Part shown: piece by piece, positions 1 to 64,000 of the stretch
How the letters are laid out: every line of letters begins with the position of its first letter
Position numbering within the stretch: position 1 is the first letter of the stretch
DNA from: Candidatus Poribacteria bacterium
Lineage (GTDB): Bacteria > Poribacteria > WGA-4E > PCPOR2b
Direction: 5' to 3'
Assembly (NCBI GenBank): GCA_965208675.1
Contig: OZ242351.1
Location: 1,280,001-1,344,000, forward strand
Length of the DNA stretch: 64,000 nucleotides
The notes under the pieces: model-generated
The model's database searches: none
Told to the model about the DNA's origin: nothing
What the model saw: the letters and a program-made list of their open reading frames with translations, nothing else
Made by a program: the position numbers and the translations under genes

Positions 1-2
1 AC

Positions 3-125
3 GGAAAGATAAGCGATTACAAGCACTATATTCCGCCCGGTAAGTGGAAAAATGATGATGCCCTGGAAAAGGTGCCGACGCGGGCACCCCAAGCCGCTTC
101 CATTTCATCGTTAGGTCTTCAATAG
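3..125 (+). CDS. 3' end of a gene entering from the left edge (unknown product)
   Basis: Open frame GKISDYKHYIPPGKWK...SLGLQ ending TAG at 123-125; too short to assign. Confidence 0.35.
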   Translation, partial: GKISDYKHYIPPGKWKNDDALEKVPTRAPQAASISSLGLQ

Positions 126-238
126 TAAATCCCCGAGCATTGTGCCATGAACGTATTCGCGCTCGACATCCTTGCTCGTGTAAACTTTCCACATCGTTTT
201 CCAGATTGACTCTTTAGAACGCTAAAAGAAGGCTAAAG

Positions 239-2017
239 ATGCGCATTCGCACCCGACTTATCTGGAATTATATTGCCATTGTGCTGGTAATTTTGCCGGC
301 AATATCGCTATACCTAAATCATGCGCTCAAACAGATGCTGGATAAAAGAATCACCGACGAATTGAGAGTTCAAGTAAATTTGACGCGTGAGATTCTGATT
401 AAAACGCTACCCAGAACACTTGATTACAACACAATAGATGGGCTTCTGGATAAACTCGGTGAGGCCGCCGCCGCGCGGCTTACCTTCATCGGGATTGATG
501 GAACTGTGTGGGGGGACACTGAACGGGATGGCATTTCTTTGCGGGAAATGGACAATCACCTAAATCGACCGGAGGTACAAGATGCCGTAAATAGTGGAAG
601 TGGCGTTGCCGATCGACACAGCACTACTATTGAAACCTCTCTGCGTTATTATGCATTGCCGGTCTTTCGCGGAACGGAGTTAATTGGCATCTGCCGGGCG
701 GCATTGCCTATGCGTGACGTCAATGCTGCAATTTCCCGTTTTACCCGTGTCGTGGTAATGGCATGCGGCGCCGGCTTAATTGCCGTAATTCTTTGGAGTA
801 TCGTGTCCACAGGACGAACCGCGAAACCCATACAGGAGCTAGTTCAAACTGCGAAAGCTATTTCGAAAGGCGATGTCACTGCGCGAGTCGGAACATCAAC
901 ATCAGGTGAGCTCGCTCAACTGTACCGCCATTTCAATCAGATGGCGCATCGCGTTGAAACGCAAATCAATGAACTCTCTCAAGAGCGGAATCGGTTCGAT
1001 GCCATTTTGTCCAATATGATTGAGGGTGTCCTGCTCATTGGACCGCGGTTTGACATCACCTACGCAAATCCGGCCGCATCAGAATTGTTGAATCTACCCG
1101 ATGATTCTGAGGGTCGTAACTTGGTTGAGGCCTTTCGCAATCCGGATCTGCAACACCTATTAGAACAGGGCAGAGACACAAAATCCCATAAGATGGCGGA
1201 GATTCGATGGATTACCGGGATTGAAGGTCGCGACGCTGAGATTACCGTAGCACCCATTACCGACCGGACAAGTACGAAACTCGGATACGTTGTTGTTCTC
1301 CACGACGTGAGCCAGATACGACGTCTTGAACGCACGAGATCGGATTTCGTCACCAATGTCTCCCACGAACTCCGCACTCCCTTGACATCCATCCAGGGTT
1401 ATGTAGAAACACTTCTCAACGGGGATATTAAGGATTCACCCACCAGCCAGCGTTTTCTAGCTAAGATTTTACACCAGTCATCGCAAGTCTCACGGTTAAT
1501 ATCCGATTTACTGGATTTATCCCGCCTCGAGTCAGGTGCGGTCCAACTCAAATTAGAACAGTGCACTCTCATAAATTTTCAATATACGCTTTTGGACATC
1601 TTTGAACCCGCGTTGGAAGAATCGAATTTAACGCTTACTTGCAACATTCCTGCGGACCTGCCAACATTACTTGTGGATAAACGACGGTTGGAACAAGTGT
1701 TAATCAACCTGATTGACAACGCCATCAAATATACACCTAAGGGCGGCTGTATCAACGTATCCGCGGAAGCAAACGCATCGGAGGTGCTGGTGCACGTGCG
1801 GGACACCGGAATTGGCATTCCATCAGATGCGCTTCCACGAATCTTTGAACGGTTTTACCGCGTCGACAAGGGTCGTTCCAGCGAGATGGAGGGAACAGGA
1901 TTGGGGCTTTCAATTTCCAAACATATTTTGTTGCAGCATCACGGTCGAATCTGGGCGGAGAGCAACCTCGGCGCAGGCACAGTGTTTCATTTCGCTTTGC
2001 CTTTGCAAAACGGCTAA
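239..2017 (+). CDS. phoR: Phosphate regulon sensor histidine kinase (HAMP-PAS-HisKA-HATPase)
   Basis: Two TM segments, FVTNVSHELRTPLT H-box, NLIDNAIKY N-box, DTGIGI, FYRVDKGRS, GTGLGLSI; next to the pst operon. Confidence 0.9.
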   Translation: MRIRTRLIWNYIAIVLVILPAISLYLNHALKQMLDKRITDELRVQVNLTREILIKTLPRTLDYNTIDGLLDKLGEAAAARLTFIGIDGTVWGDTERDGISLREMDNHLNRPEVQDAVNSGSGVADRHSTTIETSLRYYALPVFRGTELIGICRAALPMRDVNAAISRFTRVVVMACGAGLIAVILWSIVSTGRTAKPIQELVQTAKAISKGDVTARVGTSTSGELAQLYRHFNQMAHRVETQINELSQERNRFDAILSNMIEGVLLIGPRFDITYANPAASELLNLPDDSEGRNLVEAFRNPDLQHLLEQGRDTKSHKMAEIRWITGIEGRDAEITVAPITDRTSTKLGYVVVLHDVSQIRRLERTRSDFVTNVSHELRTPLTSIQGYVETLLNGDIKDSPTSQRFLAKILHQSSQVSRLISDLLDLSRLESGAVQLKLEQCTLINFQYTLLDIFEPALEESNLTLTCNIPADLPTLLVDKRRLEQVLINLIDNAIKYTPKGGCINVSAEANASEVLVHVRDTGIGIPSDALPRIFERFYRVDKGRSSEMEGTGLGLSISKHILLQHHGRIWAESNLGAGTVFHFALPLQNG

Positions 2018-2122
2018 TTTTGCCGCAATCCGCTGCACCTGTCTGAATATCTAATTGACTTGAAGGTGCCAGCTATTGAAAACCGCTTTCTGACGCACAG
2101 GAAGAACGGAGGGATTAATGAT

Positions 2123-2809
2123 ATGGCGATGAAAATCCTAATTGTGGAAGATGACCGTAACATCTCCGAACTACTCACAAGTCATTTTGACAGGGCGGGA
2201 TTCGAAACAGAGGCGGTTTACGACGGGGAAAACGCTCTCTTGAAAGCAGGAAAAACGCAGCCGAATCTAATCATTTTGGATCTACTGCTACCGGAGGTGG
2301 ATGGGATTGAGGTCTGCCGCATGTTGAAACGCAATCCGGAGACGCAACGGATTCCGGTTGTGATGCTTACAGCCAAAGGAGAGGAGGTAGATCGGATTGT
2401 TGGGCTTGAATTGGGAGCGGACGATTACATCACCAAACCCTTCAGTCCGAGAGAACTTGTGCTGCGGGTTCAAGCCATACTTCGCCGCATTACCGGCAAT
2501 CGAAACGAATCAGCCGCCTCAAAGCTCCGGCTCAACGGATTAACAATCGATCTGGAGAAGCATCAAGCCTTCAGTCAAGAGCGGTCAATTGATTTGACAT
2601 CGACTGAATTCAAGATGCTGACGTTATTCGCCGGTTCACCGGGGCGTGTATTTACACGGAACATTCTGATTGATGTAGTTTGGGGACAGGAGTACTACGG
2701 CGTGGATCGCACGATTGACACGCATATCAGCCGCCTAAGACGCAAGCTAGGCGGATTTGGCGATTTAATCGAAACCGTGCACGGCGTGGGATATCGATTT
2801 AAAACGTAG
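2123..2809 (+). CDS. phoB: OmpR/PhoB-family response regulator
   Basis: ILIVEDD, LDLLLP, MLTAKGEEVDRIVGLELGADDYITKPFS, winged-helix RTIDTHISRLRRKL; GGAGG RBS before ATG 2123. Confidence 0.88.
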   Translation: MAMKILIVEDDRNISELLTSHFDRAGFETEAVYDGENALLKAGKTQPNLIILDLLLPEVDGIEVCRMLKRNPETQRIPVVMLTAKGEEVDRIVGLELGADDYITKPFSPRELVLRVQAILRRITGNRNESAASKLRLNGLTIDLEKHQAFSQERSIDLTSTEFKMLTLFAGSPGRVFTRNILIDVVWGQEYYGVDRTIDTHISRLRRKLGGFGDLIETVHGVGYRFKT

Positions 2810-2821
2810 CGTCCGCGAGAG

Positions 2822-3502
2822 CTATTCCGTTTTGTCTTTAAGTTTCGACGCACGCGGATGCCGAATCACATCGCCTTCAACCAAATAGTACACCTCTTCG
2901 CCAATATTTGCCGCCAAATCGCCAATCCGCTCCATATGTCGGAAGAGCAGTAACGTGCTGATGCCAGGCCGGATGAGTTCAGGCCGCTCAATCATATAGG
3001 TCAGCAACTCGCGCAAAGTCTGGTCGTAGATGGCGTCAACCTGCTTATCTCGTTCCCGCACCTCCTGCGCTAAGACTGCGTCGCGGTTTACAAATGCGTC
3101 GAGACAGTCTTTCACCATTTCCTGGACAATTCCCGCGACGCGCGGCAAGTCTATAAACGGTTTAACCGGCGCATGTTCCATTAATTCAAGGCATCGCTGC
3201 GCGATATCGACCGCCTTGTCTGCCATCCGCTCAAGGTCGCGGTTTATCTTCATCGCCATCGTGAGAAAACGGACATCTGACGCCGCGGGCTGGTGGAGGG
3301 CAATGAGTTGAATGCAGTATTCTTCAATTTCATTCTCAAGCGCATCGGCTTCGTCATCATGGTCAATGACCTCCTGCGCAAGCTCCCCGTTGCGGTTGAG
3401 AACAGACTCGACCGCCCGGTGTAGCATATCTTCCGCAAGGCCCCCGAGCCGGAGCAGTTTCTGTTGAAGTTCTCTTAATTCGAGTTCAAAACGCCGCTGC
3501 AT
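2822..3502 (-). CDS. phoU: Phosphate signalling protein PhoU
   Basis: QPAASDVR, DLERMADKA, MERIGDLAANIGE; follows pstB. Confidence 0.95.
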   Translation of the reverse strand: MQRRFELELRELQQKLLRLGGLAEDMLHRAVESVLNRNGELAQEVIDHDDEADALENEIEEYCIQLIALHQPAASDVRFLTMAMKINRDLERMADKAVDIAQRCLELMEHAPVKPFIDLPRVAGIVQEMVKDCLDAFVNRDAVLAQEVRERDKQVDAIYDQTLRELLTYMIERPELIRPGISTLLLFRHMERIGDLAANIGEEVYYLVEGDVIRHPRASKLKDKTE

Positions 3503-3653
3503 CGTAACACCTCCCTTTGCCGGATGATGCTAATTCACGCAACCCTTTCATCAAAATATTTCAGGGCTTATCACGTGCCTAAGGAATCGGTAACACATTC
3601 GTGATGGACCGCCGTTCGGGCTGCTTGCTCGCCAAAAAAACATTCAACGTCCA

Positions 3654-4433
3654 TTAACCAAACTTGCCTGTGATGTAAGCCTCTGTCCTTGAGTCTCCCG
3701 GATTGGTAAATATCTTTTCTGTCGCATCAAACTCAATCATCTCGCCGAGATAGAGAAAAGCGGTAAAATCCGAGACGCGCGCCGCCTGCTGCATGTTGTG
3801 CGTGACGATTAGCACCGTATAGTTGTCTTTCAGTTCCAGTATCAACTCCTCAATTTTGCCCGTCGCAATTGGATCGAGCGCCGAACACGGTTCATCCAGC
3901 AACAACACCTCCGGCTCAATGGCAAGTGTCCTTGCAATGCAAAGCCGCTGTTGTTGTCCACCGGAAAGGGCGTACGCGTTGTCTTTGAGCTTGCTCTCAA
4001 CCTCATCCCAAAGCGCAGCCTTCTTCAGACTCTCTTCAACTATCGTATCAAGCTCAAGACGATTGCGAATCCCCGAAATTCTAGGGCCGTAAGCCACATT
4101 TTCGTAGATTGATTTTGGAAACGGGTTTTGCTTTTGAAAGACCATTCCGAGCCGCAAACGCACCTCTACCGGATCAATTGCGGGAGAGTATAAATCCTCG
4201 CCCTCCAACTGGATTTGTCCCTCGAGATTAAAAGAAGGGATGAAGTCGTTCATGCGGTTGAAACACCGGATGAGCGTACTCTTGCCGCATCCGGACGGAC
4301 CAATCAACGCGGTCACTTTGTAACGTTCAATTTCAAATGATATATCTTTCAGCGCCTGTGTGGTGCCATACCAAGCGTTGACATTCTGCACATTCAAGAT
4401 GGTATCTACTTTGTCGGGTTGCCTGTCGTTCAT
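3654..4433 (-). CDS. pstB: Phosphate ABC transporter ATPase
   Basis: [51 protein letters not shown] end. Confidence 0.97.
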
Positions 4434-4439
4434 CGTTCC

Positions 4440-5318
4440 TCACAAATACTGTTTCTGAAAACGGTTGCGCAAAAAGATAGCGAGTGCATTCAAAAGGAGC
4501 GTCGCCGCCAACAGGACCACGATTCCTGCTGCCGCATTGGTAAGAAATTCTTTCTGCGGTTTGTCAACCCAATTGAAAATCTGAATGGGCAAAACCGTAA
4601 ATCGGGAGAGTAATCCGCCGGGCGGATGCGTGACGAACGTCAGTGCCCCGATCATAATCAATGGAGCCGTCTCACCAATAGCACGGGAAATGGCAAGGAT
4701 TATGCCGGTGAGAATCCCCGGAAATGCCATGGGCAAGACATGGTGGCTTGTAGTCTGCCAACGCGAGGCGCCTAATGCGTACGCCGCTTCGCGAATCGTA
4801 GACGGTACCGACCGAATCGCCTCGCGAGCCGATATTATGATAATCGGAAGTACCAGTAACGCCAATGTTAACGCCCCCGCTAGAAGGCTCTTATCTAACC
4901 GCATTGCCCTAACAAACAGCCCCAATCCTAAAAGCCCGTAGATAATCGAAGGCACCCCTGCTAAATTTGCAACATTTACTTCAATGATGCGGCTAATCCG
5001 GCTGGATTGATTCGTATATTCTTCTAGGTAGATTGCTGCGCCCACACCTAGAGGCACCGCAATTAACGCCGTTAGGATTATTAGGTATACACTCCCGGCC
5101 AGCGCAGACAAAATCCCGGCTAGCTCGGGTTTTCGGGAAGGAAAGTTCGTCAAAAATTCCCAACTGAGTCGTGGAACTCCGTCGATTAACGCATCAAGCA
5201 GCAACGCTCCCAAGGTGATAAGCGCAATCAATACGCCAATTGCCGCAGCAAGTTGAAAAATTCGATCGTTCCACTTTTGTCGGACCAGTAACGTCTTGAG
5301 TCGCGTTTTCGATATCAT
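4440..5318 (-). CDS. pstA: Phosphate ABC transporter permease PstA
   Basis: [34 protein letters not shown]. Confidence 0.95.
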
Positions 5319-6277
5319 TCGTACCTCTCCCTGAAGCGCTGACGCATCCGGTCGCCGACGATGTTGAGTACGAACGTTGACAAAAACAACACCATACCCA
5401 CCGCAAAAATCGTGCGGTATTCGAGCGTGCCGCTCGGCGTGTCGCCAAAACTGACTTCAACAATGAAAGCGGTCATCGTCTCAATGGCAACCAGTGGATT
5501 AAACGTGAAAGTAGGTTTCTTGCCCGCGGCAATCGTGACCAACATCGTCTCACCAATAGCGCGGGAAACCGCGATAACAATTGACGCCGTGATGCCGGAG
5601 AACGCCGCTGGAACGACAACCCGCCATGCTACCTGAAGGCGCGAAGACCCTAACGCATAGGCTGCATCACGCAAACTGCGGGGCACTGCGTACATCGCAT
5701 CCTCGCTGAGCGAGGAGACTAACGGGAGTATCATAATGCCCATTACAATACCGGGCGAGAGCGCGTTAAACGGCTCAAGGGAAGGAATCAGACGCTGTAA
5801 GAGCGGCGTGACAAATAGCAGGGCAAAGTAGCCATAGACAATTGTGGGAACGCCGGCTAATATCTCCAAGATGGGTTTCAACACGCGCCGCAGTCTATCC
5901 GGGGCATATTCGCTCAAAAAAATCGCCGTCAACAGCCCCAAGGGTACCGCGGTGAGCACGGCGATTAGCGATATTAAGGCAGTTCCTGACAGAAGCGGCA
6001 GCACTCCAAAGCTTTTGTTGGCGAATGCAGGAGTCCACACTGTACCGGTTAGGAATTCAAAGACCGAAACCTCTTTAAAAAAGGTGAGTGTCTCAAACAA
6101 GAGCACGCCGATGATGCCAACGGTCGTTAGGACAGAGAGCAGGCCACACGCCAAAAGGCTAAATTCAATGATTCGCTCAATGATTCGAGTTATCTTTTTC
6201 TGCTTCTTTTTCATAGGAATCGGTAATCGAGATTCTGGCGTTCCATGAAAAACATGATAAACCCCCTCGCCGTTCAA
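5315..6277 (-). CDS. pstC: Phosphate ABC transporter permease PstC (start may be ATG at 6214)
   Basis: [36 protein letters not shown]; 4-bp overlap with pstA. Confidence 0.95.
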
Positions 6278-6298
6278 CCGCGGGATGCTGAGAACCCC

Positions 6299-7306
6299 TT
6301 AATTAATATCGCCACGGAGAACTTCATCAATCGAAACTCCCACTGTCGATCCTTTACCGCCAAAGACTGAACCGGTGACGCGCTTTCGAAAACGGTCCAA
6401 GGTGAGTTGGTATGTCTCGTCAGGAAGCGGAATGTAGTCAACTTCCTCCGTCAAAGTTTTCGCGTGCTTCAGGTAAAACTCAACGAATTTTTCAACTTCA
6501 GGACGATCGGCGGACTGCTTGCTGACGTAGATGAAAATTGGCCGCGAGAGCGGCTGATAGGTCGCATTTTTGACTGTCTCAAGCGATGGAGCGATAGGAC
6601 CGTCGCCGTTGTCCGTTTTCTCATCATCAATGGGAACCAGCTTCAGAATATCCCGGTTCGCTTCGTAGTAGGCGAGTCCAAAGACACCGAGCGCGTATCG
6701 ATCTCGGGCTACTGCCTGCACAAGTACATTGTCATTTTCGCTAGCGACAAAATCGCCGCGGCTCGCCCCTTCTTCACCGCAGACAGCTTTCGTAAAGTAG
6801 TCATAGGAACCAGAATCCACCCCCGGACCAGCCAGCGAGATCTTCTTGTTGGGCCATTCGGGCCGAATTTGATTCCAATGTAAAATTTCTCCCTGTGCGT
6901 CCGGCTCCCAAAGCTTTTTCAGTTCCACAACAGTCATGTCATCCACCCAACCATTTTGCGGGTTGACTGTAACCGCTAGACCGTCGAACGCCACCGGCAA
7001 CTCGATGTATTCGATGCCGTTCTTCTTGCACAATTCAACCTCCGTGGGTTTGATGGGCCGCGACGCATTGGTCACGTCTGTTTCGCCGCGCCCGAATTGC
7101 TTAAATCCGCCGCCGGTTCCGGAGATGCCAACAATTACTCTGAGTTCGCGATTTTCCTTCTGGAACTCCTCAGCCACTGCTTCAGTGATTGGATAGACGG
7201 TGCTCGATCCATCCACTTCAATCAACAAGGATTCGTCGCCGCAGCCGCTGTTTAACGCGCTCAATAGGAGCGCAAGTGGGCCGAACAAAATTAATTTTTT
7301 AAACAT
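6299..7306 (-). CDS. pstS: Phosphate-binding protein PstS (probable lipoprotein)
   Basis: Signal peptide ending [37 protein letters not shown]. Confidence 0.95.
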
Positions 7307-7436
7307 AATGAACCACTCACCTCTCTTCCACCGGATAATTCCGCCGAATAAGTGTTTTGTTCCAAGAATAGTTAGGAGGTTCTCGTCTCCCTGAAAATCG
7401 GTTTGCGTATAACCGCCGTTTGATGAACGCTTTTTA

Positions 7437-7470
7437 AGTCTAACACTCAGATGTTACAAATATATGACAT
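7437..7470 (-). promoter_or_regulatory. Pho box plus extended -10 promoter of pstSCAB-phoU
   Basis: Minus strand aTGTCATatattTGTAACa (TGTCA/TGTAA 11 nt apart, as in the PhoB consensus), followed by TGtTAGACT. Confidence 0.8.
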
Positions 7471-7588
7471 TTCTGCAAATCTGAAAATAAAATTAGGGCG
7501 ACTCCGTTAAAGCCGTTAATCGTACCACAAACACCACGCAACGCAAACATGAACTTACCTGCCTAAAACTCTGTAAGGGTTTCATGAA

Positions 7589-8389
7589 CTAACCCATACA
7601 TATCCCGCCATCCACGTGGATGCTCTGACCGGTGATGTTCCTCGCCTCCTCCGATGCCAAAAACACCACCAAGTTGCCGATGTCCTCCGGCGTCTGCTCG
7701 CGTTGTAGGGGCGTGTTATGCTTTACCCACTCCTCAAACAGCTCACGCGGCGCAAGATTTGCATACGCTGGATTGCCGCGAGTTATGAGCGGTGCGAGCT
7801 TCTGCCAGAAGGCGGTCCAAACCAAACCCGGACAGACCGCATTGACATTGATGTTATACGCTCCCAAATCTTTTGCTACTAGCCGCGTCAGGTTCAACAA
7901 GGCGTTCTTTGCAGCCGCATACGCCGGCGCAATCTGTGGATCTCGCTTCGCTGCAATGGAAGAGATGTTGATTATCTTCCCATACTTCCGATCCATCATA
8001 TGCGCCGCAACGGCTTTGCAGAGGAAAAACGGCCCCTTTACGTTTACCGCATAGTTGTCGTCCCAGTCCGCTTCTGTCTGGTTCGTGAAAGGAAGCCCCA
8101 ACTGCTCACCAAAATGTCCCGCGTTATTAACGAGAATGTCTACAACCCCGAACGCTTCTAACGCCGAATCTACCAGATTCTGGCAGTCCTCCTCGTTCGT
8201 CACATCTGTCCGAACTGCTAGTCCACGCTGTCCCATCGCTTCTAATGTCTCGACACATCCCTTCGCAGCATCTAAATTCATGTCAGACGCTACCACATCC
8301 GCACCTTCCCTTGCGAGGCATGCACAAATCCCGCGCCCCATTCCGCCGCCGGCACCAGTCACGATAGCAATTTTGCCCTTCAATCGCAT
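7589..8389 (-). CDS. Short-chain dehydrogenase/reductase
   Basis: TGAGGGMG, NNAG, catalytic YAAAK, ITGQSIHVDGG. Confidence 0.92.
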   Translation of the reverse strand: MRLKGKIAIVTGAGGGMGRGICACLAREGADVVASDMNLDAAKGCVETLEAMGQRGLAVRTDVTNEEDCQNLVDSALEAFGVVDILVNNAGHFGEQLGLPFTNQTEADWDDNYAVNVKGPFFLCKAVAAHMMDRKYGKIINISSIAAKRDPQIAPAYAAAKNALLNLTRLVAKDLGAYNINVNAVCPGLVWTAFWQKLAPLITRGNPAYANLAPRELFEEWVKHNTPLQREQTPEDIGNLVVFLASEEARNITGQSIHVDGGICMG

Positions 8390-8981
8390 CTAAAACTCCT
8401 TTCCATGATAGGAGAAAAACACGTTATCCTCTAAAGACGCGCCTAGTTGCCGCATCTCTTCAATTTGGGACATTTACCGAACGACTTGAAGTATTGATTC
8501 ATTCACAGCACGAACCGTTCTGCTCTATTTGCCCTCTGTTTTGCCCACTTCTTCTCCCTTTGTTGTGTCAATCTGTCAGCGTTACTGCTGCGCAGTGAGA
8601 ATTAAATTGGTCGCTTGTTATCCGCAACTTGTACCTACCCAAATGATATGCACGCGAAATCCTAGGATTATCATCCAATCTATGATTATACATCATTTAA
8701 ACCCTAAGTGACAATTGGGAATTTTCGGCAATTCACAGTTTAATCACCAATGTTCGGTATTATTCTATAAACCCACAAACATCGATTTGTGACACTTGTG
8801 CTACGAAGTTGTATCACTCTTGCAACAGGTTGCCCTTATGCGGTTTTCATCTTCCTATCTCCCACTGAATTGTAGCGTTGGCATCTGAATTGCTACCTAT
8901 ATTTTTTAACTTGGCATATGAGGGTTGCTATGATATACTCTCAAAAATCGTACACAAACTATAGTGAAAGGAATGAGCGCC

Positions 8982-9548
8982 ATGAAGAACCTTGCTCTGA
9001 CAGCCGCATTGCTATTGGCTGTGCTGATTGCGGCAGGGTGTTACACCCAAGTCGGTTACTATGAATCCCGTTTCGAAAAACCATCAGCGTACCGCCAGCA
9101 CAAAAAGGACTCGGAGGAGCAATCCAAACACGATAAGCGGGCGCGCCTAGAATCGAAACCCGAAGAGGGAGTAGAACGCGAAGATACTGACGCGGATCGT
9201 GTGCACGTAGAGGAAGATGAAGGATATTACGGACGCCGCAAACCCGCATATAGCAGATACCCGCGTTATCACAGACCCTACTATCGTTATCACAGACCTT
9301 TCTATTACGATTACTACTATCCACCTACATATCGGTATTACCCGTATTATCCGTATTATTCTTATGGAGGCTATTACAGTTTTTATCCATATCGCCCCTA
9401 TAGGTATAGCGGTTATCATCGGCATTACGGTGGAAAATACGGTCGCCATCATCGTTATGGCGGGACTCGCTCAAGCCGCACCTACAAAAATCGTGACGCG
9501 CATCACGGAAAAAAACGTTCACGGCAGTACCGCGGCAGATCGCATTGA
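8982..9548 (+). CDS. Tyr/Arg/His-rich low-complexity lipoprotein
   Basis: Signal peptide with lipobox IAAG-C(YTQ); YYP/YR/YG-rich core and basic tail; AAAGGA RBS. Confidence 0.7.
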   Translation: MKNLALTAALLLAVLIAAGCYTQVGYYESRFEKPSAYRQHKKDSEEQSKHDKRARLESKPEEGVEREDTDADRVHVEEDEGYYGRRKPAYSRYPRYHRPYYRYHRPFYYDYYYPPTYRYYPYYPYYSYGGYYSFYPYRPYRYSGYHRHYGGKYGRHHRYGGTRSSRTYKNRDAHHGKKRSRQYRGRSH

Positions 9549-9645
9549 ATGCTGATTTCATGAGCCTTGCCAATATCAGAAGTGAAAAATCTGCATCACA
9601 ACACCTAACGATAGTTGCGACAAATTGACAGGAGGCATGAATCCG

Positions 9646-10938
9646 ATGAGAAGGACGATTAAACGCACCACCATTTTGAGTTTCACACTACTCGGTCTTA
9701 CAATGTGGGGAATCGTAGCAGTCGCACAAACCGAAGAAATTGCCGTCGGCAACACATTCGGGCTTGGCGCAAGAGCAATGGGTATGGGCGGCACGTTCGT
9801 AAGTATCGCCGATGATTTTACAACGCTGTACTGGAATCCCGCAGGCCTTGCTCAGATACGGAAATTCGAGCTGTTTTCTAGTTTCTCGCACAACGAAATG
9901 GACACTGAAACTCAGTTTGCACAAGCGAGAGAAACAACAGATGCTGGCAGATCAAAAACTCGACCAAATTCAATCGGCCTGGTCTATCCGTTATACACAA
10001 CCCGTGGCGGCATGGCAATAGCAATAGGATATAACCGCCCTCAAAACTTCGATTCGCGCATTGTGGTTAAAGGATTAGACCCCTCTAATGACCCTGTCTT
10101 CGGCGGCTTTGATGTCGATGAATCAAACAGCTATAAAGGGGGAATCGGCATCTGGAGTTTAGGTACAGGCGTCTATGTGTCTGAGAATATCATTCTTGGC
10201 GGTGCGTTGGACTACTGGTATGGCAAAAGCCTTAACGAATTAGACAGCAACGCCGCCGATGTCAACGGCATCGACATGGAAATTGCACGCATGGAGTTTC
10301 TCGACACCGTCGATCGGGAGTATGCTGGATTGGGTGCTAGAGTTGGCGCATTAGCCCATTTAAGTGAGCAAGTGACGCTCGGCTTGACGGCGATCTTTCC
10401 AATGAACCTAGAAATCTACGAATTTTGGAGTCAAGGAACTATCGTATCGTTTGATGACGGTGAACAGGAAAGCGATTATACCGAGGGTGATATTGAGTAC
10501 AATATCGAACGCCCCATTGAGTTTAACACCGGAATCGCCGTCAAACTTTTGGAAAAACGTTTAACTCTCGCCGCCGATGTCCAGTTTTCGGATTGGACGC
10601 AAACTGTTTACAATCCGCCTCCGGCGGAAGATATTTCCAGCGGCTATTTTGAGGAACTGTATGATAGCACTTTCCAAGTTCGCGCGGGTGCAGAGTATCA
10701 TGTATCGGAAATTGACACCCGGTTCCGCGCCGGTTTTGTCCACGATCCCATCCCTTATCGTGGAAAAGACATTGAAAGCGATCGAAATTTCCTAACCCTT
10801 GGTGTTGGAAAGATTTTTGACCAAACTGTCAAAATTGATGCTGCTTATATGCTCGGTTCATGGCAGCAATCGGATGGGACATTGTCAGAAAAGCGCACCG
10901 ACCATCGTATTTTCGTGTCCGCTGCATATCGGTACTGA
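9646..10938 (+). CDS. Outer-membrane beta-barrel, OmpP1/FadL/PorV-like
   Basis: Signal peptide, GARAMGMGG...ADD...YWNPAGL signature, C-terminal AAYRY beta-signal. Confidence 0.85.
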   Translation: MRRTIKRTTILSFTLLGLTMWGIVAVAQTEEIAVGNTFGLGARAMGMGGTFVSIADDFTTLYWNPAGLAQIRKFELFSSFSHNEMDTETQFAQARETTDAGRSKTRPNSIGLVYPLYTTRGGMAIAIGYNRPQNFDSRIVVKGLDPSNDPVFGGFDVDESNSYKGGIGIWSLGTGVYVSENIILGGALDYWYGKSLNELDSNAADVNGIDMEIARMEFLDTVDREYAGLGARVGALAHLSEQVTLGLTAIFPMNLEIYEFWSQGTIVSFDDGEQESDYTEGDIEYNIERPIEFNTGIAVKLLEKRLTLAADVQFSDWTQTVYNPPPAEDISSGYFEELYDSTFQVRAGAEYHVSEIDTRFRAGFVHDPIPYRGKDIESDRNFLTLGVGKIFDQTVKIDAAYMLGSWQQSDGTLSEKRTDHRIFVSAAYRY

Positions 10939-11227
10939 ACTGTTTCGTAACGCACAACTTCCAGATTAACAAACCGATGCGCGAAGAATTCCGCAGTTTT
11001 TGGTGCACTGCACCGCCGGAAGTCATACCTGCGTCACCGCAATCTTAACCTCATTCTTGGTCGGGTTGGCTTATATCCGCCGCTTAATTTTTACGCCAAA
11101 ATTCATTGCACTCGCCGCTCATGATTGTGATGTAATAGACGTAATCACGCAAGAGTGGCGTACCTAGATCGAAATTGATAATATTCACGCTATCGTGCCG
11201 ATAGGGACGAAAATCGGAGGCAAAGTA

Positions 11228-11899
11228 ATGCGTACCAAATGTTTCTATTTCTATTTGCCCATGCTCATGTTAATGGCTTGGCTCTTGTCAGCGTGTGCGG
11301 CTAAAGTCATGGATAATTCTCAACTCCAGTACATCGCTCCCGAATTTACAGAAAATTCCCTGCCCGACCATGGTCTGAGCCTACTTCCCATCGTCGCTGG
11401 CAATGGGCAAGAAGGGTTGCGCAGACCGCTAGGGGCAAAGCTTGATTTAAATCTGACAAATCAATTGCCTCAAGGAAAATTCATCGCGACAATTCCAACG
11501 CTTGACTTGATTAACGAAGCGAATCTGACGGAAGCCTACGCGCAGATGATCGATGATTATGCCCGTGCTGCGATTCTCAACAAGAAAACACTTCGCCAGA
11601 TTGGCGAGGCGACAGGAATTCGTTACCTCTTGCACGTGAAGCTATTGGATCAATCCCACACGGAAACCGTCGGTCCCGCTCTCTTATCCGACGAAATTAT
11701 CAACGTGCAAATTCGGAACGTAAGTATATTCGGACAAGTGTGGGACTGCGATTTAGGTGATATTGTGTGGGAGGGTACGGGAGAGGCTACGGTGCGAACT
11801 GAGGTTGAAGTTCAGTATCTAAAGCATTCCATCAATGACTTGGTCAACATAGCGGCGCGTTCATTTCTAAACAATCTACCCGGAATTAAAATTTCATAA
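11228..11899 (+). CDS. Hypothetical lipoprotein
   Basis: GGAGG RBS, lipobox LLSA-C; 'DCDLGDIVWEG' resembles CsgG/LpoB-like folds (inference). Confidence 0.65.
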   Translation: MRTKCFYFYLPMLMLMAWLLSACAAKVMDNSQLQYIAPEFTENSLPDHGLSLLPIVAGNGQEGLRRPLGAKLDLNLTNQLPQGKFIATIPTLDLINEANLTEAYAQMIDDYARAAILNKKTLRQIGEATGIRYLLHVKLLDQSHTETVGPALLSDEIINVQIRNVSIFGQVWDCDLGDIVWEGTGEATVRTEVEVQYLKHSINDLVNIAARSFLNNLPGIKIS

Positions 11900-12073
11900 G
11901 CCAAATTGATGTGCGTTTGACTAGGCAGGGCACCATCGTAGGCTTCTGATTTTTCACGTCCTCCCCGTAGACAGACATTTTTGGTTTGCCTTGTGCGGCC
12001 AACCTCAATTCACATCACAAGTTATCGGTCCCGTTCATGGCGAGCTAGGTGGCATTAGACGCGTTGTGTTGGG

Positions 12074-12200
12074 TTACACTTGCTCACTCACCTCGTTGAC
12101 CCTCATCGCTGTTTCAAAAATGGGAGTTATGTCCGCTGGCTGTAGTTCGTCCAATGTCTTTATTCTGTATAACTGAATTTGCTTAATTGATTGCCTTGAA
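12074..12200 (-). pseudogene. Possible C-terminal gene remnant (DUF1801/YdhG-like)
   Basis: KQIQLYRIKTLDELQPADITPIFETAMRVN...* with no start codon. Confidence 0.25.
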
Positions 12201-12236
12201 TCACATCTCGCCAGCTATTGGGGGTTTTTGGTTGGA

Positions 12237-14000
12237 CTATTGAACGACTGGCAGCCAAGAACGGGACCAAGTGCCGTGGGCGCCAGCCGTCGCGTAGTCG
12301 GTCAGGTGAATCTCCGTCCCATCCGTAGCCGTCGTCTTGAATAAGGTCAACGGTTGAAACCGGTCGCTGCATGCCGCGGGGTTTAACTCTAGCTTGCCAA
12401 AATCCAACGTCGGCATGTCATCCGGTTCAATGGAGTTGTGCTTTTGGTCAAATGCCAATAATAGGGGACCTCTGTAAAGGGATGCGTTATGATTGACGTA
12501 TGCATCGCCCCGAAGCAGGCGTAGATTAAAGTCTAACTCCACATCAATGCAATCCTTCATTTTCCATTTTCTGTCCAGTTTGAGGTAAACCCCCGGTCGG
12601 ACATCACCGACGGGGTTGCCGTTCAAAGACACCTTCGTTTTCATTGACCAAGCAGGTATTCGCAAGTAAATAGGAGTTTTTTGCGCGCTGTCTGGTTCCA
12701 CTTCTATGCGAACCGTCGGCTCGGCCGGATATCTCGTCTGTTGCCTAAAAATCCACTTTGAAGTCGTGTTTAAATTTACATCAATCGCGCCCGGACCGTA
12801 ATAGTTCAAATATAGTCCCTGCTGGTCGTCCCCCAAAATCGCCCATTCGGAAAGCATACCTAAACTCCGGGGACCGTTTACCGCACAGCAATTTAACTCC
12901 GGCGAACCGCACGCCGAATGAACATCTGCCAAATGATGGAATGAGGCGAGCCGCTTGCCATCCATCGGCGTATCGTACGTCCACCAGCGGCCGCTGGGGT
13001 GCTGGGAGCCTAGCATAGCGTTCCATGTGGCGTTTTCGATGGCGTCGGCGATTTTGCAGTCCGGACTGAATCGCAGCGCGTCAATACTGTACGCAATCCA
13101 AGCCACTGTGCAGCAAGTTTCAATCGCGCCCGGCATAAATGGATTGCCGGCCGCCTGCTCGCCCACAGAAAAACTGCCGGCGTTGTGAACATCCGTCTTG
13201 AGGATACTGTGCCAATAGTGTACTTGTGCCTGCTTGTACGTCTCATCACCGGTAATCCGGTAGAGCTCGCTCAATCCTTGCAGCGCATGAAGAATTTCCC
13301 AACGGTGGGAACCGGTTTGGTAAAAGTCTACACCCTCCATCGCCTGATGGTAGTAGCCGCGCCCGCCCAGCTTTTCCCAGAAAGTTTGAATATGTTGTAT
13401 GCCTTGGAGGTAGAGATCGGTACCAGTTTCTTGGTAGAGAAGCCCCAAAGCGTGAATAATCGACGTGTTAATTTCCGGTCCCGGTGTATCATGAAATCCC
13501 TTTTCCCCGGCTAGTAAACCGCTGCAGATTAAGTCCGCTGCGCGCAGCGCGCAATCCAATGCGGCTTGGTCGCCAGTTTCGCGGTGCCACATATAAAGAC
13601 CCAAGATGCAATGATAATGCGCCCAGATATCCCAATGCGCAAAAAGCCGCTCATGTTTGTAGTAGACCCCCAAGTATCCGTCCTCGTCTTGCGTGGAGAT
13701 AAAATCTTCGACGAGTTCGCCGATAAAGGGACGCAACTTGGGATCGTCCGTCATGCGCATGGCCTGTACGGCGGAAATCAAATACTTCCCCCACAAAGAC
13801 CCCGAATCTATGGTGACTTTCGGTTTGGGCGCACGGTCGCGCATGCGAAACATCTCCAGAAGGCCGGGGTTCACTTCTGGGCAAGGATACAGCCAATTGT
13901 CCAGATTGGCTTGGATTCGCCGCCCCATCTCACCTTCCAAACGCAAAAATAACTGCGGCTGATGCAATTCGGAAATTTGAGGGTTCTCGGTAACATTCAT
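12237..14000 (-). CDS. GH127-like (beta-L-arabinofuranosidase family) glycoside hydrolase
   Basis: QDEDGYLG, IETCCTVAW, LNCCAVNG, QTRYP, LRIPAWS, YRGPLLLA. Confidence 0.85.
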   Translation of the reverse strand: MNVTENPQISELHQPQLFLRLEGEMGRRIQANLDNWLYPCPEVNPGLLEMFRMRDRAPKPKVTIDSGSLWGKYLISAVQAMRMTDDPKLRPFIGELVEDFISTQDEDGYLGVYYKHERLFAHWDIWAHYHCILGLYMWHRETGDQAALDCALRAADLICSGLLAGEKGFHDTPGPEINTSIIHALGLLYQETGTDLYLQGIQHIQTFWEKLGGRGYYHQAMEGVDFYQTGSHRWEILHALQGLSELYRITGDETYKQAQVHYWHSILKTDVHNAGSFSVGEQAAGNPFMPGAIETCCTVAWIAYSIDALRFSPDCKIADAIENATWNAMLGSQHPSGRWWTYDTPMDGKRLASFHHLADVHSACGSPELNCCAVNGPRSLGMLSEWAILGDDQQGLYLNYYGPGAIDVNLNTTSKWIFRQQTRYPAEPTVRIEVEPDSAQKTPIYLRIPAWSMKTKVSLNGNPVGDVRPGVYLKLDRKWKMKDCIDVELDFNLRLLRGDAYVNHNASLYRGPLLLAFDQKHNSIEPDDMPTLDFGKLELNPAACSDRFQPLTLFKTTATDGTEIHLTDYATAGAHGTWSRSWLPVVQ

Positions 14001-14029
14001 CGGGTTTCCTTTGAGTCGTCCTTATTCTT

Positions 14030-15010
14030 TTGATTTTGGTTCCTCATTCGCAATTACCGGGTAACAGGTGAACCGCTCATCCTAAATTTCATAGTTAAGT
14101 TTAATCCAGAATATCGAGCCGCAAAACTCACCGGTCCATGTGCTTTCCCAGTCGATAAAGTATGAATTTGGCGAATAATCCCTTTGATGTGTTCACCCCA
14201 TGAAATGGCTATGCTCCCGCCGGTATGTGCCCATTTGTCGGGAATCAGATCCTAAGCGTTTGACACAGCCGTCAAATATCATTCTATGCCGGTTGCTCTA
14301 TACAAATCCAAATACTTTTCAAACGCGGTAATTTCATAGCAGTGCGCTGGCGGCGCTTATAAATTGCCCTATCGTCATTTACGATTAACTGATTCAGCCA
14401 CCAATCTTCTTGGTAATACTGTTGAACCACGTCAAGTTCCCGCTTCGGCCCTTTGATGTAAGACACATCCTTGTATTGGGTATTATCCCTTGGTAACCGA
14501 GAGTCAAATCTTTAACTTCCGGGAGATATTCGCATGCGTTAAACTAGTTCTGATGTGCTCGAATTAGTGGCAAGGCTTTTTCGCTTTCGCCGATAATCGC
14601 TTCGATGAGCCAGTGAGTTACCCGCGACCTAACATAGTTCGGGTTCCCACCAACGGCAGTCTCAGTCTCTTTGTACGCCATCATAAACCCATTCGCCTGC
14701 TTACATTCATCAATTCCGTCGACAACCCGGTCCATCATGTCTCTTAGATCGGGATTATTTTCCCATATTAGCACATTCCCGCTGCCCATGAGAAACAGCC
14801 CGCCAATGAACCGTACAGAAGCGGTGGGGCATGCTCCCAGCCCCTGCTGCGCCCCGGTGGATTCAAATCATCAACCCGTTGTCTGAAACAGCACAGAATG
14901 TCATCAACAGGGTACGTCTTTTGTGGGTACTGGACATTATTATCAAAAACAGTCTTTAATATCTAGCCGGTTAGTTCGACGCCAGACGTTGGCGTGACAA
15001 TCAACAGTTC
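14030..15010 (-). pseudogene. Degraded GH127-like paralog
   Basis: Fragments VELTG*ILKTVFDNN..DD..FRQR, GWE..GSLAG/LFLMGSGNVLIW..DGIDECKQANGFMMAY, YYQEDWWL, TGEFCGSIFWIKL; stops and frameshifts. Confidence 0.7.
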
Positions 15011-15088
15011 CACAAGTAACCAAAGTGAAGAGAGTCCGGTTCGTTGTCTTTTTACCCCACTCCAATCGACAAAACCAACGTTATTGGC

Positions 15089-15943
15089 TTAACGGGTCAC
15101 TTTGAGTGCACCCCAAAATGTTGCAAGTTTACTTGTAGGTTCAACAACAGCAAGCATATCGCTAATCGGATGGTCCATTAACTCTTCGATTTCTGGTACA
15201 TCCAGTTCCTTGCTGAAGATAGCCATCTCGTCCATCGTGCCATTGAAAAACTCAAACATCAACGGCTCGTTCCCGCCGCAACACTCGTGTACATTCCCTA
15301 AAGCCCCAAAGACGATGGGCCAGTCGATTCCGGAGATGTCCTTATCGCCGGAGATATCCCTTTCCCCATCCAATTTCGCGTCCACATAAATTTTGGCTTC
15401 AAGCGTATCCAAATTAAATACATGAACAACGTGATGCCATTTGTTGTCAGCTACGTTGGTCGCAGATTGAAGTGCCCAGCCCGGCGCAACATTGTCCACG
15501 GCTTCAGAAAAAGGTCTGCCGCCAACAATCGCAGCATGCCACCCTTGTGTCCATCCGCTTGAACCTTTCTCTATTGTCCGGCCTTTCCCCGATCTCATGG
15601 TCGTTTTAACCCAGTAAGCAACGCTCAAAGCCGTGCCAGGCTTGCCGAGCGCGTCATGTTTGTCATTCGTGCCGACAAGCACAAACCATTTCTTGCCTGC
15701 ATTGAATTCCAAGCCCATACCAAACTTGCCTTCGACCCACGCGTCATCGTGGGGTTTCCCGTCCCATTCGGGCCCAACGCTTAGGGTACCGTGTAAACGC
15801 CCAGCCAGATCCGTGACTCTGCTGCCGCGCCCTTCATCAGCCGGCCAATATCCTACGACATCTCCGCTTTCAAACGCAAAGGCGGAGAATGTCAAGAAAA
15901 AAACAGCCAATCCGAGCAGCCATAAATGTAGCTTGGTGTACAT
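15089..15943 (-). CDS. Secreted LamG/concanavalin-like domain protein with WGxxK C-terminal tail
   Basis: Signal peptide, VGYWPADEG, WVEGKFG, DNKWHHVV, FNGTMDEMAIF, tail VEPTSKLATFWGALK. Confidence 0.85.
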   Translation of the reverse strand: MYTKLHLWLLGLAVFFLTFSAFAFESGDVVGYWPADEGRGSRVTDLAGRLHGTLSVGPEWDGKPHDDAWVEGKFGMGLEFNAGKKWFVLVGTNDKHDALGKPGTALSVAYWVKTTMRSGKGRTIEKGSSGWTQGWHAAIVGGRPFSEAVDNVAPGWALQSATNVADNKWHHVVHVFNLDTLEAKIYVDAKLDGERDISGDKDISGIDWPIVFGALGNVHECCGGNEPLMFEFFNGTMDEMAIFSKELDVPEIEELMDHPISDMLAVVEPTSKLATFWGALKVTR

Positions 15944-16406
15944 GTCATTTCCTCCCGAAATTGGATTAGTCTTTCAGTTTCGCATTAGTAAAATCCTCTG
16001 CATCCCGATACCTATTGTCTCAAGAATTCGGACGCTAATGTGTCGCGCGCCAAGACATTGTTGAAGCCAAAAGGTACATATCACATGAACATTTCAAAAC
16101 CCAAGTTGAATAGTACCCACGAGTCATCGTATCACTTTTTGGGGCGCGGTGTCAAACCATTTCAATCCCTTCATTTCCCCTCATAAACATACCAGCGTTT
16201 CAGAGGAGCGGGGATTTCGATTTCACGAAAAGAGATGCGCTCCTGTCACATATATCGGAATTTAGGCGGATTTAGGAAAATCGCGGGGATAAACGATTCC
16301 GATGGAACTGCACGTCGTTATTCAAACGCCGCCCGGCCAGTCCGGCAATTAAGGATTATAGTCAGATTGAAGGTTCAATCAACACCATCAAATTGCTCCA
16401 AATCCT

Positions 16407-17150
16407 TCATGTCGCGGTTTTAATCTCTCCCCATATCGTTGTAAGATTGCCATCAGGTTGGACCTGTAACGCATCTTTTAAAAATAGTATCTCGTCAGCA
16501 ATCTGAAGGTCATCGAAGTACACATCTGCACCGGGACTTTCCCATTTGCCAACCTGCCGAAAATAATGCCCTCCGCCCTTCATCTTGTCGCCTAATGCAC
16601 CGCCGCGGTTCTTGATAAAGGACGTGTCCTCAAAGACGATTACCGGTTCTTCTCCTTCGGCTTCAACGTAACAGTCAAAAGTCTGGTTCTTCAAGTTAAT
16701 CTCCGTTTTTAACCGGTACCATGTGCGGGGTTCCAAGTTTACGGGTTTCGCAGGCTGAGGAAATCCGTTAATCGCATAAACCATCAGATTGTCTGCGCGG
16801 ATTCCGATATGCGGGCCAACCCATCCCCAAACGTCGTTTGTCCAAACATGAATGTGGTGTAGATGCGGATCGCCCCTGAGGGTGCCATCGACGTAAAACC
16901 AGATTGCATCATCGATTCGGTCCTTTTTTGGCAGATTTAGTGGCACCCGTGCACTGGGAACTCCAACACCTTCCCCAGTGCTCAAAATGCTGTGTTTTCC
17001 ACTATGGGCTTTTTTATCGGAAATTGCCATACCCTGAAATGCCCAGTCGGCTGCGCCGTCTTCAAAATCCTGCTCATAAAATACCTCAACGCCGCTAAGT
17101 GTCGCGGGAATTAACATTCCAAACATCAACAACAGCACAACTCTCTTCAT
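16407..17150 (-). CDS. Secreted beta-sandwich protein with WGxxK C-terminal tail
   Basis: Signal peptide, QDFEDG, AHSGKHS, VYFDDL, tail VQPDGNLTTIWGEIK. Confidence 0.75.
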   Translation of the reverse strand: MKRVVLLLMFGMLIPATLSGVEVFYEQDFEDGAADWAFQGMAISDKKAHSGKHSILSTGEGVGVPSARVPLNLPKKDRIDDAIWFYVDGTLRGDPHLHHIHVWTNDVWGWVGPHIGIRADNLMVYAINGFPQPAKPVNLEPRTWYRLKTEINLKNQTFDCYVEAEGEEPVIVFEDTSFIKNRGGALGDKMKGGGHYFRQVGKWESPGADVYFDDLQIADEILFLKDALQVQPDGNLTTIWGEIKTAT

Positions 17151-17324
17151 CGAAGATTCCTCCTTCTTAGAATGTTCGGAAATTCTGAAGCTTTGAGTAT
17201 TTTACCACAAGCAAATCGTCTTTATTTGCAAAATCATATTTCCTGCGTTTTTCTACGGTTGGCTAAGGTTTACACATACCGTAGCGTTCTTTATGCGATG
17301 TTGCCTGCAATCGCGTCTTCCGGG

Positions 17325-18488
17325 TTAATCGTCAATTGTTAGTGTTTCAATGTTATTCAATGCTTGTTCTAAGAGCGAATCAGTTTCTAGATTTTTCTCT
17401 GCTTCCCTCACTGACTCAATTGAAGCGTTGGTCGCGGGATGATCGGGTACGAAAAGTGAGCAGCAATCGTCGTGCGGCAGCGTAGATATTTCAAACGTCT
17501 CTATCCGCTGAGCGAGGCGGATTATCTCCTCCTTGTCATCTCCGATGAGTGGGCGTAGGATCGGTAACTCAACTGCATCTTCGATGGCTCTGAGATTCCC
17601 AAGTGTTTGTGAAGCGACCTGTCCAAGGCTCTCCCCCGTGACTAAGGCATCCGCTTTCACAGCCTTTGCAATCCGCTGCGCAATCCGTGCCATGTACCGC
17701 CGGTAAAGAATTACCCGAAATGGGGCTGGGGTTTTAGTCACAATTTCGCGCTGAATGTCTGCAAACGGCACCAGATAAACAACTGTGCGATAATTCCAAA
17801 TCGCCAAAAACTGAGCGAGCGCCTTTACCTTTTCGAGTGAGGCTTTGTCCGTATAAGGATAACTGAAGAAGTGAATATGGCTGACTTTCGCACCGCGTCT
17901 CATCATTCGCCATGCCGCTATGGGCGAATCAATTCCCCCCGAGAGCATCACAAGCACCTTTCCGCTAACGCCGACCGGTAACCCGCCAATTCCCTGAATC
18001 TTCTCCGCACAGATATACGCGGCTTTTTCAACTACCTCAATATGACACAATAATTCCGGATCGCGCATGTTCGCACGTGCGCCGGTATGTTCTATCAGGT
18101 AACCCCCCACCGCAGCACTTATTTCTGGTGAAGTCATCGGAAAATCCTTGTTCGCACGCTTGGTTTCAACCTTAAGCGTCTTAAACGCCTTGTCCCGTAC
18201 CCACTCGAGCGCAGCAGTCTGGATTGCCTCAATGTTCTGTTCGGTGACACAAGCAAGCGCGTAATGGGCAATCCCCATGACTTTTCCCAACTTTTCCCGA
18301 ATCGCCGTAACGTCACTTTCTGGTTGGATTGTGACCAGTATCCGCCCGTATATGCGTTTTACATCCGCGCAACCCATACCCTTTAGTGAACGCCTGATGT
18401 TTTGAACCAGCTTATTTTCAAAGAAAGATCTGTTCTTCCCTTTTAGTCCGACTTCTCCGTAGTGAACAAGAAACACCCTATCCATCAT
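17325..18488 (-). CDS. thiI: tRNA 4-thiouridine synthase (no rhodanese domain)
   Basis: YGEVGLKGKNR, THUMP domain, SGGIDSP PP-loop, GESLGQVASQT, RPLIG, DCC. Confidence 0.95.
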   Translation of the reverse strand: MMDRVFLVHYGEVGLKGKNRSFFENKLVQNIRRSLKGMGCADVKRIYGRILVTIQPESDVTAIREKLGKVMGIAHYALACVTEQNIEAIQTAALEWVRDKAFKTLKVETKRANKDFPMTSPEISAAVGGYLIEHTGARANMRDPELLCHIEVVEKAAYICAEKIQGIGGLPVGVSGKVLVMLSGGIDSPIAAWRMMRRGAKVSHIHFFSYPYTDKASLEKVKALAQFLAIWNYRTVVYLVPFADIQREIVTKTPAPFRVILYRRYMARIAQRIAKAVKADALVTGESLGQVASQTLGNLRAIEDAVELPILRPLIGDDKEEIIRLAQRIETFEISTLPHDDCCSLFVPDHPATNASIESVREAEKNLETDSLLEQALNNIETLTIDD

Positions 18489-18514
18489 TTACACCCTTTA
18501 TTTCCCGTCCCGCC

Positions 18515-18568
18515 GTAGGCAAGGCTCCTTACTCCACTACACACCGTAGGCGGGGCATCCTGCCACGA
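18515..18568 (+). repeat. Two GTAG-type REP-like units
   Basis: ccGTAGGcaaggctccttactcc and ccGTAGGcggggcatcctgccacg between rtcA and thiI. Confidence 0.45.
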
Positions 18569-18573
18569 TACTC

Positions 18574-19620
18574 TCATAGTGGGCGCGTCATAACCCTACC
18601 CCGCTCTCCCTCTGTACCCTCGATTTCAAATCGATCGGGCAAAAACTGCTGAACCAACCAAATATTCGTCGTGACATGCCGCGAAATTTGCGAAGTGGTA
18701 AAACAAGTTTCACCCGCGGAAAGCGCCATGGGTAAGATGAGTTGATCCGAAAGGTGCCCGTCAATCGCCGCTCCCGATTCCAAGTAATCAATCAGAGCCA
18801 GACAGGCTTCATCGGCGACCTGTTCGGCAGGTTTGCCGCGTTGCCCCAGTGCGGAAAATCCAGCTTGCGCATGCTCAAATTCCGCATTTAGAAAAACTAG
18901 CGTTCCCTGGCCGATTGATTTTCCCTCTACCAGGTCAATAGAAATACGCCGGGCGAATGGCGCTAAGCGTGCCATACACCGATCCCGCTGGCGGATCGCA
19001 ATGCGCCTCGGAAGACTAGAAACGGCGGATATTCCCCGTATTGATTTCAACGCGCCCCGCTCACTCAGTTTTACGCCGTTCCAGTTGGAGACAGGTTGAA
19101 CGTGTCCAGTTGCTTCTCCTCCCCCTTTTGGATACCAGCCCCACCGTTTCAACCTCAAGGAGCCTTGAAATCCAAACTTCGCCAGCGTAGGTATGAAAAT
19201 CGTCTGAACGTAATGAGTGTTTGGACTGTAAGGTACATGCGTCCCACCGCGCAGCGTCACGGTTGACGGTGCATCAGCGTATGTAAGCGGAAGGGCAATG
19301 GACTGAAAGACCAGCGATAGCGCCCCGGCGCTTGGACGGACATCAGCCACATTAAAGCTGTAGTTGCCTGCGCGAATCCGCTGCGGAACAAAGGTTAATG
19401 TTTGCGAACCAAGCGTATCGCCAGCCACTTCGGCGTTTGTGATTGCCGTCACCGCATTGACCGTGGTGAGATGTTGTGCCGCCAGACCCGGTTTTTTGCG
19501 TCTCGAACGGATTTTCGTCAAACGGATGGGCTGTCCGAGAATCGCCGACAAACTCAGGCTCGATCGCAAAATCTGTCCGCCGCCTTCGCCGTAATCGCCA
19601 TCAATTTCGAGAAATCTCAT
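18574..19620 (-). CDS. rtcA: RNA 3'-terminal phosphate cyclase
   Basis: GEGGGQILR, KPGLAAQH, GGTHVP, GWYPKGGG, catalytic His in DGHLSDQL. Confidence 0.95.
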   Translation of the reverse strand: MRFLEIDGDYGEGGGQILRSSLSLSAILGQPIRLTKIRSRRKKPGLAAQHLTTVNAVTAITNAEVAGDTLGSQTLTFVPQRIRAGNYSFNVADVRPSAGALSLVFQSIALPLTYADAPSTVTLRGGTHVPYSPNTHYVQTIFIPTLAKFGFQGSLRLKRWGWYPKGGGEATGHVQPVSNWNGVKLSERGALKSIRGISAVSSLPRRIAIRQRDRCMARLAPFARRISIDLVEGKSIGQGTLVFLNAEFEHAQAGFSALGQRGKPAEQVADEACLALIDYLESGAAIDGHLSDQLILPMALSAGETCFTTSQISRHVTTNIWLVQQFLPDRFEIEGTEGERGRVMTRPL

Positions 19621-22286
19621 GAAGAATTGCCGATAATGTCCTGATGCCCCAGCGCTTCTGCCAGTGTATGCTTAATTGCTGCAATCCGATCGGGCGATGT
19701 AGTTTTTGTTCCATCTTCCTCCGTAACGTAGAACGAATCGATTGCAGTAAATGCTCTAGTCGTAACCTTAGCCAAGCGAATGCCCAAACCTAGTTTATAA
19801 AATACATTTGAAATCGTGTAAAGTAAGCCGAGCCGATCCGGCACACGAATATCGACAATGATGGCATAATCCGAGCTCGTACTGTCAATCCGAATTTCTG
19901 AAGGGCTGCTGCGGCGCTGCAGATGCGCCGGAAAACTGGAATCACCCCGCTCTTTAAGCAGTGCTTCTACAGCTTTCTCTCCTCTCCAAACGGTTCTTAA
20001 AGTTTCCGCAAATTGATTACACTGATTTAAAGAAATCCCTCGCAGAGAGATGTCTCTCATAGCATCATCAGAACGCCCAACCGCTACATTGAGCATATCA
20101 ATAACAATCCCATCTTTTCGTGTGTTGACCACAGCGCTCAAGATGCTTATATCTTCGGCTGCGAGAACGCCAGTAATTCCCCGAAATATGCCTCGGGCAT
20201 CACGCGTGCAAATTCCGATTTGCGTGTAGGTTTCCATTTCTTCAAAACAGGAAACTGGAACCGGATTTGATTTCAATTGGTCAACCAACTGAATCTGTTT
20301 GCCTATTGAATCCAGATTCTGCGAAATTAACTCCTGCTCGGGCATCATCTTAAAGTGTTCCACAATGTCGGCCTCACTGACGGTTCCGCCGATAAACCGC
20401 ATGACCTGATCCTTCAAATCATCCAACTTTAACGAATCTTGTTTGCCTTCCAAATGTTTCAAAGTCCGCGTATATAACTTTGACAGCAGCGTCGAATTCC
20501 ATTCGTTCCAGATGGACGGATTCACTGCTCGCATGTCGGCAAACGTCAGGAGGTAAAGCATCTTCAAATGCTCTTCATCTCCCACCAATCCAGCAAATCG
20601 TTCAATCTCTGTCGGATCGTCCACATCGCGCTGTTGTGCTGTGTAGCTCATTTCTCGATGCCGAAAAATCAGAAACAACACCATCTCTTGGTCAACATCG
20701 TTGAGCCCCAACCGGTTCAGTGCACCCTTTGCCATCTCAACACTGCGGACATCGTGTCCTCCTATTGGACCATCAACCCCTTTTCCTACATCGTGCAATA
20801 AGAGCGCCAACCGTAACAATGCCGGTTTCTTCAACCCGTTCAAAATATCCAGCAAGGCATTTCCACCCTTTAAGTCCCTCAACACGCCTTCATCAAGATT
20901 TTCAATTGCATACATCGTGTGCTCATCCACAGTATATTGATGATACCGATCAAATCGAATCAGCGACCGAACCTTTCCAAACTCAGGCAGGTAAGAATCC
21001 AACACTTGCCAGCGGTGCATCCGGCGCAGCACCTCGGCAACAGCTGTCGGATAACTTAGAATTGAAAGGAAACACTTTGCGTTTTCCAATAGACGGCGAA
21101 ACTCCTCATCAATGAGATTTAGGTTGGCTGCAATCTGTTGACGAATAACGGCGCTAATTCGCCGATTGAATTGTTGACGATGTACAAACACCTTCATCAT
21201 TCGACTCGGGTCGTTCGAAAAATCCGATTGACCGGGCTGGAAACCTATCTCGTTACGCACGATGGCAAATCCGTCAGGTAGCCGTTTCGTCAGCATACGA
21301 TTCATTAGCCGAAATAGCTTGGATTCGTTATATTTCACCCGGTCTATAATCAACTTTGCAAATTCAAACAGGTGCTCAGCATGAAGATAGTAATCTCGCA
21401 TAAGATCTTCTTCAGCTAGTGTGTGATCTTTATCCTTGTAGCCCAAATTTTTTGCGACGGTTTCTTGGACCTCAAACGTCAGTTGATCGTTCCTTCTCTG
21501 ATTGACGTAATGGAGCTCATTGCGCAATCGCCAAAGAAAATCGAGCGAATTTTCACACGCATCTGATTCCGTCTGGAGAATCATGCCCCGGTTGGCGAGA
21601 CCCGGTAAATCTTTAATCCCATATCGAACAGCCGCAATCCAAATAGCTGTGTGAAAATCTCTAAGTCCGCCGACACTCTCCTTAATATTTGGTTCTTGTA
21701 GATAAATCGAGGCGCCGTAAGATTCATGGCGTTTGTTCCATTCCTGGATTTTCTGCGCGATAAACTTTCCAACCCGCCTCTTAAAAAAATGCTTTGATGT
21801 GTGAACCTGAAATTTACGGTAAATCGGCCTTGACCCTACGATATAGCGCGCATCCAGCATTGATGTCTTTGAAAAAATGTCCTCGTACGTTGCACGGATA
21901 CACTCTTTAATAGATCGGCAGCTATGTCCAACCTCAAATCCCGCATCCCATAGTACCGTAATCAACTGGGACGCAAACGGTTGTATTTCCTTAGCGTTCA
22001 TACGCGAGGCATCATATACCAACATTATGTCAATATCTGAATATGGATTCAATTCTTCTCGTCCATACCCTCCCAATGCAAGAATCGCAAGGTAAGGTTC
22101 TTCAGGTAAAATTTTACTTTGAGTTGCCGCATGATAGATGCGTTGGATTACGTTATCGGTGAGCCGCGTGTATTCCTCGACAATCTCTTTGCCGCCGATC
22201 CCAAAACGATGGCGTGAGTAGATACGTTCGCGCTCTTTAGCGCAAAAATCCTTCAAATCTTCAACATGAGCACGATCCTGTTGCAT
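19617..22286 (-). CDS. glnD: [Protein-PII] uridylyltransferase
   Basis: ALGGYGR..PYSDID NT domain, EPNIKE..GGLRD, YTVDEHT, LLHDVGKG HD domain, two ACT domains. Confidence 0.95.
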   Translation of the reverse strand: MQQDRAHVEDLKDFCAKERERIYSRHRFGIGGKEIVEEYTRLTDNVIQRIYHAATQSKILPEEPYLAILALGGYGREELNPYSDIDIMLVYDASRMNAKEIQPFASQLITVLWDAGFEVGHSCRSIKECIRATYEDIFSKTSMLDARYIVGSRPIYRKFQVHTSKHFFKRRVGKFIAQKIQEWNKRHESYGASIYLQEPNIKESVGGLRDFHTAIWIAAVRYGIKDLPGLANRGMILQTESDACENSLDFLWRLRNELHYVNQRRNDQLTFEVQETVAKNLGYKDKDHTLAEEDLMRDYYLHAEHLFEFAKLIIDRVKYNESKLFRLMNRMLTKRLPDGFAIVRNEIGFQPGQSDFSNDPSRMMKVFVHRQQFNRRISAVIRQQIAANLNLIDEEFRRLLENAKCFLSILSYPTAVAEVLRRMHRWQVLDSYLPEFGKVRSLIRFDRYHQYTVDEHTMYAIENLDEGVLRDLKGGNALLDILNGLKKPALLRLALLLHDVGKGVDGPIGGHDVRSVEMAKGALNRLGLNDVDQEMVLFLIFRHREMSYTAQQRDVDDPTEIERFAGLVGDEEHLKMLYLLTFADMRAVNPSIWNEWNSTLLSKLYTRTLKHLEGKQDSLKLDDLKDQVMRFIGGTVSEADIVEHFKMMPEQELISQNLDSIGKQIQLVDQLKSNPVPVSCFEEMETYTQIGICTRDARGIFRGITGVLAAEDISILSAVVNTRKDGIVIDMLNVAVGRSDDAMRDISLRGISLNQCNQFAETLRTVWRGEKAVEALLKERGDSSFPAHLQRRSSPSEIRIDSTSSDYAIIVDIRVPDRLGLLYTISNVFYKLGLGIRLAKVTTRAFTAIDSFYVTEEDGTKTTSPDRIAAIKHTLAEALGHQDIIGNSS

Positions 22287-22372
22287 TTACTTTCTCCAAT
22301 TGATATTATCCAAGTGTGTGGCAACAACGTCCGTGGGAGAGGCTCACTAACCGCAATGCCCCGACGCGCAAG

Positions 22373-23728
22373 CTACCAACCAAATAAAATAAGGATAAAC
22401 ATGAGGACTGGCAATAAAACAAATAGAATCTTTACTTCGACCAAATATCTCTGATAGCGTAATGAACCTGAATCTTTTTCCTCAAACCGGTCAATTAACT
22501 CAATGCGCCGATGGATCGAAGGATGTGTGTGGAAAATTTCGAAAACTCGTTGAATCGAATACGGAACAAAATTTAAGCGAGAGAGCCGGTTGAGCGCGGA
22601 TTTGAATGCCTCTGGGTTGCCGGTAAGCGCCACTGCATAAAGATCCGCTTGGTGTTCAAATCGTCTCGAAAGGTAACCAAATAAGAGGACAAAGTAAAGA
22701 AAAAGGAAGACGATTGCCTCGATTGATGTCAGGATGGCGGATTCAGGTAAGAGCGACAAAATCGGTCCGCCAACGTAGATAGAAAAGATTGCATATCCGA
22801 GAAAATATGTCATCGAAAAGATGAAATAGGTTGGGATATGATTGTAACGAACATGCCCAAACTCATGCGCAACAATGGTTTCAATCTCTTCATCGGAAAA
22901 ATAGGTCAATAACGCATCGGTCAAGAAAATTTGGCGCCACCATCGGACGATTCCAGCGACTGCCGCATTCGCAATGGACAATGACCCTGTTTGCCAAACA
23001 ACTATCTTTTTGTACCTGATTTTACCCTGTACCGCGAGACGGTCGATCTTTTCTTTTAAGCTCATGTCAGCTAGCGGGGACATTTTACCGATTCGGCTCA
23101 CCAATAGCGGCGCGTAGATGTACATAAGCAGAACAAGAAGCGCCATAAGGGCTAAAAATAGATAGGTATGTTCGACAAAGAATCGCTCCGTTTCCGGGAA
23201 GCCGTCAATCAAATCAAGCAGTATAAAATAGATCAATAAAGGCAGCAGCGGAAATATCAAGAATTTAAAGTGGACGTTTAGAAACTCAAACCTTTTCGCT
23301 GTACTGCGGCGCGCGCTACGGTCAATCTCATAAAGTGCTAGACGAATAAGCATCAACCCGGTGATAAGGGGAAGAATCGAGAAGGCATGGCGAATGAGGG
23401 GCAAATTGACGAAGTGTAAGGTTTGATGGACGAGAACCGGAAAATTCAAGATGTAAATGTTACAGACAAAACCGGCGAGGCCCAAAAGGTCGAATCCAAT
23501 CGCCGCCTGACCAATGCGAAAACGTCGGTGCAAAAAATCAGCTGAATTGCTAGCAAAAGTTTTAGTGGTATACCTTCCAAGTAAATATAAAATAACAGAT
23601 GGCGTAACGGTCGCCGCTGCGGTAAACAGGAGAATAAGGCTGCGATAAATCTCACTGTCATTTTTTGTAGGTTCGAAGGAGAATAGAAAGATAAATCCAG
23701 CGATTAGAATAAGGCTAATCTGCCTCAC
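22373..23728 (-). CDS. M48-family membrane metalloprotease
   Basis: Multiple TMs, AHEFGH, EHQAD, THPSIHRRI. Confidence 0.85.
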   Translation of the reverse strand: MRQISLILIAGFIFLFSFEPTKNDSEIYRSLILLFTAAATVTPSVILYLLGRYTTKTFASNSADFLHRRFRIGQAAIGFDLLGLAGFVCNIYILNFPVLVHQTLHFVNLPLIRHAFSILPLITGLMLIRLALYEIDRSARRSTAKRFEFLNVHFKFLIFPLLPLLIYFILLDLIDGFPETERFFVEHTYLFLALMALLVLLMYIYAPLLVSRIGKMSPLADMSLKEKIDRLAVQGKIRYKKIVVWQTGSLSIANAAVAGIVRWWRQIFLTDALLTYFSDEEIETIVAHEFGHVRYNHIPTYFIFSMTYFLGYAIFSIYVGGPILSLLPESAILTSIEAIVFLFLYFVLLFGYLSRRFEHQADLYAVALTGNPEAFKSALNRLSRLNFVPYSIQRVFEIFHTHPSIHRRIELIDRFEEKDSGSLRYQRYLVEVKILFVLLPVLMFILILFGW

Positions 23729-23836
23729 TTTGTATCCCTTCCAACTTGCGCATTCTCTTCTTGTCTGTGTAAATACATTTCGGCGTAACCGGCGAAATTT
23801 TTGGGCGGAGAGATTTGAATCGCCGAACGGCTGGAA

Positions 23837-24148
23837 TTAAATACTCATCTGTATCTCTTTGGATTTTGCCATCGCTTCCTCCGCTTCGGGAATCATGCCC
23901 TTGCGTTGATAACAGACGGATAAACTCGTGTAATTCAAAGGATCATTCGGATTAACTTCGATCGATTTCTTAATCGCTTCAATCGCATCGTCGTACCTAC
24001 CCATTCGCTCATAAGTGTGTCCGAGGCCAACGTACCCATCCGCATAATCCGGGTACTGATTGATGAGTTCATTGAACGCGTCAATAGCCGCGTCGAGTTC
24101 GTTATTACCAAAATGGGATAGCGCTCGGTCGTAAAGTTCCTCTTTCAA
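23837..24148 (-). CDS. Small TPR protein
   Basis: TPR pattern (YVGLGHTYERMGRYDDAIEAIKKSIEVNP); GAGGAG RBS, TTG start. Confidence 0.85.
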   Translation of the reverse strand: MKEELYDRALSHFGNNELDAAIDAFNELINQYPDYADGYVGLGHTYERMGRYDDAIEAIKKSIEVNPNDPLNYTSLSVCYQRKGMIPEAEEAMAKSKEIQMSI

Positions 24149-24343
24149 CAGAAATCTCCTCTCTTTTCCTATTTATAATGGTCATCTAGGTAGCATGTGA
24201 ACACTCGAAACGCTTTACGCTTGCGAACCTGCCAAGCGCAATGTTATCAGAGGCGAAGGGCTTCTAGATTCTACTTCAGCAGCGCAGGATTTCATTCGGG
24301 AGAAGTGTGTCGTATCGTTCGGTAGACCACGTAAATCCATCTT

Positions 24344-24374
24344 GAAATCGAGTTTTTCACAAAAACTCGATTTC
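24344..24374. repeat. Perfect 14-bp palindrome
   Basis: GAAATCGAGTTTTT-cac-AAAAACTCGATTTC. Confidence 0.7.
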
Positions 24375-24425
24375 TTTAACGGTGCAGCATGGAAAATCAA
24401 TATTTGAGTTGATTTTATCACGGCT

Positions 24426-24506
24426 ATTCTAACAGAAGCCTAGCGTAAAAGTCAACGCCAAAACCTGCCGATTTCGTTTGACTGTCTACCGTGTGATTGG
24501 TATAAT
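24426..24506. promoter_or_regulatory. Back-to-back sigma70 promoters
   Basis: Plus: TTGACT(24478)-17-TATAAT(24501) with TG; minus: TTGACT(24455)-18-TAGAAT(24431) with TG. Confidence 0.7.
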
Positions 24507-24520
24507 TATGTCGATCCAAA

Positions 24521-25075
24521 ATGGGCGCATTCTATATGATCTCGATTGTACGATATTCGATAACATCCGGTGTTGTCTTTCTAATTGTCATGACCTACTG
24601 TGGTTGCGGAACGTCCAATCCAGTTGCAATCATTGAGACCGACAAAGGGAATATTGCTGTCGAACTTCTCAATGACGCAGCACCCCAAACGGTCGAAAAC
24701 TTTATAATCCTCATTCAGCAGGGGTTCTATGATGGACTCACATTTCATCGGCATGAACCCGGGTTTGTGATACAAGGAGGCGATCCGAAGGGTGATGGGA
24801 CGGGCGGCCCGCCGTGGAAAATCCCCGGAGAGTTTCAAATCCCTGAACTTCGTGAGAAAATGCCCAGGCACGACAAGGGTGTCGTCGCAATGGCGAGAAC
24901 CGCCAATCCCGATTCCGCCGGAAGCCAGTTCTACATCTGCCTGAATCCAGATCCCAATCGCTATCGTCACCTTGAAGGCAAATACACAACTTTTGGACGT
25001 GTAATTGAAGGTTTGGAGGTAGTTGTTCTGCTGCGGAAGGGAGATAAGATGAATCGCATAAAACTGAAGCGTTAG
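24521..25075 (+). CDS. Cyclophilin-type peptidyl-prolyl isomerase
   Basis: APQTVENF, FYDGLTFHR, FVIQGGDP, AMAR..PDSAGSQFYI. Confidence 0.95.
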   Translation: MGAFYMISIVRYSITSGVVFLIVMTYCGCGTSNPVAIIETDKGNIAVELLNDAAPQTVENFIILIQQGFYDGLTFHRHEPGFVIQGGDPKGDGTGGPPWKIPGEFQIPELREKMPRHDKGVVAMARTANPDSAGSQFYICLNPDPNRYRHLEGKYTTFGRVIEGLEVVVLLRKGDKMNRIKLKR

Positions 25076-25208
25076 CACGCCAATTTAACCTACGGCATGA
25101 GATGTCGTTCGAAATTAAATGTTGTGCGCCCTAATCGCGGGCCGCAAAAATTTAGGGTTAGCTATTCCTAACGTTCAATACCTGCTTTAGAAAGGACTCT
25201 AATTTCGC

Positions 25209-26270
25209 ATGGAAGATTGGAAACAACTGGTGCGGAATGCCGTCAATACGCCCGAAAAACTTGCCGCTATCTTTGATGTTGACCTTGAAGAAATGCGACG
25301 GGTTCACGAAGTGTTCCCAATTCGCATCAATCCCTACTATCTGAGTCTGATTGAGAAACCCGGTGACCCAATCTGGAAGCAGGTTGTGCCCGATTCGAAG
25401 GAACTCATCAGAACGGGCGTTGAAGAGGATGACCCTCTCCATGAAGAGGACGATAGTGAAGTCCCCAACGTTACCCATCGATATCCGGACCGCGCCCTGT
25501 TTTATGTCAACTACATGTGTCCAATCTACTGCCGCTTTTGTACACGGAAACGCAAGGTTGGTGACCCAGGATCCATTCCTGATGGAAGTATTGAGATGGG
25601 CTTGCAGTATCTCCGCGAACATACCGAGGTGCGCGATGTGATTATATCCGGCGGCGATCCGCTCATGTTGACTGATCGCAAAATCGAATACGTCGTGGGT
25701 GGACTTCGAGCTATCGAACACATTGAGATAATTCGTATCGGCACCCGAGTGCCGGTGACATTACCGCAGCGCATCACGCCCAAACTATGCGAGATCCTCA
25801 AAAAACACCATCCCTTCTACATCAACACACACTTTAACCACCCTCGTGAAATCACGCCAGAAACCACGGAAGCGTGCGCAAGGTTAGCCGATGCCGGAAT
25901 ACCGCTCGGCAATCAGTGCGTGCTGCTGCGGGGCGTCAACGACGATCCGGCAGTCATGGTCGAGCTGATGAAGAAACTCCTCAAAATCCGTGTGAAGCCT
26001 TACTATATCTATCAGGCGGATCTCGTGTATGGCACCGATCACTTCCGTACATCTGTTAAAAAGGGGCTTGAGATTGTCGCCGCCTTACGCGGTCATATCT
26101 CTGGGTTAGGTGTGCCGCATTATGTCATTGATGCACCCGGCGGCGGCGGAAAAATTGCGCTTGTTCCCAATTCAATTGTGTCGTTCGACGATGAAGAAAT
26201 CAAACTCAGGAACTACGAAGGCAACGTATATGGTTACCCAAGTATGCCGTTCTACGACGAGGACTGGTAA
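25209..26270 (+). CDS. kamA: KamA-family radical SAM aminomutase (lysine 2,3-aminomutase-like)
   Basis: THRYPDR, CPIYCRFCTRKR, SGGDPL, HFNHPRE, DAPGGGGK (PLP lysine). Confidence 0.85.
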   Translation: MEDWKQLVRNAVNTPEKLAAIFDVDLEEMRRVHEVFPIRINPYYLSLIEKPGDPIWKQVVPDSKELIRTGVEEDDPLHEEDDSEVPNVTHRYPDRALFYVNYMCPIYCRFCTRKRKVGDPGSIPDGSIEMGLQYLREHTEVRDVIISGGDPLMLTDRKIEYVVGGLRAIEHIEIIRIGTRVPVTLPQRITPKLCEILKKHHPFYINTHFNHPREITPETTEACARLADAGIPLGNQCVLLRGVNDDPAVMVELMKKLLKIRVKPYYIYQADLVYGTDHFRTSVKKGLEIVAALRGHISGLGVPHYVIDAPGGGGKIALVPNSIVSFDDEEIKLRNYEGNVYGYPSMPFYDEDW

Positions 26271-26430
26271 AGCCTTATCCACAACTAACGCACATAAGCA
26301 ATGAAGGGCATGGGAGAGATTCACCACGAAAAGAAATCATACAGTTACTGTCCGAACACCAGCATGGCGGCAATGCTCGTACTCATATCGGTTTTGTGTG
26401 GATACGTGATGACTTTAGGAGTAGACTGTC

Positions 26431-28050
26431 GTGACTAAACTGCACATTCGACCGATGGTCATCATTATTCGCGACGGCTGGGGATGCAATCCCTATCCGG
26501 AATGGAACAAAGCAAACGCCGTTTATCTCGCCAAAACACCGGTCGAGAATCAGCTAATGAGGGAATATCCGCACACGTTGATACACACCTCAGGCGAACA
26601 TGTCGGCGTGCCGCCCGGCGTAATCGGAAATAGCGAGGTGGGTCACCTGAACATCGCCGCCGGGCGGGTCGTCAGTCAGGAAATTTTGCGAATCAACGAG
26701 ATGGTCCGCTCCGGCGAGTTCTCAAAAAACAAAACCTTGATCGCGGCAATGAACCGCGTCAAAAAACACGGTAGTTGCCTGCACCTCATAGGGCTGGCAA
26801 GCAACGCTAGTGTGCATAGCACAATCGAGCACCTTTTCGGGCTCCTCGCGTTAGCAAAAGAAACAGGCATTTCAGCTAATCGCGTGTTTGTTCACAACTT
26901 TGCCGATGGGCGAGACTGCCCCCCGACTAGCGGCATTGACTTCTGCAGACAGATCGAGGCAAAACTGAAGGAAATTGGCGTTGGACGAATTGCTTCGGTT
27001 GTTGGTAGATACTACGCCATGGATCGCGACGACCGCTGGGAACGTGTGGAACAGGCTTACCGCCTTCTGACTGAGAGCCGCGGACGTCGAGTCAGCACTG
27101 CGGTCGAAGCCTATCAACACTACTACGACCATCCAACTGAGACAAATCTAAGTGGGGATGAATTCATCGAACCGACAGTGGTTACAGACAATCACGGTCA
27201 GCCCCTGCCTAGTGTCTGTGATGGAGATGCCGTTATCTTTTACAACTTCCGCGGCGACAGGCCGCGTGAAATCTGTAAAGCGTTCTGCCTCTCGGAGTTC
27301 CCGTTTGAAGGCGTCGGAAAAGATGGCGTGGTTCGGAAAATGGGATTTGAACGTAAGAAGAAGCCGGAAATCGAGTTCGTTACAATGACCCAATACGAAG
27401 AAGGGCTCCCGGTTTCGGTGGCGCTGCCAAAACCGCCCAAGATGAAAAACATTCTGGGCGCGTACACGAGTAAACTTGGATTGGCGCAGTTTCGTTGCGC
27501 CGAAACAGAGAAATTCCCTCACGTCACATTGATGTTTAACGACTACCGTGACGAACCATTCGATCGGGAAGATCGGAAACTCATTCCATCGCCGCGGAAT
27601 GTCTCGACCTACGATCAAAAACCCGAAATGTCAGCGCCTGAAGTGACTGAAGAGGTGCTTCGCCGCATTGCGTCGGATAAATACGACTTAATCATTCTCA
27701 ACTATGCAAATGGCGATATGGTCGGTCATACAGGATCGCTGCCTGCCGCAATAAAAGCGGTGGAAACAGTAGACACATGCGTCGGCGAGGTGATTCGCGC
27801 GGTAATGGCGAAACGCGGTGCCTTAATCGTGACTGCCGATCACGGCAACTGCGAACAGATGGTCGATCCCGTCACCGGTGCACCCCATACCGCGCATACA
27901 ATGTACGATGTCGCCCTCAGCGTTGTCGATAATCGCTTTAAGGGACGCCCATTGAGGACTGGCGGTCGGCTTGCGGATATTGCTCCCACCGCTTTAAGAT
28001 TGCTCGGTTTGGATAAACCCGCTGAGATGACCGGGCAATCGCTTATCTGA
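26431..28050 (+). CDS. gpmI: 2,3-bisphosphoglycerate-independent phosphoglycerate mutase
   Basis: DGWG, GNSEVGH, GRYYAMDRD, AETEK, DMVGHTG, TADHGN. Confidence 0.96.
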   Translation: MTKLHIRPMVIIIRDGWGCNPYPEWNKANAVYLAKTPVENQLMREYPHTLIHTSGEHVGVPPGVIGNSEVGHLNIAAGRVVSQEILRINEMVRSGEFSKNKTLIAAMNRVKKHGSCLHLIGLASNASVHSTIEHLFGLLALAKETGISANRVFVHNFADGRDCPPTSGIDFCRQIEAKLKEIGVGRIASVVGRYYAMDRDDRWERVEQAYRLLTESRGRRVSTAVEAYQHYYDHPTETNLSGDEFIEPTVVTDNHGQPLPSVCDGDAVIFYNFRGDRPREICKAFCLSEFPFEGVGKDGVVRKMGFERKKKPEIEFVTMTQYEEGLPVSVALPKPPKMKNILGAYTSKLGLAQFRCAETEKFPHVTLMFNDYRDEPFDREDRKLIPSPRNVSTYDQKPEMSAPEVTEEVLRRIASDKYDLIILNYANGDMVGHTGSLPAAIKAVETVDTCVGEVIRAVMAKRGALIVTADHGNCEQMVDPVTGAPHTAHTMYDVALSVVDNRFKGRPLRTGGRLADIAPTALRLLGLDKPAEMTGQSLI

Positions 28051-28107
28051 TGTTTCTTGCCGCCGTATATCACCCACCATTAATCCTTATGCCAATCAGT
28101 TCGCAGA

Positions 28108-29187
28108 GTGCGCAAAAACATGATGCACATCCCGCTTATCACAACCACCGGACGCACAGATTCAAACCCTGGAGACACCTTCATCGGCGTAGGGCTTCAA
28201 TATCTCTTCGAACAGGTGTTGGGTCCCCAAGTTTGGTTGCTGATTGACCGCTTTAACCCAACCGGCTTCCGGAAACACGAAGATTTGGTCCGCAAGTCAC
28301 CGTTTCTCGTCTATGGTGGAATGCCGCAATACAATAATTACGACGACTGGAAACACTGGTACGACGATGCCATGTGGCGCGATTTTATCGTTCGCTGGAG
28401 GCTGAAAATCTTTACTATGGCGGGAGGTGCCGGTTTTTCACACCCAAACATAAGCATCAGCGAATATGTCGCACACTGTATCCGGAGCAAAAAAACACAG
28501 CGAATTATTCGGCAGCGTGTCGGTCCAAGTCTATGCTTCACCGTGCGAGATGCGTATGCCCACGCCTTACTGAACGCCTTTAACATTCCCAATACTTACC
28601 TGCCGTGTCCGTCGATTTGGGCAGCCAAGATGTGGCAGATAGAACCGATGAAAGTCCGGCCGTACCTGCTGTTGGTGCCGCCAGCGCTTCGCCATGCCCC
28701 AAAGCGGGCTGATGGAAAACGCATCCATCGCCGTAAAAAGCGGCAACTGTTCGCATCGCAGTGGCGCAGCTTTTATACAGCGCTCAAAGAGAACGGTCAC
28801 AACGTAAAGGCAATCTGTCACGGCTATAACGAATATACCGCCCTACGTGATGCCATTCCCCCCGACGATCTCTGGTACCACGGTGATTGCTACACGCTGT
28901 TGCGGCAATACTCCTTCGCCCATACCGTTGTTTCTGCGCGGCTTCACGGCGGTCTCCCCGCTTTTGGTATTGACGGAACACGGGTATTGAATTTATCTGT
29001 AGATGTTCGCGGTACGGCTGTTCAGGTGCTTCCCAAAATTCAAAACCTCCAGGTCGGCAATGCCAGCCCCGATGCCGTTCTAACCGCAATCGCCAAACTT
29101 GAACCCTCGGAATCGGCGGATCTCCACTCTTGGGAAAAGAAGTATCAGGAAGTTATTCGGACCGCACTGCCGAACAAATTCGAGTAG
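28108..29187 (+). CDS. Polysaccharide pyruvyl transferase family protein
   Basis: NPGD, YGG, TVRD, PCPS, VSARLHG motif series. Confidence 0.7.
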   Translation: MRKNMMHIPLITTTGRTDSNPGDTFIGVGLQYLFEQVLGPQVWLLIDRFNPTGFRKHEDLVRKSPFLVYGGMPQYNNYDDWKHWYDDAMWRDFIVRWRLKIFTMAGGAGFSHPNISISEYVAHCIRSKKTQRIIRQRVGPSLCFTVRDAYAHALLNAFNIPNTYLPCPSIWAAKMWQIEPMKVRPYLLLVPPALRHAPKRADGKRIHRRKKRQLFASQWRSFYTALKENGHNVKAICHGYNEYTALRDAIPPDDLWYHGDCYTLLRQYSFAHTVVSARLHGGLPAFGIDGTRVLNLSVDVRGTAVQVLPKIQNLQVGNASPDAVLTAIAKLEPSESADLHSWEKKYQEVIRTALPNKFE

Positions 29188-29265
29188 CTAACATCTTCGA
29201 CCCGCCTCCCAATTATCCATGTTCCCTCGTGCGCTCTTTTTTTGATTACTTGACCAAATACCCAC

Positions 29266-29295
29266 TTGATAACATGCGTATACTTATGATATAAT
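29266..29295 (+). promoter_or_regulatory. Putative sigma70 promoter of the methyltransferase gene
   Basis: TTGATA-18-TATAAT with extended TG. Confidence 0.5.
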
Positions 29296-29413
29296 TCCCA
29301 GTTATACTGGTATTATGCGCACAATAATAGGATTTTTCTAGAACGCTCGCCCTAAATTGGCATTTTCGAAAACGGATGAAGACAGTAATACCCATTCCTA
29401 AAGGAAAGATAAT

Positions 29414-30151
29414 ATGTTAAAAGACGCCCAAGACGCCTACGGGCACCTGATTTTGGATTATTATAACGGTCAGGAGACTATCGAAATTGTGGAGCGGGAT
29501 GACGGTTTCATCGGCGCCAGCCGGTTGGGCCCCTTGACCTATCTCGCTGAATTTGATGACTGGGCGGAACACCAACAAGTCGCAATGGCACATGTCACCG
29601 GACGCGTTTTAGATATCGGCTGCGGCGCGGGGCGGCACGCTATCTATCTTCAGGAGCGTGGATTTGATGTATTAGGCGTTGACAATTCACCTTTAGCCAT
29701 TCAAGTTTGCCGGCAACGCGGGCTAAAAAACGCTGTTGTGGCGCCAATTACCCGACTAAATTCCCAAATGGGCACCTTCGACACGCTCCTCATGATGGGA
29801 CACAATTTCGGCTTGGTCGGCAGTATTACACGGGCAAGATGGTTGTTGAAAAGGTTCCATAAAATGACTAGTTCAGCAGCAAAGATTATTGCTGACACAC
29901 AGAACGCATATCAATCAACAGTACCGTGCCATTTAGCCTACCACCAATTCAACCGGGACAGGGGGCGGATGGGAGGTCAACTCAGAATACGCGTAAGATA
30001 CAGGCAATACGCTACGCCGTGGTTCGATATCCTCTACGTTTCAAAACCAGAAATGGAGCAAATTCTACACGGAACCGGCTGGACGGTTGAACGCTACATT
30101 GATGCAACCGACTCAACCCCAACCTACATCGCTATCTTGGTAAAGTCCTAA
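29414..30151 (+). CDS. Class I SAM-dependent methyltransferase
   Basis: VLDIGCGAGRH, GVDNS, FDTLLMMG. Confidence 0.9.
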   Translation: MLKDAQDAYGHLILDYYNGQETIEIVERDDGFIGASRLGPLTYLAEFDDWAEHQQVAMAHVTGRVLDIGCGAGRHAIYLQERGFDVLGVDNSPLAIQVCRQRGLKNAVVAPITRLNSQMGTFDTLLMMGHNFGLVGSITRARWLLKRFHKMTSSAAKIIADTQNAYQSTVPCHLAYHQFNRDRGRMGGQLRIRVRYRQYATPWFDILYVSKPEMEQILHGTGWTVERYIDATDSTPTYIAILVKS

Positions 30152-30190
30152 ATGCGAGGACTCTCCAACCACATAGGAATTCCCAAATCC

Positions 30191-30634
30191 AATAGGTTCT
30201 TCATAATTGAATGTGGCAATGATTTTACTTAGGACTTGCGCAATGAAGCAGTAAGAAAAACCTGTAGGAGCGATCTCCGAATCGCGACCATTTCACTCGA
30301 AAATTACGTACTCATACAGATTACCTGAAATTATTTGCTCTGCTAAGTGTCGAGTTAATTCTGTTGTGCACAATTTTTGGTCACATGAACTATACCGAGC
30401 CAATTCTCGCAGGCCCCTCGGTATTTGGAAATGTCAAGCAGTTGAATCTAAATGCATGCATCGAAGCATCCAAAACTACATCCGGTATCATTGCAATTAG
30501 TTCAAACGCATAAGGCAAACCCCTGTTTCTGTAGCAAGTTTCATTACCAAACCTGACATTAAAGCCCCAATCTAAAGCACTTGTTGCAAAGTGCGCAAGT
30601 CATTTTTTCGCTAATCAATGAGAAAGAACCTATT
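30191..30634. mobile_element. Nested MITE-like element (two inverted-repeat pairs enclosing a REP)
   Basis: Outer IR AATAGGTTCTT..TTGA (17/20 match), inner IR GACTTGCGCA/TGCGCAAGTC, REP at 30264. Confidence 0.45.
30264..30288 (+). repeat. REP-A (GTAG family) copy
   Basis: GTAGGAGCGATCTCCGAATCGCGAC, identical at 46186; GCGAT/ATCGC hairpin. Confidence 0.85.
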
Positions 30635-30729
30635 AAAAAGACGTGTCGTTATTCGATCTGCCCGATGAGAGGCTGAATGATTGCGTTTATTGGGAAAATG
30701 AACTCATTTTTAACAGGAGGAAATTAACA

Positions 30730-31389
30730 TTGGTGAAGAAAATCTGTTGCGTGTTGTCAATCGTAGTCATGCAATTGGGTTGCGGAAGTACCCATCATTA
30801 TGTCGTAGTTTCTCGCGAGGTTCCGGAATCGCCAACATTCACGGTCGTACCTGCGAACTTTCAGATGAAAGAGGTCACATTCGCACATGATGTAGAAAGC
30901 GCCATCATTGCCGCGGGCGTTAAAGTAGCTCGGTATTCTCCTCCCGCCGCGACTGAAGTGACGAAAGAAGCGACACTCGGTGAAAACAAATCAGCCAAAT
31001 TTTTCGAAACTTACGACAACGAAGCGGAGGCCAGAGCGGCCGGCAAAAGCGGATCTGCGAGGGTTACAAAAACCTACTTTGAACTCGAAGGCGGCACTCG
31101 CGCCGATTATTACGTAGAAACCTACGCTTACCGGCGACAAATAAAGATCTCTAATGGCAAGGAGGTCTTAACTGTCTTCGATGCCAAGCCGCTTGGCGGT
31201 ATTGAGCGGGTTGCTATTGGCAATGTTACCGTGTCCACTAACGCGTGGCAATTAAAGATGCATGCAGTTTTGTCAAACATGGGTATTCCTGTAACATCCT
31301 TCGAATCATATGCACAAATTTATACAACGCGACCTGCCACCCGACCTGCCAGAAGAAAGCCTACTCGGTCGGACAGAATTAGGAGGTGA
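30730..31389 (+). CDS. Hypothetical lipoprotein
   Basis: AGGAGG RBS then TTG/GTG; lipobox QLG-C; basic tail. Confidence 0.65.
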   Translation: MVKKICCVLSIVVMQLGCGSTHHYVVVSREVPESPTFTVVPANFQMKEVTFAHDVESAIIAAGVKVARYSPPAATEVTKEATLGENKSAKFFETYDNEAEARAAGKSGSARVTKTYFELEGGTRADYYVETYAYRRQIKISNGKEVLTVFDAKPLGGIERVAIGNVTVSTNAWQLKMHAVLSNMGIPVTSFESYAQIYTTRPATRPARRKPTRSDRIRR

Positions 31390-32065
31390 CTCTTAGGACG
31401 ATGTTGTGCCGGTGCGAAGTAGCGATACTAAACCTCCCATCCTTTATGATTTTCTATTTCTGTCACACGTAGATTTCAGTTGGATGGAGATTGGGTGCTT
31501 ACTTACTACTGATTCAGGTGGTTCTTAAAGGTATAGGAACATCCGAGATTTGGATTTCTAAGGGCGAGGTTATGTCCAATAATGAGGCAATAGAATTGGG
31601 TGCACGCATGTTATTCTTCTCTGATGCTAGGAAGCTAGCGATGAGCTTATCAATCGTATCCTACGCATTTGAAGAAGTCCGTTTGCGCGGACTATAGATG
31701 TATCAGGATTACGCATAATATAGTTCTGCTAAAAATTTGCAATGCTACAGGTGGGCAACAAAGTATGGTTGGCAAAATAGACACATAATTTCCGTGTCCA
31801 ATTTAAGAAAAGAAACTCAACTATATTAAACAGCGAACAACCATTTTAGCGGGAGACGGTGTCTGTGAACATCGCGAGCAAATCTATGACTTTGGCCATG
31901 GCGTAAAACCGATCTTGGGGTTTATGCACAAACAATTGGCATTCAATTACAGGATTCTAAATGTAAATTGAGAACCTCGCAAGACAATCCATCCGGACAC
32001 AGACTCTGAGCGTGGAAAGTCCGTCAATTGGAATTAAACCTTTTGGACTTAGGCCGCCGCAGAAT

Positions 32066-33307
32066 TTACGTCCCAACCCATCGCTCCCGCAATACCGAAA
32101 TACGTTGGAGCACCGGCGGGTGACTGTAGTTTAGGAATACAGCAAAGGGGTGGGGCGTGAGGTTTCCGAGGTTGGCGACCGATAAATGCTTCAGTGCTAA
32201 AATCAAGGGTTCAGCCGAACCGGTCGTCTCGGCCGCAAACGTATCGGCTTCATACTCGTGCTTGCGGGACATGGCGTTCATGGCGACAGATAGCACCAAT
32301 TCAATCGGTGAATATAGGATAGAAAAAAACACAAGACCCGCATAGACAGAAACCGATTCCATGCGAAATGCATCAAACAGCCCGCGGTTTTCCACAAACA
32401 GAGACAGAAGAAATAGCAGGATTCCCGTATGAATAATGGACAATATCATGCCCTTCAGGACATGCCTTCTCTTGTAATGGCCGACCTCATGGGCAATGAT
32501 GGCGACCATCTCCTCAACAGAATGCTTATCCATCAGCGTGTCAAATAGTGCAATCCGCTTCTTGAGAAAACCGCTAAAATAGGCGCTCGAGTGCGCTGAA
32601 CGCTTGGACCCATCCATCACACAAATCTCTTTGAGTGCAAATCCCACCTTATCGGCGTAATGCTGAATACCGCTTTTCAAATCACCTTCATCCAAGGGAG
32701 TAAACTTGTTGAACAGCGGCGCAATGACTGTTGTGAACAGCGGTTGAGCGGCAATAATGAAAAACGATACAAATGCCCAGGTATACAGCCACGCATAAGC
32801 GCCCGCAATTTCAAAGAAGAACAAAATCCCTCCCAGTAAAATCGAACCCAAAATAATTACCAAACCGTAGCTCTTCACTTTATCCAGCACAAACATCTTT
32901 GCGGTCATCTTATTGAACCCAAATCGTTCTTCTATGACAAAATTGTGATAGAGAACGAACGGAATTGAGATGATGTCTTGGACAAAATACAGTAAACCAA
33001 AGAATGCAAGACCGGTGAAAATTGGGTTAAATTCAAGTCCACGCACAAATTGATCCACCAGATTGAATCCACCCAGCACAATAAAGGCGGCAATCAACAC
33101 CACATCGAAGCTGGAAGAAAAATACGCAAATTTCGCCTTCGCCTTTGTGTACTCCTGCGACTGGCTGTATTTTTCCTCGTCATAAAATCCGCTAAATTCA
33201 CCTGGCAACGTCTTATCCAGTGAATTGAGGTTTAGGTAGCGTGCTGTGCTGCGGAGCACAAACTCCCCAAATAGTGCGGTGAGAATAATCGCTAGGTATA
33301 GATTCAT
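32066..33307 (-). CDS. Ste24/M48 endopeptidase
   Basis: IEERFGFNK, MDGSKRS, AHEVGH, HEYEAD, YSHPPVLQRI. Confidence 0.93.
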   Translation of the reverse strand: MNLYLAIILTALFGEFVLRSTARYLNLNSLDKTLPGEFSGFYDEEKYSQSQEYTKAKAKFAYFSSSFDVVLIAAFIVLGGFNLVDQFVRGLEFNPIFTGLAFFGLLYFVQDIISIPFVLYHNFVIEERFGFNKMTAKMFVLDKVKSYGLVIILGSILLGGILFFFEIAGAYAWLYTWAFVSFFIIAAQPLFTTVIAPLFNKFTPLDEGDLKSGIQHYADKVGFALKEICVMDGSKRSAHSSAYFSGFLKKRIALFDTLMDKHSVEEMVAIIAHEVGHYKRRHVLKGMILSIIHTGILLFLLSLFVENRGLFDAFRMESVSVYAGLVFFSILYSPIELVLSVAMNAMSRKHEYEADTFAAETTGSAEPLILALKHLSVANLGNLTPHPFAVFLNYSHPPVLQRISVLRERWVGT

Positions 33308-33501
33308 AAAACCGGCCCGTTTCTACCCATTTCGTCCAATAAAGGTCGTCTATATACCACAATTCAATGCCATCAGTTTAGCAGATAGGCAGCGCGGGAA
33401 TCAACATCTTTTTGCAATTGTCTTTTAACCCTTGCCGTGATATACTTCCTTTGAAAGTAGAAAATTTGGACAATGCATAACCAATCAAATGAGAACCTCA
33501 T

Positions 33502-35580
33502 ATGGCACGGGAATACGCGATCGAACGCGTGCGTAATATCGGTATCATGGCGCACATCGACGCCGGCAAAACCACCACCACAGAACGTATTTTATTCTAC
33601 ACGGGCAAGAAACACAAGATTGGCAAAGTAGATGACGGCACGGCTGAGATGGATTGGATGGTGCAGGAACGCGAACACGGCATTACCATCACGGCTGCAG
33701 CCACAACTTGTTTGTGGCATAATCACGCAATTCATCTGATTGACACCCCAGGCCATGTTGATTTCACTGTCGAGGTCGAGCGCTCTCTCCGCGTGCTCGA
33801 CGGCGCCATCGCACTTTTCTGTGCCGTTGGCGGTGTTGAACCCCAGTCCGAAACAGTTTGGCATCAGGCAGATCGGTACCGTATTCCTCGCATCGCCTTT
33901 ATAAACAAGATGGATCGGGTCGGCGCAAATTTTTGCCGTGTCATAAAGATGATGGAAGAAGTGTTAAATGCTAACCCTTTGTTGATACAATTGCCAATCG
34001 GATCTGAAAGCCAGTTTTCCGGAGTAATCGATCTAATCCACATGAAAGCTATCCACTGGAACGTTGACGATCAAGGGTGGACGTTCGATTCGCAGGAGAT
34101 TCCTTCGGAACTGCAATCAGAAGCGCGTGAGGCGCGTGAGGCAATGATTGAGATTGTCGCCGGTGAGGATGATTTCTTGCTTGAGAAATACCTCGAAGGT
34201 GCTGAAATTAATGAAGCCGAGTTGCTAAACGGGATTCGCACCGGTACGCTAAATAATGCATTCTGTCCGGTTTTATGCGGAACCGCCCTAAAAAACCAAG
34301 GCGTGCAACCCTTGCTTGATGCCGTCATCCAATTTTTACCTTCGCCGCTTGATGTGCCTCCGATTGAGGGAACACACCCGAAAACAGAAAAATCGGATAC
34401 CCGCGAAGCAAAAGATAACGCCCCGTTCTCGGCTTTGGCGTTCAAAATCGCAAGCGATCCGAATGTGGACAAGATCATTTACTGCCGTATCTACTCTGGC
34501 ACGCTCAGGCGCGGTGATGTGCTCTACAACGTCGCGAAGAATACAAGAGAGCGTGTGACCCGAATTCTCGAAATGCACGCCAACAAGCAATTGGTCTGCG
34601 ATGAAATGCATGCAGGAGACATTGTCGCCCTTGTAGGCTTGAAAAAAACTACTACCGGTGACACGCTGACTCATGCCAGGCATCCGATTTTGTTGGAATC
34701 GATAACATTCCCCAATCCCGTTATCTCCGTCGCAATCGAACCCACATCCCAAAGCGATAAGGACAAACTTGAAGAGACGCTTCAAGTCTTAATGGAAGAA
34801 GATCCGACGTTCTCCGTCGCCATCGACAAAGAAACAGGGCAGAGAGTAATCTCCGGCATGGGCGAACTTCATCTGGAAATCTTGGCGGATCGGATGATTC
34901 GAGAGTTTGGCGTAAACGCTCGCGTCAGTCAGTTACAGGTTGCGTATCGTGAGACCATCGGTGCGGTTGCGGAAGCACAGGGAAAGTATATCCACAAAAC
35001 GGAAGAGGAGGGCATTTACGGGGATGTTGTGCTGCGCGTAGAGCCGCTACCCAGAAAACAAGGATTTCAGTTCGTCAATGAAAGTAGCGACCTGCAAATC
35101 CCGGTGCAATACATCCCCGCGATTGAAGGCGCGCTCAAAGGCGCAATGAACAACGGCGTTTTGGCTGGCGTCCCGATGCAAGACATCAAAGTCGCGCTCA
35201 CCGGCGGTTCATATCATGAAACCGATTCATCGGAAATTGGGTTTGAGGCTGCTGCTGTCGTCGCATTTGAAAATGCACTTAAGAAAGCACACCCGCTTTT
35301 GCTAGAGCCCATCATGAGAATGCAAGTCATTGTGTCCAGTGAGTTCATCGGAAAAGTGATTGGCGATCTCAGCGCACGGCGCGCGCAAATTAACCAAACC
35401 GAGAGCCGTGGATTGTCAGAAGTTCTCAATGCGTACGTTCCACTAGCGGAGACATTTAAATATACAACCGATTTGCGTTCGATGACGCAAGGACGCGGGA
35501 CGTTCACAATGGAGCTTGCACACTATGACGTTGTACCCGCCAATCTCCGCGACAAAATTTTAAATCGAAACTGGTTTTAA
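33502..35580 (+). CDS. fusA: Elongation factor G (stand-alone divergent paralog)
   Basis: [46 protein letters not shown]; no rpsL/rpsG/tuf adjacent. Confidence 0.9.
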
Positions 35581-35604
35581 GGCCGAAAATACGGTTGAAA
35601 TCAC

Positions 35605-36741
35605 ATGTTCCAAAGGGCAATTGAATTCGCAACGATTGTGAGTTCCTTTATTGTTCAACGTATTCTCTATCGCAATGTATTGCCTGTTGACTTCAAACCC
35701 CGCCGAATCCTAGTCGTAAAGTTGGATCACTTAGGCGATATGCTGCTCGCCACGCCTGTATTCTCAAACCTACGCAGCGCCTATCCGCATGCGCAAATCC
35801 ACGCGCTCGTCGGCAGAATAGGTGTTCTAGTCTTGCAAAACCATCCCGATGTGAACAAAACCGTACGGTATGATGCCCGATTTTTCTCTCGAACGGAACG
35901 ACCGATGCAAATGAGGTATGCATTTCAATTATGCCGTAACCTGCGCCGCAATAAATACGATTTGCTAATTGACCTGCGAGGCGACTGGCTGACAGTCCTT
36001 TTCGCACTGTTAAAAGGCACGTTTTATCGCCTCGATCTCGCATCGCTGCAAACTGAAAACAAACTCGGGATTTTTGAATTCAGTGGTTCGCACCAATTGG
36101 ACCGTAACCTTGATGTCCTTCGTACCGCGCGCATTCCAACGCCACACAGGGCGCCGATATTTCAACCGTCGCTGGCTGATAAGCAGTGGACCGATGAGTT
36201 TCTTAACAGCGCGAATATAGTCAACGATCTCCCCTTGATTGCCATCCATCCCGGCTCCCCAGTTAAGCTCAAGAGCTGGCGCCCTGAACGATATGCGGCG
36301 GTTGCAGATTGGCTTGTTACAAACAAAGGCGCGCAAATACTTTTCGTCGGCGTGAAGTCTGAGGTTTCCGCCATTGCACATGTTCAGGAACACATGCAAC
36401 GGGAATCCGCCAATGCCGCAGGATCAACAAACTTATCTCAACTCGCAGGCATTCTGGGGCGTTGCAATCTGTTTATTGGGAATGACAGCGGTCCTATGCA
36501 CCTCGCCGCCGCCGTAGGCACTCAGACGATTGGCTTATACGGACCTGGCAATCCAGCGCGCTTTGGACCGGTTGGTGCGCACAGCCGCACGATTCGGCGG
36601 ATGCCAAATTGTCCACCGTGTATGGGAACTTCCTGTAAATTTGGCGGGGACGGATGTATGAAGGAGATTGAGGCAGGTGAGGTAATTCACATGGCGGAAC
36701 AACGTTTGATACCGCGCACAGACTGTAACGATGGAACATAG
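35605..36741 (+). CDS. GT9 (heptosyltransferase-like) glycosyltransferase
   Basis: LGDMLLATP, IHPGS, GNDSGPMHLAAA. Confidence 0.9.
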   Translation: MFQRAIEFATIVSSFIVQRILYRNVLPVDFKPRRILVVKLDHLGDMLLATPVFSNLRSAYPHAQIHALVGRIGVLVLQNHPDVNKTVRYDARFFSRTERPMQMRYAFQLCRNLRRNKYDLLIDLRGDWLTVLFALLKGTFYRLDLASLQTENKLGIFEFSGSHQLDRNLDVLRTARIPTPHRAPIFQPSLADKQWTDEFLNSANIVNDLPLIAIHPGSPVKLKSWRPERYAAVADWLVTNKGAQILFVGVKSEVSAIAHVQEHMQRESANAAGSTNLSQLAGILGRCNLFIGNDSGPMHLAAAVGTQTIGLYGPGNPARFGPVGAHSRTIRRMPNCPPCMGTSCKFGGDGCMKEIEAGEVIHMAEQRLIPRTDCNDGT

Positions 36742-36756
36742 CCGATAAATAGCGAT

Positions 36757-37488
36757 TCATCCAGAAGCGGCGAGAAACCTTTCAATCTCTGTCTTAAGGT
36801 CTTGATTCACCGCTTCAATGCTGCGAGACGCATCAACCACTGTAAAACCAAATTCCTCGGTCATTCTGTCAAACTCTTGAATGATTCGAGTTTGATACCG
36901 CACAAAACTCTCATACACGTCTCCTGAGAGTCCAATATCCATGCCCGATTCCCAGTAGCTCATGCTGCGACCGGATTCAAATGTGCGCCGAATCAAATCC
37001 TCGACGCCAATCCTCAAGTAGATAACCAGATCCGGTATCAACGCAAAACCGTATACCTCGCGAAGCCAGATTGGATCAATGCCCCGTACGATATGACGTG
37101 CGAACGCAGTGTACATATAGCGGTCGGCAAGAACGATAAATCCGCCCTTAAGCGCCGGAATAATCACATTTTCCAGTCGATCGGCAAAATCAGCGGCATA
37201 CAAGACACTGAAAGTAATCTGGTTTAAGGTATTGCCTTTCTTGACTGAGTCAATTGCCGGGCCCAACAACGGAGAGCGCGTCCATCCGGTATTCACGACG
37301 CCGTAACCTTTCACCTCAAGCCATTTCGTCAAATTGTCACTCAACGTCGGCTTGCCTAGGCTATCGACGCCCTCAATATGTGTCGATCTGCCAACCGCGT
37401 CAGTACCTTCAATTACAATTAATCTGCCGGACAAATCGCTCACATCAAGGTAGGGCATACCATTACCGTAGAACATCCGATCTTTCAT
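36757..37488 (-). CDS. Thymidylate kinase-like protein (atypical, duplicated P-loop)
   Basis: IEGTDAVGRST, YAADFADR, ADRY, ESGMD. Confidence 0.85.
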   Translation of the reverse strand: MKDRMFYGNGMPYLDVSDLSGRLIVIEGTDAVGRSTHIEGVDSLGKPTLSDNLTKWLEVKGYGVVNTGWTRSPLLGPAIDSVKKGNTLNQITFSVLYAADFADRLENVIIPALKGGFIVLADRYMYTAFARHIVRGIDPIWLREVYGFALIPDLVIYLRIGVEDLIRRTFESGRSMSYWESGMDIGLSGDVYESFVRYQTRIIQEFDRMTEEFGFTVVDASRSIEAVNQDLKTEIERFLAASG

Positions 37489-37637
37489 CTGTTTTTCCTT
37501 GCGAAGTTAGGCTCATGTCGAAGGCAACATCTGTAGCCTTGAAGCTTTGCCAAATGCCTGCTCGGCAATAGTCCAAACGCATAATACGTTATAACTCTTC
37601 AAACCAACGATTTCATGAAGAACGGGGGTGTCAAGGC

Positions 37638-38351
37638 TTACGCTTCTTTATGAAATCGTTCAAGCCCCATTGGTCGATGATGCTTATCATAGTCAATCAA
37701 TGCCTTCCGAACAACCTCACGAACAAGTTCCTGCTGTTTGTCAATTGGGCCGCTGCCGTCAATCACGGTCAATCCATATTCAGTCGCCAATCGATCGTAT
37801 TCTTTGAGGACACGGCCCTGGAAGATTTTGAAGCTGGTCGTCGAATCTTCACTTAAACCCAAGTCCATTCCCGCCTCGTAAAATTTGAGCTTTCCCCGTC
37901 CAATTCTAATCCGCTTAATGGACACATCAATTGAAACTTTAAAATAAAACGCTATGTCTGGTTTCACAGCGAAGGAATACAGATTGCGCACCCAATCTGG
38001 GTGGACCCCGCGGGAAACATCTCGCGCGAATGCTGTAAAAGCATAACGGTCAGACATTACAATCATCCCCGCTTCTAGTGGCGGAATAATCATATTTGCC
38101 AATCGATCGGCGAAATCAGTTGCGTGCATGATGCTGAATGTCGTCGGCGTTAGCAAATTTCTCTTTTTGCCTTTCCGGGTAGTCTGCTTCACGAGGGGAG
38201 AAGAATTCCATTCCGTGTAAAACACACTATAACCTTCCGACACCAACCACTTGCGCAAGAGGTCTAATTGTGTGCTCTTTCCTGAACCGTCAATTCCCTC
38301 AACCACGAACAGCCTTCCGGGATACGGATGAGGTTGTGTTAACATGTTCAT
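37638..38351 (-). CDS. tmk: Thymidylate kinase-like protein
   Basis: VEGIDGSGKSTQ, HATDFADR, SDRY, YEAGMD. Confidence 0.8.
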   Translation of the reverse strand: MNMLTQPHPYPGRLFVVEGIDGSGKSTQLDLLRKWLVSEGYSVFYTEWNSSPLVKQTTRKGKKRNLLTPTTFSIMHATDFADRLANMIIPPLEAGMIVMSDRYAFTAFARDVSRGVHPDWVRNLYSFAVKPDIAFYFKVSIDVSIKRIRIGRGKLKFYEAGMDLGLSEDSTTSFKIFQGRVLKEYDRLATEYGLTVIDGSGPIDKQQELVREVVRKALIDYDKHHRPMGLERFHKEA

Positions 38352-38556
38352 CTTTTCCTCCTACTCTCAATCCTGGCTGAAAATAGTACTATCCAAATTG
38401 CATTGAACCATCGACCTCCTATTACCGCACTCACGAAAATTTTAATTGCTTTTCAACGAGCGAAACGGCATCAGTTTCGTTTCTGTGTCAAAGCGCATCC
38501 GACATTGGCCAAATTGATTCGTTACGCTAGCCTGCTCAGAGAAGCACAAGATAGGT

Positions 38557-38955
38557 TCAGTTATGTAGGGTACGGTCGCTAATGTGAGTTATGAGCACCT
38601 CATTGTTCTTCCGCATCTCATCTCGGATTTCTCTCATGTCTCCACGAATTTCTTCTCGGATTTCTTTCATTTCTTCGCGGGATTCTTCTCGGATTTCTTT
38701 CAAATCCTCACGCGTTTCTTTTATTTCCGCTCGCATTACTTTCATTTCTTCTCGAAAAACGCTAAATTGAGTTGCCATATCACTACGCAAATCGTCTATC
38801 CGTTTGCCGAGTGAGTTGCCGAGATCGTCTATTCGCTTGCCGCAATCATCAACCCGCTTTCCCAGCGCGTTGGTGATGTAATAGCCGATAGTACCAATGC
38901 CACCGATATAAGCAATTAACAATACGGCCAATTGCAAGGTGACATTCCAGTCCAT
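38557..38955 (-). CDS. N-terminally membrane-anchored coiled-coil protein (short paralog)
   Basis: TM helix then GKRIDD modules and (E/D)MKEIRE heptads; near-identical to 39036-39608. Confidence 0.85.
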   Translation of the reverse strand: MDWNVTLQLAVLLIAYIGGIGTIGYYITNALGKRVDDCGKRIDDLGNSLGKRIDDLRSDMATQFSVFREEMKVMRAEIKETREDLKEIREESREEMKEIREEIRGDMREIRDEMRKNNEVLITHISDRTLHN

Positions 38956-39035
38956 TTCCATTCCCCCTGCTTGGTGTGCCATAATATACTATCCCGCACA
39001 AAATTCCGTCCCTTTAAGAGAAGGATGTGCACGGA

Positions 39036-39608
39036 TTAGTTATGTAGCGTATGGTCGCTTATGTGAGTTATGAGCAGCTCATTATTCTTCCGTATCTCAT
39101 CTCGGATATCTCTCATGTCTCCACGGATGTCTTCTCGGATTTCTTTCATTTCTTCGCGGGATTCTTCTCGGATTTCTTTTAAATCCTCACGCGTTTCTTT
39201 TATTTCCGCTCGCATTACTTTCATTTCTTCTCGAAAAACGCTAAATTGAGTTACCATATCACTACGCAAATCGTCTATACGACTGCCGAGCGAGTCACCG
39301 AGATCCGCTGTGTGCTTGTTGCTATCGTCTATCCGTTTGCCGAGTGAGTCACCGACATCCTCAATCCGTTTGCCGAGTGAGTCACCGACATCCCTAATCC
39401 GTTTGCCGAGTGAGTCGCCGAGATCCGCTGTGTACCTGCCGCTATCGTCTACCCGATTGCCAAGTGAGACGCTGACATCCTCTATTCGCTTGCCGCAATC
39501 ATCAACCCGCTTTCCCAGCGCGTTGGTGATGTAATAGCCGATAGTACCAATTCCACCGATATAAGCAATTAACAATACGGCTAACTGCAAGGTGACATTC
39601 CAGTCCAT
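39036..39608 (-). CDS. N-terminally membrane-anchored coiled-coil protein (long paralog)
   Basis: Same N- and C-termini plus 58 extra residues of 7/11-aa modules; 33-bp DNA repeats near 39330-39420. Confidence 0.85.
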   Translation of the reverse strand: MDWNVTLQLAVLLIAYIGGIGTIGYYITNALGKRVDDCGKRIEDVSVSLGNRVDDSGRYTADLGDSLGKRIRDVGDSLGKRIEDVGDSLGKRIDDSNKHTADLGDSLGSRIDDLRSDMVTQFSVFREEMKVMRAEIKETREDLKEIREESREEMKEIREDIRGDMRDIRDEIRKNNELLITHISDHTLHN

Positions 39609-39734
39609 TTTGATACCCCTTTATGGTGTGCGACAAATCACCATTCTGCATATCATATTTACTTTCGGGCATAATGTACCACATTCAAGATGGAATTGCA
39701 ATTACCATCAATCAGCAAATCATACAGCCTCAGC

Positions 39735-40802
39735 CTAAACGTCACGCGGCGGCGGCGTTATGTCTTCTCCTAACATCTGGCGCGCCAAAACTGCGCCGCC
39801 GATGACACCCGCATTGTCCCCGAGTTCAGCGCCTACGATTTGGACACCCTCCATCGTACTCGGCAATACGTGTTTCGCCGTCGTGCTGCGGATGCCATCC
39901 AGAAAACCGTCTCCCATCGCTTCGATAAGTCCTCCCCCCAGCACAATCATCTCGGGGTTTAAAAAATTTATGATTGAAGCAACCCCGATCCCCAGATATT
40001 TCTGAGCTCGGCGCATCACCTTCGCCGTCAACTTGTCACCGCGGCGTACTGCTTTTGCTAAGGTACTGCTGCGAATCAAACCTAAATTTCCACCGTTCAA
40101 CTTTAGCAAAACGCTCGATTTGCCATGTTTGAGTATGGCTTTCCGTAGTTGCCGCGTTATTGCTGTACGGCTCGCAACAGCTTCCAAACACCCTAAGTTT
40201 CCGCAACCGCAGCGCGGACCGTCGGATTTGACTATAATGTGTCCAACTTCACCGGCAGTATTACTTGCGCCGCGGAACAGTCTACCATCTAAAATTATCC
40301 CGCCGCCGATTCCGGTACCAACGAAAATCCCAACGAGGGATTTGACCCCAAGCCCAACCCCGGAAGCCGACTCCCCTAATGTACATAGATTGACATCGTT
40401 TTCGACGAATATCGGAATACCCATGCGTGCTTCAAGTTTTGCTTTGAGAGGTACATTCGACCAGCCGAGGTTCGGGGCAAAGATAACAACACCTGTCTCC
40501 GGATCAAGCGGTCCCGGGGCGCCAATCCCAATTGCCTGAATCTGAGTGGATTCCAGCCCCGTTCCATCAATCGCATTTCGAATGCACCGAGCAATCCGAT
40601 CAATCACTTCATGCGGGTCTTTATCTGCCTTCGTGGCGATTTTCGATCGAGATAGAATCCTTCCCGCTGCATTGACGACTGACGCCAAAATCTTTGTGCC
40701 GCCCATATCTACGCCGACGACATATTCATTGGAGGAATGAATATCCGTGAATCGTGCTCGTGTATGATTCATCTCGCTTCTCTCCCATTGCAAAAAAGGC
40801 AA
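39735..40802 (-). CDS. ROK-family sugar kinase (glucokinase-like)
   Basis: GVDMGGTK, ENDVN, GTGIGGG, GEVGH, CGCGNLGCLE. Confidence 0.92.
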   Translation of the reverse strand: MPFLQWERSEMNHTRARFTDIHSSNEYVVGVDMGGTKILASVVNAAGRILSRSKIATKADKDPHEVIDRIARCIRNAIDGTGLESTQIQAIGIGAPGPLDPETGVVIFAPNLGWSNVPLKAKLEARMGIPIFVENDVNLCTLGESASGVGLGVKSLVGIFVGTGIGGGIILDGRLFRGASNTAGEVGHIIVKSDGPRCGCGNLGCLEAVASRTAITRQLRKAILKHGKSSVLLKLNGGNLGLIRSSTLAKAVRRGDKLTAKVMRRAQKYLGIGVASIINFLNPEMIVLGGGLIEAMGDGFLDGIRSTTAKHVLPSTMEGVQIVGAELGDNAGVIGGAVLARQMLGEDITPPPRDV

Positions 40803-40817
40803 AAGCCTGTTCCCAAT

Positions 40818-41020
40818 TCAAATGTGAAAGGAATGCGCAATTATGAAGTAAGATAAAATGCCAATAATATTGATTGAAGTCGTGACGAATGGCCCAGTTG
40901 CAATAGCGGGGTCAATCCGTATCCGCTTGAAACGAATTGGAATGACTGTTCCTATCGTGCTGGCGAGGGTCATATTGACACAGATTGACTAAGCGGCGGC
41001 AACTGTAAACCAACCCGCTT
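40818..41020 (-). pseudogene. mgtE: C-terminal remnant of MgtE magnesium transporter
   Basis: NMTLASTIGTVIPIRFKRIRIDPAIATGPFVTTSINIIGILSYF...*, preceded by an in-frame TAG. Confidence 0.75.
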
Positions 41021-41072
41021 CCATTCACCATTGAAGCGCTGTTAGTGATATCAATTTAATGAACGTTTTTAC

Positions 41073-42158
41073 CTATTTTTCAAATTTCTTCGCACGCTGT
41101 CGCAAAAAGTGATCGACCAGCACTAGCGAAGCCATTGCCTCGACTATCGGCACCGCACGAGGTAGCACACATGGATCATGCCGCCCGCGTGCGGACAAAA
41201 CAACAGGGTTGCCGTGGATGTCTACCGTTTCCTGCTCCTTGCGGATTGTCGCGGTCGGTTTGAAAGCCACCTGCAGACGGATATTCTCGCCGTTAGAAAT
41301 GCCACCTTGGGTGCCGCCAGAATTGTTCGTACGCGTGCGGATACGCCCTTTTTCTGTGTAAAATAAATCGTTATGCTGCGCTCCAGTCTTTGTCACGCCT
41401 TCAAAACCCGACCCGATTTGGAAACCCATTGTTGCCGGCAGGGACATCATCGCCTTACCCAAATCTGCCTTGAGCTTGTCAAATACCGGCTCTCCCAGTC
41501 CAATCGGGACGTTCCGCGACACTGACTCAATAATCCCCCCTAAGGAATCGCCGTCTCGCCGCGCTTCATCAATGCGTCGCTCCATTAGCTCACTAGCCTC
41601 GTGGTCTGGACATCTAATTATGCTGGATTCAATCGCATCAAGGGTCACCGTATCCGAATCGACATCGGCGGCGATCGTCTGAATCTGTTTTACGTAGGCG
41701 AGAATTTCCGTGCCGCACTGCTCACGCAAAATCTGTTTTGCAATTGCGCCTGCCGCGACACGTCCAATCGTTTCGCGTGCGCTCGCCCGGCCGCTCCCCT
41801 GCCAGTTGTGGATGCCGTACTTCTGACGATAGGTGAAGTCCGCATGTGACGGTCGATATATGTCCTTGAGGTGATCGTAGGCTGAGGGCTTCGCATCCTT
41901 GTTCCATACCAGCATGGAGATTGGAGTCCCAAGCGTCTGTCCCTCGAATACGCCTGATAAAATCTGCACCACATCCGACTCTTGGCGTGGAGTTGTAAGA
42001 TAGCTCTGTCCAGGACGGCGTCGATTGAGTTCCGCCTGAATGCCTTTGGCGTCGATTTTCAGTTGCGGCGGGCATCCATCAACCACAACGCCAATGGCAT
42101 CGCCGTGCGATTCGCCCCACGTCGTGATACGAAAAAGATGACCGAAGGTATTTCCCAC
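41073..42158 (-). CDS. aroC: Chorismate synthase
   Basis: TWGESHG, RRRPGQS, RPSHAD, RASARET, GGISNG, GRHDPC. Confidence 0.97.
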
Positions 42159-42390
42159 CGTGATACCTCCAATCTAACTGATTGAGTTCCGTATTGATTG
42201 ATTCCCAAATTCCTACTTGACATAGCTTCGAAGATAATTTACTCTATTCACGAAATTTGACTTGCAATACTTTGGGAAATATAGCACATCATCGCCTGAA
42301 TATCAACTGAAAACCTTTGTTACCCCTTGAATCACCCAGCAAACGCCGACGTACCCAAGACCTTGCGGCGGAGTACTCCAGGAGACTGCA

Positions 42391-43089
42391 TTGATAAGGA
42401 AAATTTTCAATAGGATGCAACTAAGTTGGGTGCTCATCTTTATCCTCGTCGGCGTGCTCTGGAATTCACCGGTCGTATATCCGCTAAAAATTCTTGTGGT
42501 CTTTTTGCACGAACTCAGTCACGGAATTGCAGCAGTAGCGACGGGCGGGCGCATTGAAGAAATCGTCGTCGTACCGCAAGAAGGCGGGCATACCCTCACA
42601 ATAGGCGGCTCGCGATTCTGGACGCTTTCAGCCGGTTATCTCGGAAGTCTCGTGTGGGGCGGATTAATTCTCGTAATCGCTGCACGTACACACCTTGATA
42701 AGCTGCTCAGCGTAGTAATCGGTTCTGGTATGATTCTCGTTTCGATAGTCTACGGAGGAAACTGGTTCATCCGTCTATTCGGAATTGCGTTCGGCGGCGG
42801 GCTTATTCTCGTCGGCGGCTTACTCTCGGAGTCCATCAACGACTGGGTGCTTCGGGTCATCGGTTTTACCAGTTGTCTATATGCAATCCTAGACATAAAG
42901 AGTGACGTTCTGGATCGCAGCGGTGTGCGCTCAGATGCACGTATGCTCCATGAAGAACTCACCCCAATGATTCCAACCGTGGCGTGGGGTATACTCTGGA
43001 TTATCATCGCTATCATTGGCACCATCTTCTTCCTGTACGTGTCAGGCGGAAATCAGGCAAGTCCAAAAGTTGATGAAAACGACCATTGA
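42391..43089 (+). CDS. M50B-like membrane metallopeptidase
   Basis: LHELSHG, AGYLGS, SDA, several TM helices. Confidence 0.85.
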   Translation: MIRKIFNRMQLSWVLIFILVGVLWNSPVVYPLKILVVFLHELSHGIAAVATGGRIEEIVVVPQEGGHTLTIGGSRFWTLSAGYLGSLVWGGLILVIAARTHLDKLLSVVIGSGMILVSIVYGGNWFIRLFGIAFGGGLILVGGLLSESINDWVLRVIGFTSCLYAILDIKSDVLDRSGVRSDARMLHEELTPMIPTVAWGILWIIIAIIGTIFFLYVSGGNQASPKVDENDH

Positions 43090-43278
43090 GAGCGGGTGGA
43101 TCAGCGATACACGCGTATAGCGAACATCTTCAAGCTGGATGAGTCAGCAGGCATGCACCACAACGAACGACGTGCAAACGAGGTAGGGTTTGCGTGTTAA
43201 ACAGCTTTGGAAGGCCGCAGGCTGGTCTAGCATTGGTGAGAATTTACCGATTTCTCATCGTGCTGCTTTGGACTACTA

Positions 43279-44124
43279 TCAATCAGCGTTCTGATACTCC
43301 GGTGATTGCCTGAGCCACGGTTGAAAGAATTTCCGCTGGTCTTCATCGTAGCGCGCCCACGTCGTCGGTTGGATATACTGCAGTTCGTCCCAAGTAGCAA
43401 TGTTCTGTGACATCATCCAACCCGGACCGTAGCCCACGTGTAACGTCTTACGGGGTTCGCCCGACCGGTTAGTAAACCCGCCGTGCCGCAAGTTTTCGGT
43501 AAACACTATGGCGTCGCCCGAGTTCACTTCCAGTCCAATCATGCCGGGATCCTCGTCTACATGACATTGATAAGGTACCGGAAACTCCGACTTATGAGAG
43601 CCAGCTTCCACACAAAATGCTCCGTCCGTGTTGCTAACATCGTGAGTGAAGTAGATAAAACGCACCATCATGCAATCAATCCCCTTTGCATTCACCGAGT
43701 AGCGGTATTTGTAACTTCGGCAATATCCCCCGCCATGGGTACTGCTGCAATTGCCGGGATATCGTATGCGCAACTCGGAGTTGTTGATGCCGATTTCTTC
43801 CTGCACAAGGCTGGAAATATAGGAATTGGTCTTGGGATGGTTGACGAGGAAATCGAACGCCGAATCGAAATTGAAAAAGTCTTCAATAATGAATGTCTGG
43901 CCGTATTGGTGGCCCCCCGTAACGTGGTACCCGCGCTCTGCATTGAGATGATACTCGCTGCCAAAATTCCCGCTTTTGCGCGGCTCTAACTGGTAATGCT
44001 CCATAGCATGCTGTTCCAATGAATCAATTGCCAGTCTTAATCGGCTGACCTCTTCGTCAGTTAGAAAATTTCGCAGTACCAGAAAGCCCTGACGGTCAAA
44101 TTCGTACTGTTCCGTCTCCGTCAC
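43279..44124 (-). CDS. PhyH-family Fe(II)/2OG dioxygenase with HxG motif
   Basis: FDRQGFLVL, STHGGG, GSHKS, GDAIVFTENLRHG. Confidence 0.85.
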   Translation of the reverse strand: MTETEQYEFDRQGFLVLRNFLTDEEVSRLRLAIDSLEQHAMEHYQLEPRKSGNFGSEYHLNAERGYHVTGGHQYGQTFIIEDFFNFDSAFDFLVNHPKTNSYISSLVQEEIGINNSELRIRYPGNCSSTHGGGYCRSYKYRYSVNAKGIDCMMVRFIYFTHDVSNTDGAFCVEAGSHKSEFPVPYQCHVDEDPGMIGLEVNSGDAIVFTENLRHGGFTNRSGEPRKTLHVGYGPGWMMSQNIATWDELQYIQPTTWARYDEDQRKFFQPWLRQSPEYQNAD

Positions 44125-44394
44125 TTTTTACCTACTCCTATGCTAATTCATTGTGCCTGACAACATTATTGAGGCAACCTGTGTCCGGTCTTATTCTTAA
44201 ACATTATACCACAGGCTTGACACAGCCCCCAAATGAAGTTATTCTTTTAGCGCGTGGTTATAGTCGTGTCAGTATGTCCAAGATTATTCGACATTCTCAT
44301 CACGCACCCATCATGAACGCCAAAACCTCCGCTGAAAAGCTGATGTTATTAGGCACACGTTGAACTGAATCAAACCAAAACTGGAGCGGCTCCG

Positions 44395-46137
44395 ATTCGT
44401 AGTTTACTTCGCTTAAACAAATACGTCGTCCACTACCGGCTTCAAATCATCTTCAGCTTCATGCTAGTTCTAGTAACGAACGGGCTTCTACTGGTTAGCC
44501 CTAAAATCCTGGAGCTGGTCTTCGATGACTTGGAGAAATCCATTACCCCGCGGAAGGTTTTTCTCTATGCTCTCCTCATTTTCGCAGTCGCCCTCGGCGG
44601 CGGTGCAATTCTCTTCGCACAGCGCCGTATCATAAACGGTATCGCTAGGCGAATCGAATACCATCTGCGCAACGATTTCTTCACCCACCTTCAGAAACTG
44701 TCGGCGGCTTACTATAATCGTGTCGATACCGGCGATTTGATGGCGAGAGCGACAAGCGATATTAATGCAGTCCGCATGGTGCTCAGCAACGCAATCATGT
44801 TCACGGCGGATGGTATCGTCTTTTTTGCCATGGCGTTCGTCATAATGCTAAGAATTGATGTGACCTTGACCCTGCTCGCCGTGCTCCCATACCCCATTCT
44901 CGCACTTCTGATTCGAGAACTAGGAAAGCGTATCTATAGAAGTTACGAACGGATTCAGGAATCGTTTGCAACCATGAATACGAAAGTCCAGGAAAACCTC
45001 TCCGGCGTGCGCGTTGTCAAAGCATATACCCTTGAAAAGAGTGAAATTGACAAGTTCCGCGAACTCAACCAGAAATTTGTGGATTGCAACCGAGCACAAA
45101 TTCGTCTCTTCTCCGTGTTCTTTCCACTATTCCGGTGTCTGCCGGGAATTGGTCATGTCGTTCTTCTCTATTTGGGCGGAATCCGTGTCATTGAAGAACA
45201 GATTACATTCGGTGAATTTGTGGCGCTCCTCGCATATTTAATACTTCTTGTCCGTCCGATGATTCGACTCGGCTTCGTTGTCAACGCTTTTGAACGGGGC
45301 GCGGCATCAATGGAAAGAATAAGCAAAATTCTCGATGAACAACCAGAAATTTTCGATGGCGAGAAAGTGAAGCGCGGCATAGAGTCCATTCAGGGTGGCA
45401 TTGAATTTAGAAATCTCAATTTTGCCTATCCTGACGGCGCGCCCGTACTCAGAAATATCAACCTGAAAGTCGATCAGGGAAGGACTGTTGCTATTGTCGG
45501 TCCGACAGGCTGCGGAAAAACAACGCTTGTCAACCTAATCCCCCGCATCTACGAAGCCGACCGGGGAACTGTTTTCATTGACGGCGTGGACGTTCAGGAC
45601 ATTCCCGTGCAGGCGCTGCGGTCAAATATCGGATTCGTTGAACAGGAACCGTTCCTCTTTTCCGGTACGCTGCGAAATAACATCGCCTACGGCGTGGATA
45701 ACGCGGGCGGCGCCGAGGTTAATGGTGTCGTGCGTACTGCCGATCTACAGGGACAAATCGAGGAGTTTCCCGATGGGCTAGACACTTACTTGGGTGAGCG
45801 GGGAATCACAATCTCTGGCGGACAGAGACAGCGGACTGCGCTCGCACGAGCCATCGCAATCCATCCGAAAATCCTCATCTTGGACAGCGCATTTGCCAAT
45901 GTAGACACGCACACGGAAGACACCATCCTAAGTCGTTTAAAGGAGGTCATGGAGAATCGAACCACCATCATCATTTCTCATCGAATCTCCACCGTCAAGT
46001 CAGCCGATTTCATCATTGTTATGAAGAATGGCGAAATCGTTGAACGCGGCACCCACGACACTCTCCTCGAACGCAACGGAATCTACACGGGCATCTACGA
46101 AAAACAACTCCTTCAAGAAGAGCTAGACTCCCTTTAA
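44395..46137 (+). CDS. ABC exporter (TMD+NBD); start probably upstream of ATG 44461
   Basis: TGDLMAR, ENLSGVRVVK, GPTGCGKT, ISGGQRQR, ISHRIST; frame open upstream as IRSLLRLNKY. Confidence 0.9.
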   Translation: MRSLLRLNKYVVHYRLQIIFSFMLVLVTNGLLLVSPKILELVFDDLEKSITPRKVFLYALLIFAVALGGGAILFAQRRIINGIARRIEYHLRNDFFTHLQKLSAAYYNRVDTGDLMARATSDINAVRMVLSNAIMFTADGIVFFAMAFVIMLRIDVTLTLLAVLPYPILALLIRELGKRIYRSYERIQESFATMNTKVQENLSGVRVVKAYTLEKSEIDKFRELNQKFVDCNRAQIRLFSVFFPLFRCLPGIGHVVLLYLGGIRVIEEQITFGEFVALLAYLILLVRPMIRLGFVVNAFERGAASMERISKILDEQPEIFDGEKVKRGIESIQGGIEFRNLNFAYPDGAPVLRNINLKVDQGRTVAIVGPTGCGKTTLVNLIPRIYEADRGTVFIDGVDVQDIPVQALRSNIGFVEQEPFLFSGTLRNNIAYGVDNAGGAEVNGVVRTADLQGQIEEFPDGLDTYLGERGITISGGQRQRTALARAIAIHPKILILDSAFANVDTHTEDTILSRLKEVMENRTTIIISHRISTVKSADFIIVMKNGEIVERGTHDTLLERNGIYTGIYEKQLLQEELDSL

Positions 46138-46185
46138 TGCGAAGTTCTTATCTTTAACAAGAAGGTGTTTGTTTTTGCAGGCTCG

Positions 46186-46457
46186 GTAGGAGCGATCTCC
46201 GAATCGCGACACACACTTCCTCAATCACAGTTCTTGTAGGTTGGGTAGAGCGGGTAGTATCAAAACCGTTCCGATAGCATTAACCGTCCAGAACACTAAA
46301 CATTGCACTTTGTCTATTACATGTAGCGAAACCCAACGATCAACTGAGCGAATAGCGAAGGCGATTGTCTTCAGCATTAAAACCTCCTGACAACCAAATG
46401 ATTACCTGCTCCCGTAATTACACCCCATCATTTAATCACACGAATCACACTTCAACC
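46186..46457 (+). repeat. Composite repeat: REP-A, short AATC unit, split REP-B, AATC tract
   Basis: REP-A 46186-46210; GTAGGTTGGGTAGAGCGG-69nt-GTAGCGAAACCCAAC 46236-46337; AATC tract 46416-46457. Confidence 0.85.
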
Positions 46458-46478
46458 AGTCTCATTACCATAATCTCA

Positions 46479-47387
46479 TCAATCAATATACTCATAATCC
46501 CACGTTTGCGTCCAATTCGGAAGGTAACCTTCGGTCTCCTCAAACCCGTAGGACCTCGCAATTTGGCGGGAATGCACGTGCGGCCACGCCTGTCCGCCGA
46601 TTAATCGAAATTCGTCTCCCTTGCCGGATAGCCAATAGAACATATGCGCAATATATCTGGATAACTGATGCCCTCCGTAATAAGCTGTCTGAAAGTCGAA
46701 GTCGGGCTCAACAATCCAATCCCGTGTCGGCGGTACGGTTCGCCAGTAATTATATTTCAGCATATGGCGCACGCCCTCTATTGTAGATTCGCCCTTGCGG
46801 TGCAAAATACTTTGATGATGGACGATAAGTGATCCCGCCGGTGCGGCGGTTGCAATCCCTTTGTCCCCCGCATGCCACGGCTGAGGACGCAGATGTGACT
46901 CCGGCACAATCCCGGTAGGTCCCAATTCCACGGGCGTGTCCTGAGGATAATAAAACACTTCGACAAAGTTGACTTCCGGCCCAAATATGCAGTCGTGGTC
47001 TTGATGCCAATTCTGAGGCGGTCCCGGACATTGGGCGCGGTGATGGCTAACTAGTATCGGCAAGCCGATGTGCCGCCCCAGTAGCGACCGCAATACACCC
47101 GATAATTGCGGATTGAGTAACGCATGTTCAATAAACCAATCCTCAAGCAGAAGCGTGCTATTCGTGGCTTTACGAATTCGCTCCAAATCTTCAGTTGTCA
47201 TCCCTTCCGGAATGTAACTCGGATTAGCCGGCAGCCTACCTTCCAAATATTCAATCGCCCGCAGATTGATTTCATCGGGCACCACACTCTCCAAAATCAG
47301 ATACCCACTGCGGCAAAATTCGAGCACCTGTGAATCCGTTAGTGTCGGTTCACAGTCAAACGTCCTATTCTCTTTATCGTATTTCAT
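46479..47387 (-). CDS. PhyH-family dioxygenase
   Basis: GYLILE, WHQD, GPTGIVPESH, ILHR. Confidence 0.85.
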   Translation of the reverse strand: MKYDKENRTFDCEPTLTDSQVLEFCRSGYLILESVVPDEINLRAIEYLEGRLPANPSYIPEGMTTEDLERIRKATNSTLLLEDWFIEHALLNPQLSGVLRSLLGRHIGLPILVSHHRAQCPGPPQNWHQDHDCIFGPEVNFVEVFYYPQDTPVELGPTGIVPESHLRPQPWHAGDKGIATAAPAGSLIVHHQSILHRKGESTIEGVRHMLKYNYWRTVPPTRDWIVEPDFDFQTAYYGGHQLSRYIAHMFYWLSGKGDEFRLIGGQAWPHVHSRQIARSYGFEETEGYLPNWTQTWDYEYID

Positions 47388-47515
47388 TTGTGTTCCCCTC
47401 CATGGTTGTAAAGCATTTGCGGTAAATAACTAACGTTAATGATGCAGGCCGCTATCAAAATTAAGTCTCATTCACACCGCCGCGTAATAATACAAAGAAT
47501 TTCAACATCCGTTTC

Positions 47516-49129
47516 TCATAAGCGGAATTCCCGCAAATAACGCAACTGGAATTCCAACTCATTGCTCCGTTTTCGAACGCCAATCTGATGCGCTTCATTC
47601 CGCGTGATTGCATACTGGTAAACGATGTCCAACTGCCATGATCTCAGCGGTTCGTAGACTAGCCGAAATCCCGCGCCGTCTCGGCGTTCAACCACCCCGG
47701 ACGGAAAAGGAATCGATTCAGAATCCTCGCTGCGAAACCGGTCCGCAACGCCCGCCTCGCCCTGACGCTCGAATTCGTAGAAAACGCTAATGAATGTATC
47801 GGCGTTGATTAGGTATCCTCCCTCCAAATAGAAGGTATCCGCATCTGTGCCGATGCGATGACCGATGAAAGATCCGAAATGTGTGAACTGATTTTCTTGC
47901 ACGAGGTGCGTATACGCCCAACGATTCACGCGGGCGTACTCGACGCGAACGCTCAGTTTTTTTGATGTGAGCAAACCGTTGCATTCCAGTCCCGCTAACC
48001 ACGCAACTGCGTTTGGGTCGTTGGTATCCGCGTACTGAAAATCGTCAATTAACCACTCGCCGTACAATCGCGCCCCATCAATTGGGCGAATCGCCCCTTC
48101 CAACAGAAACATAACATTATCGTCGGAATCGGAGTTGTATTGGCTCGCGTAATACGGCAGAATCGGATTCAGGTACTGCCATTCAACATCTCTTGCATTA
48201 CCGCCGTACAGGATAAACTCGGAAATACCAACTTCAATTCGGTCGTTCACCTGCCAATCCAGCCGGTGCCCCGCAAGATACCGATTCGCAAGGTAACGCC
48301 GCGTTGGACCGTCCTGATCATGCCACATCTGATCCAACTGCGCCGTGAACGCCGTGCCTTTTACCCGCCCAAACTGTCCCGTTAACAGGATGAGGTCAAA
48401 CGGCGGTGAGTTGTCAGAAATTCCAACCGCCCCGCGAAATCCCGTACCCCAAAAGATTTGGTCCCGCCCAATTTTTACATCAATTTGAGAGACCGGAAAT
48501 CGTAAGTAGACTCGTTTGAAGTCCGCAGTATAACCGCTGTGCCACGACTTTATGCGTCTGGAAGTCGATTTCGATTCAATAGGATATTTTTCTGCAAACT
48601 TCCCAACCTCGAATTCTTGATACAGCGTAATTCGCCTGCCTACGTCATAATGGAAAGCCCCTTCGTACGCGGGCGAAATCCGCGAATTCGTTCTTGGCGT
48701 GCGCAACTGTACTGCCCCGCGCATACGCAGTTGATGCCCGGTTTTCTGCTTGGATAGGATGCCAAGTTCCCGCGCAAACTCTCGCTTTAATTTATCAAGC
48801 AGATGAACGTGGATTAGCGCCGGATTCACACGACAATCGGCAATTCGTTCGTCCGCGCGGCCAATCACTTCCGCAACCTCCCAGCGCGTGCGGGGTCGCG
48901 TGTGCCGATGAAAACCGCCCGTTACGCCATCGGTTTCCAACTTCTCTAGTGCAGAATCTACCCAACCGTCAAAATGAAGCGTTGTATTTGGAATGGCGTT
49001 AGTAGATTTTGGTGCGAAGAAGGCGCTGACGCCAATAAAAACAAGAAAGCCAACAAACGGACGCGCTCCCGCGCCGAAAAGCCGTTTTTGGAGTGTGGAG
49101 CGTGGGAGTGAATATAGAAGCCGTTTCAT
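47516..49129 (-). CDS. Capsule assembly Wzi-family outer-membrane protein
   Basis: IGRDQIFWG, SDNSPPFD, RYLAGHRL, LYGEWLIDD. Confidence 0.75.
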   Translation of the reverse strand: MKRLLYSLPRSTLQKRLFGAGARPFVGFLVFIGVSAFFAPKSTNAIPNTTLHFDGWVDSALEKLETDGVTGGFHRHTRPRTRWEVAEVIGRADERIADCRVNPALIHVHLLDKLKREFARELGILSKQKTGHQLRMRGAVQLRTPRTNSRISPAYEGAFHYDVGRRITLYQEFEVGKFAEKYPIESKSTSRRIKSWHSGYTADFKRVYLRFPVSQIDVKIGRDQIFWGTGFRGAVGISDNSPPFDLILLTGQFGRVKGTAFTAQLDQMWHDQDGPTRRYLANRYLAGHRLDWQVNDRIEVGISEFILYGGNARDVEWQYLNPILPYYASQYNSDSDDNVMFLLEGAIRPIDGARLYGEWLIDDFQYADTNDPNAVAWLAGLECNGLLTSKKLSVRVEYARVNRWAYTHLVQENQFTHFGSFIGHRIGTDADTFYLEGGYLINADTFISVFYEFERQGEAGVADRFRSEDSESIPFPSGVVERRDGAGFRLVYEPLRSWQLDIVYQYAITRNEAHQIGVRKRSNELEFQLRYLREFRL

Positions 49130-49234
49130 CGCATATCAGCTTAATCGAATTTCGGACAAAAGTCAAACACGATTACCACCCGGTTTCCGCCGCTCAAGCC
49201 TACCCGCCAGGTCTCGCACCTTGCGCACCCAACT

Positions 49235-51616
49235 TTAGTTGTCTTCCGCGAGTTTTGGGTTATTGAGTTTGATTGTCGTGTATCGGTCCTCCCCCTCTAC
49301 AATCTGGATAAACTGATTCGACGGAACATTGTGAAATATCTGTGTCTTGCCAGTAGTTGGCCAAAATATCTCTAAACGCTCAATGTTCGATGCTTTTCCT
49401 AAGCCGATGGCTTGCCGTAACGGATTCGCACCAAAAGTGCCGCCGCTGTTAACATGCTTGTAGATAGAGCGGCGATCCCCGTTTTCGACGACGTTTGCAC
49501 AGATGCGCGCACCTATTGCCGATCGGTTCGTTTGAACGCCGATGAGTTTTATCGTAATCCAATGATTATCGAAACCCGGATTTTCATACAACACGTTATT
49601 GTATGCGTCGCCCGGGAGTGCACCGCCCATCTGCTCAAAGACTTCCTGATCGCCGTCGTTGTCAAGGTCAGCGAAGACCGCCCCGTGCCCTTTCTGCACG
49701 TGGCTGAACCCGCCCGAAACACTCACGTCTACGAACCGATTCCCGCCCTGATTCCGGCACATCACGTTCGGCATTATATTCTCATAGTCCGGGTATCCGG
49801 TGCCAAGATAAAAATCCAGGTAGCCGTCGTTGTCCAAATCCCCGAAGTTAGACCCCATCGGCGCCGTGGGGCGAATCAAGTTATATTGCCGTGCGACTTC
49901 ATCAAATCCCCCGACGCCGTTCCCCCGGTAAAGACACGCAAATTCAGTTTCCACAGGTATATCAAGCCAACTCGCCGCAAGGTGTTCGATGTTGGCGGAA
50001 TATGCCGACACATACAAATCAAGTCTCCCGTCATTGTCAAAGTCCCAAAACCACGCAGGAAAGCTGACCTCGGGTAGGTCAACCTTCAGTTTTCGCGCGA
50101 CATTCGTAAATGTGCCGTTCCTATTGTTGTGATATAGTCGATTCCCGCCTTTATAATTGGATATGTACAAATCTAGCCAACCATCGCCATCGTAGTCTCC
50201 CCAGATAACAGATTTCGAGAACCGATAATTCCGTACGCCCGCCTTTGCAGCCACATCGGTAAATGTCCCGTCGCCGTTGTTGCGAAACAGTTGGCACGGC
50301 GCACGCAGCGCTTTGGAAGATTCGTTGCCAATGTACAAATCGAGATAACCGTCATTGTCGTAGTCGCCCCAAGACGCTGTCCCGCTGGGATAATGCGCCG
50401 TCCCCAGACCCGCTTCGAAAGTGACATCCGTGAATGTGCCATCCCCGTTATTGCGCAGTAAGGAGTTCGGGTGTTGTCCTTCGTTCTCAATCCATGCGCC
50501 GCGCAGCACCAGGATATCAGTGTCTCCATCGTTGTCATAGTCCGCTTGAACCATGTTCAACCCGCCGTATAGTCCAATCAGCCCCGTTTCCATTGTCCGT
50601 TCCGTGAACGTCCCGTCCTGGTTGTTTCCGAAAAAGCGAAGCTGCCCGTCGGTATCCCAGGTCGATGTCACAATATCAAGGTAGTCATCATTGTCAAAAT
50701 CGTCGATAATCGCGCCGCCTGACAAATCGAACGTATCCAGCCCAAGTCGCGGCGCAACATTCGCAAAGCGTGGAATTTCTTCCTCCGATTCAAACGCTTT
50801 CCGCGGAATAAGATAAGACTCGGGCACCCGCTCGGGATAGCCCCCGATAGTCATATACGCAATGTTAATCAACCATTGGGCGCCCAGATGAAGTGACGCC
50901 TGTTGCGGTGTTCGTTGGAGCACCTCCCCGAAAAATGCAATCGCTTTTAGAGAAGATTCTTGCTGCGTATGAATTCCGCCGCCTCGTAGTGGTAAAATAC
51001 AGCTCTCCGGTTTGTTGCGTAGGCAGCAATTCTCTGTTTCGCCGCGCCGCATGTAAGCCACGCCAAGGCGATAGTGAGTATGATTTAATACCTCCACCGG
51101 AACCGCATCCTGTTGTGTCCGTGTGAGGTGAAGTGCGCGCTCAAGATAGTCAATTCCTTCGAGTTCATGCCCCAAGTGGAGTAATTCGTGTCCCAATTGC
51201 ATATAAGCCATCCATTTCGTCCGATCGGATGTTCCGGTCGGAAACTCGGCAATCTGCTTACGAAGCGTGCGCGCCTTTGCATCTCCTAGGAAAGAGTTTT
51301 CGTCCGGCGTTTCATCTGCAATCTGTTGCAACAATCTCAGCATCCGTTGGTGGCCTGGCGATGATGTAAAGGAAGATTTCTCAGGAGGCTCTGATACCTC
51401 CGCCCTCAAAGCCGCCGATGCTGTACCATTTTCGCTAGAGGAGCCCTCACCTGCCGCAGGCGAACTTCCCATGCCAACACCCGCCGTCCAGAGGACAGTT
51501 AGCGCTCCCAAAACCACTCGACAAGATAAGAATGCCGTTGGCCGTAATCGATCAGATTTATCCAACACGCCGCGATGTGGAGATGTTTCAATGTTGCGGA
51601 ACTTGAATTTCGCCAT
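49235..51616 (-). CDS. CRTAC1/ASPIC-UnbV FG-GAP repeat protein with TPR-like N-terminal part
   Basis: Repeated DxDNDGxLD / NNGDGTFTDV, NRSAIGAR, IFWP. Confidence 0.9.
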   Translation of the reverse strand: MAKFKFRNIETSPHRGVLDKSDRLRPTAFLSCRVVLGALTVLWTAGVGMGSSPAAGEGSSSENGTASAALRAEVSEPPEKSSFTSSPGHQRMLRLLQQIADETPDENSFLGDAKARTLRKQIAEFPTGTSDRTKWMAYMQLGHELLHLGHELEGIDYLERALHLTRTQQDAVPVEVLNHTHYRLGVAYMRRGETENCCLRNKPESCILPLRGGGIHTQQESSLKAIAFFGEVLQRTPQQASLHLGAQWLINIAYMTIGGYPERVPESYLIPRKAFESEEEIPRFANVAPRLGLDTFDLSGGAIIDDFDNDDYLDIVTSTWDTDGQLRFFGNNQDGTFTERTMETGLIGLYGGLNMVQADYDNDGDTDILVLRGAWIENEGQHPNSLLRNNGDGTFTDVTFEAGLGTAHYPSGTASWGDYDNDGYLDLYIGNESSKALRAPCQLFRNNGDGTFTDVAAKAGVRNYRFSKSVIWGDYDGDGWLDLYISNYKGGNRLYHNNRNGTFTNVARKLKVDLPEVSFPAWFWDFDNDGRLDLYVSAYSANIEHLAASWLDIPVETEFACLYRGNGVGGFDEVARQYNLIRPTAPMGSNFGDLDNDGYLDFYLGTGYPDYENIMPNVMCRNQGGNRFVDVSVSGGFSHVQKGHGAVFADLDNDGDQEVFEQMGGALPGDAYNNVLYENPGFDNHWITIKLIGVQTNRSAIGARICANVVENGDRRSIYKHVNSGGTFGANPLRQAIGLGKASNIERLEIFWPTTGKTQIFHNVPSNQFIQIVEGEDRYTTIKLNNPKLAEDN

Positions 51617-52071
51617 AATTTTCTTTAAGTGCAGGTTACTTGAGCCTTCGTTTAAGGTGATATTATATGCGGAAAGCCTATTATTTTCAATATAATTAAA
51701 CGCTGGGATTCATAAATCCTCTGTAATCTCGACAATTGCCGCCCAATTGACGGCGGCTTCCGCCGAATCACGAAAACCAAGGACGCATTAACAAACACTC
51801 GCTTGGCGTAATGCCTTTCCGATGCGTGTTATTATGTTTTTTTGCATTGTTACCAGGTATATAGGTATAATAGTATTATGAACTTGGCGCGAGTCCATCG
51901 AAAATGACGCATTCGCCAGCAAGCAGGCGATATGCGCTAGCATTCATAGCATACCTGCCGCACGCCACGCTAACTCGAAGAAACGAATCTCAGCATCACG
52001 TGATATTATTTAAGATGGTTGGAGAAGAGAAAACGTAGAATTGGAGATAACGTACATGCGAGGAAATCATT

Positions 52072-52127
52072 TTCCCGTCTTCGCGTCTTCTCGTTTTCTC
52101 CCTTTCTCCTTTTCCCGTCTTCTCCAT
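52072..52127 (+). repeat. Imperfect 8-nt pyrimidine-rich tandem repeat (7 units)
   Basis: ttcccgtc ttcgcgtc ttctcgtt ttctccct ttctcctt ttcccgtc ttctccat. Confidence 0.7.
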
Positions 52128-52131
52128 CATA

Positions 52132-52905
52132 ATGGGGGTAGTGCAAATGTCTACGAGTACGGACCTTAATGCCGCAATCGATCACCTTACGGTCTACGGC
52201 TACTGTATATTGGAAAATCGCATTCCCGAGGACATGGCGCTGAGCATGGCTGAGCGATTCCTCGAATTGCACGCAGACCCGCAGTGGAATTCCTTCAAGA
52301 TAGGTGATGAATACTATCAGACATTGTTTGGGATGCTTAACCTTGACGACCGTGTGTGGAACTGTTCCGGTCATCCCGACGCGGTCGCAATCGCAGAGCA
52401 TTTTCTCGGGCCAAACTGTCGAATCCCCGATGCGTGTTCCAAGCCAACTTGGCCCGGTGCGCCGCACGGTCCTCTGCATGTTGATTCCGCCAGCACTTTC
52501 GCTAGGGTACCAAGTGTGCCGTGGATGATCAACGGTATGTGGATGTTGACGGAATTCACCGTAGAAAACGGCGCAACAGGCGTGGTACCGCTGAGCCACC
52601 GCACGCGCTTGCACGGTCCGCCGCCGGACATTACGCCAGACAGTCCGCTAATCAAGACCATCACCGGACGTCCCGGTACGGTGATGTTGTGGCATGCCGG
52701 GCTATTCCACATGTCGCGCGCCAACACCACATCCGACGAAATTCGTGTCGGGCTGAATTCAGGTTACTGCCCACGCTGGTTCAACAACTGGGCTGAAGGA
52801 TGCCATCAGCCGGTTTGGCCCGAAACATACGAGCGAATGCCGCCCGAAATGAGGCGTCTGTGTCCAGGCCGTCTCGGACGCAACCGCGCAGATCTTTACG
52901 AATAA
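52132..52905 (+). CDS. PhyH-family dioxygenase
   Basis: GYCILE, LHVD, FTVENGAT..VPLSH, LFHMS. Confidence 0.88.
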   Translation: MGVVQMSTSTDLNAAIDHLTVYGYCILENRIPEDMALSMAERFLELHADPQWNSFKIGDEYYQTLFGMLNLDDRVWNCSGHPDAVAIAEHFLGPNCRIPDACSKPTWPGAPHGPLHVDSASTFARVPSVPWMINGMWMLTEFTVENGATGVVPLSHRTRLHGPPPDITPDSPLIKTITGRPGTVMLWHAGLFHMSRANTTSDEIRVGLNSGYCPRWFNNWAEGCHQPVWPETYERMPPEMRRLCPGRLGRNRADLYE

Positions 52906-52919
52906 CAACCCATGCACCC

Positions 52920-52957
52920 GTAGGAGCGATCTCCGAATCGCGGCTTCGCCAACCTAC
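52920..52957 (+). repeat. REP-A copy closed by CAACCTAC
   Basis: GTAGGAGCGATCTCCGAATCGCGGCttcgccAACCTAC. Confidence 0.8.
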
Positions 52958-53033
52958 ATTATTCCGGTTGAATTCGGAGATAATTCTGCGCCGAAACACC
53001 TAAGATTTATGAGACGAATTAAGGAGCGCCTAA

Positions 53034-55586
53034 ATGCCAAAACACATCTACAATCCCGCCGCCATTGAACCGAAATGGCAGAGCATATGGGAGAAACGTG
53101 AGACCTTTCGCATACCCAACGACCCCGAGGCATGGAAAGGAAAACCAAAATTTTACATACTGGGCATGTTCCCGTACGTTTCAGGCTCCGGCTTGCATGT
53201 CGGCCATCCCAAGGGGTATCTTGCGACCGACGTCATCGCCAACATGCGGCGAATGCAGGGCTACAATGTCCTCCATCCAATGGGTTGGGACGCGTTCGGG
53301 CTCCCCGCGGAGCGCGCCGCTGAACGCGGAAACGTGCACCCCGCGACGATCACCGGCAAAATGGTGGATATGTTCCGCCGGCAAATCAAGCGGCTCGGAT
53401 TCTCATATGACTGGAATAGGGAAATTAACACCTCCGCACCCGAATATTACAGGTGGACGCAGTGGATTTTCCTCAAACTCTACGAGAAAGGTTTGGCATA
53501 CCTTGAAGATGTGCCCGTTAATTGGTGTCCTGCGCTCGGCACCGTCCTCGCCAACGAAGAAGTAAAAGACGGGAAATACATTGAGACCGGCGACCCGATC
53601 GAGCGGCGTCACATGCGCCAATGGATGCTGAAAATCACAGCGTATGCCGACCGGTTGCTTGGAGACCTGAATCAACTCGATTGGCCCGAGGGTCTCAAGG
53701 AGATGCAGCGCAATTGGATCGGGAAATCGGAGGGGGCAGACATACAATTCTCCATCAAGGAAACCAATCTCAATTTTACCGTTTTTACAACCAGACCCGA
53801 TACACTTTTCGGCGCCACATACTGCGTCTTTGCTCCTGAACACCCGCTCGTTTCGCAGATTGCGTCCGATGACCGGAAGGACGCGGTCAAGGCGTACATC
53901 GCAGAATCCAAGAACAAATCAGACCTTCAGCGAACCGATCTCGCGACAGAGAAGACCGGGGTTTTCACCGGCGCCTACGCAATCAACCCCGGCAACAATG
54001 CCGCCATTCCAATTTGGATCGCCGACTATGTGCTGATTTCCTACGGTACTGGAGCAATCATGGCTGTGCCGGGGCACGATGAACGCGATCACGAATTTGC
54101 TGCCGCGTTTAACATCCCCATAGTCGAAGTCATCAGCGGCGGCGAGAAGCCGATTGAGGTTGAACCATTCACCGACGACGGTATCTGTGTGAACAGCGGT
54201 TTCCTCAACGGCTTGCGTGCAACTGACGCAAAAGAAAAGATGATTGCATGGCTTGAACAACAAAACAAGGGCAAACGACAGGTACAGTATCGCCTACGCG
54301 ACTGGCTGTTTTCCCGCCAGCGTTATTGGGGCGAGCCGTTCCCAATTGTGCACCTCGAAGACGGAACCATTACTACCATTCCTGACGGCGGGCTTCCCGT
54401 GGAACTTCCATCAATTGATGAATACCGCCCCACACCCGACGGCAAACCTCCCCTCGCCCGCGCGGGGGATGACTGGCTTTTGGTGTCCCTGCCCGATGGG
54501 CGCATTGGGGTGCGTGAAACCAATACCATGCCGCAATGGGCAGGTTCCTGTTGGTACTATTTGCGGTATATCGATTCGCAGAACCACGACGCCCCGTGGT
54601 CCGCCGAAGCCGAACGGTATTGGCTGCCGGTAGACCTATATATCGGCGGCGCAGAGCACGCTGTATTGCATCTACTCTACGCACGGTTCTGGCACAAAGT
54701 GCTGTTCGACTGCGGACTTGTGTCCACGAACGAACCGTTTCAAAACCTCTTCAATCAGGGGACAATCCTTGCAGAATCGTATCAAGACGATAACGGCAAA
54801 TACTACTATCCGCACGACGTAGAGAAAAAAGGCGATAAATGGTTCATTAAGGCATCCAATAGACCTGTAAGCACGCAACTCGAAAAGATGAGCAAGTCCA
54901 AATTCAACGTCGTGAACCCAGACGATGTCATTGACAAATACGGTGCGGATGCGGTTCGGCTCTACGAACTTTTCATCGGTCCGTTGAGCGTCAGTACGCC
55001 GTGGCAGACCGCCGGCGTAGAAGGCGTTTACCGCTTCCTCAACCGCGTCTGGAGGCTGGTCATTGACCAACACACGGGGGAATTGACTGAGAAATTAACG
55101 GACGCTCCCGGCGACAGCGATGAAGCATTGTGGAAAGCATTGCACCAGACCATCAAAGTCGTCACGGAGGACACAGAATCCATAGACAAATTAAACACGG
55201 CTATTAGCCAGATGATGGTGTTTGTCAACACCGCGACGCAATCCCGTACGTTGCCAAAAGAGTCGATAAGCACCTTTCTGCGGTTACTTTTTCCGTACGC
55301 GCCGCACATCGCCGAAGAACTGTGGGAACGTCTAGGCAACACTGATCTGGTCGCGAAGGCGTCCTGGCCAACGCATGATGCGAAAGCGCTCATCCGGGAA
55401 GAGGTAACAATCGTCGTCCAAGTCAACGGCAAGCTGCGCAGCCGAATTCAACTGCCCGTGGATGCGGGCAACCAAGAAGCTGAAGCTGCTGCGCTTGCGG
55501 ACAAGCGAATCCAAAGCCACGTTGCCGGGAAAACCGTACGAAAAGTGATTGTGGTACCGAACCGGCTGATAAACATCGTCGTGTAA
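53034..55586 (+). CDS. leuS: Leucine-tRNA ligase
   Basis: [45 protein letters not shown]. Confidence 0.98.
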
Positions 55587-55666
55587 CCCGCAGAAAATGC
55601 AGAACGTAGTTCGAATTTCGTAAGGGTTCAACACTCGTCAGAGAACTAAGGAGGAAATCGAAAGTA

Positions 55667-57337
55667 ATGTCTGAAACCCAAAATGAAGGCGTACTTATCA
55701 CTCCCATCGGCGGACTGGGAGAGTTCGGATTGAACATGATGACCTATGAGTACGCCGACGACCTCATCATCATCGATGCTGGTATAATGTTTCCCGAGGC
55801 GGACACCCCGGGCGTAGATTTGGTTGTTCCCGATATAACATACTTAATCGAGAATCGGCGCAAAATCCGCGGAATCGTAGTCACACACGCGCACGAAGAT
55901 CATACCGGTGCACTCGCGTTTCTGCTTCGCCAAATAAACATCCCGGTCTACGGTACTGAACTCACGCTAGCGCTCGCCCAACGTAGATTACAAGAGTACA
56001 ATGTTTTAAAGGATGCCCAACTGAGCGTCATCAATCCAGATCGCCAATTGACACTTGGATGCTTCACACTTGAATTCATCCATGTGGCGCACAGCATTCC
56101 CGGTACAGTATCAGTCGCCCTTCATTCGCCCGTCGGTACAATCGTACATACCGCCGACTTTAAGTTTGACCTCACTCCTGTCGACAATCGCCGCACAGAA
56201 ATACACAAACTTGCCATCCTTGGTGAAAAAGGTGTGCTGATGCTAGTATCGGATAGTACCAATGCTGATCGCCCCGGATTCACGCCCTCTGAACGCGCGA
56301 TTTATTCAGATATGGATGGAATTTTTCAGAGCGTTGACCGGCGACTTTTCCTTTCTACATTTTCATCTAGCTTACACCGTATGCAGCAATTCATCGATCT
56401 AGCTGTCCAACATCGCCGCCTGATAGCCGTCACCGGACGTTCCATGGTAAACAACATCCGAATCGCTTCAGAGTTAGGTTACTTAACCGTGCCCCCAGAC
56501 CTCCTCATCGATCCCAGAGAGGTAAAGCAGTTTCGACCCCACGAGGTCGTGGTCTTGAGCACCGGCAGTCAAGGCGAACCGCGTTCCGCAATGGCGTTGA
56601 TGGCGATGAACAATCACGCATTTCTGAATATTGAACCCCAGGACACAGTGGTACTGTCCGCCCGAATCATCCCTGGCAATGAGCGGTCGGTCGGGCACAT
56701 GATAAACCACCTGCTTCGGCGCGGCGCACGAGTCCTCCACGAGAAAAACGCCGATGTCCATGTGTCCGGACATGGCGCACGGGAAGATCTCAAGTTGATG
56801 ATTAACCTCGTGCGTCCCAAATATTTTGTGCCGATGCACGGTGAATACAGCCATCTTGTTCATCATGCCGAAATCGCTGAGGAGATTGGAATTCCTTACG
56901 AAAATATCACAGTGGCTGAAAACGGCGATCAGCTACTGCTAAACCCCGACTTCTGCGGCATCCAGGCGCGCGTTCAATCGGGACGCGTTTTCGTTGATGG
57001 CAAGCTGGAAATGGGTGTTGAGGACATGGTGTTGCATGATCGGCAGGCGCTCTCGCAGGACGGCATGGTAATCCCGATTGTTGTGCTCGATCGCAACACC
57101 GGCAAAATCGCCGCGGGTCCCGACATGGTTTCACGCGGCTTTGTTTACATGGACGATTCAAAACCGCTCATAGACGAAGCCAAAGAGATTGTCATCAATT
57201 CCATAGACGGACTTAGCGAAGAGGTCAAAAGCGAAACAGAGACCGTGCAAGAGGAAATCCGTATAGTCCTCCGCCGTTTCTTCTCAAAACGAACAAAACG
57301 CCGCCCCATGGTGCTCCCCGTAGTCATGCGCGTCTAA
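55667..57337 (+). CDS. rnj: Ribonuclease J
   Basis: GGLGEFG, THAHEDH, DSTN, GSQGEP, HVSGH, PMHGE. Confidence 0.96.
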   Translation: MSETQNEGVLITPIGGLGEFGLNMMTYEYADDLIIIDAGIMFPEADTPGVDLVVPDITYLIENRRKIRGIVVTHAHEDHTGALAFLLRQINIPVYGTELTLALAQRRLQEYNVLKDAQLSVINPDRQLTLGCFTLEFIHVAHSIPGTVSVALHSPVGTIVHTADFKFDLTPVDNRRTEIHKLAILGEKGVLMLVSDSTNADRPGFTPSERAIYSDMDGIFQSVDRRLFLSTFSSSLHRMQQFIDLAVQHRRLIAVTGRSMVNNIRIASELGYLTVPPDLLIDPREVKQFRPHEVVVLSTGSQGEPRSAMALMAMNNHAFLNIEPQDTVVLSARIIPGNERSVGHMINHLLRRGARVLHEKNADVHVSGHGAREDLKLMINLVRPKYFVPMHGEYSHLVHHAEIAEEIGIPYENITVAENGDQLLLNPDFCGIQARVQSGRVFVDGKLEMGVEDMVLHDRQALSQDGMVIPIVVLDRNTGKIAAGPDMVSRGFVYMDDSKPLIDEAKEIVINSIDGLSEEVKSETETVQEEIRIVLRRFFSKRTKRRPMVLPVVMRV

Positions 57338-57363
57338 TGCCAAGGAATCAACTCCGGCAGAAA

Positions 57364-57644
57364 CTATCTCCCAACCGCGGTATTTACACGATATTTCTTG
57401 TAGGTTGGGTAGAGCGGATAACCCCAGTCCGTAACTATTGCAAATTCACACTCGGAATATCCAAAGGACGCCCTTTACAAAATAGATGTAGCGGAACCCA
57501 ACGATCAACTGAGCGGATAGCGAAGGCGATAGCCTTCAAGTTCATTCCTCCAGCGAATCCTAACGCTTTTTTACTTTCAAAACCGAATAACATCGTACTC
57601 CCACAATCACAGCCCATCATTTAATCACACAAATCACAGTTCAG
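57364..57644 (+). repeat. Composite repeat: degenerate REP-A, split REP-B (70-nt insert), AATC tract
   Basis: GTAGGTTGGGTAGAGCGG at 57400, GTAGCGGAACCCAAC at 57488, tail shared with the 46338 copy; AATC tract 57605-57644. Confidence 0.85.
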
Positions 57645-57650
57645 GAAATT

Positions 57651-58439
57651 ATGGGATTCCCAGTGAAAGCGCTGATTAGCACAATCTGCTTTATCACGGC
57701 AATCACCGCCCACGCGTCTAACGATTTGGTTGTCGGTGTATGGCTTTTCAACGAAGGCAAAGGTTGGTACACCTACAACGAAGCGGTCATGCGTTCATCA
57801 GTTTTAGGCGATCGGTCATGGGTAGACGGCAGGTTTGGAAAATGCTTGGACTTTAGCACAAACCAGCTCTCAAGGATCAGGGATTTGCCTCAACAAATGC
57901 CAGCAGAGGAAATAACGGTTACGGCTTGGGCAAAGATTCTCGACTTTCGTAACGCCCGACTATTCGACTCGACGCCAGACTTCGACAATCCAAATTGGAC
58001 TATCGGCGTGTTATTGCCTTGGGACAACAGTGTACGGTGGCGGTTCGGATCGCCGTACATCGAATTGACCGCCGAATTTGATACAGATGTCAAAGACATC
58101 TGGCGGCACTGGGCGTTTGTTCATAGCAGGCGCGACAACCTAATGGCTATCTATCTCGACGGTGAATTGCTTGCATCACTGAATACTTCGACAAGATTTA
58201 TTCCGCCTGAGGATGCTTCCAGTCTTGTAATTGGCGGGCCGGATAGGTTTCACGGGCTTATCGACGAGTTCGCGATATTCAACATCCCGCTCGCTGAACG
58301 CGATATCCGGTCCGTCATGGCGCGCGGGCTAGCAACCGTACTCACCGTCGCTCCAAATTACAAGCTCGCAACGTCATGGGGCAATATCAAAAGCGGACTG
58401 ATCTCACTTAACAATATAATACGAGACACACGCTGGTAA
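57651..58439 (+). CDS. Secreted LamG domain protein with WGxxK C-terminal tail
   Basis: Signal peptide, VWLFNEG, WVDGRFG, WRHWAF, FHGLIDEFAIF, tail VAPNYKLATSWGNIK. Confidence 0.85.
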   Translation: MGFPVKALISTICFITAITAHASNDLVVGVWLFNEGKGWYTYNEAVMRSSVLGDRSWVDGRFGKCLDFSTNQLSRIRDLPQQMPAEEITVTAWAKILDFRNARLFDSTPDFDNPNWTIGVLLPWDNSVRWRFGSPYIELTAEFDTDVKDIWRHWAFVHSRRDNLMAIYLDGELLASLNTSTRFIPPEDASSLVIGGPDRFHGLIDEFAIFNIPLAERDIRSVMARGLATVLTVAPNYKLATSWGNIKSGLISLNNIIRDTRW

Positions 58440-58466
58440 TTTAAATTTTTCCCGGGTCGGCAACAA

Positions 58467-58536
58467 CGATCTCCGAATCGCGGCACATACTCCCCTAATC
58501 ATCGCCCATCATTCAATCACACTAATCACGGTACAG
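58467..58536 (+). repeat. Truncated REP-A plus AATC tract
   Basis: CGATCTCCGAATCGCGGC followed by aatcatcgcccatcattcaatcacactaatcacggtacag. Confidence 0.8.
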
Positions 58537-58632
58537 GCTACCGCACAATGCGCCGTGGTTTAGGCAAAATGGTATAACCACTCGCCACAGGCCGCTTTTT
58601 ACTGTTTATTTTGCAAACCATTGTAAATTTTC

Positions 58633-58662
58633 TTGACAAGCAAAATAACTATTCCGTATAAT
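58633..58662 (+). promoter_or_regulatory. Consensus sigma70 promoter
   Basis: TTGACA-18 nt-TATAAT. Confidence 0.75.
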
Positions 58663-58668
58663 TTTACA

Positions 58669-58756
58669 AGATTCCGAACTGTTTGATTTAAAATTCTAAA
58701 ATGTTATCTACAGCGAGGCGAGGGCGCTGCACAACTTCCACCCTCGCTTGTTTTGT
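58669..58756 (+). ncRNA. Candidate ~85-nt sRNA or attenuator ending at an intrinsic-terminator-like hairpin
   Basis: AGGCGAGGG/CCCTCGCTT stem followed by GTTTT; lies right after the consensus promoter. Confidence 0.4.
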
Positions 58757-59352
58757 GTGAGCGTAAATCGGTATATTGCGTCCAACGAATCTGGATTGGC
58801 AACTAGCACCGCAGCATTTAATCAGAACTTAATTTCGGGCGTGCAACCTGATGAATGCGAAGTGTCCGAAAAATGAAACCTCGATTTAGGGCACAAAAGG
58901 GCACTTTTCGGCATATCGAGACCGTCGCATTGCGCACGGTGCCGGACACGCCGCGGATCCAGTGTCTGAGCGGGCCCTCAAGCATTCTTCAGATGCGCAA
59001 ATCAGTTGACATTTTGCGTATAGAGGGCAGTGCCCCCGGGGACACAATCTCGCTAGTGGGGACACCTTTCCCGACCCCAAAATTTTGCTATTTTCCGTAA
59101 ACGGTGAATCGCCCTAATCATGAAAACTGACGACTATAAATCCGAATGTTCCTGATGATAGCTGGGTAGCAGTTCCGTTGTCGTTCTCCTCCCGCGAGTG
59201 CAGCGATTAAGAATCAGTATCAGATTGCGCTCCTCCCTCCTTCTCAAAATCACATCAAAACAAACCTTCCAATTCAAAAAAGTGCGAATAAACCCCATGA
59301 ATTTTGCCTCTATTAGAGCATAGAGATACTTCTCTGTTTTAATGGAATAAAA

Positions 59353-59901
59353 ATGGGAATTTCCGACGAAATTTTAGTGCGGCACGCACAACGTGGTGTT
59401 GAACATGCCTTTAGGCAGCTAGTCCAGCGGTACAACGAACGAATCTTTAATGTCTGCTTTCGGATTGTTGGAAACGAGCAGGACGCCGAGGAAGCCGCGA
59501 TGGACGCATTCTTGGCATGTTACCAAGGCCTTGCTAGCTTTGAAGGCCGCTCCCGTTTTTCGACCTGGCTCTATCAGATTGCCCGGCGCTGCTCCTACAA
59601 AAAGATTCGTAGACGTCCACCGGTAAGTGAACCGATTGACGAACTTGAGATTTCTGAGGACGGCATGGCGATGCAGCCGGACAGAAATCTTCAGGAGCAC
59701 GAGATTCGAGAAAGGCTTGAGGAAGCGGTGGAAGCACTCCCCGATCACTTGAAAGAAGTCGTAATCTTCTACTTCTTAGAGGGGCTGTCTTACCATGAGA
59801 TTTCGGAAATTCTTGAGCGCCCAATCGGAACCGTTGCTTCGCGGATTAACGCCGCACGTCATCTGTTGCAGCGAAAACTTCAACATTTTTTTGAGGAGTG
59901 A
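59353..59901 (+). CDS. ECF (sigma24-like) RNA polymerase sigma factor
   Basis: AFRQLVQRY, DAEE, FEGRSRFSTWLYQIA, GLSYHEIS..GTVASRINAAR. Confidence 0.93.
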   Translation: MGISDEILVRHAQRGVEHAFRQLVQRYNERIFNVCFRIVGNEQDAEEAAMDAFLACYQGLASFEGRSRFSTWLYQIARRCSYKKIRRRPPVSEPIDELEISEDGMAMQPDRNLQEHEIRERLEEAVEALPDHLKEVVIFYFLEGLSYHEISEILERPIGTVASRINAARHLLQRKLQHFFEE

Positions 59902-59905
59902 TACC

Positions 59906-60199
59906 ATGGCAGCGTTAGACCAAATACTCCGGCGTTTACCCCGAAAAACGCCCGGTGCCGGTTTTGTGGATAGGCTTGTTACGCAGATTCGCGGCAATGA
60001 CCTCCCGCCGCCCGCACCATCTATAACCCATCCAAATCTTTTTTTACCTAAACCCGACTGTATCGAATCAGCCCGATTGGATATGCAGGAAGGTGAAGAA
60101 TTCATGCCGCCCGAGTCCAATTTTTTTCCGCCGCCCGTAATGCAGAGAGCGTCATCTCCCGACAGCTCCCGGTTCACTAAGTTTAGTCATCGGTCTTAA
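59906..60199 (+). CDS. Short Pro-rich protein, possible anti-sigma factor
   Basis: GAGGAG RBS in the sigma 3' end; LRRLPRKTPGAGFVDRLVTQI resembles anti-sigma N-terminal helices. Confidence 0.55.
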   Translation: MAALDQILRRLPRKTPGAGFVDRLVTQIRGNDLPPPAPSITHPNLFLPKPDCIESARLDMQEGEEFMPPESNFFPPPVMQRASSPDSSRFTKFSHRS

Positions 60200-60231
60200 A
60201 CCGTTCCAGTTCAAACAAGGAGAAACATACC

Positions 60232-62388
60232 ATGATTTTGACGGATGTACCGATAGTCCGCTGTGACGGAATATTCGACATAATTTTCTATGATATCAAA
60301 GGAGAACTCTTTCCTGAAAACCACCGTTTGGCTTGTCAGGTTGATGTAACCTTTCGCAGTCTGATGAAGGCGTTGGACAAAGTGACATTCGCTTTGCATC
60401 CAACGCTAGAGGTTACTGAGGTGAAGGCGGCGGGCGAGGCACTGGCTTTCAATCGGGATACCAAAGGTATCGACCAACACGGGGACGGAAGCGTCCTTAA
60501 CATTTATCTAAAACGGCCATTGCTGCATGACGGTGAACTCACAATTACAATCAACTACCACGGTGAATTCATCGCTGGCGTGGAATCACGCTACGACGGA
60601 TACATCGGCGAGGAAGGGGTCTTCATCAGCCCGCACGCCGGATGGTATCCATACTGTGTTTATGCCGCTGTGCCGAACTATTTCCCTGATGTCCCCTACC
60701 TCTTGGAGATGCGCGCCCCATCGGGGTGGATGCTGTTTTTATATCCAGGCGATCCGGAGGTGACAGAACAGAATGGCAAGGTGACTTACAGTTGGGATTC
60801 CCGCCAGCCGCACCGGCGGCCGAGGGCAAATTGGGGAATAACAGTCATCGGCGGGAAGTATCATAAAATTGAGCGAAACATTGACAGCCACAAACTTACG
60901 TTTTTCAGCCTCGATAAAGACAGTACATCCGTTAATAAAATCCTCAACCCGTTGAATGAATGGTTAGAATGGACGGATAAAGTTGGCGGCACGGCTTCTG
61001 TGCCGCGCCACATCCAACTGGGAGAAACGGTGCACTTTTTTCAACCCAACCACGCAATGCCATACATAAAATTTTTTTCCCGGCACCTGATAGAGAACTA
61101 CCCGCGAAAATGGTTGACGATGCAATGGTTTGCGAGGGAAGAGATTCTGCGGCATTGGGGAGCATTATCCGGCACCGATTTGGGAGGCCTCTGGATGCTC
61201 GGGAACTATATCCTACTCCTGTTTCAGGCGAGTCGAGAGGATACGCCGGAAGGCTGGTTGGCAGCGGACTTGGAAAAACGCTCGCGTATGTATTTGTGGT
61301 GGCGAATTAGGAATCCATGGCTCGGACACAGCGAGCATTTGTTTGGCACACGAGATTATTGGATATTGTGGATGTGGCATCAAATCATCGGCGATGATTC
61401 GTTTTATCGCTCCCTCGCTCGATTGAGTGCCGGACCTCTGCCACAAGACCACCCCTTCACAATGAAAGATTTCTATCAATTGACCAGCGACGATTCAGGT
61501 ATTCCGTTCGAATGGTTTTGGGAGCAGTGGGTCGAAGGGGTCGGTGCAATGCAGTTTTGGTTCGAGAAAACAGCCGTCAAGGCGGACGGCGACGGCTATT
61601 CTGTAGAAGTATGGCTGGATCAGACAGGAGACCTGTATCAGGCGCCGCTAGTAGTGCTGTTGCGAACCGAAACAGAGGAAATACGCCGAAGAATCTTTAT
61701 TCGAGAGCGGATGAATCACCTAGTGTTTCGATGCCGCGGGAAACCTTTGGAAATAGAAATCGATCCGGAGAGGAAGGTTTTCAAAGCCTCGACGGTGAAT
61801 AGGTGCAAACCCATCGACATCGGGTTTTCGTTTCCGTTTGGAGAGGATAGATGGTCAGAGGCGTTTCGCCACGGAAAACGGCTAGTGATTGCGCCATCAG
61901 AATTGAAATCTGTTGCCGAAGCATTGAAGCCCTATCTGGAAAAGCGAGCGCGCCATGCGAGCCAGATAGTTAGTGCCGACCCGAACTTCGATCGCAGCCA
62001 GCGGTTTAGGGTTCCTGTAGAAATCCTCACGCCTGACGAAGTCAATGCTGAAATGTTGAGGTCGCATAACCTTGTATTAGTTGGCAACCCGCAGAATAAT
62101 CCTCTCATTAAAGAATATGGGTTAGACTCGCTTAGTTTTGGCGCGGACCGAATCGCCGCAGGAGAAATCGTAATTCGCTGCACCGATCAAGCCTTAATCG
62201 TCCTTGGCGAACATCCGATGAACCCGGAACGATTCTGTTTGCACGTCACGGGTTTATCCAATGAAGCCATGCAAGAACCACCTGACTTCACAGAGATGCC
62301 AGGCGATTTCCTCATTTATCGAAATGGAAAAGCATTAAAGGTAGGATATCAGAATCCGTACCGGCTGAAGTGTAAGTTCCAACTATGA
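60232..62388 (+). CDS. M1 aminopeptidase-like protein lacking HExxH
   Basis: M1 N-terminal beta-domain (LTITINYHG, GWYP), IIGDDSF, WFWEQW, IEIDP; zinc motif position reads AREEILRHWG. Confidence 0.75.
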   Translation: MILTDVPIVRCDGIFDIIFYDIKGELFPENHRLACQVDVTFRSLMKALDKVTFALHPTLEVTEVKAAGEALAFNRDTKGIDQHGDGSVLNIYLKRPLLHDGELTITINYHGEFIAGVESRYDGYIGEEGVFISPHAGWYPYCVYAAVPNYFPDVPYLLEMRAPSGWMLFLYPGDPEVTEQNGKVTYSWDSRQPHRRPRANWGITVIGGKYHKIERNIDSHKLTFFSLDKDSTSVNKILNPLNEWLEWTDKVGGTASVPRHIQLGETVHFFQPNHAMPYIKFFSRHLIENYPRKWLTMQWFAREEILRHWGALSGTDLGGLWMLGNYILLLFQASREDTPEGWLAADLEKRSRMYLWWRIRNPWLGHSEHLFGTRDYWILWMWHQIIGDDSFYRSLARLSAGPLPQDHPFTMKDFYQLTSDDSGIPFEWFWEQWVEGVGAMQFWFEKTAVKADGDGYSVEVWLDQTGDLYQAPLVVLLRTETEEIRRRIFIRERMNHLVFRCRGKPLEIEIDPERKVFKASTVNRCKPIDIGFSFPFGEDRWSEAFRHGKRLVIAPSELKSVAEALKPYLEKRARHASQIVSADPNFDRSQRFRVPVEILTPDEVNAEMLRSHNLVLVGNPQNNPLIKEYGLDSLSFGADRIAAGEIVIRCTDQALIVLGEHPMNPERFCLHVTGLSNEAMQEPPDFTEMPGDFLIYRNGKALKVGYQNPYRLKCKFQL

Positions 62389-62520
62389 ACTTAGATTCTG
62401 AGTACGAAAGAATTAACGGATTTGCAATGCTGGGCTCTTGAAGGTTGCGGAGTTGGCTAGGACGGGAATGATTCTTGCGTCCGATTCTTATTCAACAGCT
62501 CTCCAGCGTGCATCGGATTA

Positions 62521-62968
62521 ATCCTCCCCCTTACTATCGGGGAGCAAGAGGGGCATTGACAAATCGTCGGGAACCAGAATTCCCTCTTACCAAAATCCAA
62601 CCCCAGAAGGAGCCATCTCCGTATCGCGACGCGTACTCCCTCAATCATAGCCCATCAGTTAATTACACGAATCACAGTCTTTGTAGGTTGGGTAGAGCGG
62701 GTTATACCAAAACCGTTCCGATTGCTTTGACGGTTCAGTACCAAAAACATTGCTCATTGCAAATTACGTGTAGCGAAACCCAACGCTTTTCTGACCTCTC
62801 GAGTTTTCAAAAGCGTTGGGCTTCGCTACCCACTACCAATGCTTGAACGCAATCAACTCACCATCCTCATGCGTCATAACTCACATATTTCATCAATCCC
62901 GCTTTACTCAACCTACAGGAATTTTAAATCATAGCCCATCATTCAATCATACAAATCACAGTTCAGAC
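62521..62968 (+). repeat. Mosaic of four repeat types including a complete 234-bp double split-REP element (62683-62916)
   Basis: C-tract/G-tract hairpin 62521-62553; REP-A 62606-62630; AATC tracts 62643-62678 and 62927-62968; nested inverted repeats. Confidence 0.85.
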
Positions 62969-63015
62969 CATCTCTACGGATGTCCCCAGCCTATTTTGCG
63001 TGGTCGGTTTCTCCA

Positions 63016-63783
63016 TCAAACCGTAACGTTGCACCTATCGAAAGCCGCTTTCATTGCGTGGAAGGCATCGCCTTTCGGATTGAACTCATGACCCACATAG
63101 AGATTGTATCCGGTTTCCGCAATCGCGCGCGCAACCCCCGGATAGTAAATCTCCTGTGCGTCGTCAAGGTCGTTACGCCCCGGATTCCCCGCTGTATGAA
63201 AATGTCCGATATACTCGATGTTGTCCCGAATCGTGCGAATGAGATCGCCCTCCATAATCTGCATGTGGTAGATGTCATAGAGCAATTTAACCCGAGGCGA
63301 ATTTGCCCCTTTACAAACCGACACACCCCATGCGGTACTGTCGGACTGAACGTCTGGATGATCTACTTTACTGTTGAGCAACTCGAGGCAAAGATTGACG
63401 CCTTTTTCCTCCGCCGATTTTACCACGCGCAGCAGCCCCTCAACGGTATTATCCCGACCTTCTTCGTCCGATTTCCCCTCTCGGTTGCCCGGCAAACAGA
63501 TGAGTCCGGAGATATCATTCGCAGCGGCGAGCTCAATATTCGCCAACAATTCTTGTTCAATCCGATTGTGATTTTCGCGTTTATTCAGTCCGTCCGGGAG
63601 CGATTTATGTCCAACGATTATGCCAATTCGCATTCCATGCTCCCGAACAAGATCCCAGTGTTCTTGACCAAGCATCTCGACGGACTTATATCCGATTTTT
63701 GCAGCCTCGCGAATCACCTGTTCCGGCGTCGCACCACCGCGGGAAAAACAGCTGAAAACGATGGACTGGTTGATTGAACTCAT
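63016..63783 (-). CDS. hyi: Hydroxypyruvate isomerase-like TIM-barrel protein
   Basis: LELLNSKVDHP, LLYDIYHMQIMEG, GHFHTAGNPGRND, YVGHEF. Confidence 0.85.
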   Translation of the reverse strand: MSSINQSIVFSCFSRGGATPEQVIREAAKIGYKSVEMLGQEHWDLVREHGMRIGIIVGHKSLPDGLNKRENHNRIEQELLANIELAAANDISGLICLPGNREGKSDEEGRDNTVEGLLRVVKSAEEKGVNLCLELLNSKVDHPDVQSDSTAWGVSVCKGANSPRVKLLYDIYHMQIMEGDLIRTIRDNIEYIGHFHTAGNPGRNDLDDAQEIYYPGVARAIAETGYNLYVGHEFNPKGDAFHAMKAAFDRCNVTV

Positions 63784-63883
63784 GAATGCTCCTTTCCGTT
63801 ACGGTACCAGTTGCAGACGCCTAGAGATTTTCGCAAAAATAGCGGCGGTTTCACTTTACATCGGACAGAAACCGGGCGTTGGC

Positions 63884-64000
63884 TTATCTGTCCTCAACCG
63901 GAATAATTGTATCGGTGATTGCTCCGATTAACCCCTGATCGTTCCATCCTACCGGCCCCGCTCCAACGCGAGCGACGACCAAATCGAGCGAAGGTATAAC
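63884..64000 (-). CDS. 3' end of a probable serine hydrolase (beta-lactamase family), entering from the right edge
   Basis: VIPSLDLVVARVG...EDR* matches the typical C-terminal strand of this family. Confidence 0.55.
   Translation of the reverse strand, partial: VIPSLDLVVARVGAGPVGWNDQGLIGAITDTIIPVEDR

Follow-up and report, generated by a model that had tools for sequence, protein, structure and literature searches.

A GTAG-tagged REP family with an expanded loop of near-constant length, probably tied to a RAYT of related genomes, in a Candidatus Poribacteria bacterium

Four copies of a two-box repeat were located by exact-pattern search in the window, by which the whole 64,000-nt stretch of Candidatus Poribacteria DNA analysed here is meant. 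The left box, GTAGGTTGRGTARAGCGG, was matched at 46236-46253, 57400-57417 and 62683-62700 on the plus strand and at 62899-62916 on the minus strand, compared with 0.00 matches expected from 100 shuffles. The right box, GTAGCGRARCCCAAC, likewise gave four matches (0.28 expected from shuffles), at 46323-46337, 57488-57502 and 62770-62784 on the plus strand and at 62815-62829 on the minus strand. These exact matches reproduced the four arms of the initial annotation, both in their coordinates and in the lengths of the inserts enclosed by the boxes (69, 70, 69 and 69 nt). Two of the arms stand singly on the plus strand with both boxes exact. The first, of 102 nt, lies at 46236..46337 with its insert, termed filler in the following, at 46254-46322 (69 nt); the second, of 103 nt, lies at 57400..57502 with a 70-nt filler at 57418-57487. 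A 35-nt mini-element, GATCAAC...GTCTTC, abuts the right box of the first (46338..46372, plus strand), and a mini-element also follows the second (57503-57537, plus strand).

The other two arms face each other as a doublet. Arm 1, on the plus strand, begins with an exact left box at 62683..62700, made up of a GTAG tag, the 5' half of a stem (GTTGGGT) and AGAGCGG. It continues, as given by the box coordinates, through a variable filler of 69 nt that forms an unstructured loop expansion (62701..62769), and ends with an exact right box at 62770..62784, in which GTAGCGAA precedes ACCCAAC, the REP stem's 3' half. Arm 2 is inverted and occupies 62815..62916 on the minus strand (right box 62815-62829, filler of 69 nt at 62830-62898, left box 62899-62916). 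Between the two lies a centre of 30 nt, GCTTTTC...GAAAAGC (62785..62814), that by sequence and fold lengthens the inner stem formed by the two right boxes and supplies its loop. The doublet is bracketed by two plus-strand copies of a 36-nt module, AATCATAGCCCATCA...ATCACAGT, at 62643..62678 and 62927..62962, the right copy differing from the left at several positions; the module is itself a dispersed repeat. Folded as single-stranded DNA, 62683-62916 reached -41.9 kcal/mol (z -6.3) with the outer boxes paired over 19 bp and the inner boxes paired as well, while the two 69-nt fillers stayed open as a 69x69-nt bubble. A lone arm was a poor hairpin, with a DNA fold of -12.9 kcal/mol (z -1.17) whose centroid retained the 7-bp stem only. 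In alignment the boxes varied little or not at all. The fillers of the arms at 62683 and 46236 were visibly homologous and that of the arm at 57400 weakly so. The inverted arm was, as claimed, not recognisably similar; its filler belongs to another sub-family than that of arm 1 and groups with four further copies in the genome (cluster 8).

The boxes recur throughout the genome, hereafter G000, a single contig of 4.89 Mb with 49% G+C. Strict boxes formed 118 pairs genome-wide, with spacers of 67, 68, 69, 70 and 71 nt in 6, 16, 65, 22 and 9 cases; for the other 154 strict left boxes the nearest strict right box was at least 99 nt off or there was none nearby, and no shorter spacers were seen. 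A looser scan gave 345 left boxes genome-wide, 286 of them with a right box no more than 400 nt away. These fell into classes of 31-34 nt (n=19), 41 nt (n=1), 55-74 nt (n=14), 91-104 nt (n=213, of which 206 were 100-104 nt) and at least 120 nt (n=39). Arms of 105-119 nt were absent from this genome scan, and arms of 42-96 nt other than a compact REP with a mini-element numbered at most about six, lengths of 75-96 nt being very rare. As a measure of length spread among decayed arms, a loose-pattern scan was dominated by chance right-box matches and by a box variant one base shorter. Members of the 31-34-nt class are ordinary compact REPs with a small paired loop, for example GTAGGTTGGGTAGAGCC-GAA-GGCGAAACCCAAC, carrying the same boxes as the long arms, so that the label of a split REP in the initial annotation was apt: the same two boxes stand either abutting or 69 nt apart. 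A small imperfect palindrome of 20-40 bp is accordingly seen in the 19 compact copies and not in the 213 arms, whose closing stem is 7+2 bp. Most of the 55-74-nt class is a compact REP that holds the 34-nt form of the GATCAAC...GTCTTC mini-element in its loop. This mini-element (34-35 nt) is a separate repeat family with 147 pattern matches in the genome, nested in REP loops as well as abutting right boxes. The small dispersed repeats that Elhai et al. reportedly described in Nostocaceae in 2008 are relevant to this mini-element, nested as it is in the loops of REP1 (our name for the present family). The 69-nt filler is a different thing: it lacks conserved ends of its own and is absent outside REP1 arms.

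The ends of the arms are the invariant part. Among 101 lineage representatives the bases of the GTAG tag were conserved at 96% (G), 100% (T), 97% (A) and 96% (G), and left-box positions 1-11 and 14-17 at 93-100%. GTAG-REPs with an insert of near-fixed length between near-invariant flanks, as originally proposed, are in this way seen in 213 arms. Three box variants occur, left and right variants going together: 170 arms fall into four combinations and 7 into other fully classified ones, the right box being unclassified in 28 further arms. One right-box variant is a base shorter and the total length of its arms is one less, which shows that filler length, not total length, is what is held constant. 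By a crude ORF map 200 of the 213 arms are extragenic, and the same map gave 0.24, 0.37 and 0.20 arms per kb of tandem, convergent and divergent intergenic space, a weak pattern. A GTAG directly 5' of the stem and a high-copy, extragenic distribution are both found in the family. No replication-strand bias was seen among single arms (57 versus 44) or compact REPs (11 versus 9), with a cumulative GC skew that was lopsided and replichores that were uncertain.

The nature of the filler was evaluated across the copies. Of the 106 clusters that BLAST formed from the 213 arms, 74 were singletons. Between clusters, the identity of 69-nt representative fillers was 0.341 in register and 0.245-0.26 when slid by 2 to 30 nt, and the in-register value was 0.355, 0.343 and 0.326 in successive thirds. 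Arms from Desulfobacterales MAGs compared with those of G000 gave an in-register filler identity of 0.309 versus about 0.24. As the in-register identity is even along the filler and extends to the Desulfobacterales, the fillers constitute one old, collinear and much-diverged family. Base preferences were weak and spread throughout, A-rich positions 27-29 being the clearest. The ratio of transitions to transversions was 1.09 within filler clusters versus 1.35 for G000-G002 loci, G002 being the genome of a congener, and no special process is indicated.

Several identities for the filler were rejected. Structured non-coding RNA was dismissed on a fold no better than that of shuffles (mean z -0.06 as RNA and -0.19 as DNA, n=101 lineage representatives), on the lack of any Rfam match at gathering thresholds across the whole window and on the alignment: the fillers held no covarying pairs, their strongest mutual-information pairs not being Watson-Crick, and an RNAalifold consensus for 35 arms, all 102 nt long and drawn from many genomes, with boxes fixed by the search pattern, held the closing stem only (columns 5-11 with 96-102 and 15-16 with 91-92) and 0 compensatory pairs. 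None of 23 listed sequencing runs is registered as RNA. A coding filler was rejected because at most about one third of the 101 representatives were stop-free in any one frame and because variability in 14 clusters was without 3-base periodicity. The stem 7-mers fit GTTRRRY/RYYYAAC, the pattern of integron attC sites; in attC, however, the order of the two is the reverse of that in the arms, and this candidate was set aside as well. Readings as tRNA-like or retron-like elements were dropped from the look of the sequence.

The initial annotation had further suggested a captured guide- or spacer-like segment, a reading under which the filler, or a small RNA processed at a stem formed by the conserved ends, would be functional cargo. 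The architecture of conserved ends around a variable middle of fixed length does recall spacers and guides, and the closing stem carries tandem G·A mismatches. However, fillers that are homologous in register were not acquired independently. Only 24 of the 213 fillers matched anything in the arm-masked genome by BLAST, and the matches listed for those 24 were mostly copies of the nested mini-element or unmasked arms. The 234-nt unit, used as a single query, had no match among 50,697 phage and 72,556 plasmid records. Arrays of arms were segmental tandem duplications, 91-96% identical, and none had differing fillers; a CRISPR-like or spacer-capturing array was rejected on the dispersal of the copies, the in-register homology of the fillers and the lack of foreign matches. 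With drift at orthologous sites that resembles that of other intergenic DNA, and with neither structure nor an Rfam match, the cargo reading is largely refuted and we regard it as scarcely credible.

The preferred reading of the arms, as members of a REP family, leads on to their arrangement. By raw counts 112 of the 213 arms form 56 convergent, tail-to-tail pairs, versus 13 divergent and 9 tandem pairs, so that inverted doublets at preferred spacings, as in REPINs, had been recognised correctly from the window. The centres of the 56 convergent pairs measured 30 nt (4 pairs), 54-60 nt (24), 78-97 nt (12, mostly containing a mini-element) and about 140 nt (4), the rest being of other sizes. Partners within a unit belong to differing filler sub-families and may also differ in box variant. 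The same partners recur, for example clusters 0 and 1 or clusters 10 and 8, which suggests that the doublet is copied as a whole unit. In these units only the boxes pair, left with left and right with right, and a hairpin running through the whole unit with compensatory changes was not found.

The behaviour of the arms in place was investigated by aligning 1.6 Mb of G002 to G000, of which 1.33 Mb could be mapped. Among arms with mapped surroundings 12 were kept in place and 15 were not; 7 of the latter (5 loci) were cleanly absent from G002 and 8 (5 loci) faced different, longer DNA. Both arms of a unit were jointly absent from G002 at 2 loci and a single arm alone at 3, differences that may be insertions in G000 or deletions in G002. 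Within the window, the arm at 46236 has an orthologue in G002 whose filler differs at 8 of 69 positions, the locus as a whole being about 10% diverged. The block 57380-57595 is absent, the flanks being 5 nt apart in G002, and so is the doublet with its margins (62679-62926). At the latter site G002 has one copy of the 36-nt module, the start of which is like the left copy and the end like the right copy. Since this single module looks like a hybrid, recombinational deletion in G002 fits as well as insertion in G000.

An enzyme for the arms was searched for among Y1-type proteins. G000 has four Y1-type matches, none with REP1 arms within 1.5 kb. Two of them exceed the NCBIfam cut-off for RAYTs (132 and 85 bits), and each is flanked by another compact REP family of its own, GTGGGAGAGGCATCCCTGCCTC and GTAGTAGCGCAATTCATTGCGCG. 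In the congener G001, by comparison, a 180-aa protein scored 201.6 bits against NF047646, the REP-associated tyrosine transposase (cut-off 80), and 34.9 bits against PF01797, which identifies it as a RAYT-type Y1 HUH protein, and its gene sits amid a pile of REP1 arms. In G003 the gene of the orthologue (81% identity) lies between a 100-nt arm, 18 nt away, and a 104-nt arm at a distance of 67 nt. Five orthologues of at least 72% identity were found among 31 related genomes, all flanked by arms, and in a public species collection all seven loci of at least 67% identity to the G001 RAYT, from Ca. Poribacteria, were flanked by arms on both sides. The flanking arms at these seven loci are 99-104 nt long and are joined by some REPs of 32-33 nt; such compact REP1 copies near the RAYT take the same positions as arms and can stand in for one arm of a unit. 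RAYTs at 43-56% identity, in Phycisphaerae, Planctomycetota, Hyphomicrobiaceae, Schlesneria and Fluviicoccus, are accompanied by compact REPs. That of a Fluviicoccus MAG (50% identical) has 29-nt REPs, GTAGGATGGGTTGAGGCACGAAACCCATC, of the same design with a stem pair changed on both sides. As the distant relatives of the RAYT carry compact REPs, the loop expansion is derived within the lineage now in Poribacteria.

On these sequence associations the RAYT is the likely enzyme of the arms. The proposal of the initial annotation that a RAYT mobilises them was in this respect supported by the relatives, where the gene is flanked by the same REPs, and failed in G000, where no arm-flanked RAYT exists. 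A tblastn search of G000 for the G001-type protein gave at best 27% identity, the matches being the other RAYTs, and the syntenic site held no remnant; in G002 there was no match at E <=1e-20. Exact left boxes nevertheless numbered 154 in G000 and 187 in G002, both RAYT-less, versus 43 and 60 in the RAYT-bearing congeners G001 and G003, which is the opposite of a simple relation of enzyme to copy number; 27 further related genomes had no more than 12 each. The cognate RAYT would seem to have been lost from G000, leaving some 270 copies as orphans.

The enzyme also bears on whether the units are an ordinary MITE, a non-autonomous derivative of a cut-and-paste IS whose terminal inverted repeats would be the outer boxes of 18 nt. 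The units do carry terminal inverted repeats, left box against inverted left box, they are insertion/deletion polymorphisms, and one of them lies between 36-nt imperfect direct repeats. That apparent duplication is, however, a dispersed repeat module, and by ORF sizes only none of 36 spans of 450-4000 nt between inverted arms holds a transposase-like gene or a parent IS. The arms flank a RAYT and not a DDE enzyme in 7/7 loci, the GTAG tag and the compact hairpin form of 31-34 nt are hallmarks of REPs, and single arms and compact REPs interchange within units. Neither a broad spread of insert lengths nor a lack of extra conservation in the flanks, the features by which the initial annotation would have recognised a MITE, was observed. 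We consider this reading very improbable.

The REP reading of the arms was pursued further through divergence at orthologous sites. Between G000 and G002 crude coding divergence was 6.8%, that of other intergenic DNA 11.4% (0.114) and that of the fillers 13.7%, or 12.3% in 12 arms aligned end to end. The boxes diverged by 0.033-0.034, about 4 times more slowly than the filler, a difference that is partly built in since arms were chosen by near-consensus boxes in G000. With 13/395 changes in boxes versus 101/822 in fillers the gap is far beyond chance by a hand chi-square, though inflated by the same selection. Intergenic background showed one gap per 20.7 substitutions, 312 of 945 gaps being longer than 1 nt. 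Nine gap opens were observed in fillers versus 6.0 expected at this intergenic ratio, from which it follows that resident copies are not protected from indels.

Slow boxes in the absence of an enzyme might also mean that they serve the host, the arms being spaced protein-binding or genome-structuring sites that are independent of a transposase and have their spacing set by a host protein. REP and BIME sequences bind host proteins in enterobacteria, most copies of the present family occur in two genomes without the cognate RAYT, and the fourfold conservation of boxes over fillers was measured in that very pair. The selection of arms by their boxes, however, inflates this conservation, and 12 arms were kept versus 15 that were not between the two genomes. 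The bias by intergenic type is not strong and that by strand is nil, and no candidate binding protein was identified. A host role of this kind is unlikely.

Under the reading as a RAYT-linked REP family, the constancy of filler length remains to be accounted for. Exactly 69 nt was found in 45 of the 101 lineage representatives, in register through all thirds, even though lineages differ by about 66% in register, corresponding by a hand Jukes-Cantor estimate to about 1.6 substitutions per site, or about 110 over the 69 nt. With gaps arising at the background ratio, a rough hand calculation predicts about 5 gap events per lineage pair, of which many would exceed 1 nt. Arms in other Poribacteria were 95-105 nt long (n=107, 85 of them 101-103 nt) and those in Desulfobacterales MAGs 102-103 nt in 11/11 cases, within a search window of 91-111 nt. 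Since indels are free in resident copies while family length is fixed, length is most probably filtered when copies propagate; the length of 69±2 nt would then be kept at that step and not in resident copies. Bertels and Rainey (2011, PMC3116915) came to the same conclusion for REPINs, where spacer length and hairpin capacity seemed critical. Their SBW25 spacers have such hairpin capacity, whereas the Poribacteria fillers have none.

Length might instead be a matter of inheritance only, one 102-nt ancestor having accumulated substitutions without any filter and with too little time for indels. Every filler is indeed a collinear descendant of one sequence, variants of ±1-2 nt are tolerated, and resident copies have no deficit of indels. 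However, several indels per pair are predicted at the background gap rate from the estimated number of substitutions, close to half of the representatives are exactly 69 nt and in register throughout, arms of 105-119 nt are missing while non-compact arms of 42-96 nt number about six at most, and the arms of other Poribacteria and of Desulfobacterales are of the same size despite the wider search window. We hold inheritance only to be rather unlikely as an explanation.

Should a filter exist, the RAYT clade may measure length. The single-stranded DNA-binding protein (SSB) of E. coli has a binding mode of about 65 nt, and on this reading the roughly 74 unpaired bases between the boxes of an arm would have to match the size wrapped by one SSB tetramer; wrapping could then join the boxes on exposed lagging-strand DNA and present a REP stem to the enzyme. 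If true, such a ruler would account for a filler without set sequence or structure that is collinear and of one size across phyla. A ruler of the kind that the initial annotation suggested for the nuclease is possible though unsupported, an SSB-wrapped loop being one form of it, and measurement by SSB in particular we rate as quite unlikely.

Taken together, the arms are probably a GTAG-tagged REP family, REP1, with a loop expansion of about 69 nt, linked to a RAYT, moving as doublets, orphaned in this genome and filtered by length. The starting point would be an ordinary hairpin of about 30 nt, with GTAG, a stem of 7 bp (GTTGGGT/ACCCAAC), a small internal loop rich in purines, a GC clamp and a short loop; the filler that expands it in the arms goes back to one ancestral insert and is neither coding nor structured. 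On single-stranded DNA the RAYT presumably recognises nothing but the two boxes and their GTAG tag, which would explain why the boxes are near-invariant while the filler drifts. The REPIN-like unit, 233-260 bp in length and built from two arms tail to tail, would be what is copied, gained or lost, and a filter at the time of propagation would hold the filler at 69±2 nt. Change in the orphan copies would now come chiefly from drift and deletion, from nested insertion and from local tandem duplication.

In the usual view a REP is a compact hairpin gripped directly by its RAYT. Here the loop is about 70 unpaired bases free in sequence, the length of which outlasts saturating sequence change and transfer between phyla; this implies that either recognition by the RAYT copes with half-sites far apart or the gap between them is being measured. 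The pair of genomes without the RAYT, with 3-4 times the copies of the RAYT-bearing pair and boxes that still change more slowly than the filler, provides a natural experiment on the fate of REPs without their enzyme. In practical terms arms and nested mini-elements occupy much of the intergenic space of Poribacteria, and unless they are masked, calls of promoters, small ORFs and "conserved leaders" will go astray. Four points are new: that the family is tied to a single RAYT clade across genomes, that its ancestral form was compact, that G000 holds it as an orphan, and that resident copies are free in indels whereas the family length is fixed.

In the literature searched, the box strings were found only as unrelated primers and caacccaacctac was not found, though figures and supplements of REP surveys could list the motif; literature linking Poribacteria with REPs amounted to one passing review. 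Among the nearest known systems is the super-family of GTAG-tagged REPs (Di Nocera, De Gregorio and Rocco 2013, PMC3733652), with which the present arms share the GTAG terminus, stems of 6-9 bp, head-to-head and tail-to-tail dimers, heterodimers of sub-types and loop variants. The largest loops given there show self-complementarity and reach 27 bp, unlike those of Poribacteria, in which 67-71 nt are joined by a few box bases left unpaired and self-complementarity is lacking. The REPtron of E. coli and relatives, consisting of REPs and a RAYT or TnpA-REP (Nunvar 2010, PMC2817692; Ton-Hoang 2012, PMC3333891; Messing 2012, PMC3479197), has in common with the arms a 5' GTAG beside an imperfect hairpin, high copy number, extragenic location and, in 7/7 Poribacteria loci, a RAYT flanked by its own REPs. 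It differs in a hairpin loop of a few unpaired nucleotides versus about 74 in Poribacteria, and the cognate RAYT is absent from G000 and G002, the genomes with most copies. To the REPINs of Pseudomonas fluorescens SBW25 (PMC3116915), in which spacer length is described as critical with 71 bp between the invariant 16-mers of GI, the likeness lies in the inverted doublet unit, the invariant ends, the less conserved spacer and the occurrence of singlets beside doublets. The SBW25 spacer pairs into a hairpin with compensatory changes, however, whereas the Poribacteria fillers are unrelated to each other and unstructured and form a 69x69-nt bubble, and each REP of the Poribacteria doublet is itself 102 nt long, unlike in SBW25. 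An undescribed system, as the initial annotation had it, was therefore an overstatement: the arms are a variant of REP/REPIN, a family of this kind with its RAYT and not a new system, which departs from those known in the size of its loop and in its open, unrelated fillers.

The REP1 arms of the window, GTAG-REPs of about 102 nt in which a left and a right box enclose a filler, are accompanied by several other dispersed elements. Adjoining the arm right boxes is a mini-element of 34–35 nt, GATCAACTGAGCGAATAGCGAAGGCGATAGTCTTC and its variants, located at 46338-46372 and 57503-57537 in the window and found genome-wide, with 147 pattern matches in the genome that holds the window (G000). This mini-element is also nested in the loops of compact REPs and occurs in tandem with itself. 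A dispersed module of roughly 36 nt, AATCATAGCCCATCA.TTAATCACACGAATCACAG, adjoins the arms as well (62643-62678, 62927-62962, ~46417-46449 and ~57560-57595), and imperfect direct repeats of it flank the tail-to-tail doublet at 62683-62916 on both sides. The palindromic element CCTCCCCCTT...GGGGAG lies at 62524-62552, and CCTCCCCCTT is matched 46 times in the genome.

A second GTAG-REP family, GTAGGAGCGATCTCCGAATCGCGAC, was observed in the window at ~46176-46201 and ~62620-62640 and genome-wide (38 core matches in G000), often just upstream of REP1 arms and then followed by a 'CCTCAATCACAG' tail. The two REP-associated tyrosine transposases (RAYTs) of G000 that score above the NCBIfam NF047646 cut-off, L002 (C1:3522617-3523105) and L003 (C1:~190370-190999), each lie amid a distinct family of compact REPs (GTGGGAGAGGCATCCCTGCCTC and GTAGTAGCGCAATTCATTGCGCG). 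This single genome therefore holds at least four REP families.

Entire REP1 units are, together with their flanks, amplified as tandem segmental repeats in both G000 and the congener G002. An array at G000 C1:1190613-1191910 comprises four copies of ~346 bp, and in G002 the tandem copies at two loci (L132 and L134) recur every 216, 325 or 377 bp and are 91–96% identical. Tandem REP1 units beside the RAYT of a further congener, G001 (L199, 2076-3410), are traversed by long ORFs of up to 267 aa that are spurious and constitute a hazard for annotation. In the window, ORFs of 50 and 61 aa are found on the minus strand at 46225-46377 and 57435-57620. Both start at an ATG just beyond the mini-element, preceded by GGAGG on that strand, and their reading frame crosses the mini-element and enters the REP1 arm. 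These small ORFs, which would be annotated as hypothetical proteins, are probably spurious.

Desulfobacterales MAGs also contain REP1 arms of 102–103 nt, distributed over several large contigs (entries L005, L008, L037, L044, L053, L056, L063, L068, L071 and L084). Most of these arms carry one filler sub-family, at the start of which the right box recurs in inverted orientation (GTTGGGTTTCGC). This pattern suggests that the arms spread recently, following inter-phylum transfer among sponge-associated bacteria.
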